Positions 1 to 64,000 are shown, numbered from the stretch's first letter. The stretch is 64,000 nt of DNA from Desulfatiglandales bacterium (GCA_963662465.1 OY759599.1:3968001-4032000), one strand, 5' to 3'. Program-made: numbers and translations. The notes: generated by a model not told the origin, from the sequence alone.

Positions 1-963
1 AAAGACCTGGGGCAGGGGTTTACCCAAGGCCTCTTCAAAAGACCATCCGGTCATTTCCTCGGCGGCCCGGTTGATCATGGCCACCCGTCCGTCAGTATCC
101 GTGGCGATGACCCCGTCGCCAATGGACCGCAGGGTGACCGCCAGCCGGTTGCGCTCCTCTAACAGGGCGTCTTCGGCCTTTTTCCGACGGGTGATGTCGC
201 GGGCAATGACCAGAAGCGCAGGGTTGCCGTCCCAGTCAATGAAGACGCTGTTGCTCTCCAGCCATCGCACCTCAGAGCTTTCCCGGGGGCTGCAAATGGG
301 GTAGGCAAACAGCGTTTCAATGGGTTTTCCCACCATCCGATCCTGAAAGCGTTGCTCAAGCCGGGCCAAGAAATCCGGATCAACGGCATTTCTGAGTCGA
401 TGGAAATCCTCGGCTTTCTCATGGGGCAGACCTGAAAACCCGAATAGATCTACGGCCGTTGGATTGGCCGCCGCCAGTCGCTCCTCCTGAATCACGAAAA
501 CAGCATCCCGGGCGTTCTCAATCAGGGTGCGGTAACGACGTTCCGAGGCGGACAGATTCACTTCCCGTTCCCTGCGCTCGGTAACGTCATGTATAAGGGT
601 GACGATGCCGGTGACCTGGTCTCCCTGTTTGACCGGCATAATCTGAGCGGTCTGCTGCATGCACTCAAAGAGATTTTGCGCGCAATCACTGGGCATGGGA
701 ATCAGATACCCGTGAAACCGTTGGGCCAGTATGGCGGTTTTTCCGGAAAGGGCCTCCTCGTAGTAACAGCCCTTTCCCCGGGTCTCGATCTCCGGACAAA
801 GGGAAAAGAGCGGTTTTCCCGCCACAAACTCAGCGCTTTTTCCCGTGTGACGGGCCATCCACCGGTTCCAGAAACGGATCTTCAAATCCGTGTCCACCAC
901 GAATACGCCCATGGGGGCGTAATCGCTGAGCCACTCCATGGCCATGTTGTTCCAGTCCATCAT
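1..963 (-). CDS. Multi-PAS sensor protein, probably a histidine kinase (partial, runs off window start)
   Basis: Not in the ORF track; translated by hand from ATG 963: MMDWNNMAMEWLSDYAPMGVFVVDTDLKIRFWNRWM...HDVTERRERE...ARDITRRKKAEDAL...LRSIGDGVIATDTDGRVAMINRAAEEMTGW. Open to base 1, with PAS/PAC motifs. Confidence 0.85.
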   Translation of the reverse strand, partial: MMDWNNMAMEWLSDYAPMGVFVVDTDLKIRFWNRWMARHTGKSAEFVAGKPLFSLCPEIETRGKGCYYEEALSGKTAILAQRFHGYLIPMPSDCAQNLFECMQQTAQIMPVKQGDQVTGIVTLIHDVTERREREVNLSASERRYRTLIENARDAVFVIQEERLAAANPTAVDLFGFSGLPHEKAEDFHRLRNAVDPDFLARLEQRFQDRMVGKPIETLFAYPICSPRESSEVRWLESNSVFIDWDGNPALLVIARDITRRKKAEDALLEERNRLAVTLRSIGDGVIATDTDGRVAMINRAAEEMTGWSFEEALGKPLPQVF

Positions 964-977
964 AACGGCATCCCTTT

Positions 978-1142
978 CTATCCCAGTTTATCCAGTTCAT
1001 CCAAGAGGATTTGCAGGGAACTGACCCCCAGGACCATCACCAAAAATCCGGTGATCTCCGACAGCGACGCGGCGGCCCGGGAAAAGGCGATGTTGATCAC
1101 TTCCGTGAGGGCATCGCTCTGATTTTCCGTGAGAAACATCAT
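978..1142 (-). pseudogene. cheC: CheC-like phosphatase with large in-frame internal deletion (54 aa)
   Basis: MMFLTENQSDALTEVINIAFSRAAASLSE joined to ITGFLVMVLGVSSLQILLDELDKLG*. The N-terminus is identical to the longer copy at 13096-13416. Confidence 0.7.
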
Positions 1143-1254
1143 GGTTTTTCTCCTTTCAGGGCCTCTTCAACAATTGAAGTATCTATTCCAGAACATCCAG
1201 TGCATGTACCCCTCTATTTTTTAACCGCCAAGACCTTGACCGGCGGCCCGGCAC

Positions 1255-1290
1255 AAAAAAAACCCCGGCGCTTTCACAAGCGCACGGGGT
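1255..1290 (-). terminator. Rho-independent terminator
   Basis: Minus strand reads ACCCCGTGCGCTT-GTGA-AAGCGC-CGGGGT followed by a T run. Confidence 0.75.
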
Positions 1291-1347
1291 ATTATGAGAT
1301 AGGTTTTAAAGGATCTTCTCTTACCATTGAAAGGTAAGAGAGAGAGA
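1255..1347 (-). ncRNA. Candidate sigma-54-dependent small RNA or attenuated leader (copy 1)
   Basis: Sigma-54 promoter directly upstream, then (CT)n, hairpin CTCTTACC/GGTAAGAG and a terminator, with no convincing ORF. Conserved in the duplicate. Confidence 0.45.
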
Positions 1348-1356
1348 GAGAGAGAG
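1337..1356. repeat. (AG)10 microsatellite
   Basis: Counted directly; it is (AG)16 in the paralogous copy. Confidence 0.95.
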
Positions 1357-1357
1357 A

Positions 1358-1373
1358 AGCAAGGCTTGTGCCA
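1358..1373 (-). promoter_or_regulatory. Sigma-54 -24/-12 promoter
   Basis: TGGCAC-AAGCC-TTGCT matches the TGGCAC-N5-TTGCW consensus. Confidence 0.8.
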
Positions 1374-2439
1374 TCAAACTATGGAACATGGCGGTACTCC
1401 TAAGGCGGCAAGCCGCAGTTTTAGGTTTTAAGTTTTACGTTTTCCTACCAATGAATTTCTGTTGTTATATTGATCATCTTGTTTTTTTTTCGAAGCATTC
1501 AATCTGTAAGTCACTAATAAATGCTCGCTTGATCGGAATGTATCCTCAGTTATCCATTCTTTCCGCAAACCTGTTTTTTGTCAACCCTAAAGCAGTCGTT
1601 GGTGAGCAACATCTTTTATCCCGTTAATCCCATTGGAAGCGTGATTTATCCTGTCAAAGTATTGAGTCTGTTTGAGAATCATGATGTGCCTGTTCCCGTT
1701 TCTGTTTGTTTAACCGGGGCAAGAGACTTTTTGGGAATGTCATGGTCATCCCACAGATGCCTCGGTCCTTTGCGCTTTTGCCGACAGTTTCTCCTCCGCC
1801 CAATTCCGAATTTCTTCCAAACTCTCGGCCTCAAAAAACCTCTCTCCCATGGTCTCCCGTTCTCAAAAAAATCACAACCGGAATCATACGGTCCGTTCCC
1901 ATCAATTCCGCCAGATCCAAACAATAGCGGGCTAACCGGTATATGGAAAACTCGCTGGCTGGTGAAGATTAGATCTGCCATCCTTTTCTATGCTTACACC
2001 AAAAAAAAAGGCCCCAAGCAGTTGCTTTTTCCAGACCTCCGAGCTCCAGATCTGACAGAATATTCATATAGGAAACGTGGAATCGGATGATGATCGGCGA
2101 GAGGGCGACCACAAGACGTAGTGGCATCTGAGAATGAGAGAAACGGCAAATTCAAAGATGCCCAGAGGAGATACCGAGCTTATATCCCCAACTTTCAACC
2201 GCCTGATATACGTTATTGCAGGTTTCTCCAAAAATATGGGAACCACAATATCCGGTATGACCGCCCTATATTGGAAAAACGTTGTTTTCGGGTTTGAGAG
2301 CCGCTTAGTAACCGAGGACTTACTCTCTTACAACGGAAGGCTGCCAGAGGTATTGTTCTGTGGGATTAAAATCGTTTGACGGAACAGTTATATAGGAATC
2401 GTTCATCCGTCCTCAAAAAAATCAGGCCGATTCTTTTGA

Positions 2440-4925
2440 TTATTTCTCATCCAAAACCTCTCGAATCGATGAAGCCAGGTTCCGTAAGTCTATGGGCTTC
2501 TCAATGTATTTGCTTACACCGAGGACTTCCGCCTTTTCTGCCGACATCCTCTCGCTGAAGCCGGTACAGATGATCACCGGTGTTTTCGGTCGAATTTTTA
2601 GAACTTCTGCTGCCAGCCTGTCTCCGGTCATTCGAGGCATGGTCATATCAGTGATGATGACATCAAATTGATCTGGATCGATTTTGAACCATTCCAGGGC
2701 CTCCACAGGTTTTGTGGTGCTTTTGATCTGATAGCCCAACCGCTCCAACCGCTGGCGGTTCAGGTTCACCAGGGACTCTTCGTCATCCACAAAGAGGATT
2801 CTTTCAGAACCCCCTCTGATTTCTCCCTCGGGCTCTTTTTCTTGCTCAGCAGTCTCTTCCAATGCGGGGAAATAGATCTCAAAGACCGTTCCCTTTCCAG
2901 GCTCACTCTCAACCCTGATGCCACCACCATTTCTCTTCACAATACCGTGAACCACCGAAAGGCCCATTCCCGTACCCTTGCCAACCTCCTTGGTAGTGAA
3001 ATAAGGGTCAAAGACTCGGTCTATGATTTTGCTCTGGATACCTTCCCCCGTGTCGCTTATTTTCAACCTGACGTAGGCGCCTGGGGATAAAGCCCAATTA
3101 AAACATGCTATTTCTTTCTGAAGGATAATCTTTTCAAGGATCACTTCCAGGAGTCCCCCTTCTTCGGACATGGCATCGGCCGCATTGGTTACCAGATTCA
3201 TTACTATCTGATTGATTTGGGTGGCATCACCCAGAACGTTACATGGATCATCAGAAATGTGCTCTTTGAACGCCACGCTGGTGGGAACGACAGATCTGAG
3301 CATTTTCATGGATTCCTTCAGGATGGGAGCCATATCTAAAGGCTTGCTCTTTTCGTCGCTCTTGCGGCTGAAAGCTAACAATTGCCGGACCATATCTTTT
3401 GCCCTGATAGAAGCCTTACGGATTTCCTTTAAAGACCCGCTTACGGGGTTCGTGTCAGGAACGTCATCAGCAGCCAGTTCCGCATTTCCGAGGATAATGG
3501 CCAGAATATTGTTGAAGTCATGGGCAATACCCCCTGCCAAGGTCCCGACGGCTTCCATTTTCCGGGATTGCAGGAGTTGCGCCTCAAGTTGCCTTTTTTC
3601 AGTTATATCAATCCAGTTGCATACCACATTCGTTAACGCACCTTCCGGATCGTGAATCGGGAACATGTTCACTTGGATACTGACGGACTTGGAACCTTTC
3701 AAATCCATCGTCGGAATATCCTCTCCATTCCAATCGGCAGTAAAATTGATGGTTTTACCTTCCTCATATACAGTACGAATAAGCGTCATCAAACCCTGTT
3801 TTTCGGCAAGCGGATCTTTAAGCATGTTGTATTTACCAACCAATTGATCATCCGTTAAATTCAGGAGTCTCTTCAAAGCAGGGTTTACGTGCTGTAAGGT
3901 TCCTTCTGGATCCGATATCCAAATTGCAAAGGGGCTTTGATCAATAATACGATAAAAGAATTTTTCCCTCGCTTGTAGCGCTTCCTCCGCTTGTTTGCGA
4001 TCGGTGATGTCCTGAGTAAAGCCAGTTCCGCGAATACATTTCCCAAGTTTATCAAAATGCAGTTCGGCTTTTTCCCTGACCCATTTAATGTCGCCATCAA
4101 CCAGCAAGCGATGTTCTATATCATAGGGCTTTTTGTCAAATGCAGCTTTCCATTCTTTATCGACGTATTCTCTGTCATCAGGATGAACGCAATTCAGGAA
4201 AGTTTCATAAGTGAGCTCCGTTCCGGTGGGAAGCCCAAATATCCTGTAATTCTCATCCGTCCACAGTAGTTCATTTTTCTCAATATCTAATTCCCATGTG
4301 CCGATGTGCCCGATCTCTTGCGCTTTCTGAAGGAAGTCTTTCTGCGTCAGCAAGGCTTTTTCAATCTCTATTCGGTCGGTTACATCATGGATGATAGAAT
4401 AAAGTATGGTTTTCTCTCCCAAATTTACAGGACCGGAATAAACTTCAACATTCCGTATCTCTCCTGACGCCAATCGATGAGGAAAGTTAAAATATAATCG
4501 CTTTTCACTCTTAGCATTTTGCATCTCTGAATGGATTTCCTCTAGCGGCAAAGCATTGATATCCGAAATTTTCAAGGTCTCCAGTTCTCTCTTGGAATAC
4601 CCATAATAATTGCACGCAGCCCCATTGGCCTCTAAAATGGCGCCACTTTCGGGATCGATCATCAGTTTTACTGCCATATTCGTCTCAAATACTTGCCGAT
4701 ATTTTATTTCGCTCTCCTTCAAATCTTCTTTTATTCTCCGCCTTTTCTTAATTTCATTTTCAAGCAGTTCTAAAGAGGTGGTCGTCTGTTGAAGCTTACT
4801 TGCCATATTATTGAATGACTTGGCCAAATTGCCAAATTCATCCTTTCTGCTCATAACGATTCTGTATCTAAAATCTCCTTTTCCAACCTTTTCCGTAGCC
4901 TTGTTGAGTATTGCAATGGGTTCAG
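2440..4925 (-). pseudogene. HAMP-PAS-PAS-PAS hybrid histidine kinase/receiver, 5'-truncated by the IS21 element
   Basis: HAMP (EPIAILNKATEKVGKGDF...DEFGNLAKSFNNM), H-box AGGIAHDFNN, GKGTGMGL and a C-terminal REC. The first ~20 aa of the track ORF (to 4986) come from the IS end, and no TM/sensor region remains. Confidence 0.75.
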
Positions 4926-5175
4926 CTTCAACGCTAATCAAAACTGAACCAAGTTTGCTAATGGAAATTGAACCATTGGCTGTCACCGCCGGTGAGTACG
5001 GCCCTCAGGTATAGCGGACGATGAGGGATCCATAAGTGGCGGCAAAGGAGTCGTTGATGTAGATTTACTTTTCAATAAATTTTTATAAAATCTATTTTCT
5101 TTGGATTTGGTTTTCTTCTTCCAAGACAGAGGCTTGGTTAAGTGGAAATGCGATTTACTTTGTAGAATGGATGGT

Positions 5176-5211
5176 GAAGGCCCGAAGTAGCCGCTTCGGG
5201 CCTTCTTTTTT
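5176..5211 (+). terminator. Rho-independent terminator inside the IS left end
   Basis: Perfect 12-bp stem GAAGGCCCGAAG/CTTCGGGCCTTC followed by T6. Confidence 0.85.
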
Positions 5212-5287
5212 GACCACCGGATAGAGCCGGAAGCCACACACACGCCAATTTTATATAAGTGTGTTTCCGGCCAATTGCAAGGCCGGA

Positions 5288-5704
5288 ATGATGGGAGATG
5301 TCCTTTTAAGAGTGGTTCAATGCCGATGTTGTGGTTGCTTTTTTCACGTCTGTCGGTCGTGTTGGCGTGGCCAGGCCTATTGTGGGGAACGATGTCGCAG
5401 GATACGCCAAAGACAGCTGCACCGGAAAGCTCAGGGGAAATACCGCAATTCGAAAAAAGGGAAAGAGCGCCGTCGTTTGTACGAAAAAACAAAAAAATCC
5501 AAAAAAAATGGACTGAACCCTGGTGATGATAGTTCAACACCTCAAAAAGACTGTGATATTGAACCCAAAAAGCGGTCGGGGAACCGACCCAGCTGTCTTT
5601 TTTGCGGGTCGATCGGGGTTGTTGTGGACCATTTTCCTCGCCGTGCTTATGCAGGGAGGGTTTTTTCAGATGTAACAGGCTTTGAGAAAACCCCATATCC
5701 ATGA
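5288..5704 (+). CDS. Cys-rich basic protein (putative Zn-binding), IS21-associated
   Basis: CRCCG...CRSCWRGQAYCGERC and a C-terminal CLFCG; K/R-rich. First gene of the cluster; start uncertain (GTG 5261 or ATG 5288). Confidence 0.65.
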   Translation: MMGDVLLRVVQCRCCGCFFHVCRSCWRGQAYCGERCRRIRQRQLHRKAQGKYRNSKKGKERRRLYEKTKKSKKNGLNPGDDSSTPQKDCDIEPKKRSGNRPSCLFCGSIGVVVDHFPRRAYAGRVFSDVTGFEKTPYP

Positions 5705-5716
5705 CAGGAGAAAAAA

Positions 5717-6136
5717 ATGATCAAAAAAAGAGTCCTTTTTCCCGAAAGAGTGCGTGTCATCAATGGAAGCTTCGGCTTTCTGGAGCATCGTTTTTTGAGA
5801 AACGGCTTTTGGGAGAGCCTGAATCATCATGAGCTGCTGCTCTACATTTTTCTGGTGTTGGTATCTGACAAAAACGGGCTCTCTTATTATGGTTACGACA
5901 GAATCTGCCGGATTTTAAAGGTGCATTTGGATCAATATATCGATGCCCGCGATGGCTTGTTGGACAAGGATCTGATTGGGTTTGATGGCCGTCTGTTTCA
6001 GGTTCTTTCGCTTCCCAGACGTCCTGTGATTGTGAAACAGGTAAAGGAGATCCGGCAAGGAAATTGGGTCAGTCTTGGAGAAACCATAGAGGAAATCTTT
6101 CGGGAGACTGGGTATGGAATCCATCCGAACCGTTGA
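5717..6136 (+). CDS. Putative winged-helix DNA-binding protein, IS21-associated
   Basis: Strong RBS (AGGAG). LLLYIFLVLVSDKNGLSYYGYDRICRIL resembles an HTH_36 / replication-initiator-like N-terminal wHTH. Confidence 0.7.
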   Translation: MIKKRVLFPERVRVINGSFGFLEHRFLRNGFWESLNHHELLLYIFLVLVSDKNGLSYYGYDRICRILKVHLDQYIDARDGLLDKDLIGFDGRLFQVLSLPRRPVIVKQVKEIRQGNWVSLGETIEEIFRETGYGIHPNR

Positions 6137-6998
6137 TATTCATTTGCTGGAGTTGCGTTACGCTCATTGCCGGATAATGAATCACCAGGCTTTAAAGCGA
6201 TTGAGGGATTCCATCGAAACTTACGGGCAGATCGTTCCGGCCCTGGCTATTGAAGAAAAAGACAAACTGATTCTGATTGATGGCTACCTGCGTGTTCGAG
6301 CGCTTTGTGCTTGTGGAAAGGACCGGATATGTGTCCAATTCTCAAAAGAAAACGAACAAAATGCCATGTTTTCGCTTTTAACCAAGGCCAATGAACGGCA
6401 ATGGGAAGTCATTGAGCAGTCTGTTTTACTTCAGGAATTACATCGGCGTTTTGGGTGCAGCCTCTCCCATATTGCAACCCGAATAGGGCGCGACAAGAGT
6501 TTTGTAAAACGGCGGCTGGACCTGGTTGAAGCCCTGCCGGAAAATATTTTGAGAACCGTGATTGCAGGCTCACTTTCAACCTGGGCTGCCAGCCGTGTCA
6601 TGGCGCCGTTGGCGCGCGCCAACGGTGAAGACGCACAAAAACTGTTGGCCCACCTGGAAAAAGAACCTCTATCCACAAGGGAACTGGCCCGTTTCTACGC
6701 ACATTACCAGAAAAGCAACCGGTCTGTTCGAGACCACATGCTGGAAAATCCATCCCTTTTCATAAAAGTTCTCGAACAAAGAACCCAGTCTAAACAAGCC
6801 AAAGAAGTTCATGATGGACCGGAAGGCAAATGGTTCAAGGATATTGAAATGGTATATGCGGTTCTCAAACGTCTGGTGAAAACCGTTTCGCATGTCCATT
6901 ACCCAAAAAGCGATCAGTTGAAGAAACAAACGCTCAAAACCTGGGTGAAAAAGATAGAAAAACAAGCACTGGAACTCAAGAAAGCGACCCAATTATGA
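6114..6998 (+). CDS. ParB/Spo0J N-terminal domain protein with HTH
   Basis: LRDSIETYGQIVP...LILIDGYLRVRAL (GxxRxxA) and HTH SLSHIATRIGRDKSFVKRRL. Stop overlaps the istA start (ATGA). Confidence 0.85.
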   Translation: MESIRTVDIHLLELRYAHCRIMNHQALKRLRDSIETYGQIVPALAIEEKDKLILIDGYLRVRALCACGKDRICVQFSKENEQNAMFSLLTKANERQWEVIEQSVLLQELHRRFGCSLSHIATRIGRDKSFVKRRLDLVEALPENILRTVIAGSLSTWAASRVMAPLARANGEDAQKLLAHLEKEPLSTRELARFYAHYQKSNRSVRDHMLENPSLFIKVLEQRTQSKQAKEVHDGPEGKWFKDIEMVYAVLKRLVKTVSHVHYPKSDQLKKQTLKTWVKKIEKQALELKKATQL

Positions 6999-8377
6999 TC
7001 CGACAATCCAAAAAAGATGCCATTGTGGAATTGAAAAAAACCGGCATGAGTTTGCGCGACATCGCCAAAACCCTGAAGGCCGGTCGCAATACCGTCACGA
7101 AGGTTTTAGATGATCATGACGAAGAGGCGGTACCCCAAAGGAACTCCCGGTATGAAGAACATGTCCCGTTGATCCGCGAGCTTTTCAAGGAATGTAAAGG
7201 AAATGCCGTGCGAGTAGCCGAGGAACTGGAAAGCCGCCAACAGATCAAAATCCCTTATCAGAGTCTGACCTGGATTATGAGAAAGTACGAGATCCGGGAA
7301 CGTAAAAAAAGACGGGCGGGCCAATACCATTTTAAACCCGGTCAGGAGATGCAGCATGATACGTCACCCCATCTGGTTGTCATTAATGGGAAAAAAATGT
7401 CGACCCAGTGCGCGTCCCTGACCCTGGCCTTTTGCCGAAGGATTTTTATTCAGTATTACCCCTGTTTTACCCGGTTTGAGTGCAAGGTTTTCCTAAAAAA
7501 AGCATTCGAGTTTATGGACGGGGTGTGTTCCCGGTGCATGGTTGACAACACCAATGTTATTGTGGCCGGCGGCACCGGGCCTGATGCATTGATTGCGCCT
7601 GAAATGAAATACTTCGGCGATATGTATGGAACCCGGTTTGAGGCCCATGCTGTAGGAGACGCCAATCGAAGTGCCCGTGTGGAAAGGCCTTTTCATTTTG
7701 TGGAAAACAATTTTCTTCCCGGTAGAACATTTGTTAGCTGGCAGGATTTGAACCGGCAGGCAATCGACTGGTGCCGGAATACAAGCGATAAAAAGTTTAA
7801 ACGGGCTTTAGGGATGACGCCGGATGAGGCCTATGTCATTGAAAAGCCATATCTCATTGATTTACCGGCATACCAGCCGCCAGTCTATGTGGCAGAACAC
7901 AGGGTAGCCGATGTTCAGGGATATGTGCACTTGGACACCAACCGCTATTCAGTCCCTGAAGCGCTGATTGGGAACTCCCTGGAAGTACAGAAACATTGGC
8001 TCAAGGTCATCGTTTACGACAAAAACACAAAAGTGGCGGAACATGACCGCATACTGGATAAACGCAACACCCGAACAACCCTGCCCGGTCACCATGTTCC
8101 CATTCGAAGAAAAAAAGATCCCCGAATCCCTTCAAAAGAAGAACAGCTGTTGACGGGAGAGGATGCCATCCTGGATGAGTATGTGGCTGAACTGAAGAAA
8201 AGAAGTCACGGTCGCGGTGTGGTCAAGTTACGTCGGTTGCTTCATCTGAAACGCACTTATCCCGGGGAACCTTTTTTGAAAGCCATAACACAGGCGCTTA
8301 AATATGGACTTTTTGATTTGTCGCGTCTGGAAAACATTATTCTCGATTATATCGCGGGAGACTTTTTTGATCTATGA
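6995..8377 (+). CDS. istA: IS21-family DDE transposase
   Basis: N-terminal HTH, PGQEMQHD / MVDNT / SARVER catalytic residues and a Mu-like C-terminal NRYSVP. Confidence 0.92.
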   Translation: MIRQSKKDAIVELKKTGMSLRDIAKTLKAGRNTVTKVLDDHDEEAVPQRNSRYEEHVPLIRELFKECKGNAVRVAEELESRQQIKIPYQSLTWIMRKYEIRERKKRRAGQYHFKPGQEMQHDTSPHLVVINGKKMSTQCASLTLAFCRRIFIQYYPCFTRFECKVFLKKAFEFMDGVCSRCMVDNTNVIVAGGTGPDALIAPEMKYFGDMYGTRFEAHAVGDANRSARVERPFHFVENNFLPGRTFVSWQDLNRQAIDWCRNTSDKKFKRALGMTPDEAYVIEKPYLIDLPAYQPPVYVAEHRVADVQGYVHLDTNRYSVPEALIGNSLEVQKHWLKVIVYDKNTKVAEHDRILDKRNTRTTLPGHHVPIRRKKDPRIPSKEEQLLTGEDAILDEYVAELKKRSHGRGVVKLRRLLHLKRTYPGEPFLKAITQALKYGLFDLSRLENIILDYIAGDFFDL

Positions 8378-9093
8378 AAAAGAAAATTGAACAGTTACTC
8401 ATTGATTTGAAGTTTAAAGGCATGCTGAAGGCTCTCGAAGAACAGTTGGCTTCGGCTGAAAAGAACGGTTTTTCCATTCACGAGGTCATCTACAATCTCC
8501 TGGCTGAGGAATTACGTTTCCGGCAGGAGCGCAGCATGATCTATCGGGTCCAGATTGCAAAGCTTCCATGGGAATGGACCCTCAACTCCTTTCCGTTTGA
8601 TCTTCAGCCGGGAATACAGAAGAGCCGGATCATGACGTTGTCCGGCCTTGACTTTATCAGCCGAAGAGAAAACATCGTGTTCCATGGAAAAACCGGCGTC
8701 GGCAAAACGGGATTGGCCGTGGGGATCCTTCGTCAAGCCATTATTGCCGGGTACCGGGGGCGTTTTTATAATGTTCAGGATTTGCTGGATCAGCTCTATG
8801 CGTCTTTGGCAGATCGGTCCACCCCGAAACTCCTCAATGCCCTTTGCAGATATGACCTGCTTCTGCTCGATGAACTGGGATACCTGACCCTCAAAAAAGA
8901 GCAGATGAACGCCTTTTTTAAACTCATGAAAGATCGCTATGAAGCCGGTCGGTCCACAATTATTACGACCAATCTTCAACCTGAACAATGGTATTCGCTG
9001 CTTGAACCAAAGGACATGGTCGATGCCTTGCTGGATCGTCTCAACCATCGCTGCATCAACATTCATATTGATGGTCCTTCCCTCAGAAAATGA
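8374..9093 (+). CDS. istB: IS21 helper AAA+ ATPase
   Basis: Walker A GKTGVGKT, Walker B LLLLDELG, IITTN, ALLDRL. Confidence 0.95.
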   Translation: MKKKIEQLLIDLKFKGMLKALEEQLASAEKNGFSIHEVIYNLLAEELRFRQERSMIYRVQIAKLPWEWTLNSFPFDLQPGIQKSRIMTLSGLDFISRRENIVFHGKTGVGKTGLAVGILRQAIIAGYRGRFYNVQDLLDQLYASLADRSTPKLLNALCRYDLLLLDELGYLTLKKEQMNAFFKLMKDRYEAGRSTIITTNLQPEQWYSLLEPKDMVDALLDRLNHRCINIHIDGPSLRK

Positions 9094-9191
9094 GATGTTC
9101 GCCAAAGGGCCGGTTTTGAGGTCTGAATATCACCGGTCTGTTTGAATCTCGTTACACGAATATCAGAAATTACCTTGTCTTGGAGCTTGAA

Positions 9192-9389
9192 ATGAGAGGT
9201 GGAAAACGGGTAGGCGCCGGCCGAAGAAAGAAACCGGAACATTTGAGACGTGAACTGCTCACCATTCGTCTCCCCAAATGGATGATTCTACAGCTGAAAA
9301 AAAACGGGGAAATTGGATATTTGATTGAGGATCAATTGGCGAAGGGAGGCCTCCTGAATTTACCGGACGACTATGACATAGACAAATAG
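9192..9389 (+). CDS. Small putative DNA-binding protein (GGxRxGAGR motif, RHH-like)
   Basis: MRGGKRVGAGRRKK...LTIRLPKW, preceded by a GGAG RBS; lies inside the right IR. Confidence 0.6.
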   Translation: MRGGKRVGAGRRKKPEHLRRELLTIRLPKWMILQLKKNGEIGYLIEDQLAKGGLLNLPDDYDIDK

Positions 9390-9756
9390 TTCCTCAATAA
9401 GCATTGCCCTTAACCGAAAAATCTAATCCCCTCTTCTCTGCCATCACCATATTGATGGTATCCTCATCACTGATTCTTCAACCAGAACGCTACGTGTCTC
9501 ACCAGCATTTTTAAAATACCATCTGATATACTCTTTCATGCAACCTCTAACAAATTTACAAGAAAACCCTTCTAAAAGGAAAAGACCAGTGCGCAATATC
9601 TGGTTCCGTTTGGAGTAGCAAAACTGGTTCCATTTTGGTTAGCGCCCAAGGAGTACTTCCATAAATCCTCACCCCAAACCGGCCAAGATCGTGCAAGACT
9701 GCCAGATGAATCTTACATTATTTGCCTTTAATTTGTTGCCAAAAATACCTGCCTGA

Positions 9757-12639
9757 TTACCCCAGGACCTTCTTCAAAACATGTTCAAGATCAGATATTT
9801 GATACGGCTTGGCCATGGCCCCCCGAAAGCCGTATTCCTCAAAATGGGCCAATACCGGGTCATTGAAATAGCCGCTGCAGACGATGGCCTTTACATCCGG
9901 ATCGATTTTGAGGAGTTCCTTGATGGCCTGTTCGCCACCCATTCCCTCTTTAATGGTCAGATCCAGAATAACCCCGTCAAAATGTTCTCCTGAATCCAGA
10001 TGGTTGTTGTAAATTTTAATGGCTTCCACACCATCCTTTACGGTTTCTACTTCATACCCCAATCGTTCCAGCATCCTCCGGGCCAGATTTCTCAGCATTT
10101 CCTCATCGTCCATGACCAGAATTTTTTGGATTGTTGATTGTTGATTGGCGATTGTTGATTGGGCTTGCGCATCATCACGCTGAGCGGCTGCTCCGTGCAA
10201 TGTGGCGCCTGTTTCACCAGGGCTCTCTGAGCATTCGGAAGCAGGGAGGTACATGAGTACGGTGGTTCCCTCGCCAGGAGCCGAAGTCACGGCAATATGT
10301 CCGCCATGATTTCGAAGGATGGCGTAGGCAGTGGTCAGCCCCAGGCCCATTCCCTTTTGGACGCCTCTTTCCTTTGTGGAAAAATAGGGATCAAAGATTT
10401 GACTCAGGTGTTCTTTTGAAATACCTCGCCCCTCATCTTTGATGGAAACCCTCACATACTTCCCTTTCTTGAGAGGCAATTCGGAGCCCAAGCCTTTATC
10501 CTCAATGACTTTATTTTCCGCCTTGATGATGATGCTCCCGCCCTGGGCCATGGCCTCAGCGGCGTTCATAAGCACATTGCTGATGGCGTACTGCATCTGC
10601 CTTAGATCATATTCCACGAGCCAGAGATTATCCTGGATGGTAAAGATCGTCAATACTCCATTGGCCCGGGTCTGTTGCGGGATATCTTTCAGGAGGCTCT
10701 CCATAGACCCCGGTTTTTTTACGGGATGCCCTCCCCGGGAGAGGGTCATAAGTTCATGGGTCAGATCCCGTGCTTTCAAGGATGCCTGTTCAGCCTCATC
10801 AAGGAATCCTGACAGGTGCGAATGGGGTGCGGTTTCCTCCCGGGCCATGGAGAGGTTCCCCATGATCATGGCCAAGAGATTGTTGTAATCATGGGCAATG
10901 CCGCCTGTTAGCGTGCTGATGGCTTCCATTTTCCGAGCTTGGAGAAGCTCCTCTCTGAGTTGCCTTTCTTTGGTTATATCGATGAACAATCCTTTCAGAC
11001 CCCTGAAGCGATCCCCGACGTAAATCGGTCGCGAGGAGGACCTGACCCAGTGGTATTCCCCCGTTTTGGCCCGCAGCCGATATTCAGAGGGCCTGAGGAT
11101 TCCCTTCTCAATGTCCTGAAATCTGCCCTGTATGACGGGAAGATCATCGGGGTGCAAAAATTCAGTAAAAGACTTTCCCATGAACTCCGAAAGATCATAT
11201 CCCATAACGGGTGTTGCCCGGGGGCTGATGTAGGTAATAAGACCATCCTCATCGATGGAATAGATCACATCATTGATGTTTTCCACCAGATCGCGATAGC
11301 TTTCGGCGGTCTCCCTGACCCTGGCAAGCAGGATGTCATGTTCCGCCTCCAGGGCCTTTTGCCGGGTCACATCCCGCCCGCAACCCACAGTGCCGATAAT
11401 GCCACCGTTTTCATCCAGAAAAGGCGCCTTGAGAACTTCCAGATGAACAAATCGACCCTTTACGTATCCGGCTTCGTCAAATTTCCCCGGCTGTTTGCTT
11501 TCCAGGACGATTTTCTCCGAATCAGCATGACCGTCCCCCAGGGTATGCCGCTGGGGATCACCGGGCCGCCTTTGCTTCTCCCGATCGATGAAATAGGCCT
11601 CTGTCTTACCGATGGGCTCATCCGTATCTTTTGCCATCAACCGGTTTCGACACGTGGCTTCATTTGCAAAAAGAAACCTTCCTTCCAGATCTTTGGCCCA
11701 GATCATGTCGGGCGCATTGTCGAACATCAACCGCATGGCGCCGTAGAGGGATTTATGTTTCAGTTCACTTTCCGCCAGGGTTTGCGCAGTCTGTTTCTGG
11801 TCTGTAATATCAAGAATTTGAACCAGATAACCCCTAATGGATTCTTCTTCGGTAATTCCCAATGGCGTAATTTGCACATCGAGATAGGCAATGCCTGATT
11901 TTGTCGTTTTATACAGATTCAGTTTTTTAACTTTTTCAAAATCAAATGCCGCTTCATATCTTATGCTTTCATGTTTCCGGAGCCGCGTTTTATTATCATC
12001 AGAGATATTGGGATCATCAAATAATTTGAAACCCATTATTTCCGAAACCGCTGAAAGACCGAAGATATCCAGACAGGCTTTATTGACATGCTGGAGTTCT
12101 CCACCAACGTTGTAAATTTCAATCCCGATGGGTGATTGTTCGTAGATGGTTTTGAAACGCTCCTCGCTCGCCCGCAGCGCCTTTTCGGTTTTCTTTCGTT
12201 CTGCTATCTCCCGCTTTAAATCAAGGTTCGTTTGCTCAAGATGATCATAGGCGGCCTTGAGTTTCAATTCCAGGTTCCTTCTGCACAGCACAATCTCGAT
12301 AACCCCTCTGATTTCATTTTCGTCAAAAGGCTTCATCACATAACCGAAGGGTTCCACCTCCCTGGCTCTTTCGATATATTCCGGATCATCGAATCCGGTA
12401 ATAAACACCACTGCCGCGTCTATTTCCCCCTTGATCTTCCGTGCGGCGGAAATACCGTCGAGTTCTCCCGGCATGACCACATCCATCAGAATCAGGTCGG
12501 GCTTTAAATCACGGGCCATTTCAACCGCAGACAGGCCCGTATCGGCAACCCCCACAACATCATAGTTTATGTGGGTAAGATATTCCTCCAACTCCATCTG
12601 AATGGCGGCATCGTCATCGGCGATCACGATTCTCGGCAT
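9757..12639 (-). CDS. REC-PAS-PAS-PAS hybrid histidine kinase-REC
   Basis: N-terminal REC (IVIADDD, DLILMDV), H-box GGIAHDYNN, GMGLGL and a C-terminal REC. The ATG at 12639 follows a GGAG. Confidence 0.92.
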   Translation of the reverse strand: MPRIVIADDDAAIQMELEEYLTHINYDVVGVADTGLSAVEMARDLKPDLILMDVVMPGELDGISAARKIKGEIDAAVVFITGFDDPEYIERAREVEPFGYVMKPFDENEIRGVIEIVLCRRNLELKLKAAYDHLEQTNLDLKREIAERKKTEKALRASEERFKTIYEQSPIGIEIYNVGGELQHVNKACLDIFGLSAVSEIMGFKLFDDPNISDDNKTRLRKHESIRYEAAFDFEKVKKLNLYKTTKSGIAYLDVQITPLGITEEESIRGYLVQILDITDQKQTAQTLAESELKHKSLYGAMRLMFDNAPDMIWAKDLEGRFLFANEATCRNRLMAKDTDEPIGKTEAYFIDREKQRRPGDPQRHTLGDGHADSEKIVLESKQPGKFDEAGYVKGRFVHLEVLKAPFLDENGGIIGTVGCGRDVTRQKALEAEHDILLARVRETAESYRDLVENINDVIYSIDEDGLITYISPRATPVMGYDLSEFMGKSFTEFLHPDDLPVIQGRFQDIEKGILRPSEYRLRAKTGEYHWVRSSSRPIYVGDRFRGLKGLFIDITKERQLREELLQARKMEAISTLTGGIAHDYNNLLAMIMGNLSMAREETAPHSHLSGFLDEAEQASLKARDLTHELMTLSRGGHPVKKPGSMESLLKDIPQQTRANGVLTIFTIQDNLWLVEYDLRQMQYAISNVLMNAAEAMAQGGSIIIKAENKVIEDKGLGSELPLKKGKYVRVSIKDEGRGISKEHLSQIFDPYFSTKERGVQKGMGLGLTTAYAILRNHGGHIAVTSAPGEGTTVLMYLPASECSESPGETGATLHGAAAQRDDAQAQSTIANQQSTIQKILVMDDEEMLRNLARRMLERLGYEVETVKDGVEAIKIYNNHLDSGEHFDGVILDLTIKEGMGGEQAIKELLKIDPDVKAIVCSGYFNDPVLAHFEEYGFRGAMAKPYQISDLEHVLKKVLG

Positions 12640-12705
12640 AATTGAGGCTCCTGTACACAACGTGTTCTAATGGATCCCAGGACAGTTCCTGGGGATTTTT
12701 CTCTT

Positions 12706-13125
12706 CTATTTGACCGGGGCGGCAATCGTTGTTCGTCCTTCCAACACCTCCTTCAATCTCTCAGCCAATGTCGAGATCAAGAACGGTTTCTGAATAAAGG
12801 CTTGGGCGCCGGCGTCCAGTATCTCCCGGGCAGGGCCGTCTATGCTGTAGCCGCTGCACACGATAACCCAGCGTCTCTAACATCTTTCCAAAAAAGTTTC
12901 ACGATCGGCGCTTCGTCTTCAATCACCAGGACAACCCTCTCATCCGTGAGCAAATCAACCGCTGGCGCGGAAACGACCCTTTCCACCACCTCCCCTTCAA
13001 CCCCTTCCACAGTCTCCAAAGCAGGCAGGTACAGGGTGACCATCGTCCCTTTGCCCGATTCTGATGCCACGGTGATGGTGTGCCGTCATGGTTTTTTATA
13101 ATACCGTAAGCCGCTGGCATTCCAA
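12706..13125 (-). pseudogene. 3' remnant of a hybrid histidine kinase (HATPase end plus REC)
   Basis: Pieces in shifting frames: MPAAYGIIKNHDG / VASESGKGTMVTLYLP / VLVIEDEA / VIVCSGYSIDGPAREILDAGAQAFIQKPF...*. Confidence 0.75.
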
Positions 13126-13416
13126 GCCCGCGGCCGATAAAAGGCGGGACAGATGTACCGTCCCCGGGTAGTTGAGCATGAGCATGGCGTCTTCCGCCAC
13201 GGCGCCGGTAAAAATCTGGTGAACCGTGGCAATTTCTTCATGAACAAATTCGCCCAGACAATCCTTAAGTTCATGAATGGGATGAATGCTCACCTTCGGG
13301 ACTTCCAGCAGAACCCGATGGCCGGTGAGCTCCGACAGCGACGCGGCGGCCCGGGAAAAGGCGATGTTGATCACTTCCGTGAGGGCATCGCTCTGATTTT
13401 CAGTGAGAAACATCAT
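13096..13416 (-). pseudogene. cheC: CheC-like protein, 3'-truncated and fused to the kinase remnant
   Basis: DALTEVINIAFSRAAASLSELTGHRVLLEVP...VHQIFTG. Ends after ~100 aa at the junction with kinase sequence. Confidence 0.75.
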
Positions 13417-13529
13417 GGTTTTTTTCCTTTCAGGGCCTCTGCAACAATTGAAGTATCTTTTCCAGAACATCCAATGCATGTACCCCTCTATTTTTTAACC
13501 GCCAAGACCTTGAACCGGCGGCCCGGCAC

Positions 13530-13659
<130 letters not shown>

Positions 13660-14050
13660 TCGAGCTATGGAACATGGCGGGACTCCTAAAGCGGCAAGCC
13701 GCAGTTTTAGGGTTTAAGTTTTAAGTTTTAGGTTTTAAGTTTTAAGTTTTTCTATCAATGAATTCATGTTGTTATATTGATCATCTTGTTTTTTTTCGAA
13801 GAATTCAATCTGTAAGTCACCAATAAATCGTCGCTTGATCGGAATGTATCCTCTGTTATCCATTCTTTCCGCAAACCTGTTTTTTGTCAACCCTAAAGCA
13901 GTCGTTGATGCCTCGGTCCTTTGCGCTTTTGCCAACAGTTTCCCCCTGTCACTGCCAATACCCGCAAATCCCAAAAAAAAGTTGTCCTTATTAACGTTAC
14001 AGCTTATAATAAAAATTAATTTAAGCATTAAGCTTTTGAGGAGGCACATC

Positions 14051-14263
14051 ATGGAAGCAATTGAGTTTAAAGCGAAAATCAAAAACGGGTTTATTCGAGT
14101 TCCTGAAAAATTTAAACAAAGAACCGACAGCAACGTAAAGGTCATTTTAATAAGTGAACAAAAGGTCAGCCAAACCGATATAATCGATAAGCTGTTGTTA
14201 AATCCTATAAAATCAAAGGATTTTTCACCTTTTTTGAGAGAAGAAATTTATGAACGGTTTTAA
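14051..14263 (+). CDS. Small antitoxin-like protein (AbrB-like N-terminus), orphan
   Basis: GAGGAGG RBS; MEAIEFKAKIKNGFIRVPE...LREEIYER. No partner toxin follows. Confidence 0.6.
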   Translation: MEAIEFKAKIKNGFIRVPEKFKQRTDSNVKVILISEQKVSQTDIIDKLLLNPIKSKDFSPFLREEIYERF

Positions 14264-14274
14264 TGTAAAGCCTG

Positions 14275-14450
14275 AGAGCCTGTCTAAAAATTATCTCGTC
14301 GCGAGGTTGAGCGAGGTTTTCGAGGGCAAGGAAGCGATAAAAATGGGGCTGAAAGCGTAGTAGCGCTACGGTGAAGACCCATTTTTGTCGCTGACGCAGC
14401 CACCGGAAACCGCAGCCGACCGCAGCAGAGATAATTTTCAAACAGGCTCT
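14275..14450. mobile_element. MITE-like palindromic element
   Basis: Terminal IRs AGAGCCTGTCTAAAAATTATCTC / GAGATAATTTTCAAACAGGCTCT (21/23); interior is self-complementary. Confidence 0.7.
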
Positions 14451-14741
14451 TAGCAACGCTGCGAGGAGGATTTTGGTGGAACGTTAAACGGGTTCCTATG
14501 ATGAAAGGGTAAGAGAGAGCAAATTTTGCGCCATCTCATCGTCGGACACAGGTGGGCTCCTCCTGAAATGTTACCTTGCCGGCTAATGAGCCTAATATAA
14601 TTGAATTATGCGAAGCCCTGCATACCATCAATAAAAAACCCCGCCGTATTGCCGGAGTTTGAGACGTCCAATCTTCTGTCGATTTACCTTGACAGTACAA
14701 TGAGATGGTTGGTAGCATCAAAACAAACCGGTATTGAAAAA

Positions 14742-14948
14742 ATGATATTAAATAACAAACAATTAGAGACGCTTTCAAAAGTATTTATTGATTTCGGCAA
14801 GATCATATTTGCAGCCCTTGTAGTCGGCAACTTCTTGCCGAAAAACATTGTCCTCATAAACTATACACTGATAGGCATCGGTTTGCTGATTTCCGCTATA
14901 TCCATTATTTTCGGCGTCTTTCTTCTCAAAGGAGATAACAATAAATGA
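14742..14948 (+). CDS. Small two-TM membrane protein
   Basis: MILNNKQLETLSKVFIDFGKIIFAALVVG...; two hydrophobic segments. Confidence 0.55.
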   Translation: MILNNKQLETLSKVFIDFGKIIFAALVVGNFLPKNIVLINYTLIGIGLLISAISIIFGVFLLKGDNNK

Positions 14949-15043
14949 CCGGCTTGCTTTTAATAGGCGCTTTCATAATCGTAGGTGGCCTGGTAGCGCT
15001 TTATTTTGCTCGCGACAGAAAAGCCCGGTACCGATCTCGTTAA
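14945..15043 (+). CDS. 32-aa single-TM peptide
   Basis: Hand translation MTGLLLIGAFIIVGGLVALYFARDRKARYRSR*; AGGAG RBS and ATGA overlap with the upstream gene. Confidence 0.5.
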   Translation: MTGLLLIGAFIIVGGLVALYFARDRKARYRSR

Positions 15044-15067
15044 TCCGCGTTGAGCCGATGGTTTTTT

Positions 15068-15649
15068 CTATTTGGGAGATTTGATATAGTGGTTTCTATG
15101 AATTCTCGGCTCTTTACGGGGAGGAGACTTTGTGGCCCCTCCGGGTGTTCCGATGGGAATGATCCCGGCGATTTCAAGGTGTTCCGGAATATTCAGAAGC
15201 GGACGCAGTTTTTCAGGCCTGAAGAATGTAAACCAGAGGGCGCCCAGTCCCATATCCGCGCATGCAAGGAGCATATTTTGGACACAGGCTGAAGCAGCCT
15301 GGATAGCGCCATATTCCTGACCAAAATACGCCCCCAAACCCCCACGGGACGGATCGACAACAACCACTATCAGAAGGGGCGCTTCCTTCAGAAAGTCCAT
15401 TTCATACCCTGCTGCCCATGAGGGGCCGTTCTTCGCCTTGACTTCTCCTTTGGCATCTTCACCGACCATCCGGACCTGAGCTTTGAGTTGGGGGTCATCA
15501 ATAAGGATGAATTCCCACGGCTGCAAATTCAGGGGACTCGGCGCCCATCGGCCGGCTTCAAGAATACCTGCCAATTGAGCCTCGGAGGGGGTGGTTTTTT
15601 CAAACGATCGAAAACTCCTTCTTGCTTTTACCAGTTTCTCGAATTCCAT
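15068..15649 (-). CDS. Nitroreductase family protein
   Basis: RRSFRSF, APSPLNLQPWEF, QNMLL..GLGALW; GAGGAG RBS. Confidence 0.92.
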   Translation of the reverse strand: MEFEKLVKARRSFRSFEKTTPSEAQLAGILEAGRWAPSPLNLQPWEFILIDDPQLKAQVRMVGEDAKGEVKAKNGPSWAAGYEMDFLKEAPLLIVVVVDPSRGGLGAYFGQEYGAIQAASACVQNMLLACADMGLGALWFTFFRPEKLRPLLNIPEHLEIAGIIPIGTPGGATKSPPRKEPRIHRNHYIKSPK

Positions 15650-15680
15650 AACACTCCTCATCGTATACGCTGATATAATG

Positions 15681-16004
15681 TTAAAGTTCTATGGCTTGCC
15701 CCGTTTTTTTTATTTCATCTATAAAAATACCCCCCCCCGAAAAATCCTCAGGAGTGAAAGGTATTGGTTCGATCCTGCTATCAACCCCTCTTCTGAGCGG
15801 AACAATCATTCTTCTATCAGAAAATCTGTCTCCCGTAAAATTACTTGACACGATGGCAATATCTATATCACTATCTTCCCTGTAGTTACCTTTAACATAC
15901 GACCCAAACAATAAAGCTTTTTGGATGGGAATATTTTTCCCTTTAAGTATTAGGAGGTACTCTTTAACCAATTCTATGATTTGTTGATTAATAAAAGAAG
16001 CCAT
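15681..16004 (-). CDS. Minimal nucleotidyltransferase (MNT antitoxin)
   Basis: LFGSYVKGNYREDSDIDIAIV (GS...DxD). Confidence 0.9.
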   Translation of the reverse strand: MASFINQQIIELVKEYLLILKGKNIPIQKALLFGSYVKGNYREDSDIDIAIVSSNFTGDRFSDRRMIVPLRRGVDSRIEPIPFTPEDFSGGGIFIDEIKKTGQAIEL

Positions 16005-16258
16005 TCTCTCATCTCCTCAATCTGTTGCATCTTGGCACTTGTAAAATCCAATGTACATTTTTTATAAAACGACAGTTTTTCATCCGGATACCTTGCTTCT
16101 AAATTATAGTCAGATATTTCCTCTAACAAATCAATTTTCTTATCGCTCATGCCTATAGATGCTTTTTCAGCTATATATGAAAGATTGTGCGAAAATGGCG
16201 GTGTTTTATTCATTTTGTGAACAAAAATAGCCTTCAAAATTTTCCAGGATAATTTCAA
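15974..16258 (-). pseudogene. HEPN domain protein, 5'-truncated
   Basis: KILKA...PPFSHNL...EARYPD; the N-terminal part of a typical HEPN appears absent and there is no good start or RBS. Confidence 0.7.
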
Positions 16259-16305
16259 GCCCTTATTATGCTTATCAGGGGTCGCCCATTAAAGGGCTTG
16301 TCAAA

Positions 16306-16329
16306 TGGGATGGGGATATCCCCATCCCA
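16306..16329. terminator. Perfect 24-bp palindrome after the ABC binding-protein gene
   Basis: TGGGATGGGGAT/ATCCCCATCCCA. Confidence 0.55.
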
Positions 16330-16339
16330 GAGGGAACGT

Positions 16340-17566
16340 CTATCGGCCTTTGATCTGTTTCAATTCTTCGGCGGAACGGCAGATTTCCGCACCCTGTATG
16401 GCATCAAAGCTTTTGGGCATTGAAAATCCGTATTTTTCATTGTAGGTGGTCAGGCCCCAAAGGCAATCTTCAACCACCTGATGATCTTCGGGTCTCATGA
16501 TTTTCCATCCTTCCGGGGTGTCCCAGGCGAGGGGCTCCCGGTCCACGGCCGCGATAATCTTTTCCGTATCAGTGGCGCCCGCTCGCTCTATTGCCGCCTT
16601 GATGAAATAGACCCCGGCATAGGTCTCCCCGGCCATATAGTCGGGGTATTCTTTGTACCGTTCGTAATAGGCCTTTACAAAATTTCGGTTCAAAGAGGAA
16701 TCGGGTGTGGTGAAAAAGTACCTCGATGACACATAGATCCCTTCCGGCATATCCTTTCCCATGGGCACCAGAACCTCGAGTGCCCCGGCACAGGGGAATG
16801 CAAATTTGATGTTCTTGAAAATTCCCGTGGGCAGGGCCTGCCTGATGAAATTAACCGCGTCCTCGCCCCACAGGGGAGACCAGACCACATCCGGCTTGGC
16901 TTCCTGAATCTGTTTGATGTAGGTTGAATAATCCTTTGCGAAAAATTTGGGGAACAGCTCCCCCACGATTTCTACATTCGGATTCAGTTCCTTGAGTTTT
17001 GCTTTAAACATATTCCAGGAAGAGTGCCCATAGGAGTAATCGGGAGCAATACACATATACCGTTTATAGGGCTTGGAGGCCAGCAGATAGGCACCCGAGC
17101 GGGCGTGCATCATGGCGTTGCTGAGGGTGCTGAAGATGTAGGGATGGCGTTTGGCGCCCGTGAGGACATCGGCCGCGGCCTGGGTGACGATCAGGATTTT
17201 TTTGTTTTTCCTGGCGATTTCCGTGAGCGGCATGGCCAGCCCGCTGGAGGTGGGGCCCATGAGGAAATCCACCTTGTCCACATTGATGAATTTTTCCGCA
17301 AGTGCAACGGCGATATCCTTTTTGAGCTTTGTATCTTCAACAATCGCTTCCATCTTTCGGCCCAGGATGCCGCCGCCGGCGTTGATTTCATCAACCGCCA
17401 GTTGAATGGCCTGGCGACCGTGTTTGCCGTATCCCCCCACTTTTCCCGATGAAATAAACATGGCCCCCAGTTTGATGGGCGGCATTTCCGCAAAGGCATT
17501 GCCCAGGGCAAAAACCAGATTCAGAAAAACAACGGCAAATCCTGTCAACCATCTCTTTTTGTTCAT
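16340..17566 (-). CDS. Branched-chain amino acid-type ABC substrate-binding protein
   Basis: Signal peptide, AVDEINAGGGILGRK, APDYSYG; AAGGAGG RBS before MNKKRW. Confidence 0.9.
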   Translation of the reverse strand: MNKKRWLTGFAVVFLNLVFALGNAFAEMPPIKLGAMFISSGKVGGYGKHGRQAIQLAVDEINAGGGILGRKMEAIVEDTKLKKDIAVALAEKFINVDKVDFLMGPTSSGLAMPLTEIARKNKKILIVTQAAADVLTGAKRHPYIFSTLSNAMMHARSGAYLLASKPYKRYMCIAPDYSYGHSSWNMFKAKLKELNPNVEIVGELFPKFFAKDYSTYIKQIQEAKPDVVWSPLWGEDAVNFIRQALPTGIFKNIKFAFPCAGALEVLVPMGKDMPEGIYVSSRYFFTTPDSSLNRNFVKAYYERYKEYPDYMAGETYAGVYFIKAAIERAGATDTEKIIAAVDREPLAWDTPEGWKIMRPEDHQVVEDCLWGLTTYNEKYGFSMPKSFDAIQGAEICRSAEELKQIKGR

Positions 17567-17587
17567 TGCGACCTCCTTGAGTTGTGG

Positions 17588-17612
17588 GTAACCGTTCACG
17601 GTTTACGGTTAC
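17588..17612. mobile_element. Collapsed 25-bp copy of the GTAACCGTTCAC-type MITE
   Basis: GTAACCGTTCACGGTTTACGGTTAC flanked by a near-direct 8-bp repeat AGTTGTGG/ATTTGTGG. Confidence 0.55.
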
Positions 17613-17670
17613 ATTTGTGGTTTGTTTTTATCCCGAGGGCTTAAAAATCCCTTAAACGCCGGTTGCACGA

Positions 17671-18189
17671 CTACTTTTTCAAAATAACGGGTTCCGGATT
17701 CTTTTCCGAAATAACGCTGTCCCAGAATGCTTTTTCTCCTTTCTGCCACCCGGGACCAAAGGCCTTGTTGAAAAACCCGCCCAAACGATCAAAAACCTTT
17801 CGCCACCCCCTGTGATGGCTCAGGGTCAAAACGTCTTCCAGAAACTTCGTAATCTCAGCCATTTTTTCCTTGGGAATAAAAGCCCTTGCGCCCAGTTCAA
17901 TGGATTTCTTAAGGGATTCCCGGGTCATGGCATGGGCCGTGAGCATGACGGCGGGGTAGCCCAGTGCGCAGGCCGCGTTTAACAGGTCAAAGCCCCTGAC
18001 CCCCATGATATCCAGAATGACCACATCGTAGGTCCAGCTTCTGAGAAGATGGTAGCCCGTTTCGTAATCCAGTGCCTTGTCAAAGATGAGACCGTCGAAA
18101 TCCTCCAGATGTTCCTCCAGCGTTTCCAGGACATCCGGTTCATCATCTACCGCCAGTATCCGTTTGTTGTTGAGTGTACTCTCAGACAT
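17671..18189 (-). CDS. Response regulator receiver protein
   Basis: ILAVDDE, VILDIMG, MLTAH, FIPK. Confidence 0.9.
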   Translation of the reverse strand: MSESTLNNKRILAVDDEPDVLETLEEHLEDFDGLIFDKALDYETGYHLLRSWTYDVVILDIMGVRGFDLLNAACALGYPAVMLTAHAMTRESLKKSIELGARAFIPKEKMAEITKFLEDVLTLSHHRGWRKVFDRLGGFFNKAFGPGWQKGEKAFWDSVISEKNPEPVILKK

Positions 18190-18226
18190 TCCGATGTCTC
18201 CTCGTCCCCTGGTGTTTGTCTGTTTT

Positions 18227-19891
18227 TCAGGCTTTCTTTCCGGACTTGGTCATACGCCTTCTCTCTTCGTCGCGCACTTCCCTTCTCAGCAGTTTCCCCA
18301 CCTTGCTCTTGGGGAGCATGTCCCGGAATTCAATATAGCCCGGCACCTTGTAGGAGGCCAGTCGTTCCCGGCACCATTTGATGAGATCCGTTCCCCCCAC
18401 CCCTTTGGCGTCTTCTTTCAGAACCACGATGGCTTTGATGCGTTCTCCTACTTTGGGTTCGGGAATGCCCACGACGCAGGCGCCGATGACCGTGGGATGA
18501 TCCTGCAGCACCGCCTCGACCTCGGAGGCGGAAACCCGGTATCCCTTATGCTTGATCACGTCGGCGGATCGTTCCATGTAAACCAGTTGTCCATCCTCGT
18601 TCTGACTCACAAAGTCTCCCATGCGATAAAAGATACGGCCATCGATCTCGATGTAGCTGCGTTTTGTTTCATCGGGCTTGTTCCAGTATTCCTTCATGCT
18701 GTAAGGGGAAGTCACCAACAATTCCCCCGTTTTGCCGGGCGCTACCGGTTCCAGCGTCTCAGGATCCACCACAATACAGCTGCGGCTTCTGAGGGGCAAT
18801 CCAATGGTGTTGGGGTCTGGATCTTTCTCGATGCGACTGTAAGCAACGTGTCCTGCTTCCGTGGAACCATAGACCTGATAGATGGGCACATCAAAGCGCT
18901 CTTTCCAGCGATGAAAGACTTCCGCCGGCAACACGTCGCCGCCGCAATAACAATAGGCGAGACTGCTGAGATCATAGGATTCCAGACGGTCGTTTTCCAG
19001 AATCATGCGATAGAGGGCCGGAACCCCCAGAAACCACCGGGCGCCGAATCGCTCGATGGTACTCATAATGGCGTCCACCTGCGGGACCGGCATCAGCAGT
19101 ACGGCATTTCCCTTGTTGAGTCCAACGGCCATGCAAAGACCCAGGGCCATGATGTGAAACAGGGGATTGACCGCAATGTACACATCCTCTCCTTCCTTGA
19201 GGTGCCCGTAGGCCACGTCGTCGGTGACATCGTTCACGTAGGAGGTCATGCCGATATGGTTTCCCGGAACGCCTTTGGGAAACCCGGTGGTGCCCCCCGT
19301 GTAGAGGATGTATGACAGGTCTTTCCACGGATCCAGGGAAACGGGAGTGGAAAGGGGCTGATGTTTTAAAAGGGATCTGAAGGAGTGAACCCGTTTGTCC
19401 TTGTCCACCTTGCCGCTGGGAACCTTGTCGAACAACATGCCGAGGGAGCGTTTCCAGAGGGGAAGGAGATCCACCAGATTGGTGACGATAATGTTTTTGA
19501 GATCCGTCTTATCCGCCACTTCCTTGACATAACAGAAATTGGTGTCCAGGCAGATGATGGTTTCAGCACCCGCATCCTTGACCATGTATTCCACTTCAAA
19601 GGAGGTATAAATGGGAGACACGGGAACCAGGACCGCGCCTGCTTTTTGAATGCCCAAAAAACCTACCAGCCACTGAATGCAGTTGGACAGGTATATGATG
19701 ACCCGATCTCCCTTTTTGACCCCCAGGGCCGTCAGCGCGCCCGCGAACCGATTGCTGAGATCCTGCAATTGGGCATAGGTGAAACGCTCTCCCAGATAAA
19801 CCACCGCCGTCCGGTTGGGGTAGGTTTCACACATTGCGTCAAAACGCGTAAAAGTCAATTCCTTTGCCAGTGCTTGCTCATCTCTTTCCAT
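18227..19891 (-). CDS. Acyl-CoA synthetase (long-chain-fatty-acid--CoA ligase family)
   Basis: YTGGTTGFPKG, YGSTE, RMGD, KSKVGKLLR. Confidence 0.93.
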   Translation of the reverse strand: MERDEQALAKELTFTRFDAMCETYPNRTAVVYLGERFTYAQLQDLSNRFAGALTALGVKKGDRVIIYLSNCIQWLVGFLGIQKAGAVLVPVSPIYTSFEVEYMVKDAGAETIICLDTNFCYVKEVADKTDLKNIIVTNLVDLLPLWKRSLGMLFDKVPSGKVDKDKRVHSFRSLLKHQPLSTPVSLDPWKDLSYILYTGGTTGFPKGVPGNHIGMTSYVNDVTDDVAYGHLKEGEDVYIAVNPLFHIMALGLCMAVGLNKGNAVLLMPVPQVDAIMSTIERFGARWFLGVPALYRMILENDRLESYDLSSLAYCYCGGDVLPAEVFHRWKERFDVPIYQVYGSTEAGHVAYSRIEKDPDPNTIGLPLRSRSCIVVDPETLEPVAPGKTGELLVTSPYSMKEYWNKPDETKRSYIEIDGRIFYRMGDFVSQNEDGQLVYMERSADVIKHKGYRVSASEVEAVLQDHPTVIGACVVGIPEPKVGERIKAIVVLKEDAKGVGGTDLIKWCRERLASYKVPGYIEFRDMLPKSKVGKLLRREVRDEERRRMTKSGKKA

Positions 19892-19926
19892 GGGTTCAAA
19901 AACTCCATCAAGGTGTGTACAGGGCC

Positions 19927-20673
19927 TTAAACCCCAAAGTAGGCCGTACGGATATCCGGATTGCTCAACAGTTCTTTACGGGTCCCTTCCATGACCGCCG
20001 TGCCGTTTTCCAGGATAAAGGCGTAATCCACGATGGGAAGCACGGGTCTGGCGTACTGTTCGGTTACGATGATGGAGATCTTCCGCTGATCCCGAATGAC
20101 CTTGGTGCCGCGTATGAGGATGGCCTGCATGAGGGGACTGAGACCCAGGAGCGGCTCATCCAGAAGCAGCAGCCTGGGTTGGGCCATGAGCGCCCGTCCG
20201 ATGGCCAGCATCTGCTGCTCGCCGCCGCTTAAGAAGCCGCCGGTGCGCTTTTTCAATTTCAACAGGGCCGGGAAAATTTCAAACACATATGCCATGGTTT
20301 CCCTGGCCTGGGACGCATTGGCCAGGTACCCCCCGATGCGCAGATTTTCCAGCACGCTGCTTTCCTTGAAGATCCGGCGTCTCTCGGGGCAGAGCACGAT
20401 GCCCTGTTTGGCGCGGAGGCTGGGTTTAAGGTCCATGATGTCTTTTCCCAGAAACTGAATCTCTCCCATAATGGTGATGCGCTCCCCGCCGGCCATGGCT
20501 TCTTTTTTTCGAATATCTTCCATGATGCCGGAAAGGGTATACATAAGGGTTGATTTCCCGGCACTGTTGGCGCCGAAGACGCCGACAATCTGATTCTCAT
20601 CGCACTTAACCGCCACGTTGTTGAGCGCCAGCATATTTTCGTAAAACACCATCAAGCCGCTTGCCTCAAGCAT
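19927..20673 (-). CDS. livF: LivF-like ABC ATP-binding protein
   Basis: GANSAGKS, LSGGEQQMLAIGRAL, LLLDEP. Confidence 0.88.
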   Translation of the reverse strand: MLEASGLMVFYENMLALNNVAVKCDENQIVGVFGANSAGKSTLMYTLSGIMEDIRKKEAMAGGERITIMGEIQFLGKDIMDLKPSLRAKQGIVLCPERRRIFKESSVLENLRIGGYLANASQARETMAYVFEIFPALLKLKKRTGGFLSGGEQQMLAIGRALMAQPRLLLLDEPLLGLSPLMQAILIRGTKVIRDQRKISIIVTEQYARPVLPIVDYAFILENGTAVMEGTRKELLSNPDIRTAYFGV

Positions 20674-21454
20674 AGGACATGACCTCCTCGATGTCTTCGG
20701 AACCAAAATAGGCTTCCTTCACTTTTTCATTGGCCATGACTTCATCGGAAGTGCCTTCGGTCAGTTTTTCGCCAAAATTAAGGACCATGATGCGATCCGC
20801 CACGCGGAACAGCTCCCGCAAACGATGTTCAATCATGATCAGGGTAATGCCATCCATTTGCAGCCGTTCGATGAGGGGCACCATACTGGCGATTTCACTC
20901 GCGCTCAGCCCTGAAAAGACCTCGTCGCACAGAATAATGTCCGGTTTCAGGGCCAGGCATCGGGCCAGTTCCAACCGCTTGAGATAACCCGTGGGGAGGG
21001 TGGATGCCAATTTGTAGGGCACCCGTGAATCTCGCTCAAATCCGATTTCTTCCAGGATGTCGATGCCCACCGTGTTTCGGTCCCCCAGATTCCCGCCGCC
21101 CCGCCAGCCCCCGGTCCGTTTGGCTCGGGGTGAGGAAAGGGGGATCACCAGGTTCTTGAAAGCGGGGAGGCTGTAATAGGGTCGCATGATCTGAAAGGTA
21201 CGGGTGACGCCCATATCCGCGATTTTGTGGGCGGCCTTTCCGGTGATGTTTTTGCCCCTGAAAAAGATTTGGCCCGAGGTCGCCCGGATGAACCCCGTGA
21301 TGCAGTTGACAATGGTGGTCTTACCGGAACCGTTAGGACCGATAATCCCCAGAATTTCACCTTGGTTCAAATGGAAATTGACCCGGTTCAAGGCCAGGAT
21401 GCCGCCAAAGGCCTTGGTCAAGTCTTTGACTTCCAGGATCGGTTGATCGCTCAT
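20666..21454 (-). CDS. livG: LivG-like ABC ATP-binding protein
   Basis: GPNGSGKT, RTFQ, LELAR, MIEH. Confidence 0.88.
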   Translation of the reverse strand: MSDQPILEVKDLTKAFGGILALNRVNFHLNQGEILGIIGPNGSGKTTIVNCITGFIRATSGQIFFRGKNITGKAAHKIADMGVTRTFQIMRPYYSLPAFKNLVIPLSSPRAKRTGGWRGGGNLGDRNTVGIDILEEIGFERDSRVPYKLASTLPTGYLKRLELARCLALKPDIILCDEVFSGLSASEIASMVPLIERLQMDGITLIMIEHRLRELFRVADRIMVLNFGEKLTEGTSDEVMANEKVKEAYFGSEDIEEVMSYA

Positions 21455-22464
21455 ACTTTGACCCACCTTTCAATCTGATGATATTTTCTTTCTCCGTACA
21501 CCATGAGGCCTTCACTCCGAAAAACCACAAAGCCCACCAGCAGCAGGGCGTAAAATACGATGCGAAGGGTGCCGAAGTCCCTGAGCAGTTCGGATATGGG
21601 GACGAGAATCAGACAGCCCAGAACCGGACCCACCAGCGTACCGCTCCCCCCGATGACCGTGGCGGCGATGGGCAGGATGGAGAAATCCAGGGCGAACAGG
21701 GAAATGCCGCCCCACATGTAGATGTGTACCAGACAGGCGCCGCCCATACATCCCATGGCCGAGGCAATGAACACCGCCCCCGCCTTATAAAGGTTTACAC
21801 TGATTCCGGAAGCGCGGACCGCCTGGTCGTTGTCCTTTACGGCCCGAATCACCAGACCCACATCCGTGTTGACCAGCCGTCTGATGCCGAACAGAAAGAG
21901 GAGTACCAGCAAAATGACAAAATACTGCTCCATCCACGCATTGGGGAAACTGTCAATGCCCATAATGCCGTCCGTGCCGCCCAGAATGTCCGTGGCTTCA
22001 ATAACCCGGGCAATCGCCAGGGGATACATGAGGGTGACAATGGCGAAATAGACCCCTCTAAGGGGCAAGCAGGGGAGCAGCAGCACGGTACAGATGATGG
22101 CGCCCAACAGCGTAGCAATGGGAATGGCCAGAAACGGGGGGGCGCCGAAAGAAGTATTCAGGATAGCCGAGAGATACCCTCCGACGCCGATGAAAAAAGC
22201 CCCCCCAAGGGACACAAGGCCCACAAAATGGGCCAGAAAATCAAAGCTCAGGGCCAGCAAGGCATAAATGCACACGATGGTGATCACGCGCGGCCAGTAC
22301 ATGCCGGGCATTACCAGGGGCAATGCCAGCAATCCCACAATCAAAACCAGTCTCGGCAGCGTCAGATAAGACAATTCCTGCCAGCCCATGAGTGCGTAGA
22401 GACCATCGGAGCGAATCTTAATGCCCCGGTCCAGACGCTCCTTTCGTTGTTGTTTTGTATTCAC
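21451..22464 (-). CDS. livM: LivM-like ABC permease
   Basis: GLVSLG, LRGVYFAIVTL, GGSGTLVGP; GTG start at 22464 inferred. Confidence 0.85.
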   Translation of the reverse strand: MNTKQQRKERLDRGIKIRSDGLYALMGWQELSYLTLPRLVLIVGLLALPLVMPGMYWPRVITIVCIYALLALSFDFLAHFVGLVSLGGAFFIGVGGYLSAILNTSFGAPPFLAIPIATLLGAIICTVLLLPCLPLRGVYFAIVTLMYPLAIARVIEATDILGGTDGIMGIDSFPNAWMEQYFVILLVLLFLFGIRRLVNTDVGLVIRAVKDNDQAVRASGISVNLYKAGAVFIASAMGCMGGACLVHIYMWGGISLFALDFSILPIAATVIGGSGTLVGPVLGCLILVPISELLRDFGTLRIVFYALLLVGFVVFRSEGLMVYGERKYHQIERWVKV

Positions 22465-22466
22465 CC

Positions 22467-23333
22467 CTATACCCTCTCTTCCAGTTCTTTCTGCTGTCCG
22501 AACAGACCCGACGGTTTCAGGATCAGCGTTATAATGATGGCCAACAGGGCCACGACCATCTGAAAATGGCTTCCCAGATAGACGGTGGTTAGAATCTGAG
22601 CGAATCCGATCAAAAATGCCGCCAGAACCGCCCCCATCCAGCTGCCAAGCCCTCCCACGATACAAACGGCGATGGCCTGAATCAGAACGTCATACCCTTT
22701 TTCCACCACGATATTGCCCAGGGGCAGTATCAAAATCGCCGCCAGTCCCGCCAGCATGGCGCCGAAGGCCATGGCCACCATCGCCATGGTATCCGAGTCG
22801 ATCCCCAGCATCAGGGCTGCCCGTTCATCCTGGGCCATGCCCCGAAGGGCCAGGCCGATGCGGGTGTAGTGGGTGAACAGCCATAGAAAAGCCACCAGCA
22901 GAACCCCGATGGCGACCACCATGATTCGCTGGTAATCCACCGGGATGTCTCCGATGGTGATGCTCCCTTCGATGAATACGGGGAGGGTGTAGGTGCTTCC
23001 CTTGAACCCGCCCCACCGAAGCCCTTCCAGAATGGCGAGTCCGATAGCATAGGAAGCGATGATTTCCGAGATGTTCATGCCGCGCACCCGGATCAACACG
23101 AAGCGGTACATGAGTGCGCCCAGGAGCCCCGTCAAAGCCAGGGCCAGGACAATGCTGATGACATAATTGAAATTTAACCCCCGAACAAACGCCCAGGCGA
23201 CGAATCCGCATAGCACATAAATGGCGCCGTGGGCAAAATTAGGAATGCGGCTGGTCCCGTAGACCAGGGCGAACCCCAGGGCCATGAGTGCCAGCATGAT
23301 ACTGTTGATGGTACCGTAAATCAAAATATCCAT
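22467..23333 (-). CDS. livH: LivH-like ABC permease
   Basis: ALMALGFALVYG, NFAHG, IVGGLGS. Confidence 0.88.
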   Translation of the reverse strand: MDILIYGTINSIMLALMALGFALVYGTSRIPNFAHGAIYVLCGFVAWAFVRGLNFNYVISIVLALALTGLLGALMYRFVLIRVRGMNISEIIASYAIGLAILEGLRWGGFKGSTYTLPVFIEGSITIGDIPVDYQRIMVVAIGVLLVAFLWLFTHYTRIGLALRGMAQDERAALMLGIDSDTMAMVAMAFGAMLAGLAAILILPLGNIVVEKGYDVLIQAIAVCIVGGLGSWMGAVLAAFLIGFAQILTTVYLGSHFQMVVALLAIIITLILKPSGLFGQQKELEERV

Positions 23334-23408
23334 AGCCTGATTCCCAAGATGAGATTTCCAGGATAAGGGCCCACAAAAGGCCCCATGTGTTATCGCTTTT
23401 GGATTCGC

Positions 23409-23451
23409 TCGCCTTTTTGTCCGGGGCTTTGTCAGGCCGGCAAAAAGGCGA
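23409..23451 (-). terminator. Stem-loop between the binding-protein and permease genes
   Basis: TCGCCTTTTTG...CAAAAAGGCGA inverted repeat. Confidence 0.55.
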
Positions 23452-23462
23452 TTAAAAGGCTG

Positions 23463-24737
23463 TTATTTGGCTGGTTTCATCCATGGGGGGAGTTGAATCT
23501 CACCCGTGGCGATGGATTTGGGAAAGACCACCACCCGTTTTCCGTCCTGCCACTGGAAGATGCTTCCCACAGCGCCTTCTTTGGGATCAAAGGCGGGAAT
23601 GACCTGATGGCTTTTGGGGTTGAACCGGAGTCTGCCGTAGACGCCCACCATGTCGGTTTTTTCAAGGGCCGCCACCACTTTGTCGGGATCCAGGGACCCG
23701 GCCCGTTCAATGGCGTCTTTCAACACGTACACCGCCATGTAGCTGCTGGAACTGCCCAGACCCTCGGGCTCGATATTCCAGCGGTCCTTATAGGCGTTAT
23801 AGAACTTCATGGTCCAGGGAGTGGCTTCGCTGGGCGCGTTTCCGGCATTCACCACGTTGGCCAGGCAATACTGACCCTTGCCCTTGGTGGCCTCCCAGAA
23901 GCCGGGTTGTTCAGCCGCGGCCAGGGTGGAGCCGAAGGGGAGAGCCGGAATTTTCATGTCATACCACTGTTTCAGCAGAATGGAGCTTTCCGGCATATCC
24001 ATCCAGATGGAGATGACCTGACTGTTGGTCTTTTTGGCTTGGATGAGGCCCATGGAAAAATCGCTGGTGCCGGTGGGATATATTTCGGTACCCGTGACGT
24101 CCCAGCCCATTTTCTTGGCCAGTTTGCCGAGGATTTTCCCTGCTGCACGGGCATGGCTCACATCCTGAACCATGATAAACAACCGTTCGAATCCATATTT
24201 TTCCTTGATTTCCGTCAGGCAGGTGAGGATTTCCTTAACCAGCCATTTGGCTTCCCCATGGATCCTGAAGCAGTATTTGAATTTGTCGTATTTTTTCTCC
24301 ACCATGGCATGATATTTGGGGCTCAAAGCGCCGGTGGTGAGGATGGAAACAACCTTATGTTTGGAGAGAAGGGACATGGCCGCCAGAGCCGCTTCGGAAC
24401 GGACGGGCCCGCCGATGATAAAATGAATCTTTTTTTCGAGGATCAGTTTGTCCATGGCCATGAGGGCTTCGCTCACCGGCACGCCCGGTTCCAGGTCCCG
24501 GGTGTCGATAACGTCCACGGCGAAAGGCCTTTTTTCCCCTGCCACGGTTACTCCTCCCTGGGCGTTGATTTCCTCAACGGCCAGTTTAATCCCCCGCTCG
24601 GCGTCCCATCCATAGAGATAGGCCGTTGACAGCGGTGCTCCGATCTTTATGGGTTCCGCCGCCCCTCCCATGACGGGAAATACCAGCAAAAATGAAAACA
24701 ACGCAATGGCCAGGATCAGTCGATTTTTGGTGTACAT
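23463..24737 (-). CDS. Branched-chain amino acid-type ABC substrate-binding protein
   Basis: Signal peptide, LAVEEINAQGG, LKDAIERAGSLD. Confidence 0.92.
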   Translation of the reverse strand: MYTKNRLILAIALFSFLLVFPVMGGAAEPIKIGAPLSTAYLYGWDAERGIKLAVEEINAQGGVTVAGEKRPFAVDVIDTRDLEPGVPVSEALMAMDKLILEKKIHFIIGGPVRSEAALAAMSLLSKHKVVSILTTGALSPKYHAMVEKKYDKFKYCFRIHGEAKWLVKEILTCLTEIKEKYGFERLFIMVQDVSHARAAGKILGKLAKKMGWDVTGTEIYPTGTSDFSMGLIQAKKTNSQVISIWMDMPESSILLKQWYDMKIPALPFGSTLAAAEQPGFWEATKGKGQYCLANVVNAGNAPSEATPWTMKFYNAYKDRWNIEPEGLGSSSSYMAVYVLKDAIERAGSLDPDKVVAALEKTDMVGVYGRLRFNPKSHQVIPAFDPKEGAVGSIFQWQDGKRVVVFPKSIATGEIQLPPWMKPAK

Positions 24738-24779
24738 TCTTTGTTCCTCCTCAAAGGTTAAAAAAGAAGTGGTTCTATT

Positions 24780-24944
24780 TCAGGAAGATTCAGGCGGTAT
24801 TAACCCATGTTTTCGAATCTTCCGTTTCACCCGTGACACCGATATCTTTAACAGGCGGGAAGCCTTGTCAATATCCCAATTCGTCTTTTCCAGAACCGTC
24901 AGGAGATGTTCTTTTTCAATTTCTCTGAGGGTTTTGAGGTTCAT
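24780..24944 (-). CDS. Stand-alone Fis-type HTH protein
   Basis: TLREIEKEHLLTVLEKTNWDIDKASRLLKIS...RKIRKHGL; GAGG RBS. Confidence 0.7.
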   Translation of the reverse strand: MNLKTLREIEKEHLLTVLEKTNWDIDKASRLLKISVSRVKRKIRKHGLIPPESS

Positions 24945-24978
24945 CGCTGATTCCTCTGCGTCAGTTGACGTTAGAGTG

Positions 24979-24994
24979 AGCAATATGCGTGCCA
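24979..24994 (-). promoter_or_regulatory. Sigma-54 promoter for the HTH/ABC/CoA-ligase operon
   Basis: TGGCAC-GCATA-TTGCT, adjacent to a sigma-54 activator gene. Confidence 0.8.
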
Positions 24995-25166
24995 TACAGC
25001 CTTCCATGAATTCGCAACGGTATTTCAGAGGCCATCTATCTTATATTGTTATGAAAAATTAACATACCGAAAATGAAGCACCCCCGAAGCGTGTTCCTCT
25101 GTTCTGAAAAAAAGTTTCAGGGTATGGAAAATTTTTTTGTAGCGAAGGTCGATTTTCAGGCCATGC

Positions 25167-26522
25167 TCAGACTGGTGGCGCCGCGATGTGGTATTTTCGG
25201 ATTTTGCTGCGCAAGGTGGGAAGTGAGATGCCCATTGCCTGGGCTGCCTTTGTGCGATTCCACCCCAGGAGACGAAGGGTCTTTTCGATGTGCTCTTTTT
25301 CCATTCGGAGCAGGGAATATCCAGGAATGCCGCCGGAGTCAAGGCCGGTGTCGGTATTGAGAATATCTTCCATATCTTCCAGAAGGATCACATTCCCTCT
25401 GGCCCTTACCACCGCCTCCACCAGACAGTTTTCCAGCTCCCGAACATTTCCCGTCCATGGGTGAAGCATGAGCCGTTCAATCAGGCCTTGCTGGAGCTTT
25501 GAAACCTCGGTATTCAACTCATGATTGATTTTTTGAAGAAAATGCTTGATCAGGCTCGGGATGTCCGACAAGCGTTCCCGTAGCGGGGGAACCTGAAGCG
25601 TGACCACGCGCAGGCGGTAATAGAGATCTTCCTTGAATTCTTTCTTCCGGACCATGGCCGTCAACCCTCGATTGGTGGCGCCGATGATGCGGCATCGCGA
25701 TTTCAGAATTTCGTTTCCCCCCACCCGGGTAAACTCGCGACGCTGAAGAAAACCCAGGAATTTGCTCTGAAGCCGCGCCGGCAATTCGCCCAGTTCATCC
25801 AGAAAAAGGGTCCCTTTCCCAGCCAGTTCGATTTTTCCCTGCTTGGTGGTGGTGGCGCCGGTGAAAGCCCCTCTTTCATGCCCGAAAAGCTCGCTCTCCA
25901 GAAGAGTCTCCACCGTGGATGAGCAATCCATGGTGATAAACGGTTCCTTATTGAAGCGGCAGTTCCGGTGAATGGTCCTGGCAATGAGTTCCTTGCCCGT
26001 ACCCGTTTCCCCTTCAATCAGGACCGTGGCCCGGTTCTGGCATACCAGGCCGATCATTTTAAAAATCCGCCGCATCTTGTCGCTTTTACCGATAATCACG
26101 TCTTTGTTCGCGGGGGGATCTTCCACTTTCATGAAGGGCGTTTCACGGTCCACTTGAAGGATATGCAATGCACGGTTTACCGTTTTTTCAACCAATTCAG
26201 CATCCAGAGGTTTGTGGAGATAGTCGAATGCGCCCCGTTTCATGGCTTCGATGGTCGTTTCCATGTCCTGAAAGGCCGTCATCATAATAACCTTGGCGGG
26301 GCGTTGGTCTTTCTGAATTTGCGTCAGTACATCCAGACCGTTCATATCCGGCAGGCGGATGTCCATAATAACCACTTCCGGCCTTTCACGAGAAAAGAGG
26401 GCGTATCCCTTTCCGCCGACGTCCGCTCGAAAAACCTCATGACCCTTTTCCCCGAGAAACATTTCCAGGGATTCCAAAATGGAAACCTCATCATCAATGA
26501 TCAGAATCTTGGCCATATTCAC
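25167..26522 (-). CDS. NtrC-family sigma-54-dependent response regulator
   Basis: REC, GETGTGKE, GAFTGA, WTGNVREL, Fis HTH. Confidence 0.95.
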   Translation of the reverse strand: MNMAKILIIDDEVSILESLEMFLGEKGHEVFRADVGGKGYALFSRERPEVVIMDIRLPDMNGLDVLTQIQKDQRPAKVIMMTAFQDMETTIEAMKRGAFDYLHKPLDAELVEKTVNRALHILQVDRETPFMKVEDPPANKDVIIGKSDKMRRIFKMIGLVCQNRATVLIEGETGTGKELIARTIHRNCRFNKEPFITMDCSSTVETLLESELFGHERGAFTGATTTKQGKIELAGKGTLFLDELGELPARLQSKFLGFLQRREFTRVGGNEILKSRCRIIGATNRGLTAMVRKKEFKEDLYYRLRVVTLQVPPLRERLSDIPSLIKHFLQKINHELNTEVSKLQQGLIERLMLHPWTGNVRELENCLVEAVVRARGNVILLEDMEDILNTDTGLDSGGIPGYSLLRMEKEHIEKTLRLLGWNRTKAAQAMGISLPTLRSKIRKYHIAAPPV

Positions 26523-28038
26523 CGCCCGTTGGAAGGTTCACATGAAATGTCGCGCCTTTGGATGAACGGTTTTCAGCCTTTATCCAACCGCCATGAGCAT
26601 GGACAATCCGACTGACATTGGAAAGTCCGAGGCCCGTGCCTTTGGTTCGGGTGGAAAAAAAGGGTTTGAAAATTTCATCCATGAATCGGGGTTGAATCCC
26701 GTGCCCTTCGTCTTGAATGAGTACTTCCACATAGGGCTGTTTGACCTCGGGATGATAAAGGCTGCGTACCGTGATGCAGCTTCCCTCGCTGGAAGCGTCA
26801 ATGGCATTTAAAAAGAGGTTGAGCAATGCCTGTTCCAATTTGCCCGCATCCGCCTGAAAAACAGGGACTGCCTCATCCAATACGGCTGTAATACTCAGGT
26901 TGTTTTCCTTGAATCTAACGTCCAGGGTTTCCGTGCAGGCGGACAGAATTTCATTGAGGTCCGAAGATGAAAAAGCCAGATCGAGGGGTTTGGCAAAGTC
27001 CAGAAGTTCGGTCAGAATCCTTTCCAGTCGCGTTGTCTCGCGAATGGAGATGTTGACGCGACGCTTGTCGTTGCCTTGTATGTCCGGATTTTTCTCCAGT
27101 ATTTGAAGGTTCATTTTGACGGCCGAAAGCGGATTGCGAATCTCGTGGGAAAGAGAGGTGGTGATCTGACCGATATAAGCCATTCGTTCCGATTCCCTAA
27201 CCTTCTTTTCCATTTTCACCCGTTCGGTAATATCCCTGCAAATGCCGATGTTGGACATCCGTCCTTCATAGGCCGCCACATTGGCTCGGATCTCGGTGGG
27301 ATAAGTATGGCCGTTTTGGGTGAGACGCATATATTCAAAAATGGCAGGGCTGGGTTGATTTTCAAGACTCCTTTTGTAAATATCAATGACCTCTTTTCGG
27401 CTCATGGGGGCCAAAAAGGCGTAAAATTTTTTTCCCAAGACCTCTTCAGGCAGATAGCCGTGCATTCGACAGAAGGCACGGTTGGCAAAAACGATGACTT
27501 GGTCCTGAATCACAAAATATCCGTCATTGATTTCCTCCACCAGTACTTTGTACCGCAATTCCGATTCCCGCAGGGCTTTGGTCCTGAGCCGGACCTCGTC
27601 TTCCAATTGCCGGTTGTGCGCCAGAATCTTTTTCTCGTGCATGTTTTGAAAATGATCACTGAAACGACGAATGGTATAGGCCAGGCAGCGATTGATATTG
27701 ACAACCCCGCGAAGAAAATCGTCAGCGGTACACTGTTCCACCAGAATGGGGATCGCAATAGTTCGGTACAATTCAAATGCGGTTTGAACATCCGACAGGT
27801 GAAACCCGGCTTCGAGACGCATTTTGCATATTTTATTGATAAATCGGTTGATTGGACCCATTTGTTCATCAACCAGAAAATGATAGTTGGCCTCGAATGC
27901 CTCGCTAATGGTTCCAAACAGCTCTTCGCGAGGTCTGGAAGCGTATAGCGGGCCGGCATTCTCTTTAAGCCTGTTGACCCATTCGTCAATAATCTGGGAG
28001 CGATAAGTGTGGTGAAATTCTTTCAGACTCAAGGGCAT
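26494..28038 (-). CDS. Cytoplasmic PAS sensor histidine kinase (RsbRD-like N-terminus)
   Basis: SHEIRNPL, NAIDA, GTGLGL; start uncertain (28038 or 28149). Confidence 0.9.
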   Translation of the reverse strand: MPLSLKEFHHTYRSQIIDEWVNRLKENAGPLYASRPREELFGTISEAFEANYHFLVDEQMGPINRFINKICKMRLEAGFHLSDVQTAFELYRTIAIPILVEQCTADDFLRGVVNINRCLAYTIRRFSDHFQNMHEKKILAHNRQLEDEVRLRTKALRESELRYKVLVEEINDGYFVIQDQVIVFANRAFCRMHGYLPEEVLGKKFYAFLAPMSRKEVIDIYKRSLENQPSPAIFEYMRLTQNGHTYPTEIRANVAAYEGRMSNIGICRDITERVKMEKKVRESERMAYIGQITTSLSHEIRNPLSAVKMNLQILEKNPDIQGNDKRRVNISIRETTRLERILTELLDFAKPLDLAFSSSDLNEILSACTETLDVRFKENNLSITAVLDEAVPVFQADAGKLEQALLNLFLNAIDASSEGSCITVRSLYHPEVKQPYVEVLIQDEGHGIQPRFMDEIFKPFFSTRTKGTGLGLSNVSRIVHAHGGWIKAENRSSKGATFHVNLPTGGEYGQDSDH

Positions 28039-28336
28039 GGGGAAATAGCTCGACCTGTAAGGGGGGCAAGTGTTCGCATATTTGCCAAGAACTATAGGTA
28101 AATGCAATTTGGCAGTCAAGGGAATTTCTTCCGTGACGGCAGATTGCATAGGGGCGAAACCGCGGCTATTCTAATATTTACGGTCCACAACCCTTCACTC
28201 ATCTTTATTCGAAAAGACTTCGCTGTTTGCTTTTTTGTTTCTTTGAAACGGTTGCTTCAAAGCGACCCGTAAGGGAGGGGAATGCAGAAAGAGAAAGGTC
28301 AAATCATTGAGAAAGTGCGGGATATTTTAAGTCGAC

Positions 28337-28443
28337 GGGGGGGCCGATGTATCTTAGGCCTGAAGGGCCGTGACATACCAGACCAGGGCAACGCCCTGGG
28401 AATAGGTTGCAAAGATCGTTTAGCCCTGTAAGGGCGTGACATT
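28337..28443. repeat. REP-like palindromic cluster
   Basis: GGCCTGAAGGGCCGTGACAT / CCAGGGCAACGCCCTGG / GCCCTGTAAGGGCGTGACAT. Confidence 0.6.
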
Positions 28444-28485
28444 CCGCCTAAATGCATTTGACGCGAGAACATTTTAAAAAACAGC

Positions 28486-28514
28486 TTGCAATAGTCCCAG
28501 ATTGGGACTACCAT
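28486..28514 (+). promoter_or_regulatory. higBA promoter with operator palindrome
   Basis: TTGCAA-N17-TACCAT; TAGTCCCA-GAT-TGGGACTA (28492-28510) fills the spacer. Confidence 0.7.
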
Positions 28515-28521
28515 CATCAAA

Positions 28522-28824
28522 ATGAGGATCATCGCGCTGTCCGCACTCAAGATATTCTGGGAAACACGTCCGTCCTATGCCGATGTTAAGGAACCGGCAC
28601 TAGCGTGGTATCGTCGTGTGTTGCAGGCAGACTGGGAAACACCTGCGGATGTGAAAAAGAATTTCGGAAGCGCCAGCATTCTCAAGGACGGCAGGGTGGT
28701 TTTTAATCTTGCAGGCAACAAATACCGTTTGGTAGTATGGATCAATTATGCATATCGAGTGGTGTATATCCGTTTTATCGGCACCCATGCTCAATATGAT
28801 CGAATTGACGTCCAAACGGTTTAG
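28522..28824 (+). CDS. higB: HigB toxin
   Basis: MRII...VVFNLAGNKYRLVV...IRFIGTHAQYDRID. Confidence 0.93.
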   Translation: MRIIALSALKIFWETRPSYADVKEPALAWYRRVLQADWETPADVKKNFGSASILKDGRVVFNLAGNKYRLVVWINYAYRVVYIRFIGTHAQYDRIDVQTV

Positions 28825-28839
28825 CCGGGGGGATTTCGA

Positions 28840-29223
28840 ATGGATATAAAAGCGATAAAAACCGAAGATAATTATCGTGAGGCTTTGAGTGAAATTGAAA
28901 CCCTAATGCAGGCGTCAGCCGGAACTCCTGAAGGGGAAAAGCTTGATGTGCTGACTACATTGGTTGAGGCCTATGAAACGAAACACTATCCGTTGGATCT
29001 GCCAGATCCGGTGGAGGCGATTAAATTTGAAATGGAGCAGCAATGCCTTACGGTGAAGGATCTTGAAACCATCATCGGTAAAAGCAATCGGGTATACGAG
29101 ATCCTTAACCACAAACGCACATTGACCCTCAGGATGATTTGGCGTTTGCATGAACGGCTGGGCATTCCGGCAGAATCGTTGATTAAGCCACCGACACAAG
29201 AACGATCAAACAGAGCGTTGTAG
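28840..29223 (+). CDS. higA: HigA antitoxin
   Basis: IKTEDNY..AL, LVEAYE..HYP, DPVEAIKFEMEQ, HTH. Confidence 0.93.
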   Translation: MDIKAIKTEDNYREALSEIETLMQASAGTPEGEKLDVLTTLVEAYETKHYPLDLPDPVEAIKFEMEQQCLTVKDLETIIGKSNRVYEILNHKRTLTLRMIWRLHERLGIPAESLIKPPTQERSNRAL

Positions 29224-29340
29224 AAGAATTGTTTCACAGAAGGCAACAAAGAAAAACCCCCTGGAACGCCTCCCGCACATGCTATTGAACAAATCCGGGT
29301 CCCGGATAAAAATTGGGCTGTTGCACTGATACCCAGTTCT

Positions 29341-29820
29341 CTTACGGCCCAGCCAACCGGGCTCGAATGGAGGGCTGTCGCCTCGCTTATTACAGGGCTT
29401 GGCGGTGACATTCTCCACGGGGACGGTTCCAGGATACGTAACCGTTCACGGTTGCCGGTTTACAGTTGCCGGTTCACGGTTGCCGGTTCACGGTTTTTCA
29501 ATGAATTATGGGTTTCCTTCATACAGATTTACATTTTCTTGATGCATCGTTTTTTCAATTTTAATGAAGGATGCGGAATTATGTTGGGATTGATAACCGT
29601 AATTTTTTAAATCTTCACAAGAGGACCCCATAATCTTCCGTTATCCTCTGTTTTTCAACCGTAAACCGGCAACCGTAAACCGTGGACGGTTACCAGGATA
29701 CGTATTGATCTCAAAGGTGAATCGGTCAACATACACAGTCCTCATCCGCAAAAGGAACTCAAACGATACGCCGTGAGGCTTGTCAGAGAATTACTGATAC
29801 GAACAGGAAACATCCCGTGA
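29341..29820 (+). pseudogene. hicA: HicA toxin interrupted by a MITE, native N-terminus missing
   Basis: Removing the MITE and one TSD restores ...LEWRAVASLITGLGGDILHGDGSRIRIDLKGESVNIHSPHPQKELKRYAVRLVRELL...P*, whose stop overlaps the hicB GTG. Confidence 0.8.
29438..29693. mobile_element. 256-bp MITE with 8-bp target-site duplication
   Basis: Ends GTAACCGTTCAC / GTGGACGGTTAC, subterminal 7-mer repeats, and CAGGATAC duplicated at 29430-29437 and 29694-29701. Confidence 0.88.
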
Positions 29821-30152
29821 AAACAGTTACCTACAAGGGATACATCGCCAAAATCGAACCGGATCTTGATGACGGCATTCTTGTCGGACGGGTCATCAAT
29901 ACCCGGGATATCATCGGGTTTCACGGTGAAACCATTTCTGAAACCATCGAAAGCTTTCATTCGGCCATTGAGGCGTACCTTAAAGACTGCCGCCAGAGGG
30001 GTATCGACCCGAAAAAGCCCTATTCGGGCAAATTCAACCTCCGTCTTCCCCCAAAACTTCACAGCGAGATTTCAACTGCGGCGATAAAATCGGGTAAGAG
30101 CCTTAACCAGTGGGTTATCGAAAAGCTTGAACAGTCTCATCATCGTGGTTAA
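29817..30152 (+). CDS. hicB: HicB antitoxin
   Basis: YKGY...GRV..RDIIGFHG, YSGKFNLRL, SLNQW. Confidence 0.92.
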   Translation: MKTVTYKGYIAKIEPDLDDGILVGRVINTRDIIGFHGETISETIESFHSAIEAYLKDCRQRGIDPKKPYSGKFNLRLPPKLHSEISTAAIKSGKSLNQWVIEKLEQSHHRG

Positions 30153-30422
30153 AAGGTTGCGTATTAGAACGGTGCTCATTCTTTTATTATTTCGCTATGC
30201 TTCCATTCCGTTTTTATGATAGCATTAAAGTTATCGCATTGATGGGTATGATTGGGACAGGGCAAATTTGTTCTATTTGTAAACCTTTGATATCAAAACC
30301 TTATGAAGGACACATCAATTCAAACAAATCAATGGATTAGCGTTAGAACAAATTCACCGTGATGATTGGGAGTCTGATTATACTATCATGCAAAAAATCA
30401 TGAGCAAAAAAACGAGGACAAT

Positions 30423-31463
30423 ATGAGAACTGAAAGAACCCTGATAATTTTTCTTTTACTATCCCTTTTGTTCGGGCTGACAGGCGGATGCGGCGGCAAC
30501 AGCGACGATGCGGCGAATCCCGAACCGGAAACCGGGAAGTTCGATCTCGAAACCGCGATTAAACTCGGAGAACTGAGCCTGGTGGCCTATGAACAGCTGG
30601 AGCAGTGTATAGACTCCGGCAAAGACGCAATCACCGTACCTGCGCCTTATACGCTGGAGGAGGTTCTGTTCGAAGGTGTGGACAGCGAGATTAACCCCAC
30701 GTGCAAAGATGATACGAGTGTGGCGCCGATTGCGTTTATAGCCACAGAGGGGGACAATATATACCTGGCTTTCAGGGGGACGGCCAATATCGCCGACGCG
30801 CTTTCCGACGTCCTTGATATTCAGGTTCCCTATACCCTGGTGCCCGACGGCGGAAACGTGTCGGAGGGATTCCTGAACAAATATATGGGAACCGATGTGA
30901 ACCCGATACGGCCCGACATCCTCAGCAAACTGAACGCGCTTGTTAAGACGGGCAATTACAACAACCTTTATATGACGGGGCACAGCATGGGGGGAGCGCT
31001 CGCGGTTACCGCCTTCCCCGATCTCTCTCAAAATATATCTATTGCAAACTTGTTCATGTATAACTTCGCGGGACCCGGAGTGGGGGACAGCAAATTCGTA
31101 AGCACCTATGAGGGGGAGTACGGTGCGAGCAGCGTGAGTTGGAGAATAACGAACACGAACGACCTCGTTCCGAAGCTTCCGCCGCTCGGCCTCGACTGCA
31201 CGGATCTCATGTACGAACACGTAAGTGGAAAGCATGAAATAACCTTTGGCGTTACCCTTCCGGATCTTCCCGATTTCAGTGACTTCGATTGCAACCAGGT
31301 AGCAATAAACGCGGCTATCCTTGCCTATGGTGTTTCAAACCGGGAGGATATCATAACAGACCACAAAATGTGTACTTATTTCAAAACGCTCTGCATGCAG
31401 GGCGCCGACCCTTCCACCTGTGACGAAAGGGCAATCGGGTGCGACGGGGACGACAGCGAGTGA
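30423..31463 (+). CDS. Lipase class 3 family lipoprotein
   Basis: Lipobox-like LTGGC, AFRGT, TGHSMGGALA, DLVPKLP. Confidence 0.88.
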   Translation: MRTERTLIIFLLLSLLFGLTGGCGGNSDDAANPEPETGKFDLETAIKLGELSLVAYEQLEQCIDSGKDAITVPAPYTLEEVLFEGVDSEINPTCKDDTSVAPIAFIATEGDNIYLAFRGTANIADALSDVLDIQVPYTLVPDGGNVSEGFLNKYMGTDVNPIRPDILSKLNALVKTGNYNNLYMTGHSMGGALAVTAFPDLSQNISIANLFMYNFAGPGVGDSKFVSTYEGEYGASSVSWRITNTNDLVPKLPPLGLDCTDLMYEHVSGKHEITFGVTLPDLPDFSDFDCNQVAINAAILAYGVSNREDIITDHKMCTYFKTLCMQGADPSTCDERAIGCDGDDSE

Positions 31464-31578
31464 GTGCAAAAAAACACTTCAAGTCCAGTCACCCGGGTGT
31501 AAATCACGGCTGTTGGAGAATCAAGCTGTCAACTGTTTCAGAGTGTCGGTGGTTTGGTCGCAAGTGGCCACATTTGTT

Positions 31579-31647
31579 GTGCGACTAAAGTCGCACCTAC
31601 AACGGTGCATCACTGGTCTCGGGATGTAGGTGCGAATTCATTCGCAC
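31579..31647. repeat. GTAG-type REP doublet in inverted orientation
   Basis: GTGCGACTAAAGTCGCAC-CTAC and GTAG-GTGCGAATTCATTCGCAC. Confidence 0.7.
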
Positions 31648-31720
31648 ATTTTTCCTTCGTTCCCGAGACCAATGGAATCGAGGGACTCTCCAACAGTCTT
31701 GATTCGCACCCCAGCCACCC

Positions 31721-32809
31721 TCATTTTGATGGCCGGAACAGCTTGTAATCCGTATACCCTTCCGGTCCCGGTGAATACCACAAAGACATATCTTCAGCCG
31801 GATTTATGGGCCGGTGATGTTGGAATCGTTCGGGCAAATCCGGGTTTGTGATAAATGGCCTGCCAAAAGCAATCATATCGGCATGACCCTCCGAGATGGC
31901 TTTTTCTGCTGTTTCCTGATGATAACCACAATTCCCCATCAGCATTCCCTGAAAAATCGGCCGGAATTCCGCCAATGTCATTGGTTCGCCCTTTCCGTGA
32001 AACCCGAAGGCCAGGCCATCCATGACGTGCAGATAGCCAAGGTTCAGTTTGTTAAGGGCTTCGGCCACATAAAGATAGGTCTCCCTGAAGTCCTCACTGC
32101 CCATATCATTGAAAACACCGTTTGGCGAAATACGGGTGCCGACACGACCCGGTTCCCAGACCTCAAGAACGGCTTCAATCACTTCTTTGAAAAAACGGAA
32201 TCTATTTTCAATACTCCCGCCGTATTGATCCTGACGGCGGTTGGTTTTTGAATCGAGGAATTGATTGATCAAGTACCCATTGGCCCCATGCACCTCAACC
32301 CCGTCAAAGCCGGCCGCTTTGGCATTCATGGCGGCTTTTCGGTAGTCCTTCACGGTCGCTTCAATTTCATCCACGGATAGAGGGCGTGGCGTTTCATATG
32401 ATTTTTTACCGAGGGGCGTGTGAATGGCATCGCCATTGAGCTTGACCGCGGAAGCCGACACAGGCAGTTCACCCCCGTGAAAATCACTATGGGATGCTCT
32501 GCCGCAGTGCCAGAGCTGAAGAAAAATGGGCGTTTCGGTCGGCTTGATTCGATCTGTGACCTTACGCCATCCTTCGACCATCTCTTCAGTAAATATTCCC
32601 GGTGAATCAATCCAGCCGATTCCCTGTCTCGAAATGACGGTCGCCTCGGTGATTAAAAGTCCGGCGCCGGATCTTTGATGGTAATATTCGGCCATCAATT
32701 CATTGGGAATACGGTCTTTGCCGGCACGCGCCCGCGTCATGGGCGCCAGAGCGATTCTGTTTTTTAAAAGAAGGCCTCCGATGGAAAATGTTTCAAATAA
32801 TCGGCTCAT
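31721..32809 (-). CDS. nemA: Old yellow enzyme / N-ethylmaleimide reductase-like alkene reductase
   Basis: NRIALAPMTRAR, QLWHCGRASH, EVHGANGYL, GRPFITNPDL. Confidence 0.9.
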   Translation of the reverse strand: MSRLFETFSIGGLLLKNRIALAPMTRARAGKDRIPNELMAEYYHQRSGAGLLITEATVISRQGIGWIDSPGIFTEEMVEGWRKVTDRIKPTETPIFLQLWHCGRASHSDFHGGELPVSASAVKLNGDAIHTPLGKKSYETPRPLSVDEIEATVKDYRKAAMNAKAAGFDGVEVHGANGYLINQFLDSKTNRRQDQYGGSIENRFRFFKEVIEAVLEVWEPGRVGTRISPNGVFNDMGSEDFRETYLYVAEALNKLNLGYLHVMDGLAFGFHGKGEPMTLAEFRPIFQGMLMGNCGYHQETAEKAISEGHADMIAFGRPFITNPDLPERFQHHRPINPAEDMSLWYSPGPEGYTDYKLFRPSK

Positions 32810-32835
32810 TTTTTCATCTCCTTTAAAATTAGGGG

Positions 32836-35800
32836 TTACAAATCAACCTCAACTTTCCGTTTTGCACCCATCAGGTTATGAAAATCGTCCAGAATGGCAT
32901 AACCGCAGGGCACAAGAAGGAGGGTGATGCCGGTGGCGAACATGACGCCGAAACCGAGGCTCACCGCCATGGGGATCAGGAACTGGGCCTGAACACTCTT
33001 TTCCAGGAGCATGGGGGTCAGGCCCGCAAAAGTGGTCAAAGACGTGAGAATAATGGCCCGGAACCGAAGCCCCCCCGCACGAATCACCGATTCCCTGGCA
33101 TTTACGCCCTGTTCCCGGAACCTGTTGGCGGCATCGATCAGCACCAGGGAATCATTGACCACCACACCTGAAAGGCCCACCATGCCCATAAGACTCAGCA
33201 GGCTCAAATTATATCCCATGATGAGATGCCCCGCAATGGCCCCCACAACGCCGAAGGGGATGGCGGCCATGACCACAAGGGGTTGGCTGAAGGATTTAAA
33301 AGGGATGGCCAACAGTGCGTAGATGCAGAAAAGGGCCACTGAAAATCCGCTTACCACATCGGCCAGGGATTCCTTCTGCTCTTTGCCTTCACCCTCCATG
33401 GCATATCTTAAACCGGCATACTTGAATTTCATTTCTGGCAAAATACGGCTTTCCAGGTCCAGGCGCACCTCGTTGGCGTTGGCCACGGATTCATCCACAT
33501 CCGCAATCACCTTAATGACGCGAAGCCGCTGAGCACGCTCGATGGAGGCATATCCCTGCTCCATTTTCACTTCCGCCACCTGACGGAAGGGCACCTCCAA
33601 ACCCTCGGGGGTGCGGATTCGCATCTCCTCCACATGGCCCAGGGAACGCCGTTCCTCCTCCGGATAGCGCACCAGCACTTTAACCTCGTCCTGGTCTCGC
33701 TGAAGCCTGAGGGCCTCCGCCCCGTAAAAGGCATGGCGCACCTGCTGGGCCAGATCGTTCAAGGTCAGTCCCAGACTTCGGGCGGCGGGCTTTAGTTTGA
33801 GCTGCATCTCTTCCTTTCCGGGCAAAAAACTATCGCTCACATCAAATACCCCGGGGTATTTACCCAGCTCCCGCTTCAGATCATCAGCCGCGGCCAGAAG
33901 CTGCTCATGATCATCCAGTGACAGGTGGACCTCCACCGGGTTTCCGGCGCTGAAAAGATCGCTCTGAAAGGTTATGGACTCGACATCGGGAATAACACCG
34001 ACCTTTTTCCGCCACAATTTGACCAGGTCCATGGCGCTCACATCCCGTTTTTCACCGTCCAGCAGTTGCACAAACACCTGGGCCAGGTGACTCCCGGATT
34101 GTCCGGCCCCTCCATGAGGTCCCCGTCCCCCCGTATGCATCCCCACCAGTGAAATCATGTATTCCAGAAGGGGTTCTCCGCCATCAGGTCTCTTCTTCTC
34201 CACTTCTTGAATGGTTTCCCTGGCCGATGCCTCCAGGCGTTTCACGATCCTTTCCGTTCGGGAAGCTGAGGTGCCTGCCGGCATGGTAACCGAACAGGTG
34301 AGGGTATCCCCTTCCACTTTTGGAAAGAAGGTAAAGCGGATCCACCCGCCTTTCCAGACCCCCACGGACAACAACAGAACGGCAATGCCCACGGCCACGG
34401 TGGCATACCGCCATCTCACGCAAAAGGTCGCCAGTTTCGTATAGGGTCCTCGAATAAACCACTTGAGGCCCCTTGAAATCAGCTTCTCTTTCCTGGGTTT
34501 AGATCCGCGCCTGGCCTTGCGTTCCCGGCTTCGATTGAGATGGGCCGGCAGAATCGCCAGGGATTCCACCAGGGACCCCAGCAGCACCAGGATGACCACA
34601 ATGGGAATGTTGCGCATGATCTTCCCCATGTTGCCCGTTCCCGACAAAAGGGGCCAGAATGCCGCCACGGTGGTCAGAACCGCAAAGATCACGGGCCTTC
34701 CCACCTCCACGGCGCCGTCGATGGCGCCCTGCCGGGGAGCCATGCCCTCTTCATATTTCCGAAAAACGTTTTCCCCGATAACAATGGCATCGTCCACCAC
34801 AATACCCAGGACCATGATAAAGCCGAACAGGCTGATCATGTTGATGGACACATCAAAATAGGGCAGCATCCAGAGTCCCGCCAGAAAGGAAATGGGAATG
34901 CCCAGGGTCACCCAGAAGGCCAGTTTCAGGTCCAGAAACAGGCTCAGCAAGATGCTCACCAGGATCAACCCCAGGGCCATGTTCCTCAAAAGCAGATCAA
35001 GACGGCTCTTAAGCATCACCGATCGATCATTGTAAATATCGATGCCGATGCCTTCGGGAAGCGTGGGTCTGATCTTTTCCGTAAATTTTTTGATGGTTTC
35101 CGCCACGGTCAATGCGTTCTGGTCCGCCACGCGAAACACTTCGATCAAGGCGGTAGGCTTTCCCTGGAACCGGGCCGCCAGATCCAGATCTTCAAATCCA
35201 TCACTTAATTCGGCGATGTGTCCCAGGGTCACATTGCCGCCGTCAGGGTTGGTGAGAATGGGAATGCCCCGGTATTCATCGGCATAATACCGCCGCCCCT
35301 TGGTGCGAATCAAAATTTCCCCACCGGCGGTTTTAACGCGACCCGCCGGCAGATCCAGACTCCCTTTCCGGACCGCCTCCGCCACCTTTCCAAGGGTTAA
35401 CCCGTACCGCCTAAGGGTCTCCTCGGGAATCTCCACATGGATTTCCCCGGTTTTAACGCCGGACAAATCCGCCTGGGTAATGCCCGGCAGGTTGATAATT
35501 TCGTTTTTGATGGTCTCCGCCAGGTTCTTGATGGTGGACTCGGAAGCATCCCCGTACACCGCCAGACTAATAACCCGATTGCGCCTAGTCACTTCCCGGA
35601 CAATGGGCCGTTCCGCCTCATTGGGAAAGGTGGTAATGCTGTCCACCTCGCTTTTAACCTCATCCAGCAGCTTCTTGAGGGGCCAGTCCTTCATGACTTC
35701 TATGGTAACGGTCCCCAGACCTTCCCGTGACGTGGAATCGATTCGTTTGATGCCGGAAAGACCCGCCACCCGTTCCTCGATACGCCGAACAATGGCTTCT

Positions 35801-35982
35801 TCCACCTCGGAGGGAGAAGCGCCGGAATACTGGGTGGTCACGGTGATCATATCCAGGGAAAATTCGGGGAAAACCTCTACCTTCATGGTCATCCCCGTCA
35901 CGGCGCCCGCCAGCACCAGAAACAGCATGAGCAGATTGGCGGCCACATGGTTTTCCGCAAACCAGGCGATCATCCCTTTCAT
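32836..35982 (-). CDS. RND efflux permease (AcrB family)
   Basis: GIVVDDAIVIGEN, RFRAIILTSLTT; 1048 aa. Confidence 0.95.
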   Translation of the reverse strand: MKGMIAWFAENHVAANLLMLFLVLAGAVTGMTMKVEVFPEFSLDMITVTTQYSGASPSEVEEAIVRRIEERVAGLSGIKRIDSTSREGLGTVTIEVMKDWPLKKLLDEVKSEVDSITTFPNEAERPIVREVTRRNRVISLAVYGDASESTIKNLAETIKNEIINLPGITQADLSGVKTGEIHVEIPEETLRRYGLTLGKVAEAVRKGSLDLPAGRVKTAGGEILIRTKGRRYYADEYRGIPILTNPDGGNVTLGHIAELSDGFEDLDLAARFQGKPTALIEVFRVADQNALTVAETIKKFTEKIRPTLPEGIGIDIYNDRSVMLKSRLDLLLRNMALGLILVSILLSLFLDLKLAFWVTLGIPISFLAGLWMLPYFDVSINMISLFGFIMVLGIVVDDAIVIGENVFRKYEEGMAPRQGAIDGAVEVGRPVIFAVLTTVAAFWPLLSGTGNMGKIMRNIPIVVILVLLGSLVESLAILPAHLNRSRERKARRGSKPRKEKLISRGLKWFIRGPYTKLATFCVRWRYATVAVGIAVLLLSVGVWKGGWIRFTFFPKVEGDTLTCSVTMPAGTSASRTERIVKRLEASARETIQEVEKKRPDGGEPLLEYMISLVGMHTGGRGPHGGAGQSGSHLAQVFVQLLDGEKRDVSAMDLVKLWRKKVGVIPDVESITFQSDLFSAGNPVEVHLSLDDHEQLLAAADDLKRELGKYPGVFDVSDSFLPGKEEMQLKLKPAARSLGLTLNDLAQQVRHAFYGAEALRLQRDQDEVKVLVRYPEEERRSLGHVEEMRIRTPEGLEVPFRQVAEVKMEQGYASIERAQRLRVIKVIADVDESVANANEVRLDLESRILPEMKFKYAGLRYAMEGEGKEQKESLADVVSGFSVALFCIYALLAIPFKSFSQPLVVMAAIPFGVVGAIAGHLIMGYNLSLLSLMGMVGLSGVVVNDSLVLIDAANRFREQGVNARESVIRAGGLRFRAIILTSLTTFAGLTPMLLEKSVQAQFLIPMAVSLGFGVMFATGITLLLVPCGYAILDDFHNLMGAKRKVEVDL

Positions 35983-37166
35983 CCCTGTTTGTCCTCCATT
36001 TGAGGCACGGCCCGAACCGCCATGCCGTCGGTGACGGTTTTCAGTGGGGATATGACAACCTGATCCCCGTTCTTAAGCCCATTCTGAATCTGTACCTGTT
36101 CACCGTCGATTCTTGCCACCCGGACCTTTCGATAATGGAGCAAATCTTCCGGGTCCACCACCCACACCGTATCTCCCTGGTGCAGCGCGCTCCGAGGAAG
36201 AACAACCAGATCGGGCATTTCACGCCCCTTGATCTCCACTGTAACAAAAAGACCTACGGCCAGGGGGGGCCTTGCGACATAGGGGTTGCTTACGCGGACC
36301 ACCACCCGAACCATTCGGGTCCGCTCATCCATCTTACCCTCGGCCCGAACCACCTGACCTTCCCAGGTGCATGACCTTCCCGCAAGGCGCGCCCGAACCG
36401 TCGCCGGAGCGCCGGCCCCATCTCCCGGCGTAAAACCGGGCACGTGAAACCAGAAAAGGCTCTCGTCATCCAGGGGAACCACAATTTCCACCACCTCGGT
36501 GGAAAAAAGCGTGGCCAACTCTTCCCCGGCCCTCACATATTGACCCAACCCCACATCTTCAACTTCCACCCGGCCATTAAAAGGGGCTTTGATATCCGTC
36601 CGTTCAAGGGCCAGCAGGGCATTTCTTAAATCGGCTTGATCGGCCGACAGCTTGGCCCTGGCCGCCGCCAATTGGGGCTTTTTGAGTACGAGGGGGGACG
36701 GGTCCTTCCTCTCTCCGGCATCGTCCTGGTAAAGCTGACCCCATTCCTCCTTTGCCGCTTCGCTCTCCTCCTCCGCCAGGCGAAGTAAACTCTGTGCGTT
36801 TTTCACCTTGGCCTCCTGGAGGGTCGCAGCCAACCGATAATCCTCGGGCTCGACACACAACAGGGTCTCCCCTTTCTTGAAGGCGCCCCCATTAATCATG
36901 GACGGAGAAAGAAAAACGACCTTGCCGCTCACCTGGGGCGCCAGGTCAATCTCGTTAAGCGGCCTGACCGTGCCTTCCCCTCGAATGATCATGGCTTTTG
37001 AGGCGGTTTGAACCACCATGGTTCGGACCATGGGCAATGGCGTCGCTATTTTACGCTTTTTCATCTGTGGCTTGCTTTCAGTTAGCTTTATCATCCCAAA
37101 AGCGCCCAAAAGAATGAGGACAATGGTAAAGGATACCTGAATAATTCTTTTTTTTGTTTTTCTCAT
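35979..37166 (-). CDS. RND periplasmic adaptor (membrane fusion protein)
   Basis: N-terminal TM, PQVSGKV, IKAPFNGRV. Confidence 0.92.
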   Translation of the reverse strand: MRKTKKRIIQVSFTIVLILLGAFGMIKLTESKPQMKKRKIATPLPMVRTMVVQTASKAMIIRGEGTVRPLNEIDLAPQVSGKVVFLSPSMINGGAFKKGETLLCVEPEDYRLAATLQEAKVKNAQSLLRLAEEESEAAKEEWGQLYQDDAGERKDPSPLVLKKPQLAAARAKLSADQADLRNALLALERTDIKAPFNGRVEVEDVGLGQYVRAGEELATLFSTEVVEIVVPLDDESLFWFHVPGFTPGDGAGAPATVRARLAGRSCTWEGQVVRAEGKMDERTRMVRVVVRVSNPYVARPPLAVGLFVTVEIKGREMPDLVVLPRSALHQGDTVWVVDPEDLLHYRKVRVARIDGEQVQIQNGLKNGDQVVISPLKTVTDGMAVRAVPQMEDKQG

Positions 37167-37223
37167 AATAGGCCCGTCTCTTTCGGGCGGACACACAGAT
37201 CCGCCCCTACATTATCTTTCTCT

Positions 37224-38687
37224 TCACCAGATCGTATAAGATGCCGCCCCTTCGGTCTCTTTTCCCGTGACCGGGGGGAGCATTGCCCAACCACCACCCA
37301 GGGCCCGATGCAGGGAAACGCGATTCGCCAGGATCGTCAACTCCACCAGCAGCAATTGATCCTCCGCCTGAAATCGCGTCTGCTGCGCATTCAACACGGT
37401 CAGGTAATCGGTCAGCCCGCGCATATACCGGGATTCCGCCACCCGTTGGGTGGCGCGGGCTTCCAGCACAAAACTCAGGACATCCTCGCGACGCTCAATC
37501 TGTTTTTTGCGGGTTAAAAGCGCATTTTCAACCTCTCTAAAGGCATTCAGCACCGCTTTAGCGTATGCGGCAACCCCTTGGGCATATCGTGCTTCGGCGG
37601 CCCGTTGATTGGCCTTTAACCGACCGGCATCGAAGAGCGGCTGCGCCAGAGCCGCGGCCAAACTCCAGGCAGCCCCGGGCTGAAAGAGGTTGAACAATTC
37701 TTCGCTGGCATAGCCGTAGGCCCCCGTCAAATTGATACTGGGAAAACGGCTGGCCTTGGCCACACCGATCTGCGCATTTAAGGCCTTCAGCTGCGCTTCG
37801 GCCGCCCGAATATCCGGTCTGCGCAGCAGCAGTTCACTGGGAAGACCAGGCGGTATGGCCCTGAGCTTCTTGTAATAGTCCTCGGGCTGAGAATAGGGTT
37901 TATGGGTTTTGGGATATTCCCCGGAAAGCACGGAAAGGGCCTGCTGTGCGGCGCCCAGTTCCTGCCTGAGCTGAGGGATATTTCCCCTTGCCTGGTTCAA
38001 GGTCCGCCGGGCCTGTCTGAGATCCAGAATGCTGGTCAGGCCCCGCTTATAACGCCGCTCCACGAATGTGACGCTTTCCTGGTAATTATTCAAGCTTTGA
38101 AGGGTGATCTGGATCCGTCTTTCAAGGGATTGAATTTGCAAATAAAGGCTGATGGCCTCGGACACCAGACTCTGGGACAGGGTCAGCCGATTTTCTTCCT
38201 CTTGCAACAATTGGGCGCGTGCGGCTTCTTCGGCCCGTGCATATTTCCCCCACAGGTCCACCTCATAAGAGGCCGGCAGGGAAGCGCTGTACTGGCTCAC
38301 GGTTCCACCCATGGGAATCCCCGCGAAAAACGATTCGGGCTCATGTTGCCGTTGCGCGCCGCCTTGAACTCCAAGCGTGGGAAAACGATCCGCCCGCGTC
38401 TGAATGACCTGGTATTGCAATTCCAAAATACGCGCGGCGGCCTGCTGAAGATCCGGATTGTTTTTCAGCACCCGGTTCACCAAACTGTTAATCTCAGCAT
38501 CTCCAAAAACCTCCCACCATCGATCCTCTGCTGTAACGGCAATCGCATTTTTGGGTGTATACTGAAACTTTTCCGGCGGGGACAGCTGAAGATCCGGTTT
38601 TTTAAAATCCGGCCCCATCTTCATGCACCCACCAACCATCAGACAGAGGACCAGCAACATCCAAAATAACACCCTCACCGGTCTCAT
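37224..38687 (-). CDS. Outer-membrane efflux lipoprotein (NodT/TolC family)
   Basis: Lipobox, YEVDLWGK, PSELLLRRPDIRAAE, ALGGGW. Confidence 0.93.
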   Translation of the reverse strand: MRPVRVLFWMLLVLCLMVGGCMKMGPDFKKPDLQLSPPEKFQYTPKNAIAVTAEDRWWEVFGDAEINSLVNRVLKNNPDLQQAAARILELQYQVIQTRADRFPTLGVQGGAQRQHEPESFFAGIPMGGTVSQYSASLPASYEVDLWGKYARAEEAARAQLLQEEENRLTLSQSLVSEAISLYLQIQSLERRIQITLQSLNNYQESVTFVERRYKRGLTSILDLRQARRTLNQARGNIPQLRQELGAAQQALSVLSGEYPKTHKPYSQPEDYYKKLRAIPPGLPSELLLRRPDIRAAEAQLKALNAQIGVAKASRFPSINLTGAYGYASEELFNLFQPGAAWSLAAALAQPLFDAGRLKANQRAAEARYAQGVAAYAKAVLNAFREVENALLTRKKQIERREDVLSFVLEARATQRVAESRYMRGLTDYLTVLNAQQTRFQAEDQLLLVELTILANRVSLHRALGGGWAMLPPVTGKETEGAASYTIW

Positions 38688-39337
38688 GGGTTGCCTCCCT
38701 TCCCAACGCCATTCAACCCACTGAGGCAGAATTGAACCACATGTTCCACCAGTTCATCCTTGAACCGGGCATCATATTCCCGGCCCGTAATGCGCATCAC
38801 CGGGTTTCTGGCAAAATTAAAATGGATCACCATACTGATAATGCTCTGAATCTGAAGCAGCAACGATACCTGCCCCATCTCCCGGTCCATGAAAGGACGA
38901 ATCAAGTCCGCCAGCTTTTGCTGAAAGGGCCCGATCACCTCTCCCACAACCATTTCAAAGGCCTCCGTGGGCTTGGCCATTTCCCGAACCATTAACTGGG
39001 AGTGACGTAACCGTTCATCGTCTGAAAGCGGTCCCTTGATAAACGCTTCCGCCACCGCACGGACAATGCCCGCCAGCGTCACCTCTCTTTTAGCCCCAAG
39101 AATACTCTCGAAGCGTGCCAGAACCCGTTTGGCCCTGGGTTTCCAGAGGCATCTGAACACCTCCATGTAAAGATTTTCCTTATTGCCGAAATGGTAATTC
39201 ACCGCGGCCAGATTGCAATGAGCCGCTTTTGTAATTTCACGAATGGTCACCGCATAATAGCCGCGCTCCGCAAACAGGGCTTCCGCTTCACACAGGATTC
39301 GTTCTCTTGGGATATCGACCTTTGGGGTCCCCGCCAT
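38684..39337 (-). CDS. TetR-family (CerR-like) regulator
   Basis: TIREITKAAHCNLAAVNYHFGNKENLY. Confidence 0.92.
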   Translation of the reverse strand: MAGTPKVDIPRERILCEAEALFAERGYYAVTIREITKAAHCNLAAVNYHFGNKENLYMEVFRCLWKPRAKRVLARFESILGAKREVTLAGIVRAVAEAFIKGPLSDDERLRHSQLMVREMAKPTEAFEMVVGEVIGPFQQKLADLIRPFMDREMGQVSLLLQIQSIISMVIHFNFARNPVMRITGREYDARFKDELVEHVVQFCLSGLNGVGKGGNP

Positions 39338-39354
39338 AATATTTAAACCTCCGT

Positions 39355-39388
39355 TTCATACAAACATATGTATTAAACAGATGTTTTA
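39355..39388. promoter_or_regulatory. Candidate TetR operator
   Basis: Palindromic AAACATATGTAT / TAAACAGATGTTTTA just upstream of the tetR RBS. Confidence 0.5.
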
Positions 39389-39495
39389 ATGTCAAGGGTT
39401 TTTTACATTCTTAAAAAACGCAAAAAGCAGGCTAGAGTGTGAAAATAATTTGAAAACCGTAAACGTAAACCAAGAGGGAGGGGGTAAACAGGCCT

Positions 39496-39852
39496 TTAAT
39501 CACAATGTTCCGGTTCGATGTCAAAAATTAAAGCGATCGCCTTCTTTATGGCGTCAACTTCAGCGATTGTGACGTTCCCGATCCTGTTGACAAATCTCTT
39601 ATGGCTCAGGGCCCTGACCTGGAAACAGTCAACTGCCGATTTTTTTTGAAGGCCATTAACCGCATTTGGATTTAGGATCACAAAAAAGGGATTTTCCTCC
39701 CAATACGGACTCCACGAGGTGATAGGAACAACAATCGCCAGCCTGAGATGTTTCTCATGACCGCCATTCAAGACAATGACCGGACGCGTTTTTCTAATTT
39801 CATCACCCATTGTTGGCGCAAGATTGACCCAGTAGAGTTCACCTGTTTTCAA
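39496..39852 (-). CDS. mazF: PemK/MazF-family toxin
   Basis: GELYWVNL.P..GDEIRKTRPVIV, VVPITS; TTG start inferred (alternative 39876). Confidence 0.88.
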   Translation of the reverse strand: MKTGELYWVNLAPTMGDEIRKTRPVIVLNGGHEKHLRLAIVVPITSWSPYWEENPFFVILNPNAVNGLQKKSAVDCFQVRALSHKRFVNRIGNVTIAEVDAIKKAIALIFDIEPEHCD

Positions 39853-40081
39853 AATCTTCCCCTTCGATGTTTTCAAAAAGGTTATGATATTCCCCTTTTC
39901 CGATCATTTCCATGGCCTTTAGCCTCTTTAACACTCGAAGTCTTTTTCGATCTTCCCGCACTTTGGCATTGATCGCCTCGCGTATATACTCGCTCAAACT
40001 TCTGTACTCCAACTCTTTATATACTTTTTTGATGAAGCTGTAATTTTCGGGCTCGATTTGAATTTTGGTCTGGATCAGCAT
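39839..40081 (-). CDS. Putative RHH antitoxin
   Basis: YRSLSEYIREAI; overlaps the mazF start. Confidence 0.75.
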   Translation of the reverse strand: MLIQTKIQIEPENYSFIKKVYKELEYRSLSEYIREAINAKVREDRKRLRVLKRLKAMEMIGKGEYHNLFENIEGEDFENR

Positions 40082-40254
40082 GCGCTATCCCCCTGTTTTC
40101 CTGCTTTGAAACAACCATCAATAAAAAAAACGGTCTCTGCCGCAGACAGCCAAGGCATCCATTGTGAGCAAATATAGGCCTTATGTCAAGGGACATTAAA
40201 TAGGGGCACCTGTTCCTTTTTTAAGCTAACAGCTAACGGCTAACGGCTGTATTT

Positions 40255-41502
40255 TCATGGCAAAAGATCGGATACGACCCCAGCCGCCATGAGTTCTTTG
40301 ATTTCGGGGTCCGTATAACCATTTTCCCGAAGAACCATTACGGTATGTTCGCCCAGTTTCGGGGCCAGGGTGCGGGTTCCGGCGCTGCATGCACTGAAAT
40401 GAATGGGATATCCCGGAATCTGAATTTTTCCCAGGGTTGGGTCCTCAAAATCGACCACATAATCATTGGCCAGCGCCTGAGGATCATTTTTAACCTCGCT
40501 GATATGCTGAATTGAGCAGAACATGAGACCGCGGGCCAGAAATATGGCCATCCACTCATCCCGTGTTTTGGCGGCAAAGACCCCATCGAAGTAATCCATT
40601 AATGCCGAGCTGTTGGTCGCTCTGGCCCCACCGTCCGCATATCGGGGATCGGAAATCAGTTGGGGCTGCCCCGTGGCCTCACAGAAGCTTGACCAGTATT
40701 TCTCTTCCGGGTGATGTGCGCCGATAATCCATTCTCCGTCCCGGCATAGAAAAAAGTTTCGCAAGGGAGAGTGATTTTTTCGGTCATGATGCACAACGGG
40801 TTCAATGGAGAGGAGATTGCCGATCATCAAGGTCGGGTGCATCAACCATTGCGCCGTTCCGAATAGAGACACGTGAACTTCCTGCCCCATCCCACGTCGT
40901 TCGCGAACAAACAGGGCTGTGATAATGGCGTGGCTCAGCGTAATGGACGTGGCCTGATCCAAAATGCCGATATGCATCAGAAGCGGCTCATCGGTCCCCG
41001 AAACAAACATCATACCCGAACGGGCCAATCCCAGGGGATCAAAGGCCCCCAGATCGCTCATAGGTCCCTCGGGTCCGTATCCGGACACATTGGCATGGAT
41101 CAAGCGGGGATTTACCCGGGACAGGGTCGCATAATCGATCCCGATCTTTGCTTTGGTGCTTTTGCGAAGGTTGGTCAGAAAAACATCCGATGTTTTGATA
41201 AAATCATGGAAAACCGCTCTCCCCCTGGGATGATTAATATCCAGACAGATTCCTTTTTTACCGCGGTTAGAGGCTTGAAACATGACGCTTTCGCCTCCCG
41301 GCAGCGACAGGTCCAACTGACCCAATCGCGTCCAATAGCGCTCCGGATCTCCTTCCGTGGGCTCAATCTTGATCACTTCGGCGCCAAGATCTCCCAGAAT
41401 GCCGCCGGCGCCGGGTCCGGCGTGAAAGAGGCCATATTCCAAAACACGGATTCCCTCCAGGGGGCGCGGCAAGCTGTTTTCTTGTTTTTCACTTTCAATC
41501 AT
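40255..41502 (-). CDS. CoA-transferase family III (CaiB/BaiF)
   Basis: PLEGIRVLE, DLGAEVIKIE, NRGKK, SGYGPEGP, APKLGEHT. Confidence 0.93.
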   Translation of the reverse strand: MIESEKQENSLPRPLEGIRVLEYGLFHAGPGAGGILGDLGAEVIKIEPTEGDPERYWTRLGQLDLSLPGGESVMFQASNRGKKGICLDINHPRGRAVFHDFIKTSDVFLTNLRKSTKAKIGIDYATLSRVNPRLIHANVSGYGPEGPMSDLGAFDPLGLARSGMMFVSGTDEPLLMHIGILDQATSITLSHAIITALFVRERRGMGQEVHVSLFGTAQWLMHPTLMIGNLLSIEPVVHHDRKNHSPLRNFFLCRDGEWIIGAHHPEEKYWSSFCEATGQPQLISDPRYADGGARATNSSALMDYFDGVFAAKTRDEWMAIFLARGLMFCSIQHISEVKNDPQALANDYVVDFEDPTLGKIQIPGYPIHFSACSAGTRTLAPKLGEHTVMVLRENGYTDPEIKELMAAGVVSDLLP

Positions 41503-41525
41503 ATGAGAAACATCTCCAATAGAAA

Positions 41526-41942
41526 TTAGCGGAATCCCAGGCTAAGCCGGTACATCCAATTCAGGAAAAAAACGGCGGCAATGATCCACCACGCATAAGG
41601 TGATTTAAGCATCCGGTAAACCCCGGACTCTATCCTCACCCCCAACAACAGTGCGGCTGAATGCCAGGCAAAAAAGGCGACCATCAAACCATAAACCCCC
41701 AGGGAAAGAGGGCAATTGCGCACCGCAAATTGCCAGTCACCCGCTGATATGGCCCAGAACGAACGGGTAAACCCGCAAAACGGGCACGGAAAACCGGTCA
41801 AATATAAAAATGTGCATTTTTTCAGGGGAAGGATATCACGGGAAACCCATTGGGGTAGAACCAATCCCAAGCCGGTTATCAAGGCCATGGGCAAATGCGC
41901 CACCACCACGTCCCAGTAAGAAGTGGGTTTCATCCATACCAT
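41526..41942 (-). CDS. DUF2752-like membrane protein
   Basis: CTFLYLTGFPCPFCGFTRS motif; start uncertain. Confidence 0.8.
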   Translation of the reverse strand: MVWMKPTSYWDVVVAHLPMALITGLGLVLPQWVSRDILPLKKCTFLYLTGFPCPFCGFTRSFWAISAGDWQFAVRNCPLSLGVYGLMVAFFAWHSAALLLGVRIESGVYRMLKSPYAWWIIAAVFFLNWMYRLSLGFR

Positions 41943-42002
41943 GTTGCCGGTTACATGATGATGACGTTGTTCTTTGTAACGACGATCGTCCCGCAAGACG
42001 TA

Positions 42003-42620
42003 TCACGAATCCAGAGATTCTACCGCAACACCATCAAAAATCTCCCGGTACGCCACGGTAAGAATACACACCTGAATGGGCAACGTAAAAACAACGCCAA
42101 TGCCGCAGGCCACCGCCCCAATGCCGCCGATCAGGTTCGATACAATGGAGAAGCCCAGAAAAGGCCAGAAATTGCGTTTCACCATATTGAAGCTTGCAAC
42201 GGAGGCCGGCCAGAATTCCATTTTTTTATCCACAATGAGAAACATGCCGAACATCAGCAACGCATGGGCCACAAAGACAACGAAAAGGGACGCCAGTTGA
42301 CCGAGGCAGGGAACGAGACCCAGGATAAGGCTCACCACAAAGATGGCAACCCCCCAAACAACAAAAAAAAGAAAACTGTTCAGAAAAAAATCAAACCCCC
42401 TCAAAAGGTTTCCCACCTCGGGCTGAGGTTCTTTTCGGTCGTGCAATTGAAATACAATGAGAAGGATACCCGCCGCCATGGGGCCGGCGAGGACCCCGAC
42501 AGTGATGCTGCCGACAATTACGGCAATCAGGGAAGCCAGTACAAGAATACCGAAATTTTCCTTGTAAAGGTTGAAACCCCGCTCAATCCACTCTCCAAAT
42601 TTGACATCTATTTTATCCAT
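42003..42620 (-). CDS. Integral membrane protein
   Basis: GGAGGAGG RBS; multiple TM segments. Confidence 0.8.
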   Translation of the reverse strand: MDKIDVKFGEWIERGFNLYKENFGILVLASLIAVIVGSITVGVLAGPMAAGILLIVFQLHDRKEPQPEVGNLLRGFDFFLNSFLFFVVWGVAIFVVSLILGLVPCLGQLASLFVVFVAHALLMFGMFLIVDKKMEFWPASVASFNMVKRNFWPFLGFSIVSNLIGGIGAVACGIGVVFTLPIQVCILTVAYREIFDGVAVESLDS

Positions 42621-42680
42621 GTGCCTCCTCCAACAATAATAGTTAAATTTACCCTGTCTCACACCATTTTAACGGCGCAT

Positions 42681-43184
42681 TTATGGATTGCCGTTTAAAA
42701 CAACCCAGAGTTTTGTTCCTATATGCAAAACTGTTTTCGAATTTATTTTGTTCAGGCGACACAATTGATCAACGCTCATGTTGTGCTGCTGCGCAATGCG
42801 GAACAGGCTGTCCCCACGTTTAACAACATAAGCCTGTTTTCCCTTTTTATTTTTATCGAGCCGCACCACCTTTTTGTTTTTATCAGGCCGCGCCGCTTTG
42901 GCTGGGGGCGCAACAGTCTTCTTTGGAACAACCGGGGCAAGACGCGCTGTAATCGCCCGCTCCCAGGCATCCATGGATTGCTGGAGTTTTCGAAGTTCAA
43001 CCTCCAGGAAAGCCGTCTTTTTCGAGGATTTTTCAATGTTTGCCAGCCTGTCTTCTATTTTCTCAAGCCTTGATTTGATCGAACTGACGTCCTTGGATAC
43101 TTTTTTATCGGAGCATCCAAATAGACAACTACCCAAAAACACCACAAAAAGGGCGCCGTAAAACATGCCAAGGCATTTTTTCAT
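42681..43184 (-). CDS. LysM-domain lipoprotein
   Basis: LFGC lipobox, coiled coil, YVVKRGDSLFRIA...LCRLN. Confidence 0.88.
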   Translation of the reverse strand: MKKCLGMFYGALFVVFLGSCLFGCSDKKVSKDVSSIKSRLEKIEDRLANIEKSSKKTAFLEVELRKLQQSMDAWERAITARLAPVVPKKTVAPPAKAARPDKNKKVVRLDKNKKGKQAYVVKRGDSLFRIAQQHNMSVDQLCRLNKINSKTVLHIGTKLWVVLNGNP

Positions 43185-43343
43185 TTAACATTCCTTTCTT
43201 TGCGAATTTTCTTTGTGAGAGATTAAACATTTTCAAAGCTTCAGGTCAATCCATTTTTTACATAGAACACATGCATCGTGCCCCTACTTGAATTTCACGG
43301 TAAGGGATGATACAAAAGCAAAAATACAATAATAGGATCAGCG

Positions 43344-44375
43344 ATGTGGAATTCACTTTTATCATTATTTACGCATACGGGAATCAAAAATCTTCGATTC
43401 CTTCAACACATCCGCCAACCGGTAGTCGTGATGTTTTTGCTCATTTTAATGCTGTCATTAATATTCTTCAATGAGCATTGCAGCGCGAAACAAAGCAGTC
43501 CCCTCCCCCCCGAACCGATTCCCTCCAAACAGCTGCAACAGACGCTGGATCAGGTCGTGGCCATGAACCTCAAGGAGCAACCCGGCCTCGCACCCAACCA
43601 AGTGCATTTGGCACTCATTGACATGTCAAAGCCCGGACGACCCCGACTGGCCCAATATAACGGTCGTAAACCCGTTTACCCCTCAAGCGTCATCAAAATG
43701 ATTTATATGGGGTATGTTTACCACCTGGCCAGGGAAGGCACTCTCAACATCACCCCCCAGGTTCATCAAAAACTCTATCAGATGATACACCCTTCCAGCA
43801 ACACAGCCACAGCCTGGATTGTTGATTTATGGAGCCGAACATCAGGAGAAGAAATCCGGTCGCCTGAAGCCTATGAAGCATTTTCATTTAAGCGAAATGC
43901 CTGTAATCGCTGGCTGCGCTCCCTGGAAATTGACCCCATCAACGCCTGTCAGAAAACATGGGGTTCGCCCATACCGCCCGGTGAAAAGCAGTTTTTGAGA
44001 AATGGGAAATCCCCGGGCCACCCCTGGATCAATCGGAATTCCATGACGGCGGTTGCCGCCGCCAGGTTTCTTCAGATCCTGGCCCGAAATGCACTGGTGG
44101 ACCCTGAAAGCTGCAACGAAATGCGGAAACTAATGGTCAGAGACGTTAAAAATCAGTCCTACCAACAAATGAGAATCGCGGGAGGAATACCAGGAGGAGC
44201 AACGGTTTTTTCAAAAACCGGCACCACCGCCGACACATTCCATGATGCCGGCATTGTGACACTGCCCGATGGTCGAAAATTCGTTTTAACGGTTTTCATT
44301 ACAGGAAAATACAGAGGCGCCTTTATTCGGGATGTATCACGGGATGTATGCACCTATTTCATGAAAAAGAAATGA
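43344..44375 (+). CDS. Serine hydrolase, class A beta-lactamase-like
   Basis: SVIK (SxxK), SSN (SxN), KTG; start may lie downstream. Confidence 0.82.
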   Translation: MWNSLLSLFTHTGIKNLRFLQHIRQPVVVMFLLILMLSLIFFNEHCSAKQSSPLPPEPIPSKQLQQTLDQVVAMNLKEQPGLAPNQVHLALIDMSKPGRPRLAQYNGRKPVYPSSVIKMIYMGYVYHLAREGTLNITPQVHQKLYQMIHPSSNTATAWIVDLWSRTSGEEIRSPEAYEAFSFKRNACNRWLRSLEIDPINACQKTWGSPIPPGEKQFLRNGKSPGHPWINRNSMTAVAAARFLQILARNALVDPESCNEMRKLMVRDVKNQSYQQMRIAGGIPGGATVFSKTGTTADTFHDAGIVTLPDGRKFVLTVFITGKYRGAFIRDVSRDVCTYFMKKK

Positions 44376-44382
44376 ACGTCCG

Positions 44383-45477
44383 TTAAAGGGTGTACCCATC
44401 CTCCTCAAAAAGCGCCACACAAGCATCCACCACCCGTACATCAAAAGTTGTTCCGCGTCCGGCCTTGATTTCCGCCAACGCTTTTTCAATACCCAGTGCC
44501 GGTCGATACGGTCTGTGGGAGGACATGCTCTCCACCACATCCGCAACCGCCAAAATCCTTGATTCCAACAAAATTTCGTCCCCTTTAAGGCCAAAGGGAT
44601 AGCCTGAACCGTCCAGACGTTCGTGATGCTGAAGCTCAATCTGGGCCACGGGCCATGGAAAATCAATGGTTTTCAAGATATCATAACCCACCTGGGGGTG
44701 AGACTTAATCAATTCAAATTCATTAGCCCTTATTTTCCCCGGTTTATTTAGTATTTCAAAAGGAACATAGATCTTCCCCAGGTCATGGATGGAACCCGCC
44801 ATGCGAATACCATCCACCTGATCCGGGGGAAGACCCATTTTTTGGGCGATGGCCCGTGAAAGATCGGCCACCCGACGCTGGTGCCCAGCCGTGTAGGGGT
44901 CCCGGGCTTCCGCCGTCAAAGCCAAGGCTTGAATGGTTGCCTCCAGGGATTTTCGCAGTTGGGTCAAGGTTTTTTTCAGTTCTTCCTCGTTACTTCTCAA
45001 CTGCCGGGTTCTCTCCTGAACCCTTTTTTCCAGACCCTGGTTCAGGTCGATCAATTCCCGGTTCTGTTCTTCCGTCAATCGCGTCAACTCCCGGTGTTCG
45101 TCGACAAGACGGTACTGGCCAATGGCATCCTTCACAGTCTGCTTCAGCTCACGGATTTCCCAGGGTTTGGTGACAAAACGGAAAACGGCGCCTTGATTAA
45201 TCGCCTTGATAACGGTCTCTGTTTCAGCATAACCGGTCATGAGAATACGCACGGTATCCGGCCATCTCTCGCGCACCTCTCCAAGAAAGGCGGTCCCATC
45301 CATTTCCGGCATCATCTGGTCCGACACCACCACGCAAAAAGGATTTTTTTCCATCTCCTTGATCGCTTTTGAAGGCGTGTCAAAGGTAAATACTTCATAG
45401 GGTTCCCGCTCGAAAATCCGGCTCAGGGTCCCCAGAACAAGCTCCTCGTCGTCAACAAAAGCAATCCGTTCAGGCAC
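44383..45477 (-). CDS. Response regulator with HD-GYP phosphodiesterase domain
   Basis: REC plus HDLGK and HHERLDGSGYP. Confidence 0.93.
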   Translation of the reverse strand: MPERIAFVDDEELVLGTLSRIFEREPYEVFTFDTPSKAIKEMEKNPFCVVVSDQMMPEMDGTAFLGEVRERWPDTVRILMTGYAETETVIKAINQGAVFRFVTKPWEIRELKQTVKDAIGQYRLVDEHRELTRLTEEQNRELIDLNQGLEKRVQERTRQLRSNEEELKKTLTQLRKSLEATIQALALTAEARDPYTAGHQRRVADLSRAIAQKMGLPPDQVDGIRMAGSIHDLGKIYVPFEILNKPGKIRANEFELIKSHPQVGYDILKTIDFPWPVAQIELQHHERLDGSGYPFGLKGDEILLESRILAVADVVESMSSHRPYRPALGIEKALAEIKAGRGTTFDVRVVDACVALFEEDGYTL

Positions 45478-45691
45478 GTTTTACCTCTCTGGCATCAGCT
45501 ATCCGGCAAAATCTCAATTTGAAATTCCGGCTTCAATATAGTCATGAAACCCACTGGTACAAACAAAACACAAAGACTTAGTATAAGAAAGTTAAGATTG
45601 TTCGTCAAGGTAACATTGGAAAGCGCATTAGAGAAGAAAATGAATGAAGAGAGTCAATAATAAATCGAAACCGGTGAGGCGGCAACGTGAG

Positions 45692-46051
45692 TTAGCTCCT
45701 TGGATATGAAACGCACAGTTCTATTGCGGCTTGATTGAGACGTCGATCAAAAGTCCAAAGAACAACATTGTCGATAATTGCGGAAGCTAATAGATGGATA
45801 TCTACGTATCCAAGGCCACGCCCCATTAGTGAATTATTTTCGATAAATTCCAAAACTTCTATAGTCTCAACAATAGGTGTTGAGGGAAGTGCCTGGAGAA
45901 GCATTAAAATTTCCGTGCCTAAGTTACCACAGGCTAATTCTCCGATAATAAACGGATGGCAAGCAACAAAGCCAATATTCAAATGAGAAATGAGTTCAGC
46001 ATCAGATTCTCTAAAATGATTGATCCAAACATTTGTGTCGGCAAGAATCAT
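45692..46051 (-). CDS. vapC: VapC PIN-domain toxin
   Basis: MILADTNVWI, HPFIIGEL, GYVDIHLL, LWTFD. Confidence 0.9.
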   Translation of the reverse strand: MILADTNVWINHFRESDAELISHLNIGFVACHPFIIGELACGNLGTEILMLLQALPSTPIVETIEVLEFIENNSLMGRGLGYVDIHLLASAIIDNVVLWTFDRRLNQAAIELCVSYPRS

Positions 46052-46052
46052 T

Positions 46053-46247
46053 TTATAGCTCCGATCTCCGGCGACTTGGCATCCGGATTTTTTTCTCGCT
46101 TCCCCCAAGTGCAGCCAAACGCTTACTACTCTCCAGAGTAATCAGGGCTTCAAGTCCCTTGCGGACAAGCGCTGTTTTTTCATTTATTCCTGTGAGTTTT
46201 GCGGCTCTTTCGACAAGAGCGTTTTCAATATTTAACGTTGTTCTCAT
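46053..46247 (-). CDS. vapB: VapB antitoxin
   Basis: MRTTLNI...KTALVRKGLEALI...RLAALGGS. Confidence 0.9.
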   Translation of the reverse strand: MRTTLNIENALVERAAKLTGINEKTALVRKGLEALITLESSKRLAALGGSEKKIRMPSRRRSEL

Positions 46248-46805
46248 TTCTGTACTCCTCCCCTCTTATTTATGTATCAATTATGCATATCAATATGTAC
46301 TATAAGTATGTATTTTGCAAGATATTTTAACCTAAACTGATCGATTTTCAGGGTTAAATATAATTCTAACGTATCATCTCAATAAAAGGGACTTCCGTGA
46401 TCCCTGGAAAATATTTCTCACTTTGCCTTCCTGTCAGCATACTTCATGTCAGAAGGATGGCCGAGAGAAGGAATTATACGATATTGAGTGATTACGGTTT
46501 CTTATGATAGATACGGAAATGATATTGATAAAATTTCACACTTTTCATGGTACACTTGGTCCGTGCAATTTATATGAAGTCTCTAAAACATACCCCCCGG
46601 GTTATAGATTCGGCGAAAATCCAATTTAGAGGCGGAAATGGCAAAAAAACGATTGATCCTGCTGCTCAGTTTGACACCGCAAAGGATTCGAAGAAATTGC
46701 TGCACTGTGATCACTTTGATATGGTATGCCCATTCATGAATAGGAACATATTGTTGTAAATCAATAGGCTGTTAACAAATAGGTTAGGAGGAAACTAGCA
46801 AGCGC

Positions 46806-47027
46806 CTACCCCCCAAAATCCGGATGAATAAACTCCAGAATGTCTCCAGCTTCAGGAAAAGTAGTATCATAATCCTGGGGATAAACGAACCGTCCATTCC
46901 GCTCCACCATCATGGCAGACTCCATTTCGTCATATTCCAGAATTAATTGGGTAATGGAGAATCCTTGGGTGACTTTTTCTTTAAAACCATTAAGGGTCAC
47001 TTCAATTTCTTCGGCGTCTTTATTCAT
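46806..47027 (-). CDS. ThiS/MoaD-family sulfur carrier
   Basis: 73 aa ending in GG; directly downstream of the ThiF/MoeB gene. Confidence 0.85.
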   Translation of the reverse strand: MNKDAEEIEVTLNGFKEKVTQGFSITQLILEYDEMESAMMVERNGRFVYPQDYDTTFPEAGDILEFIHPDFGG

Positions 47028-47043
47028 GAGAGAATTCTCCTTA

Positions 47044-47793
47044 TCATAAATCGGCGCCGCACACACGGCATCGGGAATTCCTTCCCATTTCAATCATTTT
47101 AAAATTCATGGCAGCGCCATCCACATATAACATTCGGCCCGCGAGCAAACCGTCAGGCACTCCCACCAGAAAGTTAATGGCCGCCAGGGCCTGAAGGGAC
47201 CCAATGATCCCCGTCAATGGACCCAAAACCCCCGGTGGGCCCTTATCGGGCGTCCCATCAGGGAAAAGACATTCAAAACAAGGGGTTTTGCCGGGAATGA
47301 ATGTAGTGGCCATGCCCGTCAATCCATCTACACCGCCAAAAAAGAAGGGAATCCCGTTCTTTAAGGAAACACGATTTAAAATCTTTCGTGTCTCTAAATT
47401 ATCGGTTCCATCCACAATCAAATGGGCGTCTCCAACCAGCATTTCCCCGTTATCCTCGCTGATCGCCTCATGGAGCGCTTCAATCCGGCAATGGGGGTTA
47501 AGGCTTTGAAGCTTTCGCTTCGCGGATTCTGCCTTTTTTTCACCAATATCTTCTGTAAAGTGCAGCAACTGCCGGTTCAGGTTTCCCAGTTCCACCCGGT
47601 CCTTGTCCACCAGCCGCAAGCGGCCTATGCCGGCTGCCGCCAGATAGTAAGCCGACACGGAACCCAGGCCTCCCACACCCGCTAGAAAAACCTTGGCCTT
47701 TCGCAGTTTAAGCTGACCTTCCTCGCCGATTTCGGGGAGAATTATTTGTCGGTGATAGCGAAGGGCTTCTTCCGGCGACAAGGGACTTGACAT
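47044..47793 (-). CDS. ThiF/MoeB-family adenylyltransferase
   Basis: RYHRQI, GVGGLG, NLNRQ, CFEC, CRVC. Confidence 0.92.
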   Translation of the reverse strand: MSSPLSPEEALRYHRQIILPEIGEEGQLKLRKAKVFLAGVGGLGSVSAYYLAAAGIGRLRLVDKDRVELGNLNRQLLHFTEDIGEKKAESAKRKLQSLNPHCRIEALHEAISEDNGEMLVGDAHLIVDGTDNLETRKILNRVSLKNGIPFFFGGVDGLTGMATTFIPGKTPCFECLFPDGTPDKGPPGVLGPLTGIIGSLQALAAINFLVGVPDGLLAGRMLYVDGAAMNFKMIEMGRNSRCRVCGADL

Positions 47794-47888
47794 TTTTTCT
47801 CCGCTGTTAGCGGCTGGATTCTTACACATTCACTCTGAGAGTTCATCTCTCACATTCATAACGTATTGCATTAAATAGTATTTTTTTG

Positions 47889-47968
47889 AACCGCAGAATA
47901 TCGAACAAGGAATAATGAATGTCGATGTAAAAACTTCTTAATTCGACATTCCTTTTCGACATTCGATC
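47889..47968. repeat. Short intergenic repeat element with (TTCGACA)-like heptamers
   Basis: GAATGTCGA... versus ...TTCGACATTC inverted and tandem units. Confidence 0.45.
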
Positions 47969-48031
47969 TTCGTTTTTTCAAATTTCAAATATCCTTGACT
48001 AGGTCTCAGTCATTATGCAAATCAGGAAATA

Positions 48032-48058
48032 CCCCGGAAAAAAGTGAACTTTCCGGGG
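48032..48058 (-). terminator. Stem-loop after the Mo-subunit gene
   Basis: CCCCGGAAA...TTTCCGGGG. Confidence 0.55.
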
Positions 48059-48079
48059 CTGACAACAGAAACAATACTG

Positions 48080-50440
48080 CTATTTTTCCTTTTCTTCCTT
48101 TGCCTGAATGGCCTTGAACACCCGCTCGGGCGTCAGGGGCAACTCCTGAATCCTTACGCCGGTCGCATCGTAGAGCGCATTCAGAATAGCGGGAATGGTG
48201 GGCATAATGGCCCCTTCCCCCACCTCCTTGGCCCCAAAGGGACCATTGGGTTCATTGCTTTCCACAATGATGGCATTCACATTGGGCATATCCAGGGCCG
48301 TGGCAATCTTGTATTCACCCAGATTTGCATTCAGGATTTTGCCCTTATCATCGAATTTCACTTCCTCAAACATGGCCTCGCCCAATCCCATGGAAAGCGA
48401 CCCCTGCATCTGGGCTTCCACGGAGGTACGGTTGATGGCGAAACCACAGTCGTGGGCATCGGTCATACGATCGATGGTAATCTTCCCCGTGCCCTTGTCC
48501 ACGGTGACTTCCACCACCTGAGCGGAGGGTCCATAGGCCGGAGAAGTGCCCACCGCGGCGCCCTTGAACTTACCCCCCAGCTCCCCGGGTTTATAACTGC
48601 CGGTCCCTACCATGGACCCCCGTGTCAAATAAGCGATCCGGGCAGCCTCCTTGAAGGTGAGCGGTTCATCCGAACCCGGATTATCAAAAAAGCCCCGATG
48701 CTCCTTGGCATAAAGGGTTCGAATGCCGCTGAAATCAGGGGTTTCACCCTTAAACACGATGAATCCGTTTTTGATGTCCATCTGATCCACCGGCACTTTC
48801 AGCTTTTCACCCAGCACGTTCAGCACCTGGGACTTTAAATCCTCAGCGGCGCTCTTGGTGGCATGCCCCGTCATGAGGGTCTGACGGCTGGAATAGGCGC
48901 CCAGGTCCACGCTATAGTCCGTATCCCCGGAAGAAACCTTAATGTGATCCAGCGGCACCCCCAGGGCCTCGGCGGCAATCATGCCCATGGTGGTATCGCT
49001 TCCCTGGCCGATTTCAGCGCTTCCGGTCAAAACATGGGCCGTTCCCCCGTCCTCGTTCAACTTAATCACCACGGTGGAATGGGCTGTTTCCGATCGGTAA
49101 ATGGGATACCCCGCGCCTGAAACAAAGAAGCCCGTGGCAATGCCGATCCCTTTTCCCTCGGGCATTTTTCCCTTTTTCTCATTCCATTTGGACCCGTCTT
49201 TTACGGCTTGGATACATTCTTTCATGCCGAAACTGCTGGTATTGAAGTCGTTACAGGTAATATCGCCCGCTTCCATGGAGTTTTTCATTCTGATCTCCAC
49301 GGGGTCCATGCCCAACTCTTCGGCAATGAAATCAAGCTGCTGTTCCCAGGCAGCACGTGCCACGACCCCGCCATGGCCGCGCTGGGCCCCGCAGGCAGGC
49401 CGGTTGGTGAAATATCGATAGCCGTCATACTTCATATTGGGCAGCCGGTAGGGCGCCCCCAGAAGGGAACCCGCATAGTAAACGGTAGCAATCCCGAAAC
49501 TGCTATAAGCGCCCCCTTCCAGGGAACATTCGTTGGTCAAAGCCATGAGGGTGCCGTCTTTTTTGACGCCGGTGGTCAACGTATGCTTGAACTGATGCCT
49601 GGCCCTGGAAAACAGAAAGACCTGTTCGCGAGTAAAATTCATTTTCACCGGTTTGCCGGTCTTCATGGAAAGGAGGCACGATGCCAGTTCCATGGAATTG
49701 GTGCCGGCCTTGGGTCCGAAACCGCCGCCCACATAGGGCTTTTTCACCCGAACCTTGCCCACCGGAATGCCCAGCACCATCGCCACAATCCGCATGATAT
49801 AGTGGGGGACCTGGGTGGATGAATGGAGGGTTAAATACCCGTTGTAGTCAAAATCCGCCACCACGCCATTGGGCTCCAGGAAAGCGCCGTCCTGTCTTTT
49901 GTTCAAAAAGGTATCGGTTCGAATGAGGTCGCACTGAGCAAAGCCTTCCGCCACATTTCCGAATTCCTGATGGACTTCCGCACAGAGATTTCCGGGATAC
50001 TTATCATGGAGTTGCGGCGCGCCTTCCTTCATGGCGTCTTCCACCGTAAACACCGCCGGCAGTTCCTCATATTCCACGTCGATCAAAGACACGGCTTCAA
50101 GCGCCGTTTCCATATCCACCGCGGCAACGGCTGCAATTTCATCGCCGATATATCGCGCCCGGTCCTTTACAAAGAGTGTTTCGTCGTATCGTGCGGGACT
50201 GACGCCATAGGGCGTCATGCCCGCATCTTCAGCGGTCACCACTGATTTCACCCCGGGAAGTTTCCGGGCTTTGGAAGTGTCGATATTGCGGATCCCGGCG
50301 TGGGCCAGGGGGCTCTGCAACAAAGCGCCGTAGAGCATCCCGGGCAGTTTTATGTCATCCACATACATGGCGCGCCCAGTGGCCTTGGCAGGGGCATCCA
50401 GCCGGGGCGCACGTCCATTGATTACATGATATTCGGTCAT
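48080..50440 (-). CDS. Xanthine-oxidase-family molybdopterin subunit, 4-hydroxybenzoyl-CoA reductase alpha-like
   Basis: VGGGFG, QRGHG, EIGQG, GAYSSR, GAKEVGEG. Confidence 0.88.
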   Translation of the reverse strand: MTEYHVINGRAPRLDAPAKATGRAMYVDDIKLPGMLYGALLQSPLAHAGIRNIDTSKARKLPGVKSVVTAEDAGMTPYGVSPARYDETLFVKDRARYIGDEIAAVAAVDMETALEAVSLIDVEYEELPAVFTVEDAMKEGAPQLHDKYPGNLCAEVHQEFGNVAEGFAQCDLIRTDTFLNKRQDGAFLEPNGVVADFDYNGYLTLHSSTQVPHYIMRIVAMVLGIPVGKVRVKKPYVGGGFGPKAGTNSMELASCLLSMKTGKPVKMNFTREQVFLFSRARHQFKHTLTTGVKKDGTLMALTNECSLEGGAYSSFGIATVYYAGSLLGAPYRLPNMKYDGYRYFTNRPACGAQRGHGGVVARAAWEQQLDFIAEELGMDPVEIRMKNSMEAGDITCNDFNTSSFGMKECIQAVKDGSKWNEKKGKMPEGKGIGIATGFFVSGAGYPIYRSETAHSTVVIKLNEDGGTAHVLTGSAEIGQGSDTTMGMIAAEALGVPLDHIKVSSGDTDYSVDLGAYSSRQTLMTGHATKSAAEDLKSQVLNVLGEKLKVPVDQMDIKNGFIVFKGETPDFSGIRTLYAKEHRGFFDNPGSDEPLTFKEAARIAYLTRGSMVGTGSYKPGELGGKFKGAAVGTSPAYGPSAQVVEVTVDKGTGKITIDRMTDAHDCGFAINRTSVEAQMQGSLSMGLGEAMFEEVKFDDKGKILNANLGEYKIATALDMPNVNAIIVESNEPNGPFGAKEVGEGAIMPTIPAILNALYDATGVRIQELPLTPERVFKAIQAKEEKEK

Positions 50441-50443
50441 TGT

Positions 50444-50914
50444 TTATCTCCCTTCACTCACGTCCTTGATGGATTCCACAATCTTCTGATATCCGGTACA
50501 TCTGCAGAGATTCCCGGATATGGCCGTCCGGATCTCCAGTTCATCAGGTTTGGCATTTTTATCCAGAAGGCTTTTGGCGGAGAGCAGCATACCAGACGTA
50601 CAAAATCCGCACTGAATAGCGCCGTTTTCAATGAATTTTGCCTGCAAGGGGTGCAGACCGTCCTCCGTCTCCAGACCCTCCACCGTGGTAATCTCCTTGC
50701 CCGAAGCCTGAACAGCCAGCACCAGACAGGAGTTGACGGCTTTTCCATTCATAAGTACGGTGCATGAACCGCAATCTCCCAATTCACATCCTTTTTTTGT
50801 TCCCGTCAGTAAAAGCTCTTCCCTGAGAAGGTCCGCCAAGGTCATATTAGGCGCCGCGGCCAACTCATATTCCTTGCCGTTTATGGTAAGGCAGATCATC
50901 TTTTTCATGGTCAT
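50444..50914 (-). CDS. [2Fe-2S] subunit (HcrC/CoxS-like)
   Basis: GCELGDCGSC, QCGFCTSG, NLCRCTGY. Confidence 0.93.
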   Translation of the reverse strand: MTMKKMICLTINGKEYELAAAPNMTLADLLREELLLTGTKKGCELGDCGSCTVLMNGKAVNSCLVLAVQASGKEITTVEGLETEDGLHPLQAKFIENGAIQCGFCTSGMLLSAKSLLDKNAKPDELEIRTAISGNLCRCTGYQKIVESIKDVSEGR

Positions 50915-50985
50915 TCTCCCTTTTCTTTCTGCGATCGCTGTTTTTATATGCTGTCATCGCCTGAATCACTTCAAAAAGCGATCAT

Positions 50986-51864
50986 CTATGCGTTGCGCGC
51001 ACGGTCATAGGCTTTGGCTAAAGCCCTTCGGGTCAATTCCTTGACCATAGCCCGCTTGTAGTCGGCGGACGCCCTGAAATCATCGATAGGCCTGCTATCC
51101 ATGGCCGCGGCCGCTCCCGCCGCCAGAAAAAGAGCATCGGAAGGCTTTTCCCCCAGAAGGGTTTTTTCAGCGGATGGGGCCAAGAGCGGCGTAGGCCCTA
51201 CGGAGCCCATTACAACCCGCGCGGCTTTAATGGGACCATCAGCACCATCAAGGGTTATGGTAACCGCCACGTTCACCAGGGAGATCTCCAGGGCTTCCCG
51301 GATACCCAGTTTGAGATAGGCACTCCCGGAATAGGCTTCCGGTTTTGAAAGCACGATGGCTTCAAGGATCTCCGAAGACGTTATCACGGTCCGGCCCGGC
51401 GCCTGAATGAAATCCGCCAATGCCACAGTGCGTTCACCATCGCTGCTTTTTAAAACGGCCTTTGCCCCATAGGCGATCAGGGACGGCGGGAAATCCGCGG
51501 CCGGTCTTGCGGATACCAGGTTTCCACCGATGGTGGCAAGATTCCGGATCAGCGGCGAGCCCAGCTTGGACGCCCCTTCCGCCAACGCCGGGAAATCCCC
51601 TTTGACCACATCCGATTCCGCAATTTCGGACGCTTTGACGCACGCCCCGATCCGCAGGGTTCCGTTTGAAGGCCCCAGTTGGGCCAGCAATTCGACCCGA
51701 TCCAGTGATACCAAATGCTCCGGCGTCAACAGTTTCTTTTTCATGTTGACGAACAAATCAGTGCCGCCGGCAAGGGTTTTGGCCTTTTCGCCCAATTCGC
51801 CAACCATCCGGCAGGCCTCTTCGACCGTTATCGGCTCATGGAATTCAAATCTTGGTAAAAGCAT
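50986..51864 (-). CDS. FAD-binding subunit (HcrB/CoxM-like)
   Basis: AGGTDL, IRNLATIGGNL, IDDFRAS. Confidence 0.92.
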   Translation of the reverse strand: MLLPRFEFHEPITVEEACRMVGELGEKAKTLAGGTDLFVNMKKKLLTPEHLVSLDRVELLAQLGPSNGTLRIGACVKASEIAESDVVKGDFPALAEGASKLGSPLIRNLATIGGNLVSARPAADFPPSLIAYGAKAVLKSSDGERTVALADFIQAPGRTVITSSEILEAIVLSKPEAYSGSAYLKLGIREALEISLVNVAVTITLDGADGPIKAARVVMGSVGPTPLLAPSAEKTLLGEKPSDALFLAAGAAAAMDSRPIDDFRASADYKRAMVKELTRRALAKAYDRARNA

Positions 51865-51949
51865 TTTCCCCTCCTGATTTTCTTGGGACTTCAACACGCT
51901 TGTCCCGGTTTATGTTGAAACGACCCAAGCGCCATCACACGCTTAAACC

Positions 51950-51965
51950 GTTCTGCATCGTGAAC
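51950..51965. promoter_or_regulatory. Candidate IclR operator (GTTC-N8-GAAC)
   Basis: GTTCTGCATCGTGAAC; the motif recurs at 52116 and 58235. Confidence 0.5.
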
Positions 51966-52115
51966 CCAAATTTCCCTGGAAGGATACCATACCGGTAAAC
52001 CATGTCAAGCGGAAATAGGGGTAAAAATCAATTCATGCTGCTTTTTTTACTGTTTTTTTTAAATCAATATCCCGGTTGACAAATGATGCCGCACAGGATA
52101 GGATCAACGACAAAA

Positions 52116-52131
52116 GTTCAGCGAGGTGAAC
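52116..52131. promoter_or_regulatory. Candidate IclR autoregulatory operator
   Basis: GTTCAGCGAGGTGAAC overlapping the iclR RBS. Confidence 0.5.
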
Positions 52132-52134
52132 GCT

Positions 52135-52905
52135 ATGGCCGGAAAATATCAAGCCCCCTCCGTCAGGAAGGCATTTCACATGCTCAGGCTCATATCCAAA
52201 GCCAACCAGGGGTTGGGGATCAGCCACCTGGCAAACCGCATGGAGATCAGCAAGGGAACGGTTCACGGCATTATCAGCGCCCTGGAAGATCTGGGCGCTC
52301 TCATCAGGGATCCTTCCTCAAAAAAATATACCCTTGGCCCTACGCTTTTTGAACTGGGAAAATCCGCTTATGCCGAGCTTGACCTGCGAGACCTTGCCCG
52401 GCAACCCATGGAAAGACTGATGCAGCAGACCAGCACATCGGTCTTCGTGGGAATTCCGAACGGGGACCGCGTCACCATTCTGGACGTCGTCGAATCCAAC
52501 CGGAATCTTAAGATCACAGCCCCCCGCGGGAGTACCGTGCCTTTTCTGGCCGGCGCCATCGGAAAAATTTTCCTGGCAGCCATGGATGAGGAAAAAGCCT
52601 TAAATATCATTAATAAAAATGGGATTCCAAGGTTTACGGAAAACACCATTACGGACCCGGAGCAGTATCTCCTTCACATCCGACGCGCCAGGCAAGAGGG
52701 GTATGCGGACGACGACGAAGAGTATATCGCCGGCGTCCGTGCCGCGGCGGCCCCCATCATGGGAAAACAAGGCATATTGTCGGCCATCTGGGCGGTAGGG
52801 TTTAAAACGGCCCTTGACGATGAAAAAATGTCGGACCTGATCAACGCGATCCAGGAAGCAGCTCAGGAAATCAACGCCCGGGTCAGGGAACACCCACTGC
52901 TATAG
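52135..52905 (+). CDS. IclR-family regulator
   Basis: SVRKAF..L, KGTVHGII, AIGKIFLA, FTENTITD, GVRAAAAPI. Confidence 0.93.
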   Translation: MAGKYQAPSVRKAFHMLRLISKANQGLGISHLANRMEISKGTVHGIISALEDLGALIRDPSSKKYTLGPTLFELGKSAYAELDLRDLARQPMERLMQQTSTSVFVGIPNGDRVTILDVVESNRNLKITAPRGSTVPFLAGAIGKIFLAAMDEEKALNIINKNGIPRFTENTITDPEQYLLHIRRARQEGYADDDEEYIAGVRAAAAPIMGKQGILSAIWAVGFKTALDDEKMSDLINAIQEAAQEINARVREHPLL

Positions 52906-52988
52906 AACCTTGTTTCCTAAAAACCTGTCATAAGAAATAAGAAATCCATTGACAGAAGAACTTAAAACTTAAAACCGCGGCTTGCCGC

Positions 52989-53675
52989 TTACCCCTCCCA
53001 CCGTCTGAACAGATCATGCTCAATTCCCATGTAATCAAAGACCTTGCCGATGGTTTGGTCAATAATATCCTGAATGGTTTTGGGTTGATGGTAAAATGAA
53101 GGTACGGGGGGCAGAATATGCGCCCCCATGTCCGCCGCCATGGTCATCAGCCGGAGATGCCCCTTGTGAAGGGGGGTCTCCCTGACCACCAGAACCAGCT
53201 TTCGACCCTCTTTCAAATTGACATCCGCGGCCCGAACCAGCAAATTGCTGGTGTATGAATTGGCAATGCCGGAAAGGGTCTTGATGGTACAGGGAACCAC
53301 CACCATGCCGCAGGTCAAAAAAGAACCGCTGGCCAGTGCCGCGCCCACATCCCGGTCCTCATACACCTTATCCGCCATGGCTTCCACCTCGCCGGCAGTG
53401 TATTCCGTCTCGATCTCGATGTTTCGCCTTCCGGAGTCGGAAATAATGAGATGGGTTTCAAAATCCGTTTCCCTGAGCAAACCGAGCATTCTCACGCCAT
53501 ATATGACGCCGCTTGCACCGGCAATCCCCACCACCAGCCTTTTGGATTGATGATTGTTGATTGTTGATTGTTGATTGATGATGCGCCCCCCCTTTTGGAT
53601 TGTTGACTGTTGATTGATGATTGCCCTACAAGAAAAACCTAAAAGCGTGCCTGAACGAGGTTTTCGTTCAGGCAC
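52989..53675 (-). CDS. ubiX: Flavin prenyltransferase UbiX (start obscured by repeats)
   Basis: GIAGASG, ASGS, RAADV.LKEGR, RETPL, PPVPSFY. Confidence 0.9.
   Translation of the reverse strand: MPERKPRSGTLLGFSCRAIINQQSTIQKGGRIINQQSTINNHQSKRLVVGIAGASGVIYGVRMLGLLRETDFETHLIISDSGRRNIEIETEYTAGEVEAMADKVYEDRDVGAALASGSFLTCGMVVVPCTIKTLSGIANSYTSNLLVRAADVNLKEGRKLVLVVRETPLHKGHLRLMTMAADMGAHILPPVPSFYHQPKTIQDIIDQTIGKVFDYMGIEHDLFRRWEG
53545..53623. repeat. (GATTGTT)n heptamer tracts at the ubiX 5' end
   Basis: Two tracts; the same unit occurs at 10129-10161. Confidence 0.8.
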
Positions 53676-53681
53676 ACCATA

Positions 53682-54908
53682 TCAAAAAATCTTCAACGCG
53701 ACATCAATAACCGCTTCAGCGAAGGCCGGATCCTCCATATTGGCATCCACCTCCGTGATGGGAATGTTCGGATTCAACTTCTCTCGGAGTACCGCTGTAA
53801 ATACCCGGTCTTCCTCCGGATCGAAAGTGGCGTTTCCCGGATAATCCGCCCCGGACCAACCCTTTTGGGGCACCATCACCCGCACCGGCCCTTTCGCCCG
53901 GTTCAGTTTTTCCGCAAATGCCGCCGCTACCTGTTTCAACTCGTCAGGAGAAAGCCTGATCCAGGTACGGAGTTTATCCAGGTCATATTTCCTGCGCTCA
54001 TGGTATTCGGGTTTGTATTTGCGTTTGGAAGGGGTCATATGATTGACGCTGCAGGTGGAAATGATCTGCGGCACGCCCGCGTTGCCGGCGGCCTCCATCC
54101 GGTGAGGGCCCGCATCCCTCATGAACCCGAAGAGATGTTCGCCCACGCCTCCCGGCGCCAGATCGATCACCCCCTGAAAAAGGCCTGCCGCCATCATTTC
54201 TTCCATGGCGCGATCGCTGATGCCGGCCGCTGAAAAACCGGTTACCTGGTAGCCTTTCCCTTCCAGGGCCTTTCGAACCGAACTGGCGCACTGCTCGCAG
54301 GGCCCCAGCATGGTCATGGCAATGGATTTTGCCGTTTCAGCCCGGGATGATGTCACCACACTCTGAAGCATACCGGCCAGGGCGCAGGCGGCCCGGTCCA
54401 TGACATTTTTCAAGAGATCCGTCACCCCTGCTATTTCGATGACCGAATGAAACAGGATGATATCCCCTGTGCCGATGTACCGGGTGGAGAGCCCGGGTAG
54501 CGCCGCTGTTGAGGAAATCATGAGCTTGGGAAGACCAAAGGGGAGGGACCGCATGACTTCGGTGGCCATCAGACTTCCGGTGGACCCCCCCATGGCAATC
54601 ACCCCATGCAGCTTCCCCTGGGCAAACAGGTCGCCTGCGATTTTGGACGCCCCTTTAATGGTAATATTCGTGTTTTTAGCGCGATCCCTGGAGGCGTGTA
54701 TCTCTTCCAGACTGCTCCCCCCGGCTTCGGCAACCTGCGCCGGGGTAATATCCGCCGGAGATGCCCCTTTCCCCCGCATGGAAATATCCATGAGCAGGGG
54801 GGTAACCCCAAGGGACAAAATCTTGTCCCTCAGGTACAGGGTCTCAACGCCTTTGGTATCCAGGGTGGAAATAATCAAGGCTGTTTTCGGGTTTGAATTT
54901 TCCATCAA
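53682..54908 (-). CDS. Tm-1-like ATP-binding domain protein (UPF0261)
   Basis: STLDTKGVE, GGSTGS, MRSLPFGLPKLMISS, EKLN..KGPV. Confidence 0.85.
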   Translation of the reverse strand: MMENSNPKTALIISTLDTKGVETLYLRDKILSLGVTPLLMDISMRGKGASPADITPAQVAEAGGSSLEEIHASRDRAKNTNITIKGASKIAGDLFAQGKLHGVIAMGGSTGSLMATEVMRSLPFGLPKLMISSTAALPGLSTRYIGTGDIILFHSVIEIAGVTDLLKNVMDRAACALAGMLQSVVTSSRAETAKSIAMTMLGPCEQCASSVRKALEGKGYQVTGFSAAGISDRAMEEMMAAGLFQGVIDLAPGGVGEHLFGFMRDAGPHRMEAAGNAGVPQIISTCSVNHMTPSKRKYKPEYHERRKYDLDKLRTWIRLSPDELKQVAAAFAEKLNRAKGPVRVMVPQKGWSGADYPGNATFDPEEDRVFTAVLREKLNPNIPITEVDANMEDPAFAEAVIDVALKIF

Positions 54909-56560
54909 CCCTGCTCCGCCTCGACTTTTTCTTTAATCATCTTTTTCAATGTTTCCTTGTTGACCTTGCCGGAATCCCCCACCGCCGGGAATTCGGCCAC
55001 CACTTCCAGACGTTCCGGGAGTTTAAACATGGCCAGTTGCTTTTCTTTCAAAAAAGCCAGCATTTCATCAAAGGTAAAGGTTTCACCCGGCTTGGGAATC
55101 ACGTAAGCGGCGCACTTCTCTCCCATGGCCCGATCCGGATACCCCACAATGGCCACGGATGAGACCTTGGGATGCTCATTGAGCAGACCTTCCACTTCCG
55201 CGGGATAGATGTTCTGACCGCCGCGAATGATCATATCCTTGGCACGACCCATGATCCAGAGGCAGCCCTGGTCGAAACACACGATGTCTTCGGTGGTACA
55301 CCATCCGTCTTCATCAAACACCGTGGCCGTCAATTCCTCGTCCCGGTAATATCCGGCCGGTGCGTGGGGGCCTCTTAAATAGAGAATTCCCGGATCGCCC
55401 TCGGGCACCACATTCCCCTCTTCATCCACAAGACGCACCTTGTTGCCGGGGAGCATTCGGCCCACGGTCCGCCGCCTGAGTTCCTTGGAATCTTCCACGC
55501 TGCAACCGGAGACAGACCCCTTGTCCTGGGTGCCCAGGTCGCTGGTAATACTGGCCCCGAAAGCCTCTTCCGCTTCTTCCGCCACCTGGGGAGACAGATA
55601 TCCGCCGGCAGACCGAATAAACCGCAGGGAACTCAGATCATATTTTTTAACATCCGCTTCCAGCATCCGCACCAGATGGGTGGGCACCACGCCGATGGCC
55701 GTGGCTTTTTCCTTCTCGATGAGGGCCAGTGCCCCTTCGGGTGTAAATTCCTCAAGCATGACGGTCTTGGCGCCGGCAATGGGGGCCGCAAAATAGGTGA
55801 GGGTTCCGGCTGCCCCACCCGCATGGGGCGCTATGGCCATGGTGATGTCATCTTTATTGAGATTCCAGATGCCCACCCGACCCTTGGAGGTGCAAACCCG
55901 GGGCGCTGTCGGCCATTCCACCAGCTTGGGAATTCCCGTAGTGCCGCTGGTGGTGGTCAACAATGCCACATCCCATTTGGCATCCAACCGTCGGTCGTTT
56001 AAGACCGCTTCGTCTATGGGCTTTTGCATCCGTTCTTCCACCATTTGAACCACCGAATAGGTCCCTTCCGGGGCGCCTTCGGGAACCTTATCGTCAAACA
56101 GGAAAAAGTATTTCAAGTGAGAGAAGCGTTTCTGAAGATCCTTGTACATGTCCAAATAATTGAATTTGTGATAGACTTCCGGGATTACCACGGCCGCGGC
56201 CTCGGTTTTCTCCAACATGTACTCCAACTCCCGCTGTCGCAGATAGGGATAAACCGTGAGAGAGATGAGGCCCGCCCGTTCACAGGCAACCCGGGCCAGG
56301 AATCCGTAAACGCTGTTGGGGGACTGGATAATGACCCTGGCCGATTTGGGAATGCCCATTTCCACCCAGGACATGGCCATGGCATCCACCATCTTTTTGG
56401 CCTGGGCCCAGGTCACGCGATATTTGGAATCCACCAGCGCTTCCTGGTCGGGCATTTCCCTGGCGTTGCGATCATAAAAATCATAGAATAATTCTTCGGT
56501 CCAGTGTCCGTCATCTAAGAATTCCTGCACCATTTTTTCTTTATATCGAATCGGTTTCAT
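54905..56560 (-). CDS. Aryl/acyl-CoA ligase (AMP-binding)
   Basis: TTSGTTGIPK, GRAKDMIIRGGQNIYP, FKLPERL. Confidence 0.92.
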   Translation of the reverse strand: MKPIRYKEKMVQEFLDDGHWTEELFYDFYDRNAREMPDQEALVDSKYRVTWAQAKKMVDAMAMSWVEMGIPKSARVIIQSPNSVYGFLARVACERAGLISLTVYPYLRQRELEYMLEKTEAAAVVIPEVYHKFNYLDMYKDLQKRFSHLKYFFLFDDKVPEGAPEGTYSVVQMVEERMQKPIDEAVLNDRRLDAKWDVALLTTTSGTTGIPKLVEWPTAPRVCTSKGRVGIWNLNKDDITMAIAPHAGGAAGTLTYFAAPIAGAKTVMLEEFTPEGALALIEKEKATAIGVVPTHLVRMLEADVKKYDLSSLRFIRSAGGYLSPQVAEEAEEAFGASITSDLGTQDKGSVSGCSVEDSKELRRRTVGRMLPGNKVRLVDEEGNVVPEGDPGILYLRGPHAPAGYYRDEELTATVFDEDGWCTTEDIVCFDQGCLWIMGRAKDMIIRGGQNIYPAEVEGLLNEHPKVSSVAIVGYPDRAMGEKCAAYVIPKPGETFTFDEMLAFLKEKQLAMFKLPERLEVVAEFPAVGDSGKVNKETLKKMIKEKVEAEQG

Positions 56561-56581
56561 GTGACGCCTCCCTAATAATCA

Positions 56582-56620
56582 GGTAATGGGGTAATCGGTA
56601 ATGAGGTAATGGGTAATGGG
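56582..56620. repeat. GGTAAT(N)-type short tandem repeat
   Basis: GGTAATGG GGTAATC GGTAATGA GGTAATG GGTAATGGG. Confidence 0.7.
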
Positions 56621-56665
56621 CGACAGGCCCGAAATGCACGACCCGTCGCCCATATGTCGGAAATC

Positions 56666-58075
56666 CTAAAATCCCAGCTCGGACCAGCGGCCCTTGACCT
56701 TGGCGACCATATCCGGATCCAGAACAATGGGGATGGGTTTGTCTTTCCATTCATAGGGGATGGTGGCATCGAGAAGCAACCTGCCCGTAATCTCCCGGCT
56801 CTCAATGGGCAGAGAGGGATCCAGAGGTGTGGATCGGCCCCGTTTGATGACCTGGCTTCGGTTGGGCTGGAACCGGAAACTCAAGGCGTACATGACCCTG
56901 GGGATATCCCAGGCATCGATGTCGTCGTCCACCACGATAACGGTCTTGAGACCGTAGGCCCCCATTTCCGTCGAAATGGCTGCGGTCAGCACCTGATCGG
57001 CGTGACCCGGGTACTTGGTCTCCACGGAGATAATGGCCAGAAACCGTCCGGAACCTTCGGGCGGGCAATAAACGCTCTTGATCCCGGGGATCCGCATCTC
57101 ATCGGTCAACTGCTGCCACAGGGTGGCGCCGTAGGAAAGGGCCATGACCATATGGGTGTCGGTGACGGCCCGACCCACCGTGGTGGAATACATGATGGGA
57201 TTGTCGCGGTGGGTGATGCACTTGATGTCCATAAAGTTTCTGGGATCAGTCCCCACGCCGGAATAGTATCCGGTGTACTCGCCGAAGGGGCCTTCATCCA
57301 TGAATTTTTCGGGATCACACAAGCCTTCCAGTACGATCTCCGCATGGGCGGGAATAGGAAGATCCACGGTTTCTCCCTGGACCACTTCGCAGGCCTCGCC
57401 GCGAATGGAACCATAAACATCGTATTCGCTGATGTTGGCCGAAACCCTGGCAGCGCCCAGGATAAACAGGAGAGGATCGCAGCCAATGATGGAAGCGCAG
57501 GGCATGGGTTTTCCCATTTTCTGGTATTTTTTCAGCATCTGGTCCGCATGTTTCCCTTTAATAAACTGGGTTCCGATTTTGTTTTTGCCCAGCAACTGGC
57601 TTCTGTAGGTTCCCAGGTTCACCCACCCGGAATCGGGATCCTTGGTGATAATAAAATGGGCCGTCCCGATAAATCGTCCACCGTCCAGGGGGAAGAAATG
57701 GGGCACGGGAAACTTGTAAAGATCCACATCGTCGCCCATGATGATATTCTGTTTGCAGGGCGCGTCTTTTTTCTCCACCATTTTGGGAGGAATGGGGTTT
57801 CGGCCCATGTTCACCCACCCTCGCAGAATCTCCGGAAGCGGCGTATCCTTGGGCATTCCCAGGATGAGGGCCAATTTCTGGGCGGAGGTGCAGGTACTGG
57901 TAATCACCGGGGTATCATAGTCCTTGACATTTTCAAAGAGAAGCGCCGGACCTTGGGCTTCCTCATTGAGCTTGGCAATGTGGCTTAACTCGAGGTTCCA
58001 GTCCACTTCCGCGGTGATTCTCTTCAGTTCGCCTTCCTTTTCGGCCAGTTCAATAAAATCTCGCATGCTTTTCAT
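56666..58075 (-). CDS. ppcB: UbiD-family (de)carboxylase, phenylphosphate carboxylase beta-subunit-like
   Basis: EVDWNLELSH, FFPLDGGR, NLGTYR, EGPFGEYTGYY, IKRGRSTPLDP and IPYEWK recall PpcB (from memory). UbiD family is secure; the exact substrate is not. Confidence 0.75.
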   Translation of the reverse strand: MKSMRDFIELAEKEGELKRITAEVDWNLELSHIAKLNEEAQGPALLFENVKDYDTPVITSTCTSAQKLALILGMPKDTPLPEILRGWVNMGRNPIPPKMVEKKDAPCKQNIIMGDDVDLYKFPVPHFFPLDGGRFIGTAHFIITKDPDSGWVNLGTYRSQLLGKNKIGTQFIKGKHADQMLKKYQKMGKPMPCASIIGCDPLLFILGAARVSANISEYDVYGSIRGEACEVVQGETVDLPIPAHAEIVLEGLCDPEKFMDEGPFGEYTGYYSGVGTDPRNFMDIKCITHRDNPIMYSTTVGRAVTDTHMVMALSYGATLWQQLTDEMRIPGIKSVYCPPEGSGRFLAIISVETKYPGHADQVLTAAISTEMGAYGLKTVIVVDDDIDAWDIPRVMYALSFRFQPNRSQVIKRGRSTPLDPSLPIESREITGRLLLDATIPYEWKDKPIPIVLDPDMVAKVKGRWSELGF

Positions 58076-58234
58076 CAGATCATACCTCCCTAAATGGATA
58101 TTTTCCGCGTTTCACCGAATTACTCTGCAATGTCCCATCGACACCCATTATCAGCGACAAAAACGCGATCACAAGCATTCTTTTTTTGCAACTTTTCCAA
58201 AACACAACTCCCGCCCCCCAAAGACCTTCCAAAC

Positions 58235-58250
58235 GTTCACTGAAACGAAC
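58235..58250. promoter_or_regulatory. Candidate IclR operator upstream of the UbiD gene
   Basis: GTTCACTGAAACGAAC. Confidence 0.45.
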
Positions 58251-58463
58251 AATCGTCCTCAAACACCGGCAGGGCCGCGCCCGGGCGACAGGCCTCCAAC
58301 ATTCCGGGGAAAACAGACTATCGAATTGAATAATCTAACAAAAAAATAATCAAAAACCGAAGCAGTCGAATTGTACGGCGGGTTCATTCAGACGAAAACC
58401 AGTATTAAGTGGAAGCATAATCCTTCATAAAAAAAATTGTGTCAATTGCATTATTTTTATGGT

Positions 58464-58486
58464 ATTCATAACCTCTAATTATGAAT
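58464..58486. promoter_or_regulatory. LysR binding site (T-N11-A)
   Basis: ATTCATAA-N7-TTATGAAT perfect inverted repeat upstream of the LysR gene. Confidence 0.65.
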
Positions 58487-58551
58487 GGTTCCGTCCCATA
58501 AAAAACGTGATATTATTACCGTTAAGTGATTAAGATGGATGATTTTCGACC

Positions 58552-59514
58552 ATGCTGAATTTCAACCAACTCCGCATCTTTTACCATGCAGCCAGGAATT
58601 TGAATTTCACCGCCGCCGCCAGGGATCTTTTCATCACCCAGCCTGCTGTAACCGCTCAAATTAAACTGCTGGAAGAATATTGCAGTTTGAAACTATTCAG
58701 AAAAAAAGGTCGCGGCGTCTATTTGACCGATGAGGGCCGGGCACTTTTTGAATACACCAAACATGTATTTGATTACGAAAAGGAGATCGAGTTCGCCATC
58801 GAGGAAATGCGGGAATTGAAACGGGGCATCCTCAGACTGGGAACCACCAAGACCTATGCACGGTACTTCATGCCCTTTCTGCTGACGCGATTCCATCAGA
58901 CCTATTCCGACATTCGCATCCACCTGGACGAAGGCAGCTCTCAGGCCATGGTGCAAAGCCTCATTGATTTTAAAAACGAAATCGTCATTATCGCCAAAAT
59001 CACAAGCCATCCAGGGGTCCGCTTTCTGCCCCTCAGCCGGGAAGGCATTGTGGTAATCGCCCATCCCGACCATCCCCTGGCCGGAAAAGCCGCCATTTCA
59101 ACGGAGGAACTGGCAGAGGAGAGAATCATTATGAAAGAAGGGGGCTCCGGAACAAGGCATCTCATTGACGACCTGTTCATCCGAGCCAACCGGACGCCCA
59201 ACATCGTCATGGAAACCAGCAACACGGAATTCATCAAACTGGAAGTCCAGCGGGGAGAAGGGATCGCCTTTCTGGTGGAATCCGCGGTTTTGCTGGAACT
59301 GGAACAAGGGCTATTGACATCTCTTCCCATCCATGATCAGACCCTCTTTCTGAATGTGAGCATCGCTTATCTGGAAGATCAACAACTCTCCCCCCCTTCC
59401 AGGGCTTTCCTCGAAACCCTGACAAACCTGAGCGGCAACGACATCCCCGCTTTGGGCATCGGCGCCCTGATGACGAAGATCCGAACCCATCGCGACGGCC
59501 TGACGGCAACATGA
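58552..59514 (+). CDS. LysR-family regulator
   Basis: NFTAAARDLFITQPAVTAQIKLLE. Confidence 0.95.
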   Translation: MLNFNQLRIFYHAARNLNFTAAARDLFITQPAVTAQIKLLEEYCSLKLFRKKGRGVYLTDEGRALFEYTKHVFDYEKEIEFAIEEMRELKRGILRLGTTKTYARYFMPFLLTRFHQTYSDIRIHLDEGSSQAMVQSLIDFKNEIVIIAKITSHPGVRFLPLSREGIVVIAHPDHPLAGKAAISTEELAEERIIMKEGGSGTRHLIDDLFIRANRTPNIVMETSNTEFIKLEVQRGEGIAFLVESAVLLELEQGLLTSLPIHDQTLFLNVSIAYLEDQQLSPPSRAFLETLTNLSGNDIPALGIGALMTKIRTHRDGLTAT

Positions 59515-60557
59515 AACCCAAAGCACCAAAACCACCGAAGTCTTCACGGAAAGCAAAGCAGACCCTACTGGTAACGGCATTTCTCTTCCTGTCATGCCTT
59601 TTGCTCATTGCCGCCTGGGGATACCAGACTTTTCAGCCGGTGAATAAAGTGGGGAAAAACCAATATTTCGTGGTGCGGGAGGGGGCAACCCTGAAACAGG
59701 TGGCACTGGACCTCAAAAAAACCGGCATCATCCGGAGCGCCCCCCTCTTTCGCCTGGCAGGCCGCCTCAAGGATTATGACAACCGGATCAAAACGGGAGA
59801 GTATCAGTTAAACAGCGACATGCCGCCTTTAGTCATTCTTGAAATCCTGGAAAAAGGCCAAATCTTCACCCACTCCGTTACCATTCCTGAAGGCTTCAAC
59901 CTGGAGCAGATTGCGGAATTGCTGAACGAAAAAGGCCTTGTCAACAAAAAAGCGTTCATGGAACAGGCTAAAGACGAGACACTGGCGAAGCGCCTGGGAT
60001 TTTCCGGGGGAACACTGGAAGGATATCTCTACCCGGATACCTACCGGTTTCGACGGGATGAAACCCCTGAGAGAGTCATCGGCGTCATGGTGAAACGTTT
60101 TCGGAACATTGTCTCACCCCTGGATCCACAGATAAAAGATTCGGGCATGACGTTGAAACAGGTCATCACCCTCGCATCCATCGTGGAAAAAGAGACGGGT
60201 TGCCCGGAAGAAAGACCCATGATTGCCCGCGTCTTTCTGAACCGTTTGAAAAAAAACATGCGCCTTGATAGTGATCCAACGGTCATATACGGCATCAAGG
60301 ACTTTAACGGGAACCTTACCAAGAAGGATTTAAAAACCAAAACACCTTACAACACCTATGTCATCAAAGGGCTCCCCCCCGGCCCCATCGCAAATCCCGG
60401 GCTGGCATCCATCCAGGCCGTTTTGAATCCCGCGGAGAGCAACTATTACTATTTCGTTTCCAAAAATAACGGCGCCCATTATTTCTCGGAAACATTGAAT
60501 GAACACAACCGGGCCGTGAGGCGGTTTCAGAAAGTCAGACCCAAAAACAGAGGTTAA
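59511..60557 (+). CDS. mltG: Endolytic transglycosylase MltG
   Basis: TIPEG, LEGYLYPDTY, LASIVEKE, YNTY..GLPPGPIANPG. Confidence 0.95.
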   Translation: MKPKAPKPPKSSRKAKQTLLVTAFLFLSCLLLIAAWGYQTFQPVNKVGKNQYFVVREGATLKQVALDLKKTGIIRSAPLFRLAGRLKDYDNRIKTGEYQLNSDMPPLVILEILEKGQIFTHSVTIPEGFNLEQIAELLNEKGLVNKKAFMEQAKDETLAKRLGFSGGTLEGYLYPDTYRFRRDETPERVIGVMVKRFRNIVSPLDPQIKDSGMTLKQVITLASIVEKETGCPEERPMIARVFLNRLKKNMRLDSDPTVIYGIKDFNGNLTKKDLKTKTPYNTYVIKGLPPGPIANPGLASIQAVLNPAESNYYYFVSKNNGAHYFSETLNEHNRAVRRFQKVRPKNRG

Positions 60558-60661
60558 ATGTCTTGACATAGCCCAATAATTTCCAATATATGAAAGGTTT
60601 TCCGGCACGGGGCAACAAAAGACCTTTTTGTCGGACCGTCATGATATCAAGGAGCATCCGA

Positions 60662-61852
60662 ATGGATCTTTTTAAAAATCTCACCGTGTTATCCCTGGAA
60701 CAGGCTACCGTATTACCCTATTTGACCTATAGACTCGCCCATGAAGGGGTGCAGGTGATTCGATTGGAACACCCGGTTTATGGGGACCCCAACCGGCTCA
60801 TCGGCGAAAACGTTCTGAACGAAGAGCGCATGAACAGCTATTTTTTGTGCATCAATGCCGGAAAAAAGGCCCTCACCCTGAACCTGGCCGAACCGGAGGG
60901 CCGGGAAATTTTCCACAAACTCATCCGTGAACTGAAAATCGATGCCTTTACCACCAACCAGCTTCCCAAAAACTACAAAAAACTGGGCATCGACTACGAG
61001 ACTCTGAAAGCGTTGAAACCGGATATCATATGGCTCGGCGTCACGGGATTCGGACCGGACAGCAACGAAGGGGCCTACGATCCCATCCTTCAGGCCAGAA
61101 GCGGATTAATGGAAATGACCGGAGAAGCAACGGGCGCCCCCCAGGTTCTGGGCATTCCCCTGCCCGATATGGGGACCAGCGAACATGCCTATGGGCAGTT
61201 GATGAAAGCGTTCTACCGCCGCGAGGCCACGGGACAAGGGTCATGCATCAACCTCTCCATGTTTGAATCGTCCCTTTCCTGGCTGACAGTTCCCATCACT
61301 TTTACAGCCAGCTTTGACAAGAAAAGCACCCGGCGGGGCAACACCCATGAGTTCTTCTGCCCGGTTTCGGTTTATAAAACCCGCGACGGCTTTGTTTATC
61401 TGGCCGTTGGAAACGACCGACAATGGCAATCCCTGGTCTCCCAGGATATTTTCAAATCCCTGGACAGGCCGGACTATCAAAAAAACGCGGGGCGTATCGC
61501 GGATGTTCATCGCGTAAATCAGCTGATCGAGGAAATCACCATCAACCACACTGCCGGTGATCTGATTCAGCTATTCAAATCCATCACCCTTCCCGCAAGC
61601 AAGATTAACACCATAGCGGAAGTGGTGGCGGATCCTCTTGTGGCGCGGCGGCTTCTCTTTGCCGAGGATGAAAAAACCGGCGCTAAAATCACGTTGGCGC
61701 CACCCCCGTACATGACCCCATGGCTTGAGCAATCCAATCGAAGGTTGTCTTTCCCTCCCCGTTTTGGTGAACATAACCGGGAGATTTATGGCGAGCGTCT
61801 TGGATATACCCCTGATGCATTGAAACGCCTGAAGGAAAATAAGGTGATATAA
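60662..61852 (+). CDS. CoA-transferase family III (CaiB/BaiF)
   Basis: NAGKK, GFGPD, AYDPILQARSG, PPRFGEH; AAGGAG RBS. Confidence 0.9.
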   Translation: MDLFKNLTVLSLEQATVLPYLTYRLAHEGVQVIRLEHPVYGDPNRLIGENVLNEERMNSYFLCINAGKKALTLNLAEPEGREIFHKLIRELKIDAFTTNQLPKNYKKLGIDYETLKALKPDIIWLGVTGFGPDSNEGAYDPILQARSGLMEMTGEATGAPQVLGIPLPDMGTSEHAYGQLMKAFYRREATGQGSCINLSMFESSLSWLTVPITFTASFDKKSTRRGNTHEFFCPVSVYKTRDGFVYLAVGNDRQWQSLVSQDIFKSLDRPDYQKNAGRIADVHRVNQLIEEITINHTAGDLIQLFKSITLPASKINTIAEVVADPLVARRLLFAEDEKTGAKITLAPPPYMTPWLEQSNRRLSFPPRFGEHNREIYGERLGYTPDALKRLKENKVI

Positions 61853-61930
61853 AATTTACTGATAGACTGTGATATCAGGCACTTGAAACATAACACTTAA
61901 AACTTAAAACGTTTTTTGAAAGGAGCAAAC

Positions 61931-63184
61931 ATGAAAGAAGTCGTCATTGTCTCGGCATGCAGAACAGCCATCGGTGCTTTTGGCGGAACCCTGAGGGATA
62001 TGAACGCGGCCGTTATCGGAAGCATCAGCATGAAAGAAGCCATTCGCAGGGCGAGCATTGATCCCGGAATCATTGATGACGTCCGGTTTGGATGTTGCCT
62101 GGAACCGGCGGATGCCCTGAATGTAGCGCGGGTTTCGGCCCTCATGGCGGGCATCCCTGACCATGTGGCGGCGGTCACCATTAACCGTGTCTGCATATCG
62201 GGCATGGAATCGGTGCTGTCCGGAATGGCCATGATACAGGCCAACATGGCCGATATCATTCTGGCCGGCGGCACGGAACATATGTCCGGAGCCCCCTACA
62301 CGGTTCCCGGGGCCCGGTGGGGCTGCAGACTTCAGGATCAAGTTTTCGTGGATTCCATGATTCATGCCCTTCACTGCGGTTCTCACCTGCTACCACACCC
62401 GGAAGAGGGCCCCGTAAAAGAAGGCATGCCCCTTGAACTCTTCAGGGGTAAACCCTATATCATGGGCCAGACTGCGGAACTCATCGCCCAGCTGCACAAC
62501 ATCAGCCGGGAAGAGATGGACGAAGTGGCCCTCAGAAGCCACAACAACACCGAGCGTGCAACCTTGGAAGGGGACTTCAAGGATGAGATCGTGCCCATCG
62601 AAGTGCCTCAGAAAAAACGAAAACCCCCCATTATTTTTGATAAGGACGAACATTTCCGGCCCGGGATTACCCTGGAGCAACTGGCCAAACTCCCCCCCGC
62701 CTTCGTCCCCAAAATTGGAAAGGTCACTGCGGGAAATGCTTCCGGCATCAACGACGGGTCCAGCGCCATGATCATCATGAGCGCGGAAAAGGCTAAGGAG
62801 CTGGGCCTTGAACCCATGGCCAGGATCAGAGCCATCGGTCGCGGCGCCTGCCACCCCTCGGTCATGGGACTCAGTCCCGTACCGGCGGTAAAGGATCTTT
62901 TCAAACGGAATCCCGATCTCAAGCTGGCGGATTTTGAACTGATCGAAGTCAACGAAGCCTTTGCGGCCCAATACCTGGGGTGTGAAATTGAGCTGGGCCT
63001 GAACCGGGATATCACCAATGTGAACGGGTCAGGCATCGGCCTCGGGCATCCGGTGGGTTCCACGGGATGCCGCATCATGACCACCCTGCTCTATGCCATG
63101 AAAAACAGGGGTAAAAATCTGGGGCTCGCCACCCTTTGCGGCGGCGGCGGCGTATCCATGGCCTGCGCCCTGGAGATGTGTTAG
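61931..63184 (+). CDS. Acetyl-CoA C-acyltransferase (thiolase)
   Basis: NRVCISG, NEAFA, GHPVG, LCGGGG. Confidence 0.95.
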   Translation: MKEVVIVSACRTAIGAFGGTLRDMNAAVIGSISMKEAIRRASIDPGIIDDVRFGCCLEPADALNVARVSALMAGIPDHVAAVTINRVCISGMESVLSGMAMIQANMADIILAGGTEHMSGAPYTVPGARWGCRLQDQVFVDSMIHALHCGSHLLPHPEEGPVKEGMPLELFRGKPYIMGQTAELIAQLHNISREEMDEVALRSHNNTERATLEGDFKDEIVPIEVPQKKRKPPIIFDKDEHFRPGITLEQLAKLPPAFVPKIGKVTAGNASGINDGSSAMIIMSAEKAKELGLEPMARIRAIGRGACHPSVMGLSPVPAVKDLFKRNPDLKLADFELIEVNEAFAAQYLGCEIELGLNRDITNVNGSGIGLGHPVGSTGCRIMTTLLYAMKNRGKNLGLATLCGGGGVSMACALEMC

Positions 63185-63194
63185 CCTTAAACGA

Positions 63195-63221
63195 TTGTTC
63201 CCACGCCCCGCGTGGGAACAA
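63195..63221. repeat. REP-like hairpin
   Basis: TTGTTCCCACG-CCCCG-CGTGGGAACAA. Confidence 0.6.
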
Positions 63222-63979
63222 AAATCAAGCCATACTGGAGACGTTTGGTGGAAAAAGCATCCATCTTTCTCACCACCAGGGAGGCCATCCAAGCCATTAT
63301 AGCGGATTTCCGCCAGTATGACCCCCAAATCATGCTCTTTTCCGGCATTATCAGTCTGATCACGGACAACAAAACCTATCTTAAACAACAGCGGGGAAAG
63401 AACGGCGCATGGATCAACCTGCCCGGAAAGACCCACATGAAATGGTTGGCGGGTCCGGAACTGGTGGACCATATGTGCGACACCATCGCGCAAACCCGGT
63501 GGCATCCGGATCTGCTGGCCGACGTCTGTGCCCGGGTTTTTCAGTCCCGGGCAACACCTGAGATAGATGCCGATACAGGGAAAGCGGGCGTTCGCATTGA
63601 AACCCATATGGAGGATTTCGCCTGCAAAAGATGCGGGTGCTGCTGCCGGTTCCTGGATTACCACAACGAGGTGACCGCCGGGGATGTGGCAAACTGGAAA
63701 GCGTCAGGCCGAAACGACATTTTAAAATGGGTGAATGAAATCAGACGGGACGGACGGATTCAGGGGTATCGTGCATGGGTCATTCCGGGCACGAGAACAT
63801 TGGCGGAAATCTGTCCCTTTTTAGAGAAAGAACCCGGCGCCCCTCGATGGAAATGCCGCATACACGATGCCAGACCCGACATCTGCCGCCAATACCCCCT
63901 GAACCGCAAGCATGCCGCCATGACCGGATGCAGGGGTTTTGAAAAAGGGTCGACCGACAAGCCGGCTTCGAAGAAATAA
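63212..63979 (+). CDS. YkgJ-family (CxxCxxCC) cysteine-cluster protein
   Basis: CKRCGCCC, CPFL, CRIHDARPDICRQYP; start uncertain. Confidence 0.8.
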   Translation: MGTKIKPYWRRLVEKASIFLTTREAIQAIIADFRQYDPQIMLFSGIISLITDNKTYLKQQRGKNGAWINLPGKTHMKWLAGPELVDHMCDTIAQTRWHPDLLADVCARVFQSRATPEIDADTGKAGVRIETHMEDFACKRCGCCCRFLDYHNEVTAGDVANWKASGRNDILKWVNEIRRDGRIQGYRAWVIPGTRTLAEICPFLEKEPGAPRWKCRIHDARPDICRQYPLNRKHAAMTGCRGFEKGSTDKPASKK

Positions 63980-64000
63980 TGCCCGTTATCAAGCCCTTGA

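Follow-up and report, generated by a model that had tools for sequence, protein, structure and literature searches.

An IS21-family insertion sequence with a ParB-like gene linked to istA and istB and a conserved palindrome inside that gene

IS21 serves as the structural model for transposases helped by an AAA+ ATPase and is described as a two-gene element. In phage Mu, the enhancer and immunity both operate through the transposase itself, and no ParB protein takes part. For the canonical elements IS21 and IS5376, IstA and IstB suffice, according to the account in PMC12486865. ParB-type proteins of mobile DNA include KorB of RK2, which silences at a distance (per the account in PMC11790492), BisD of ICEclc, presented in PMC12409273 as the ParB-like clamp of an integrative and conjugative element, and ParT of plasmid SCP2, a ParB-like protein for which the account in PMC12260392 reports loading at parS without CTP. 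Our literature search returned no paper linking ParB with IS21, IstA, or IstB as one element, and in the main text of the ParB-fold survey PMC12704722 the terms "transpos," "IS21," and "insertion sequence" are all absent.

The element described here lies in a window of 64,000 nucleotides from a Desulfatiglandales bacterium (GCA_963662465.1 OY759599.1:3968001-4032000). Its features, in window coordinates, are as follows.

4926..9650, + strand: whole IS21-family element, 4,725 bp, with ends common to 25 genomic copies at 99.5% identity or more
4926..4979, + strand: left terminal inverted repeat, with 19-nt direct repeats at 4933-4951 and 4957-4975, presumed IstA binding sites
5176..5210, + strand: terminator-like hairpin of 13 pairs plus a T-run, in the leader that separates the left end from the Cys-rich gene
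5288..5704, + strand: Cys-rich protein with an N-terminal four-Cys zinc ribbon, two long basic helices, and a C-terminal CxxC
5717..6136, + strand: small winged-helix protein (wHTH), HTH_36-like at 23.3 bits, below the cut-off of 25
6114..6998, + strand: ParB-like gene encoding a ParB/Srx N-domain, an HTH DNA-binding domain, and a family-specific helical C-domain
6606..6625, no strand assigned: perfect 20-bp palindrome CCGTTGGCGCGCGCCAACGG, core GTTGGCGC-GCGCCAAC, in the ParB gene, encoding PLARAN
6995..8377, + strand: istA, DDE transposase (NF033546, E 1.9e-37; Mu-transpos_C_2)
8374..9093, + strand: istB, AAA+ helper ATPase (PF01695, E 3.5e-59; NF038214 at 225 bits, above the cut-off of 200)
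9180..9389, + strand: small basic ORF of 69 aa, a variable accessory gene for which no family was found
9597..9650, + strand: right terminal inverted repeat, with 20-nt direct repeats at 9600-9619 and 9624-9643

Like IS21 and IS5376, the element combines a DDE-type IstA with an IstB that scores above its NCBIfam cut-off, overlapping istA and istB genes, end repeats with repeated sites, and short target duplications. IstA matches the solved IS5376 IstA over residues 9-293 (phmmer, E 1e-15), and the three catalytic columns are kept, as D in MQHDT, D in VDNT, and E in VERP, aligned to the IS5376 D, D, and E. Unlike these elements, however, it spans 4.7 kb and encodes six genes rather than two, the additions being a ParB-like gene that contains a palindrome and the Cys-rich, wHTH, and small accessory genes. 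Its IstA is also divergent in score, reaching 129 bits over residues 12-292 against NF033546, below the curated IS21 cut-off of 160, and Pfam rve is not reported for it at E 0.01.

The earlier note on this DNA had placed an IS21 element between inverted repeats at 4926-9650, and the genome itself bears this out. A BLAST search of the segment against its own genome recovers 21 unbroken copies and four split by other insertions, all starting exactly at 4926 and ending exactly at 9650, along with four further fragments that are likewise at least 99.5% identical. All 25 copies are intact. Target duplications of 5-8 bp flank 19 of the 25 (8 bp in eight, 7 bp in nine, and 6 bp and 5 bp in one each), and are absent at the other six, to which the window copy belongs. 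Cross-comparison of these six yields a single matching pair, 5347739 with 6067428; the flanks of the window copy match none of the other five. The terminal inverted repeats are imperfect (CTTcaaCGCTAAtCAAAAc / CTTgggCGCTAAcCAAAAt), and each end carries two direct repeats of 19-20 nt at a spacing of 24 bp. In the NaphS2 relative, the left-end 54 bp is 85% identical and a 36-bp segment spanning the terminator-like hairpin is 92% identical, while the remaining leader DNA, including that flanking the hairpin, is not conserved; this hairpin likely shields the operon against outside transcription. The element is thus a recently active IS21-family insertion sequence with six genes. In four runs from a single study, RNA-library contigs span the greater part of an element that is 95-99% similar, accessory genes included, these contigs being uninformative on level or strand and open to DNA carry-over. 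In three of the runs, contigs break close to the palindrome, an observation that permits no interpretation.

All six genes run in one direction, in the order Cys-rich, wHTH, ParB-like, istA, istB, and small ORF, and the couplings first described for them can be read directly: the wHTH and ParB genes overlap by 23 nt, and ATGA overlaps join ParB to istA (6995-6998) and istA to istB (8374-8377). This arrangement recurs widely. In metagenome loci, istA is the next gene after the ParB-like gene in 61 of the 63 with at least 300 bp downstream, and ParB has an ORF of the Cys family ahead of it in 71 of the 75 with at least 450 bp upstream. The converse search through IstA, which the earlier note had suggested as a check along with tree congruence, finds ParB adjoining istA in 16 of 18 genome loci of at least 3 kb, and ParB and IstA identities across 47 loci co-vary closely (Mantel r 0.95, reached by none of 999 permutations), pointing to co-divergence. 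The gene order is retained among relatives as distant as about 35-50% identity, and dN/dS values of 0.07-0.40 for five genes indicate purifying selection (ParB 0.19-0.27, wHTH 0.08-0.32, Cys-rich 0.24-0.40). Because the order is kept, ParB and IstA co-vary, dN/dS is low, and the copies are intact, the extra genes are best regarded as part of the element and not as chance cargo, much as the earlier note had supposed. A large and mostly uncultured branch of IS21 carries a ParB-like protein in near-obligate linkage. A relative is encoded in at least 511 metagenome stretches, and a quick tree groups the IstAs linked to ParB into a single clade (SH-aLRT 97).

The assignment of this protein to the ParB fold is supported from several directions. 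It scores 29 bits against HTH_ParB (PF17762), above the cut-off, and 44 bits against TIGR00180, below the cut-off of 58; its AF2 model (pLDDT 83) retrieves ParB, Noc, and KorB in Foldseek at E 1e-10 to 1e-6, and the family profile matches a PDB ParB at E 4e-15. With KorB, Noc, and BisD it shares the two-domain ParB fold, a 16-bp dyad as candidate site, and the status of an orphan ParB-type gene on mobile DNA without ParA. It differs from them in that its candidate site lies in its own coding sequence, its host is an insertion sequence, and its neighbors are a transposase and an AAA+ helper. A further difference is GYLR in place of GERR: the GERRxRA nucleotide box is absent as such, the aligned residues reading (D)GYLRxxA, so that only the G and the last R are retained, both of them invariant in 25 family members. 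The CTP-dependent clamp envisaged in the earlier note accordingly loses its signature, and KorB-like sliding becomes doubtful, although the protein may still bind some nucleotide. ParT of SCP2, as presented in PMC12260392, sets a precedent for ParB proteins whose nucleotide box has degenerated, but ParT acts with ParA in plasmid partition, whereas family searches of the six ORFs of this element find neither a ParA-type ATPase nor a replication gene. The N-terminal ParA-type peptide is likewise missing from the ParB-like protein, and a search of a plasmid collection with it gives no match at E 1e-15. Complex predictions pairing it with IstB, the Cys-rich protein, and the wHTH protein scored 0.00 in both runs and have no bearing either way.

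The palindrome within the ParB gene, a feature absent from the earlier note, lies about 370 bp ahead of the istA start and follows the presumed promoter at a distance of 1.3 kb. Its codons are frozen: across 51 non-redundant ParB genes, each PLARAN position uses one codon in 0.94-0.98 of sequences (mean 0.96), against a mean single-codon use of 0.51 over 78 conserved degenerate columns and 0.48 in the next best six-codon window. The freeze persists among relatives that are just 33-55% identical in protein. Unlike those of PLARAN, the residues of VKRRLDL, a motif that doubled as a search pattern, are each encoded by four to six codons. The perfect 16-mer is present in 51 of 80 loci, and one or two symmetric pairs are broken in the other 29; position 5 is altered in 18 loci, on one side in eight and on both sides, giving a T/T pair, in ten. 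Symmetry is also preserved through change, as in the compensatory variant ATTGCGC-GCGCAAT of locus L143 and in TGGCAC-GTGCCA of locus L135, the latter reached by two synonymous changes; the variants further include GTTGTCGC-GCGTCAAC. In a second IS21 type of this genome, whose ParB is 22% identical, the same codons hold GTTCATAC-GTATGAAC, and in another genome this second type has GTTTATAC-GTATAAAC there, so that two ParB clades have the site at the same place within the gene. The 16-mer occurs 26 times in the genome, 25 of these being one per element copy, and no extra copies or half-sites were found elsewhere in the element. No similar site is present in 18 ParB-less IS21 loci, nor was any promoter-like site found between the palindrome and istA. 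The palindrome is thus under nucleotide-level constraint with dyad covariation, and as a candidate dyad-symmetric site it co-occurs with ParB only. On these patterns, it is most likely the binding site of the ParB-like protein; the same segment may also form a hairpin as RNA.

If the protein does bind there, the element would exercise self-control or self-marking of a kind not described for insertion sequences, and the ParB fold would be at work in a new setting. The reading that we favor, tentatively and at slightly less than an even chance, is that an element-borne complex of ParB and its site controls the supply or activity of the transposase. As in IS21 and IS5376, IstA and IstB would catalyze transposition and capture the target, and a dimer of the ParB-like protein would bind the dyad within its own gene, building on each copy a nucleoprotein complex that serves as a control device. 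ParB made from all copies could then bind all copies, lowering istA-istB transcription or transposase activity, which would amount to negative feedback scaling with copy number and would let transposition surge in a naive host. Such a logic would be closer to that of KorB or Noc than to partition. The Cys-rich and wHTH proteins, as putative DNA-binding products of portable head genes, would fit a regulatory role, and the terminator behind the left end would block outside transcription. Counting against this reading, a site 1.3 kb past the presumed promoter is unusual for an operator, 29 of the 80 loci have broken symmetric pairs, and an RNA hairpin offers an alternative account of the palindrome. 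Moreover, because the canonical elements require just IstA and IstB in the account of PMC12486865, the extra genes may be dispensable.

An unlikely alternative draws on the logic of MuA-MuB or ParB-ParA: ParB bound at its site, perhaps spreading from it, might act on IstB or IstA so that element copies and their surroundings are spared as targets, or so that target capture is steered. By this analogy, ParB and a centromere-like site would have been co-opted for self-recognition, with ParB talking to IstB and copy number being sensed. This version is about as improbable as the marking scheme it elaborates; were it true, no ParB-parS system would have been found operating inside a transposition machine before. 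The element resembles phage Mu and Tn7 in the AAA+ partner, the Mu-type C-terminal barrel of the transposase, and a cis site that lies internally, at a distance from the ends. The presence of exactly one site in each of the 25 copies, the translational coupling of the ParB gene to istA, and the single clade formed by the ParB-bearing IstAs all suit such marking, as does the finding that none of the 25 copies is inserted inside another. However, the closest copies lie about 25 kb apart, equal to the chance spacing of 25 copies in 8.2 Mb, the protein has no N-terminal ParA-type peptide, and canonical IS21, as described in PMC12486865, has just two genes.

An architectural role, somewhat less probable again, would have the ParB-site complex help to pair the ends of a long insertion sequence in the transpososome, or act on an excised or copied-out intermediate by keeping the circle together or compact until integration, the maintenance of an excised circle having been raised before. 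The element is about twice the textbook length of IS21, the position of its site inside the gene is fixed in both ParB clades, and the same genome has IS21 relatives with primase-type parts. Yet the copy survey found neither a circle junction nor a tandem copy in the genome, ParA and a replication initiator are both missing from the element, and a wHTH gene accompanies just 8 of the 36 ParB-bearing loci with at least 900 bp upstream. It is improbable to a further degree that the extra genes are passengers, for instance ones that interfere with host or plasmid ParB systems or with defense and so aid the survival of the element or its host. The modularity of the wHTH and Cys-rich genes, which are found with other recombinase types, would suit passengers, and the survey PMC12704722 reports many orphan ParBs on mobile elements; against this stand the near-obligate linkage and co-divergence of ParB with IstA over a wide range, the overlapping genes, and a cognate-looking site within the element itself. 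A Tn7-like selector, in which the wHTH or ParB protein recognizes a specific chromosomal site and recruits IstB, as the earlier note had suggested, has in its favor just the analogy with TnsD/TniQ plus TnsC and is very improbable because the 19 duplication-bearing insertion sites share no motif and are spread chromosome-wide in both orientations. Targeting of the Tn7/TniQ type to a defined attachment sequence is largely refuted by these 19 insertions, which show no site specificity, in contrast to the Mu and Tn7 systems; a structural or regional preference too subtle to be seen here would emerge only from a much larger number of sites. Among these readings, control of the transposase by ParB and its site remains the one we prefer; more generally, the element suggests a mode of self-marking or self-control that has not been described in transposons.

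Of the module of coupled genes proposed earlier, the linkage of ParB to IstA holds up, but the wHTH and Cys-rich genes do not stand as specific partners of ParB or IstAB, because both also accompany IstAB in IS21 elements that are without ParB and because the wHTH gene heads an element with three tyrosine recombinases in the same genome. They are better described as portable genes. For the Cys-rich protein, searches of Pfam, NCBIfam, and PHROG gave no family; its AF2 model (pLDDT 78) retrieves no fold at E 0.001 or better, the top match being the YacG zinc finger at E 2.9, and its 30 matches in the ESM Atlas are all unnamed clusters, while hhalign ties it to the main clade at 90% probability over 53 columns. 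The Cys-rich and wHTH genes, which carry the annotation "hypothetical" in a cultured genus such as Caballeronia too, emerge as recurrent head genes of mobile elements. The small ORF is variable in its occurrence: close relatives have it, as do 7 of 80 metagenome loci, the NaphS2 element lacks it, and homologs of 65-79% identity occur in other IS21 types of the same genome. IstB was searched with a single-sequence query, since an iterative profile picked up two ParB::IstB deletion fusions, which are present in loci L093 and L094. Finally, the Cys-rich ORF is open as far back as a GTG at 5261.

The mobile element in the window, its genes and other features, and the gene that it interrupts are as follows:

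2440-4986, minus strand, hybrid histidine-kinase gene, cut by the element just before the HAMP domain
4926-9650, mobile element of 4725 bp, with ends common to all copies in the genome
5176-5210, hairpin of 13 pairs and then a T-run, downstream of the left end and ahead of the first gene
5288-5704, Cys-rich protein, no family in Pfam, NCBIfam or PHROGs
5717-6136, small winged-helix protein (wHTH), HTH_36 slightly below cut-off
6114-6998, ParB-like protein, HTH_ParB above cut-off
6606-6625, perfect 20-bp palindrome CCGTTGGCGCGCGCCAACGG, encoding PLARAN
6995-8377, IstA, IS21 model E 1.9e-37, below the curated score
8374-9093, IstB, above the curated score
9180-9389, 69-aa basic ORF, no family

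A search of the 8.16-Mb genome recovered 21 uninterrupted copies, four copies split by other insertions and four fragments. Every copy is at least 99.5% identical, and their termini fall exactly at the limits that an earlier note had drawn from this sequence; the 23-nt overlap of the wHTH and ParB genes and the two ATGA overlaps that it described are likewise present. The termini are imperfect inverted repeats, and each end carries two direct repeats of 19-20 nt, 24 bp apart, a multi-site layout that is usual in IS21. Flanking direct repeats are found at 19 of the 25 full copies (8 bp in eight, 7 bp in nine, and 6 bp and 5 bp in one each), and IstA retains the D, D and E columns when aligned to the solved IS5376 IstA. 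In its IstA, IstB, ends and duplications this is thus an IS21 element; it departs from the family description only in having more than two genes. One account gives IstA and IstB as what IS21 encodes (PMC12486865), and in an older survey the "additional ORFs" of IS21 and IS66 elements are counted but not named (PMC3281130). Full-text searches found no literature joining ParB with IS21. A 2025 survey of ParB folds places many orphan ParBs on mobile elements, and the words transposon, IS21 and insertion sequence are absent from its main text (PMC12704722).

The ParB gene is closely tied to the transposase. It adjoins istA in 16 of the 18 relative loci of at least 3 kb found through IstA; in the other two, the upstream region is replaced by another IS or the contig begins at istA. 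A metagenome scan with the ParB alignment matched at least 598 stretches, of which at least 511 encode a relative. Among the best 80 of these, istA directly follows ParB in 61 of the 63 loci with at least 300 bp downstream, and an ORF of the Cys family precedes ParB in 71 of the 75 with at least 450 bp upstream. The exceptions are remnants: ParB genes that are truncated, an IstA broken off at residue 98 and two ParB::IstB deletion derivatives. In these derivatives, from two metagenome samples (L093:2715-3557 and L094:5671-6513), ParB residues 1-264 are joined to the final 39 residues of IstB; the Cys-rich gene and the palindrome have been kept and the transposase lost. Pairwise identities of ParB and IstA are correlated across 47 loci (r 0.95, reached in 0 of 999 permutations), and ParB is still present (35% identity) at a locus where IstA is only 50% identical. 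Strain NaphS2 has many copies that retain the order Cys-rich, wHTH, ParB, IstA, IstB, at identities of 46, 73, 84, 86 and 92%, respectively. Comparison with four relatives gives dN/dS values of 0.24-0.40 (Cys-rich gene), 0.08-0.32 (wHTH), 0.19-0.27 (ParB), 0.10-0.17 (IstA) and 0.05-0.12 (IstB). The ParB gene is rare in reference genomes (4 of 400 others sampled from the phylum); its family comprises 984 matches at E <=0.001, and most of the best 120 come from contigs 1-5 kb long, a length to be expected when an element of such size is repeated.

The earlier note suggested that the additional genes are core machinery rather than cargo. That they belong to the element and are not incidental cargo is supported, for ParB by its congruent divergence and near-constant place beside istA; the wHTH and Cys-rich genes are modular. 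In the phylum sample, 23 non-self loci with an IstA match carry upstream of istA the Cys-rich and ParB genes (three), a second ParB type (two, in one genome), Cys-rich and wHTH genes without ParB (six, plus one cut contig with wHTH), the Cys-rich gene alone (two) or nothing detected (five); four are not evaluable. Only 8 of 36 ParB loci with at least 900 bp upstream have wHTH, which nevertheless remains 35-60% identical across elements whose IstA proteins are only about 25% identical. In a quick IstA tree with long branches, elements bearing either ParB type form one clade (SH-aLRT 97) and the Cys/wHTH-only elements a separate one (SH-aLRT 93). On a plasmid of Caballeronia sp. SBC1 (NZ_CP049160.1, 171842-180141), an annotated IS21-family istA/istB pair is immediately preceded by two overlapping RefSeq "hypothetical proteins" that match the Cys-rich (E 1e-16) and wHTH (E 2e-24) profiles, an arrangement seen at nine places in six records of two strains. 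Within the window's own genome, wHTH paralogs (58-63% identical, HTH_36 above cut-off) at G000:C1:3489000-3496000 and 282500-289500 lie downstream of a different Cys-containing ORF and upstream of three tyrosine-recombinase genes in a row, in what looks like a recombinase-trio element; wHTH is thus a portable gene at the head of mobile elements that are otherwise unrelated. Homologs of the 69-aa ORF (65-79% identity) occur in two other IS21 types of this genome and as stand-alone copies. In a third IS21 type (G000:C1 5957719-5961404, 6818591-6822276 and 7836042-7839727; 23% identity for IstA, 28% for IstB), the IstA and IstB matches are separated by two homologs of this ORF in tandem, at 75% identity.

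The new finding is a site that, as judged from codon usage, is frozen within the ParB gene. PLARAN is an invariant motif (residues 165-170), and among 51 ParB genes of at most 90% mutual identity one codon accounts for 0.94-0.98 of the sequences at each of its six residues, against a mean of 0.51 over 78 conserved degenerate columns and 0.48 for the next-best six-codon window. PLARAN and a second motif, VKRRLDL, were both among the peptide patterns that fetched loci; VKRRLDL uses 4-6 codons per residue with majority fractions of 0.24-0.43, so the constraint on PLARAN was not created by the fetch, and the site also occurs in loci reached by other search routes (L049, L145 and L143). The perfect 16-mer GTTGGCGC/GCGCCAAC (slash, dyad center) is present in 51 of the best 80 of at least 511 metagenome loci, and in the remaining 29 one or two of the 8 symmetric pairs are broken. 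Asymmetric variants thus occur among these 80 as well: position 5 is altered on one side in eight loci, and in ten more both sides are altered and form a T/T pair. Locus L143 has ATTGCGC/GCGCAAT at the same codons (PIARAM), and L135 has TGGCAC/GTGCCA through two synonymous changes. No similar site was found in 18 ParB-less IS21 loci (68,682 bases), and 25 of the 26 perfect 16-mers in the genome lie inside the 25 copies. The sole outsider (G000:C1:3732981-3733252) is followed after about 10 bp by a degenerate stretch resembling the left end, and after about 250 bp by 26 bp that match the element's right end at 92%. It could be a miniature relative or what is left of one, a single copy with ends that are not definable.

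A second ParB-bearing IS21 type (G000:C1:6813482-6818096, with another copy near 8094473-8099087) is only 22% (ParB), 31% (IstA) and 35% (IstB) identical to the element. It also encodes a DnaG-type CHC2 zinc-ribbon protein (PF01807) and a small-ORF homolog, with no Cys-rich ORF upstream. Its ParB gene has its own palindrome, GTTCATACGTATGAAC, with GTTCATAC/GTATGAAC positioned as in the element's ParB gene; in a homolog from another genome the dyad reads GTTTATAC/GTATAAAC, which is a compensatory pair. The dyad could work as an RNA hairpin, but a hairpin loop is free to vary and the center is self-complementary in both types, which fits a dimer on double-stranded DNA better.

The AF2 model of the ParB-like protein (pLDDT 83) comprises a ParB/Srx N-domain and an HTH domain, followed by a helical C-domain of lower confidence, and Foldseek matches it to Myxococcus and Bacillus ParB, Noc and KorB (E 1e-10 to 1e-7). 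The fold named in the earlier note therefore stands, and the CTP-dependent clamp that it associates with this fold is no more than a possibility here: the GERR box is degenerate, aligning by profile to GYLR, with G57 and R60 invariant across the family. The stretches SIxxYGQIVP and NDRQWExIEQ remain, which we take to be box I-like and box III-like. A ParB-like protein has been reported as CTP-independent (PMC12260392).

We tentatively favor a control device, in which ParB supplied by all copies would bind the candidate site in the transcription path, 370 bp upstream of istA, and damp istA-istB expression or activity; no promoter-like site was found between the palindrome and istA. The presence of one site per copy would also suit self-marking, with ParB at the candidate site acting on IstB or IstA, which we hold to be rather unlikely. 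Slightly less likely again is an architectural or intermediate-handling role, with which the fixed internal position of the palindrome is consistent. That the accessory genes are unrelated cargo agrees with their modularity and is at odds with the linkage of ParB to IstA, and we consider it improbable. A Tn7-like selector, proposed in the earlier note by analogy, is very improbable, given that 19 reconstructed empty sites have no common motif and the copies lie chromosome-wide in both orientations.

The Cys-rich protein is modeled by AF2 (pLDDT 78) as a two-hairpin four-Cys ribbon, two long basic helices and a C-terminal CxxC hairpin; a fold search gave no significant match, and the Atlas only unnamed clusters. 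Its probable kinship with a larger clade of upstream ORFs (signature CxxC...YCSxxCQ, then YR/WR repeats) rests on hhalign (probability 90%, E 1.7e-6, 53 columns) and common gene position. Upstream of its gene, the hairpin with its T-run is the sole leader piece conserved in the NaphS2 relative. The 3' arm (5195-5204) is complementary at 9 of 10 positions to 5279-5288, where the ribosome-binding site and start codon of the gene probably lie, and a perfect 8-nt inverted repeat (5265-5272/5281-5288) brackets the start region. These complementarities may serve translational control of read-through transcripts.

Six of the 25 full copies, including that in the window, lack a flanking duplication, and among them the left flank of one copy matches the right flank of another (ATAAGGG), showing recombination between element copies. 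Such recombination would explain why no N-terminal half of the histidine-kinase gene is found beyond 9650 in the window; the missing duplication and kinase half suggest a later rearrangement between copies. RNA-library contigs of one study span a close variant of the entire element, which is compatible with its expression without proving it. In two copies (G000:C1:1533098-1539753 and 5974616-5981271) the start of the Cys-rich gene, at element position 365-374, is interrupted by the same nested insert of about 1.9 kb. A clean 7-bp duplication surrounds one of these copies, indicating that the composite has moved, presumably helped in trans.
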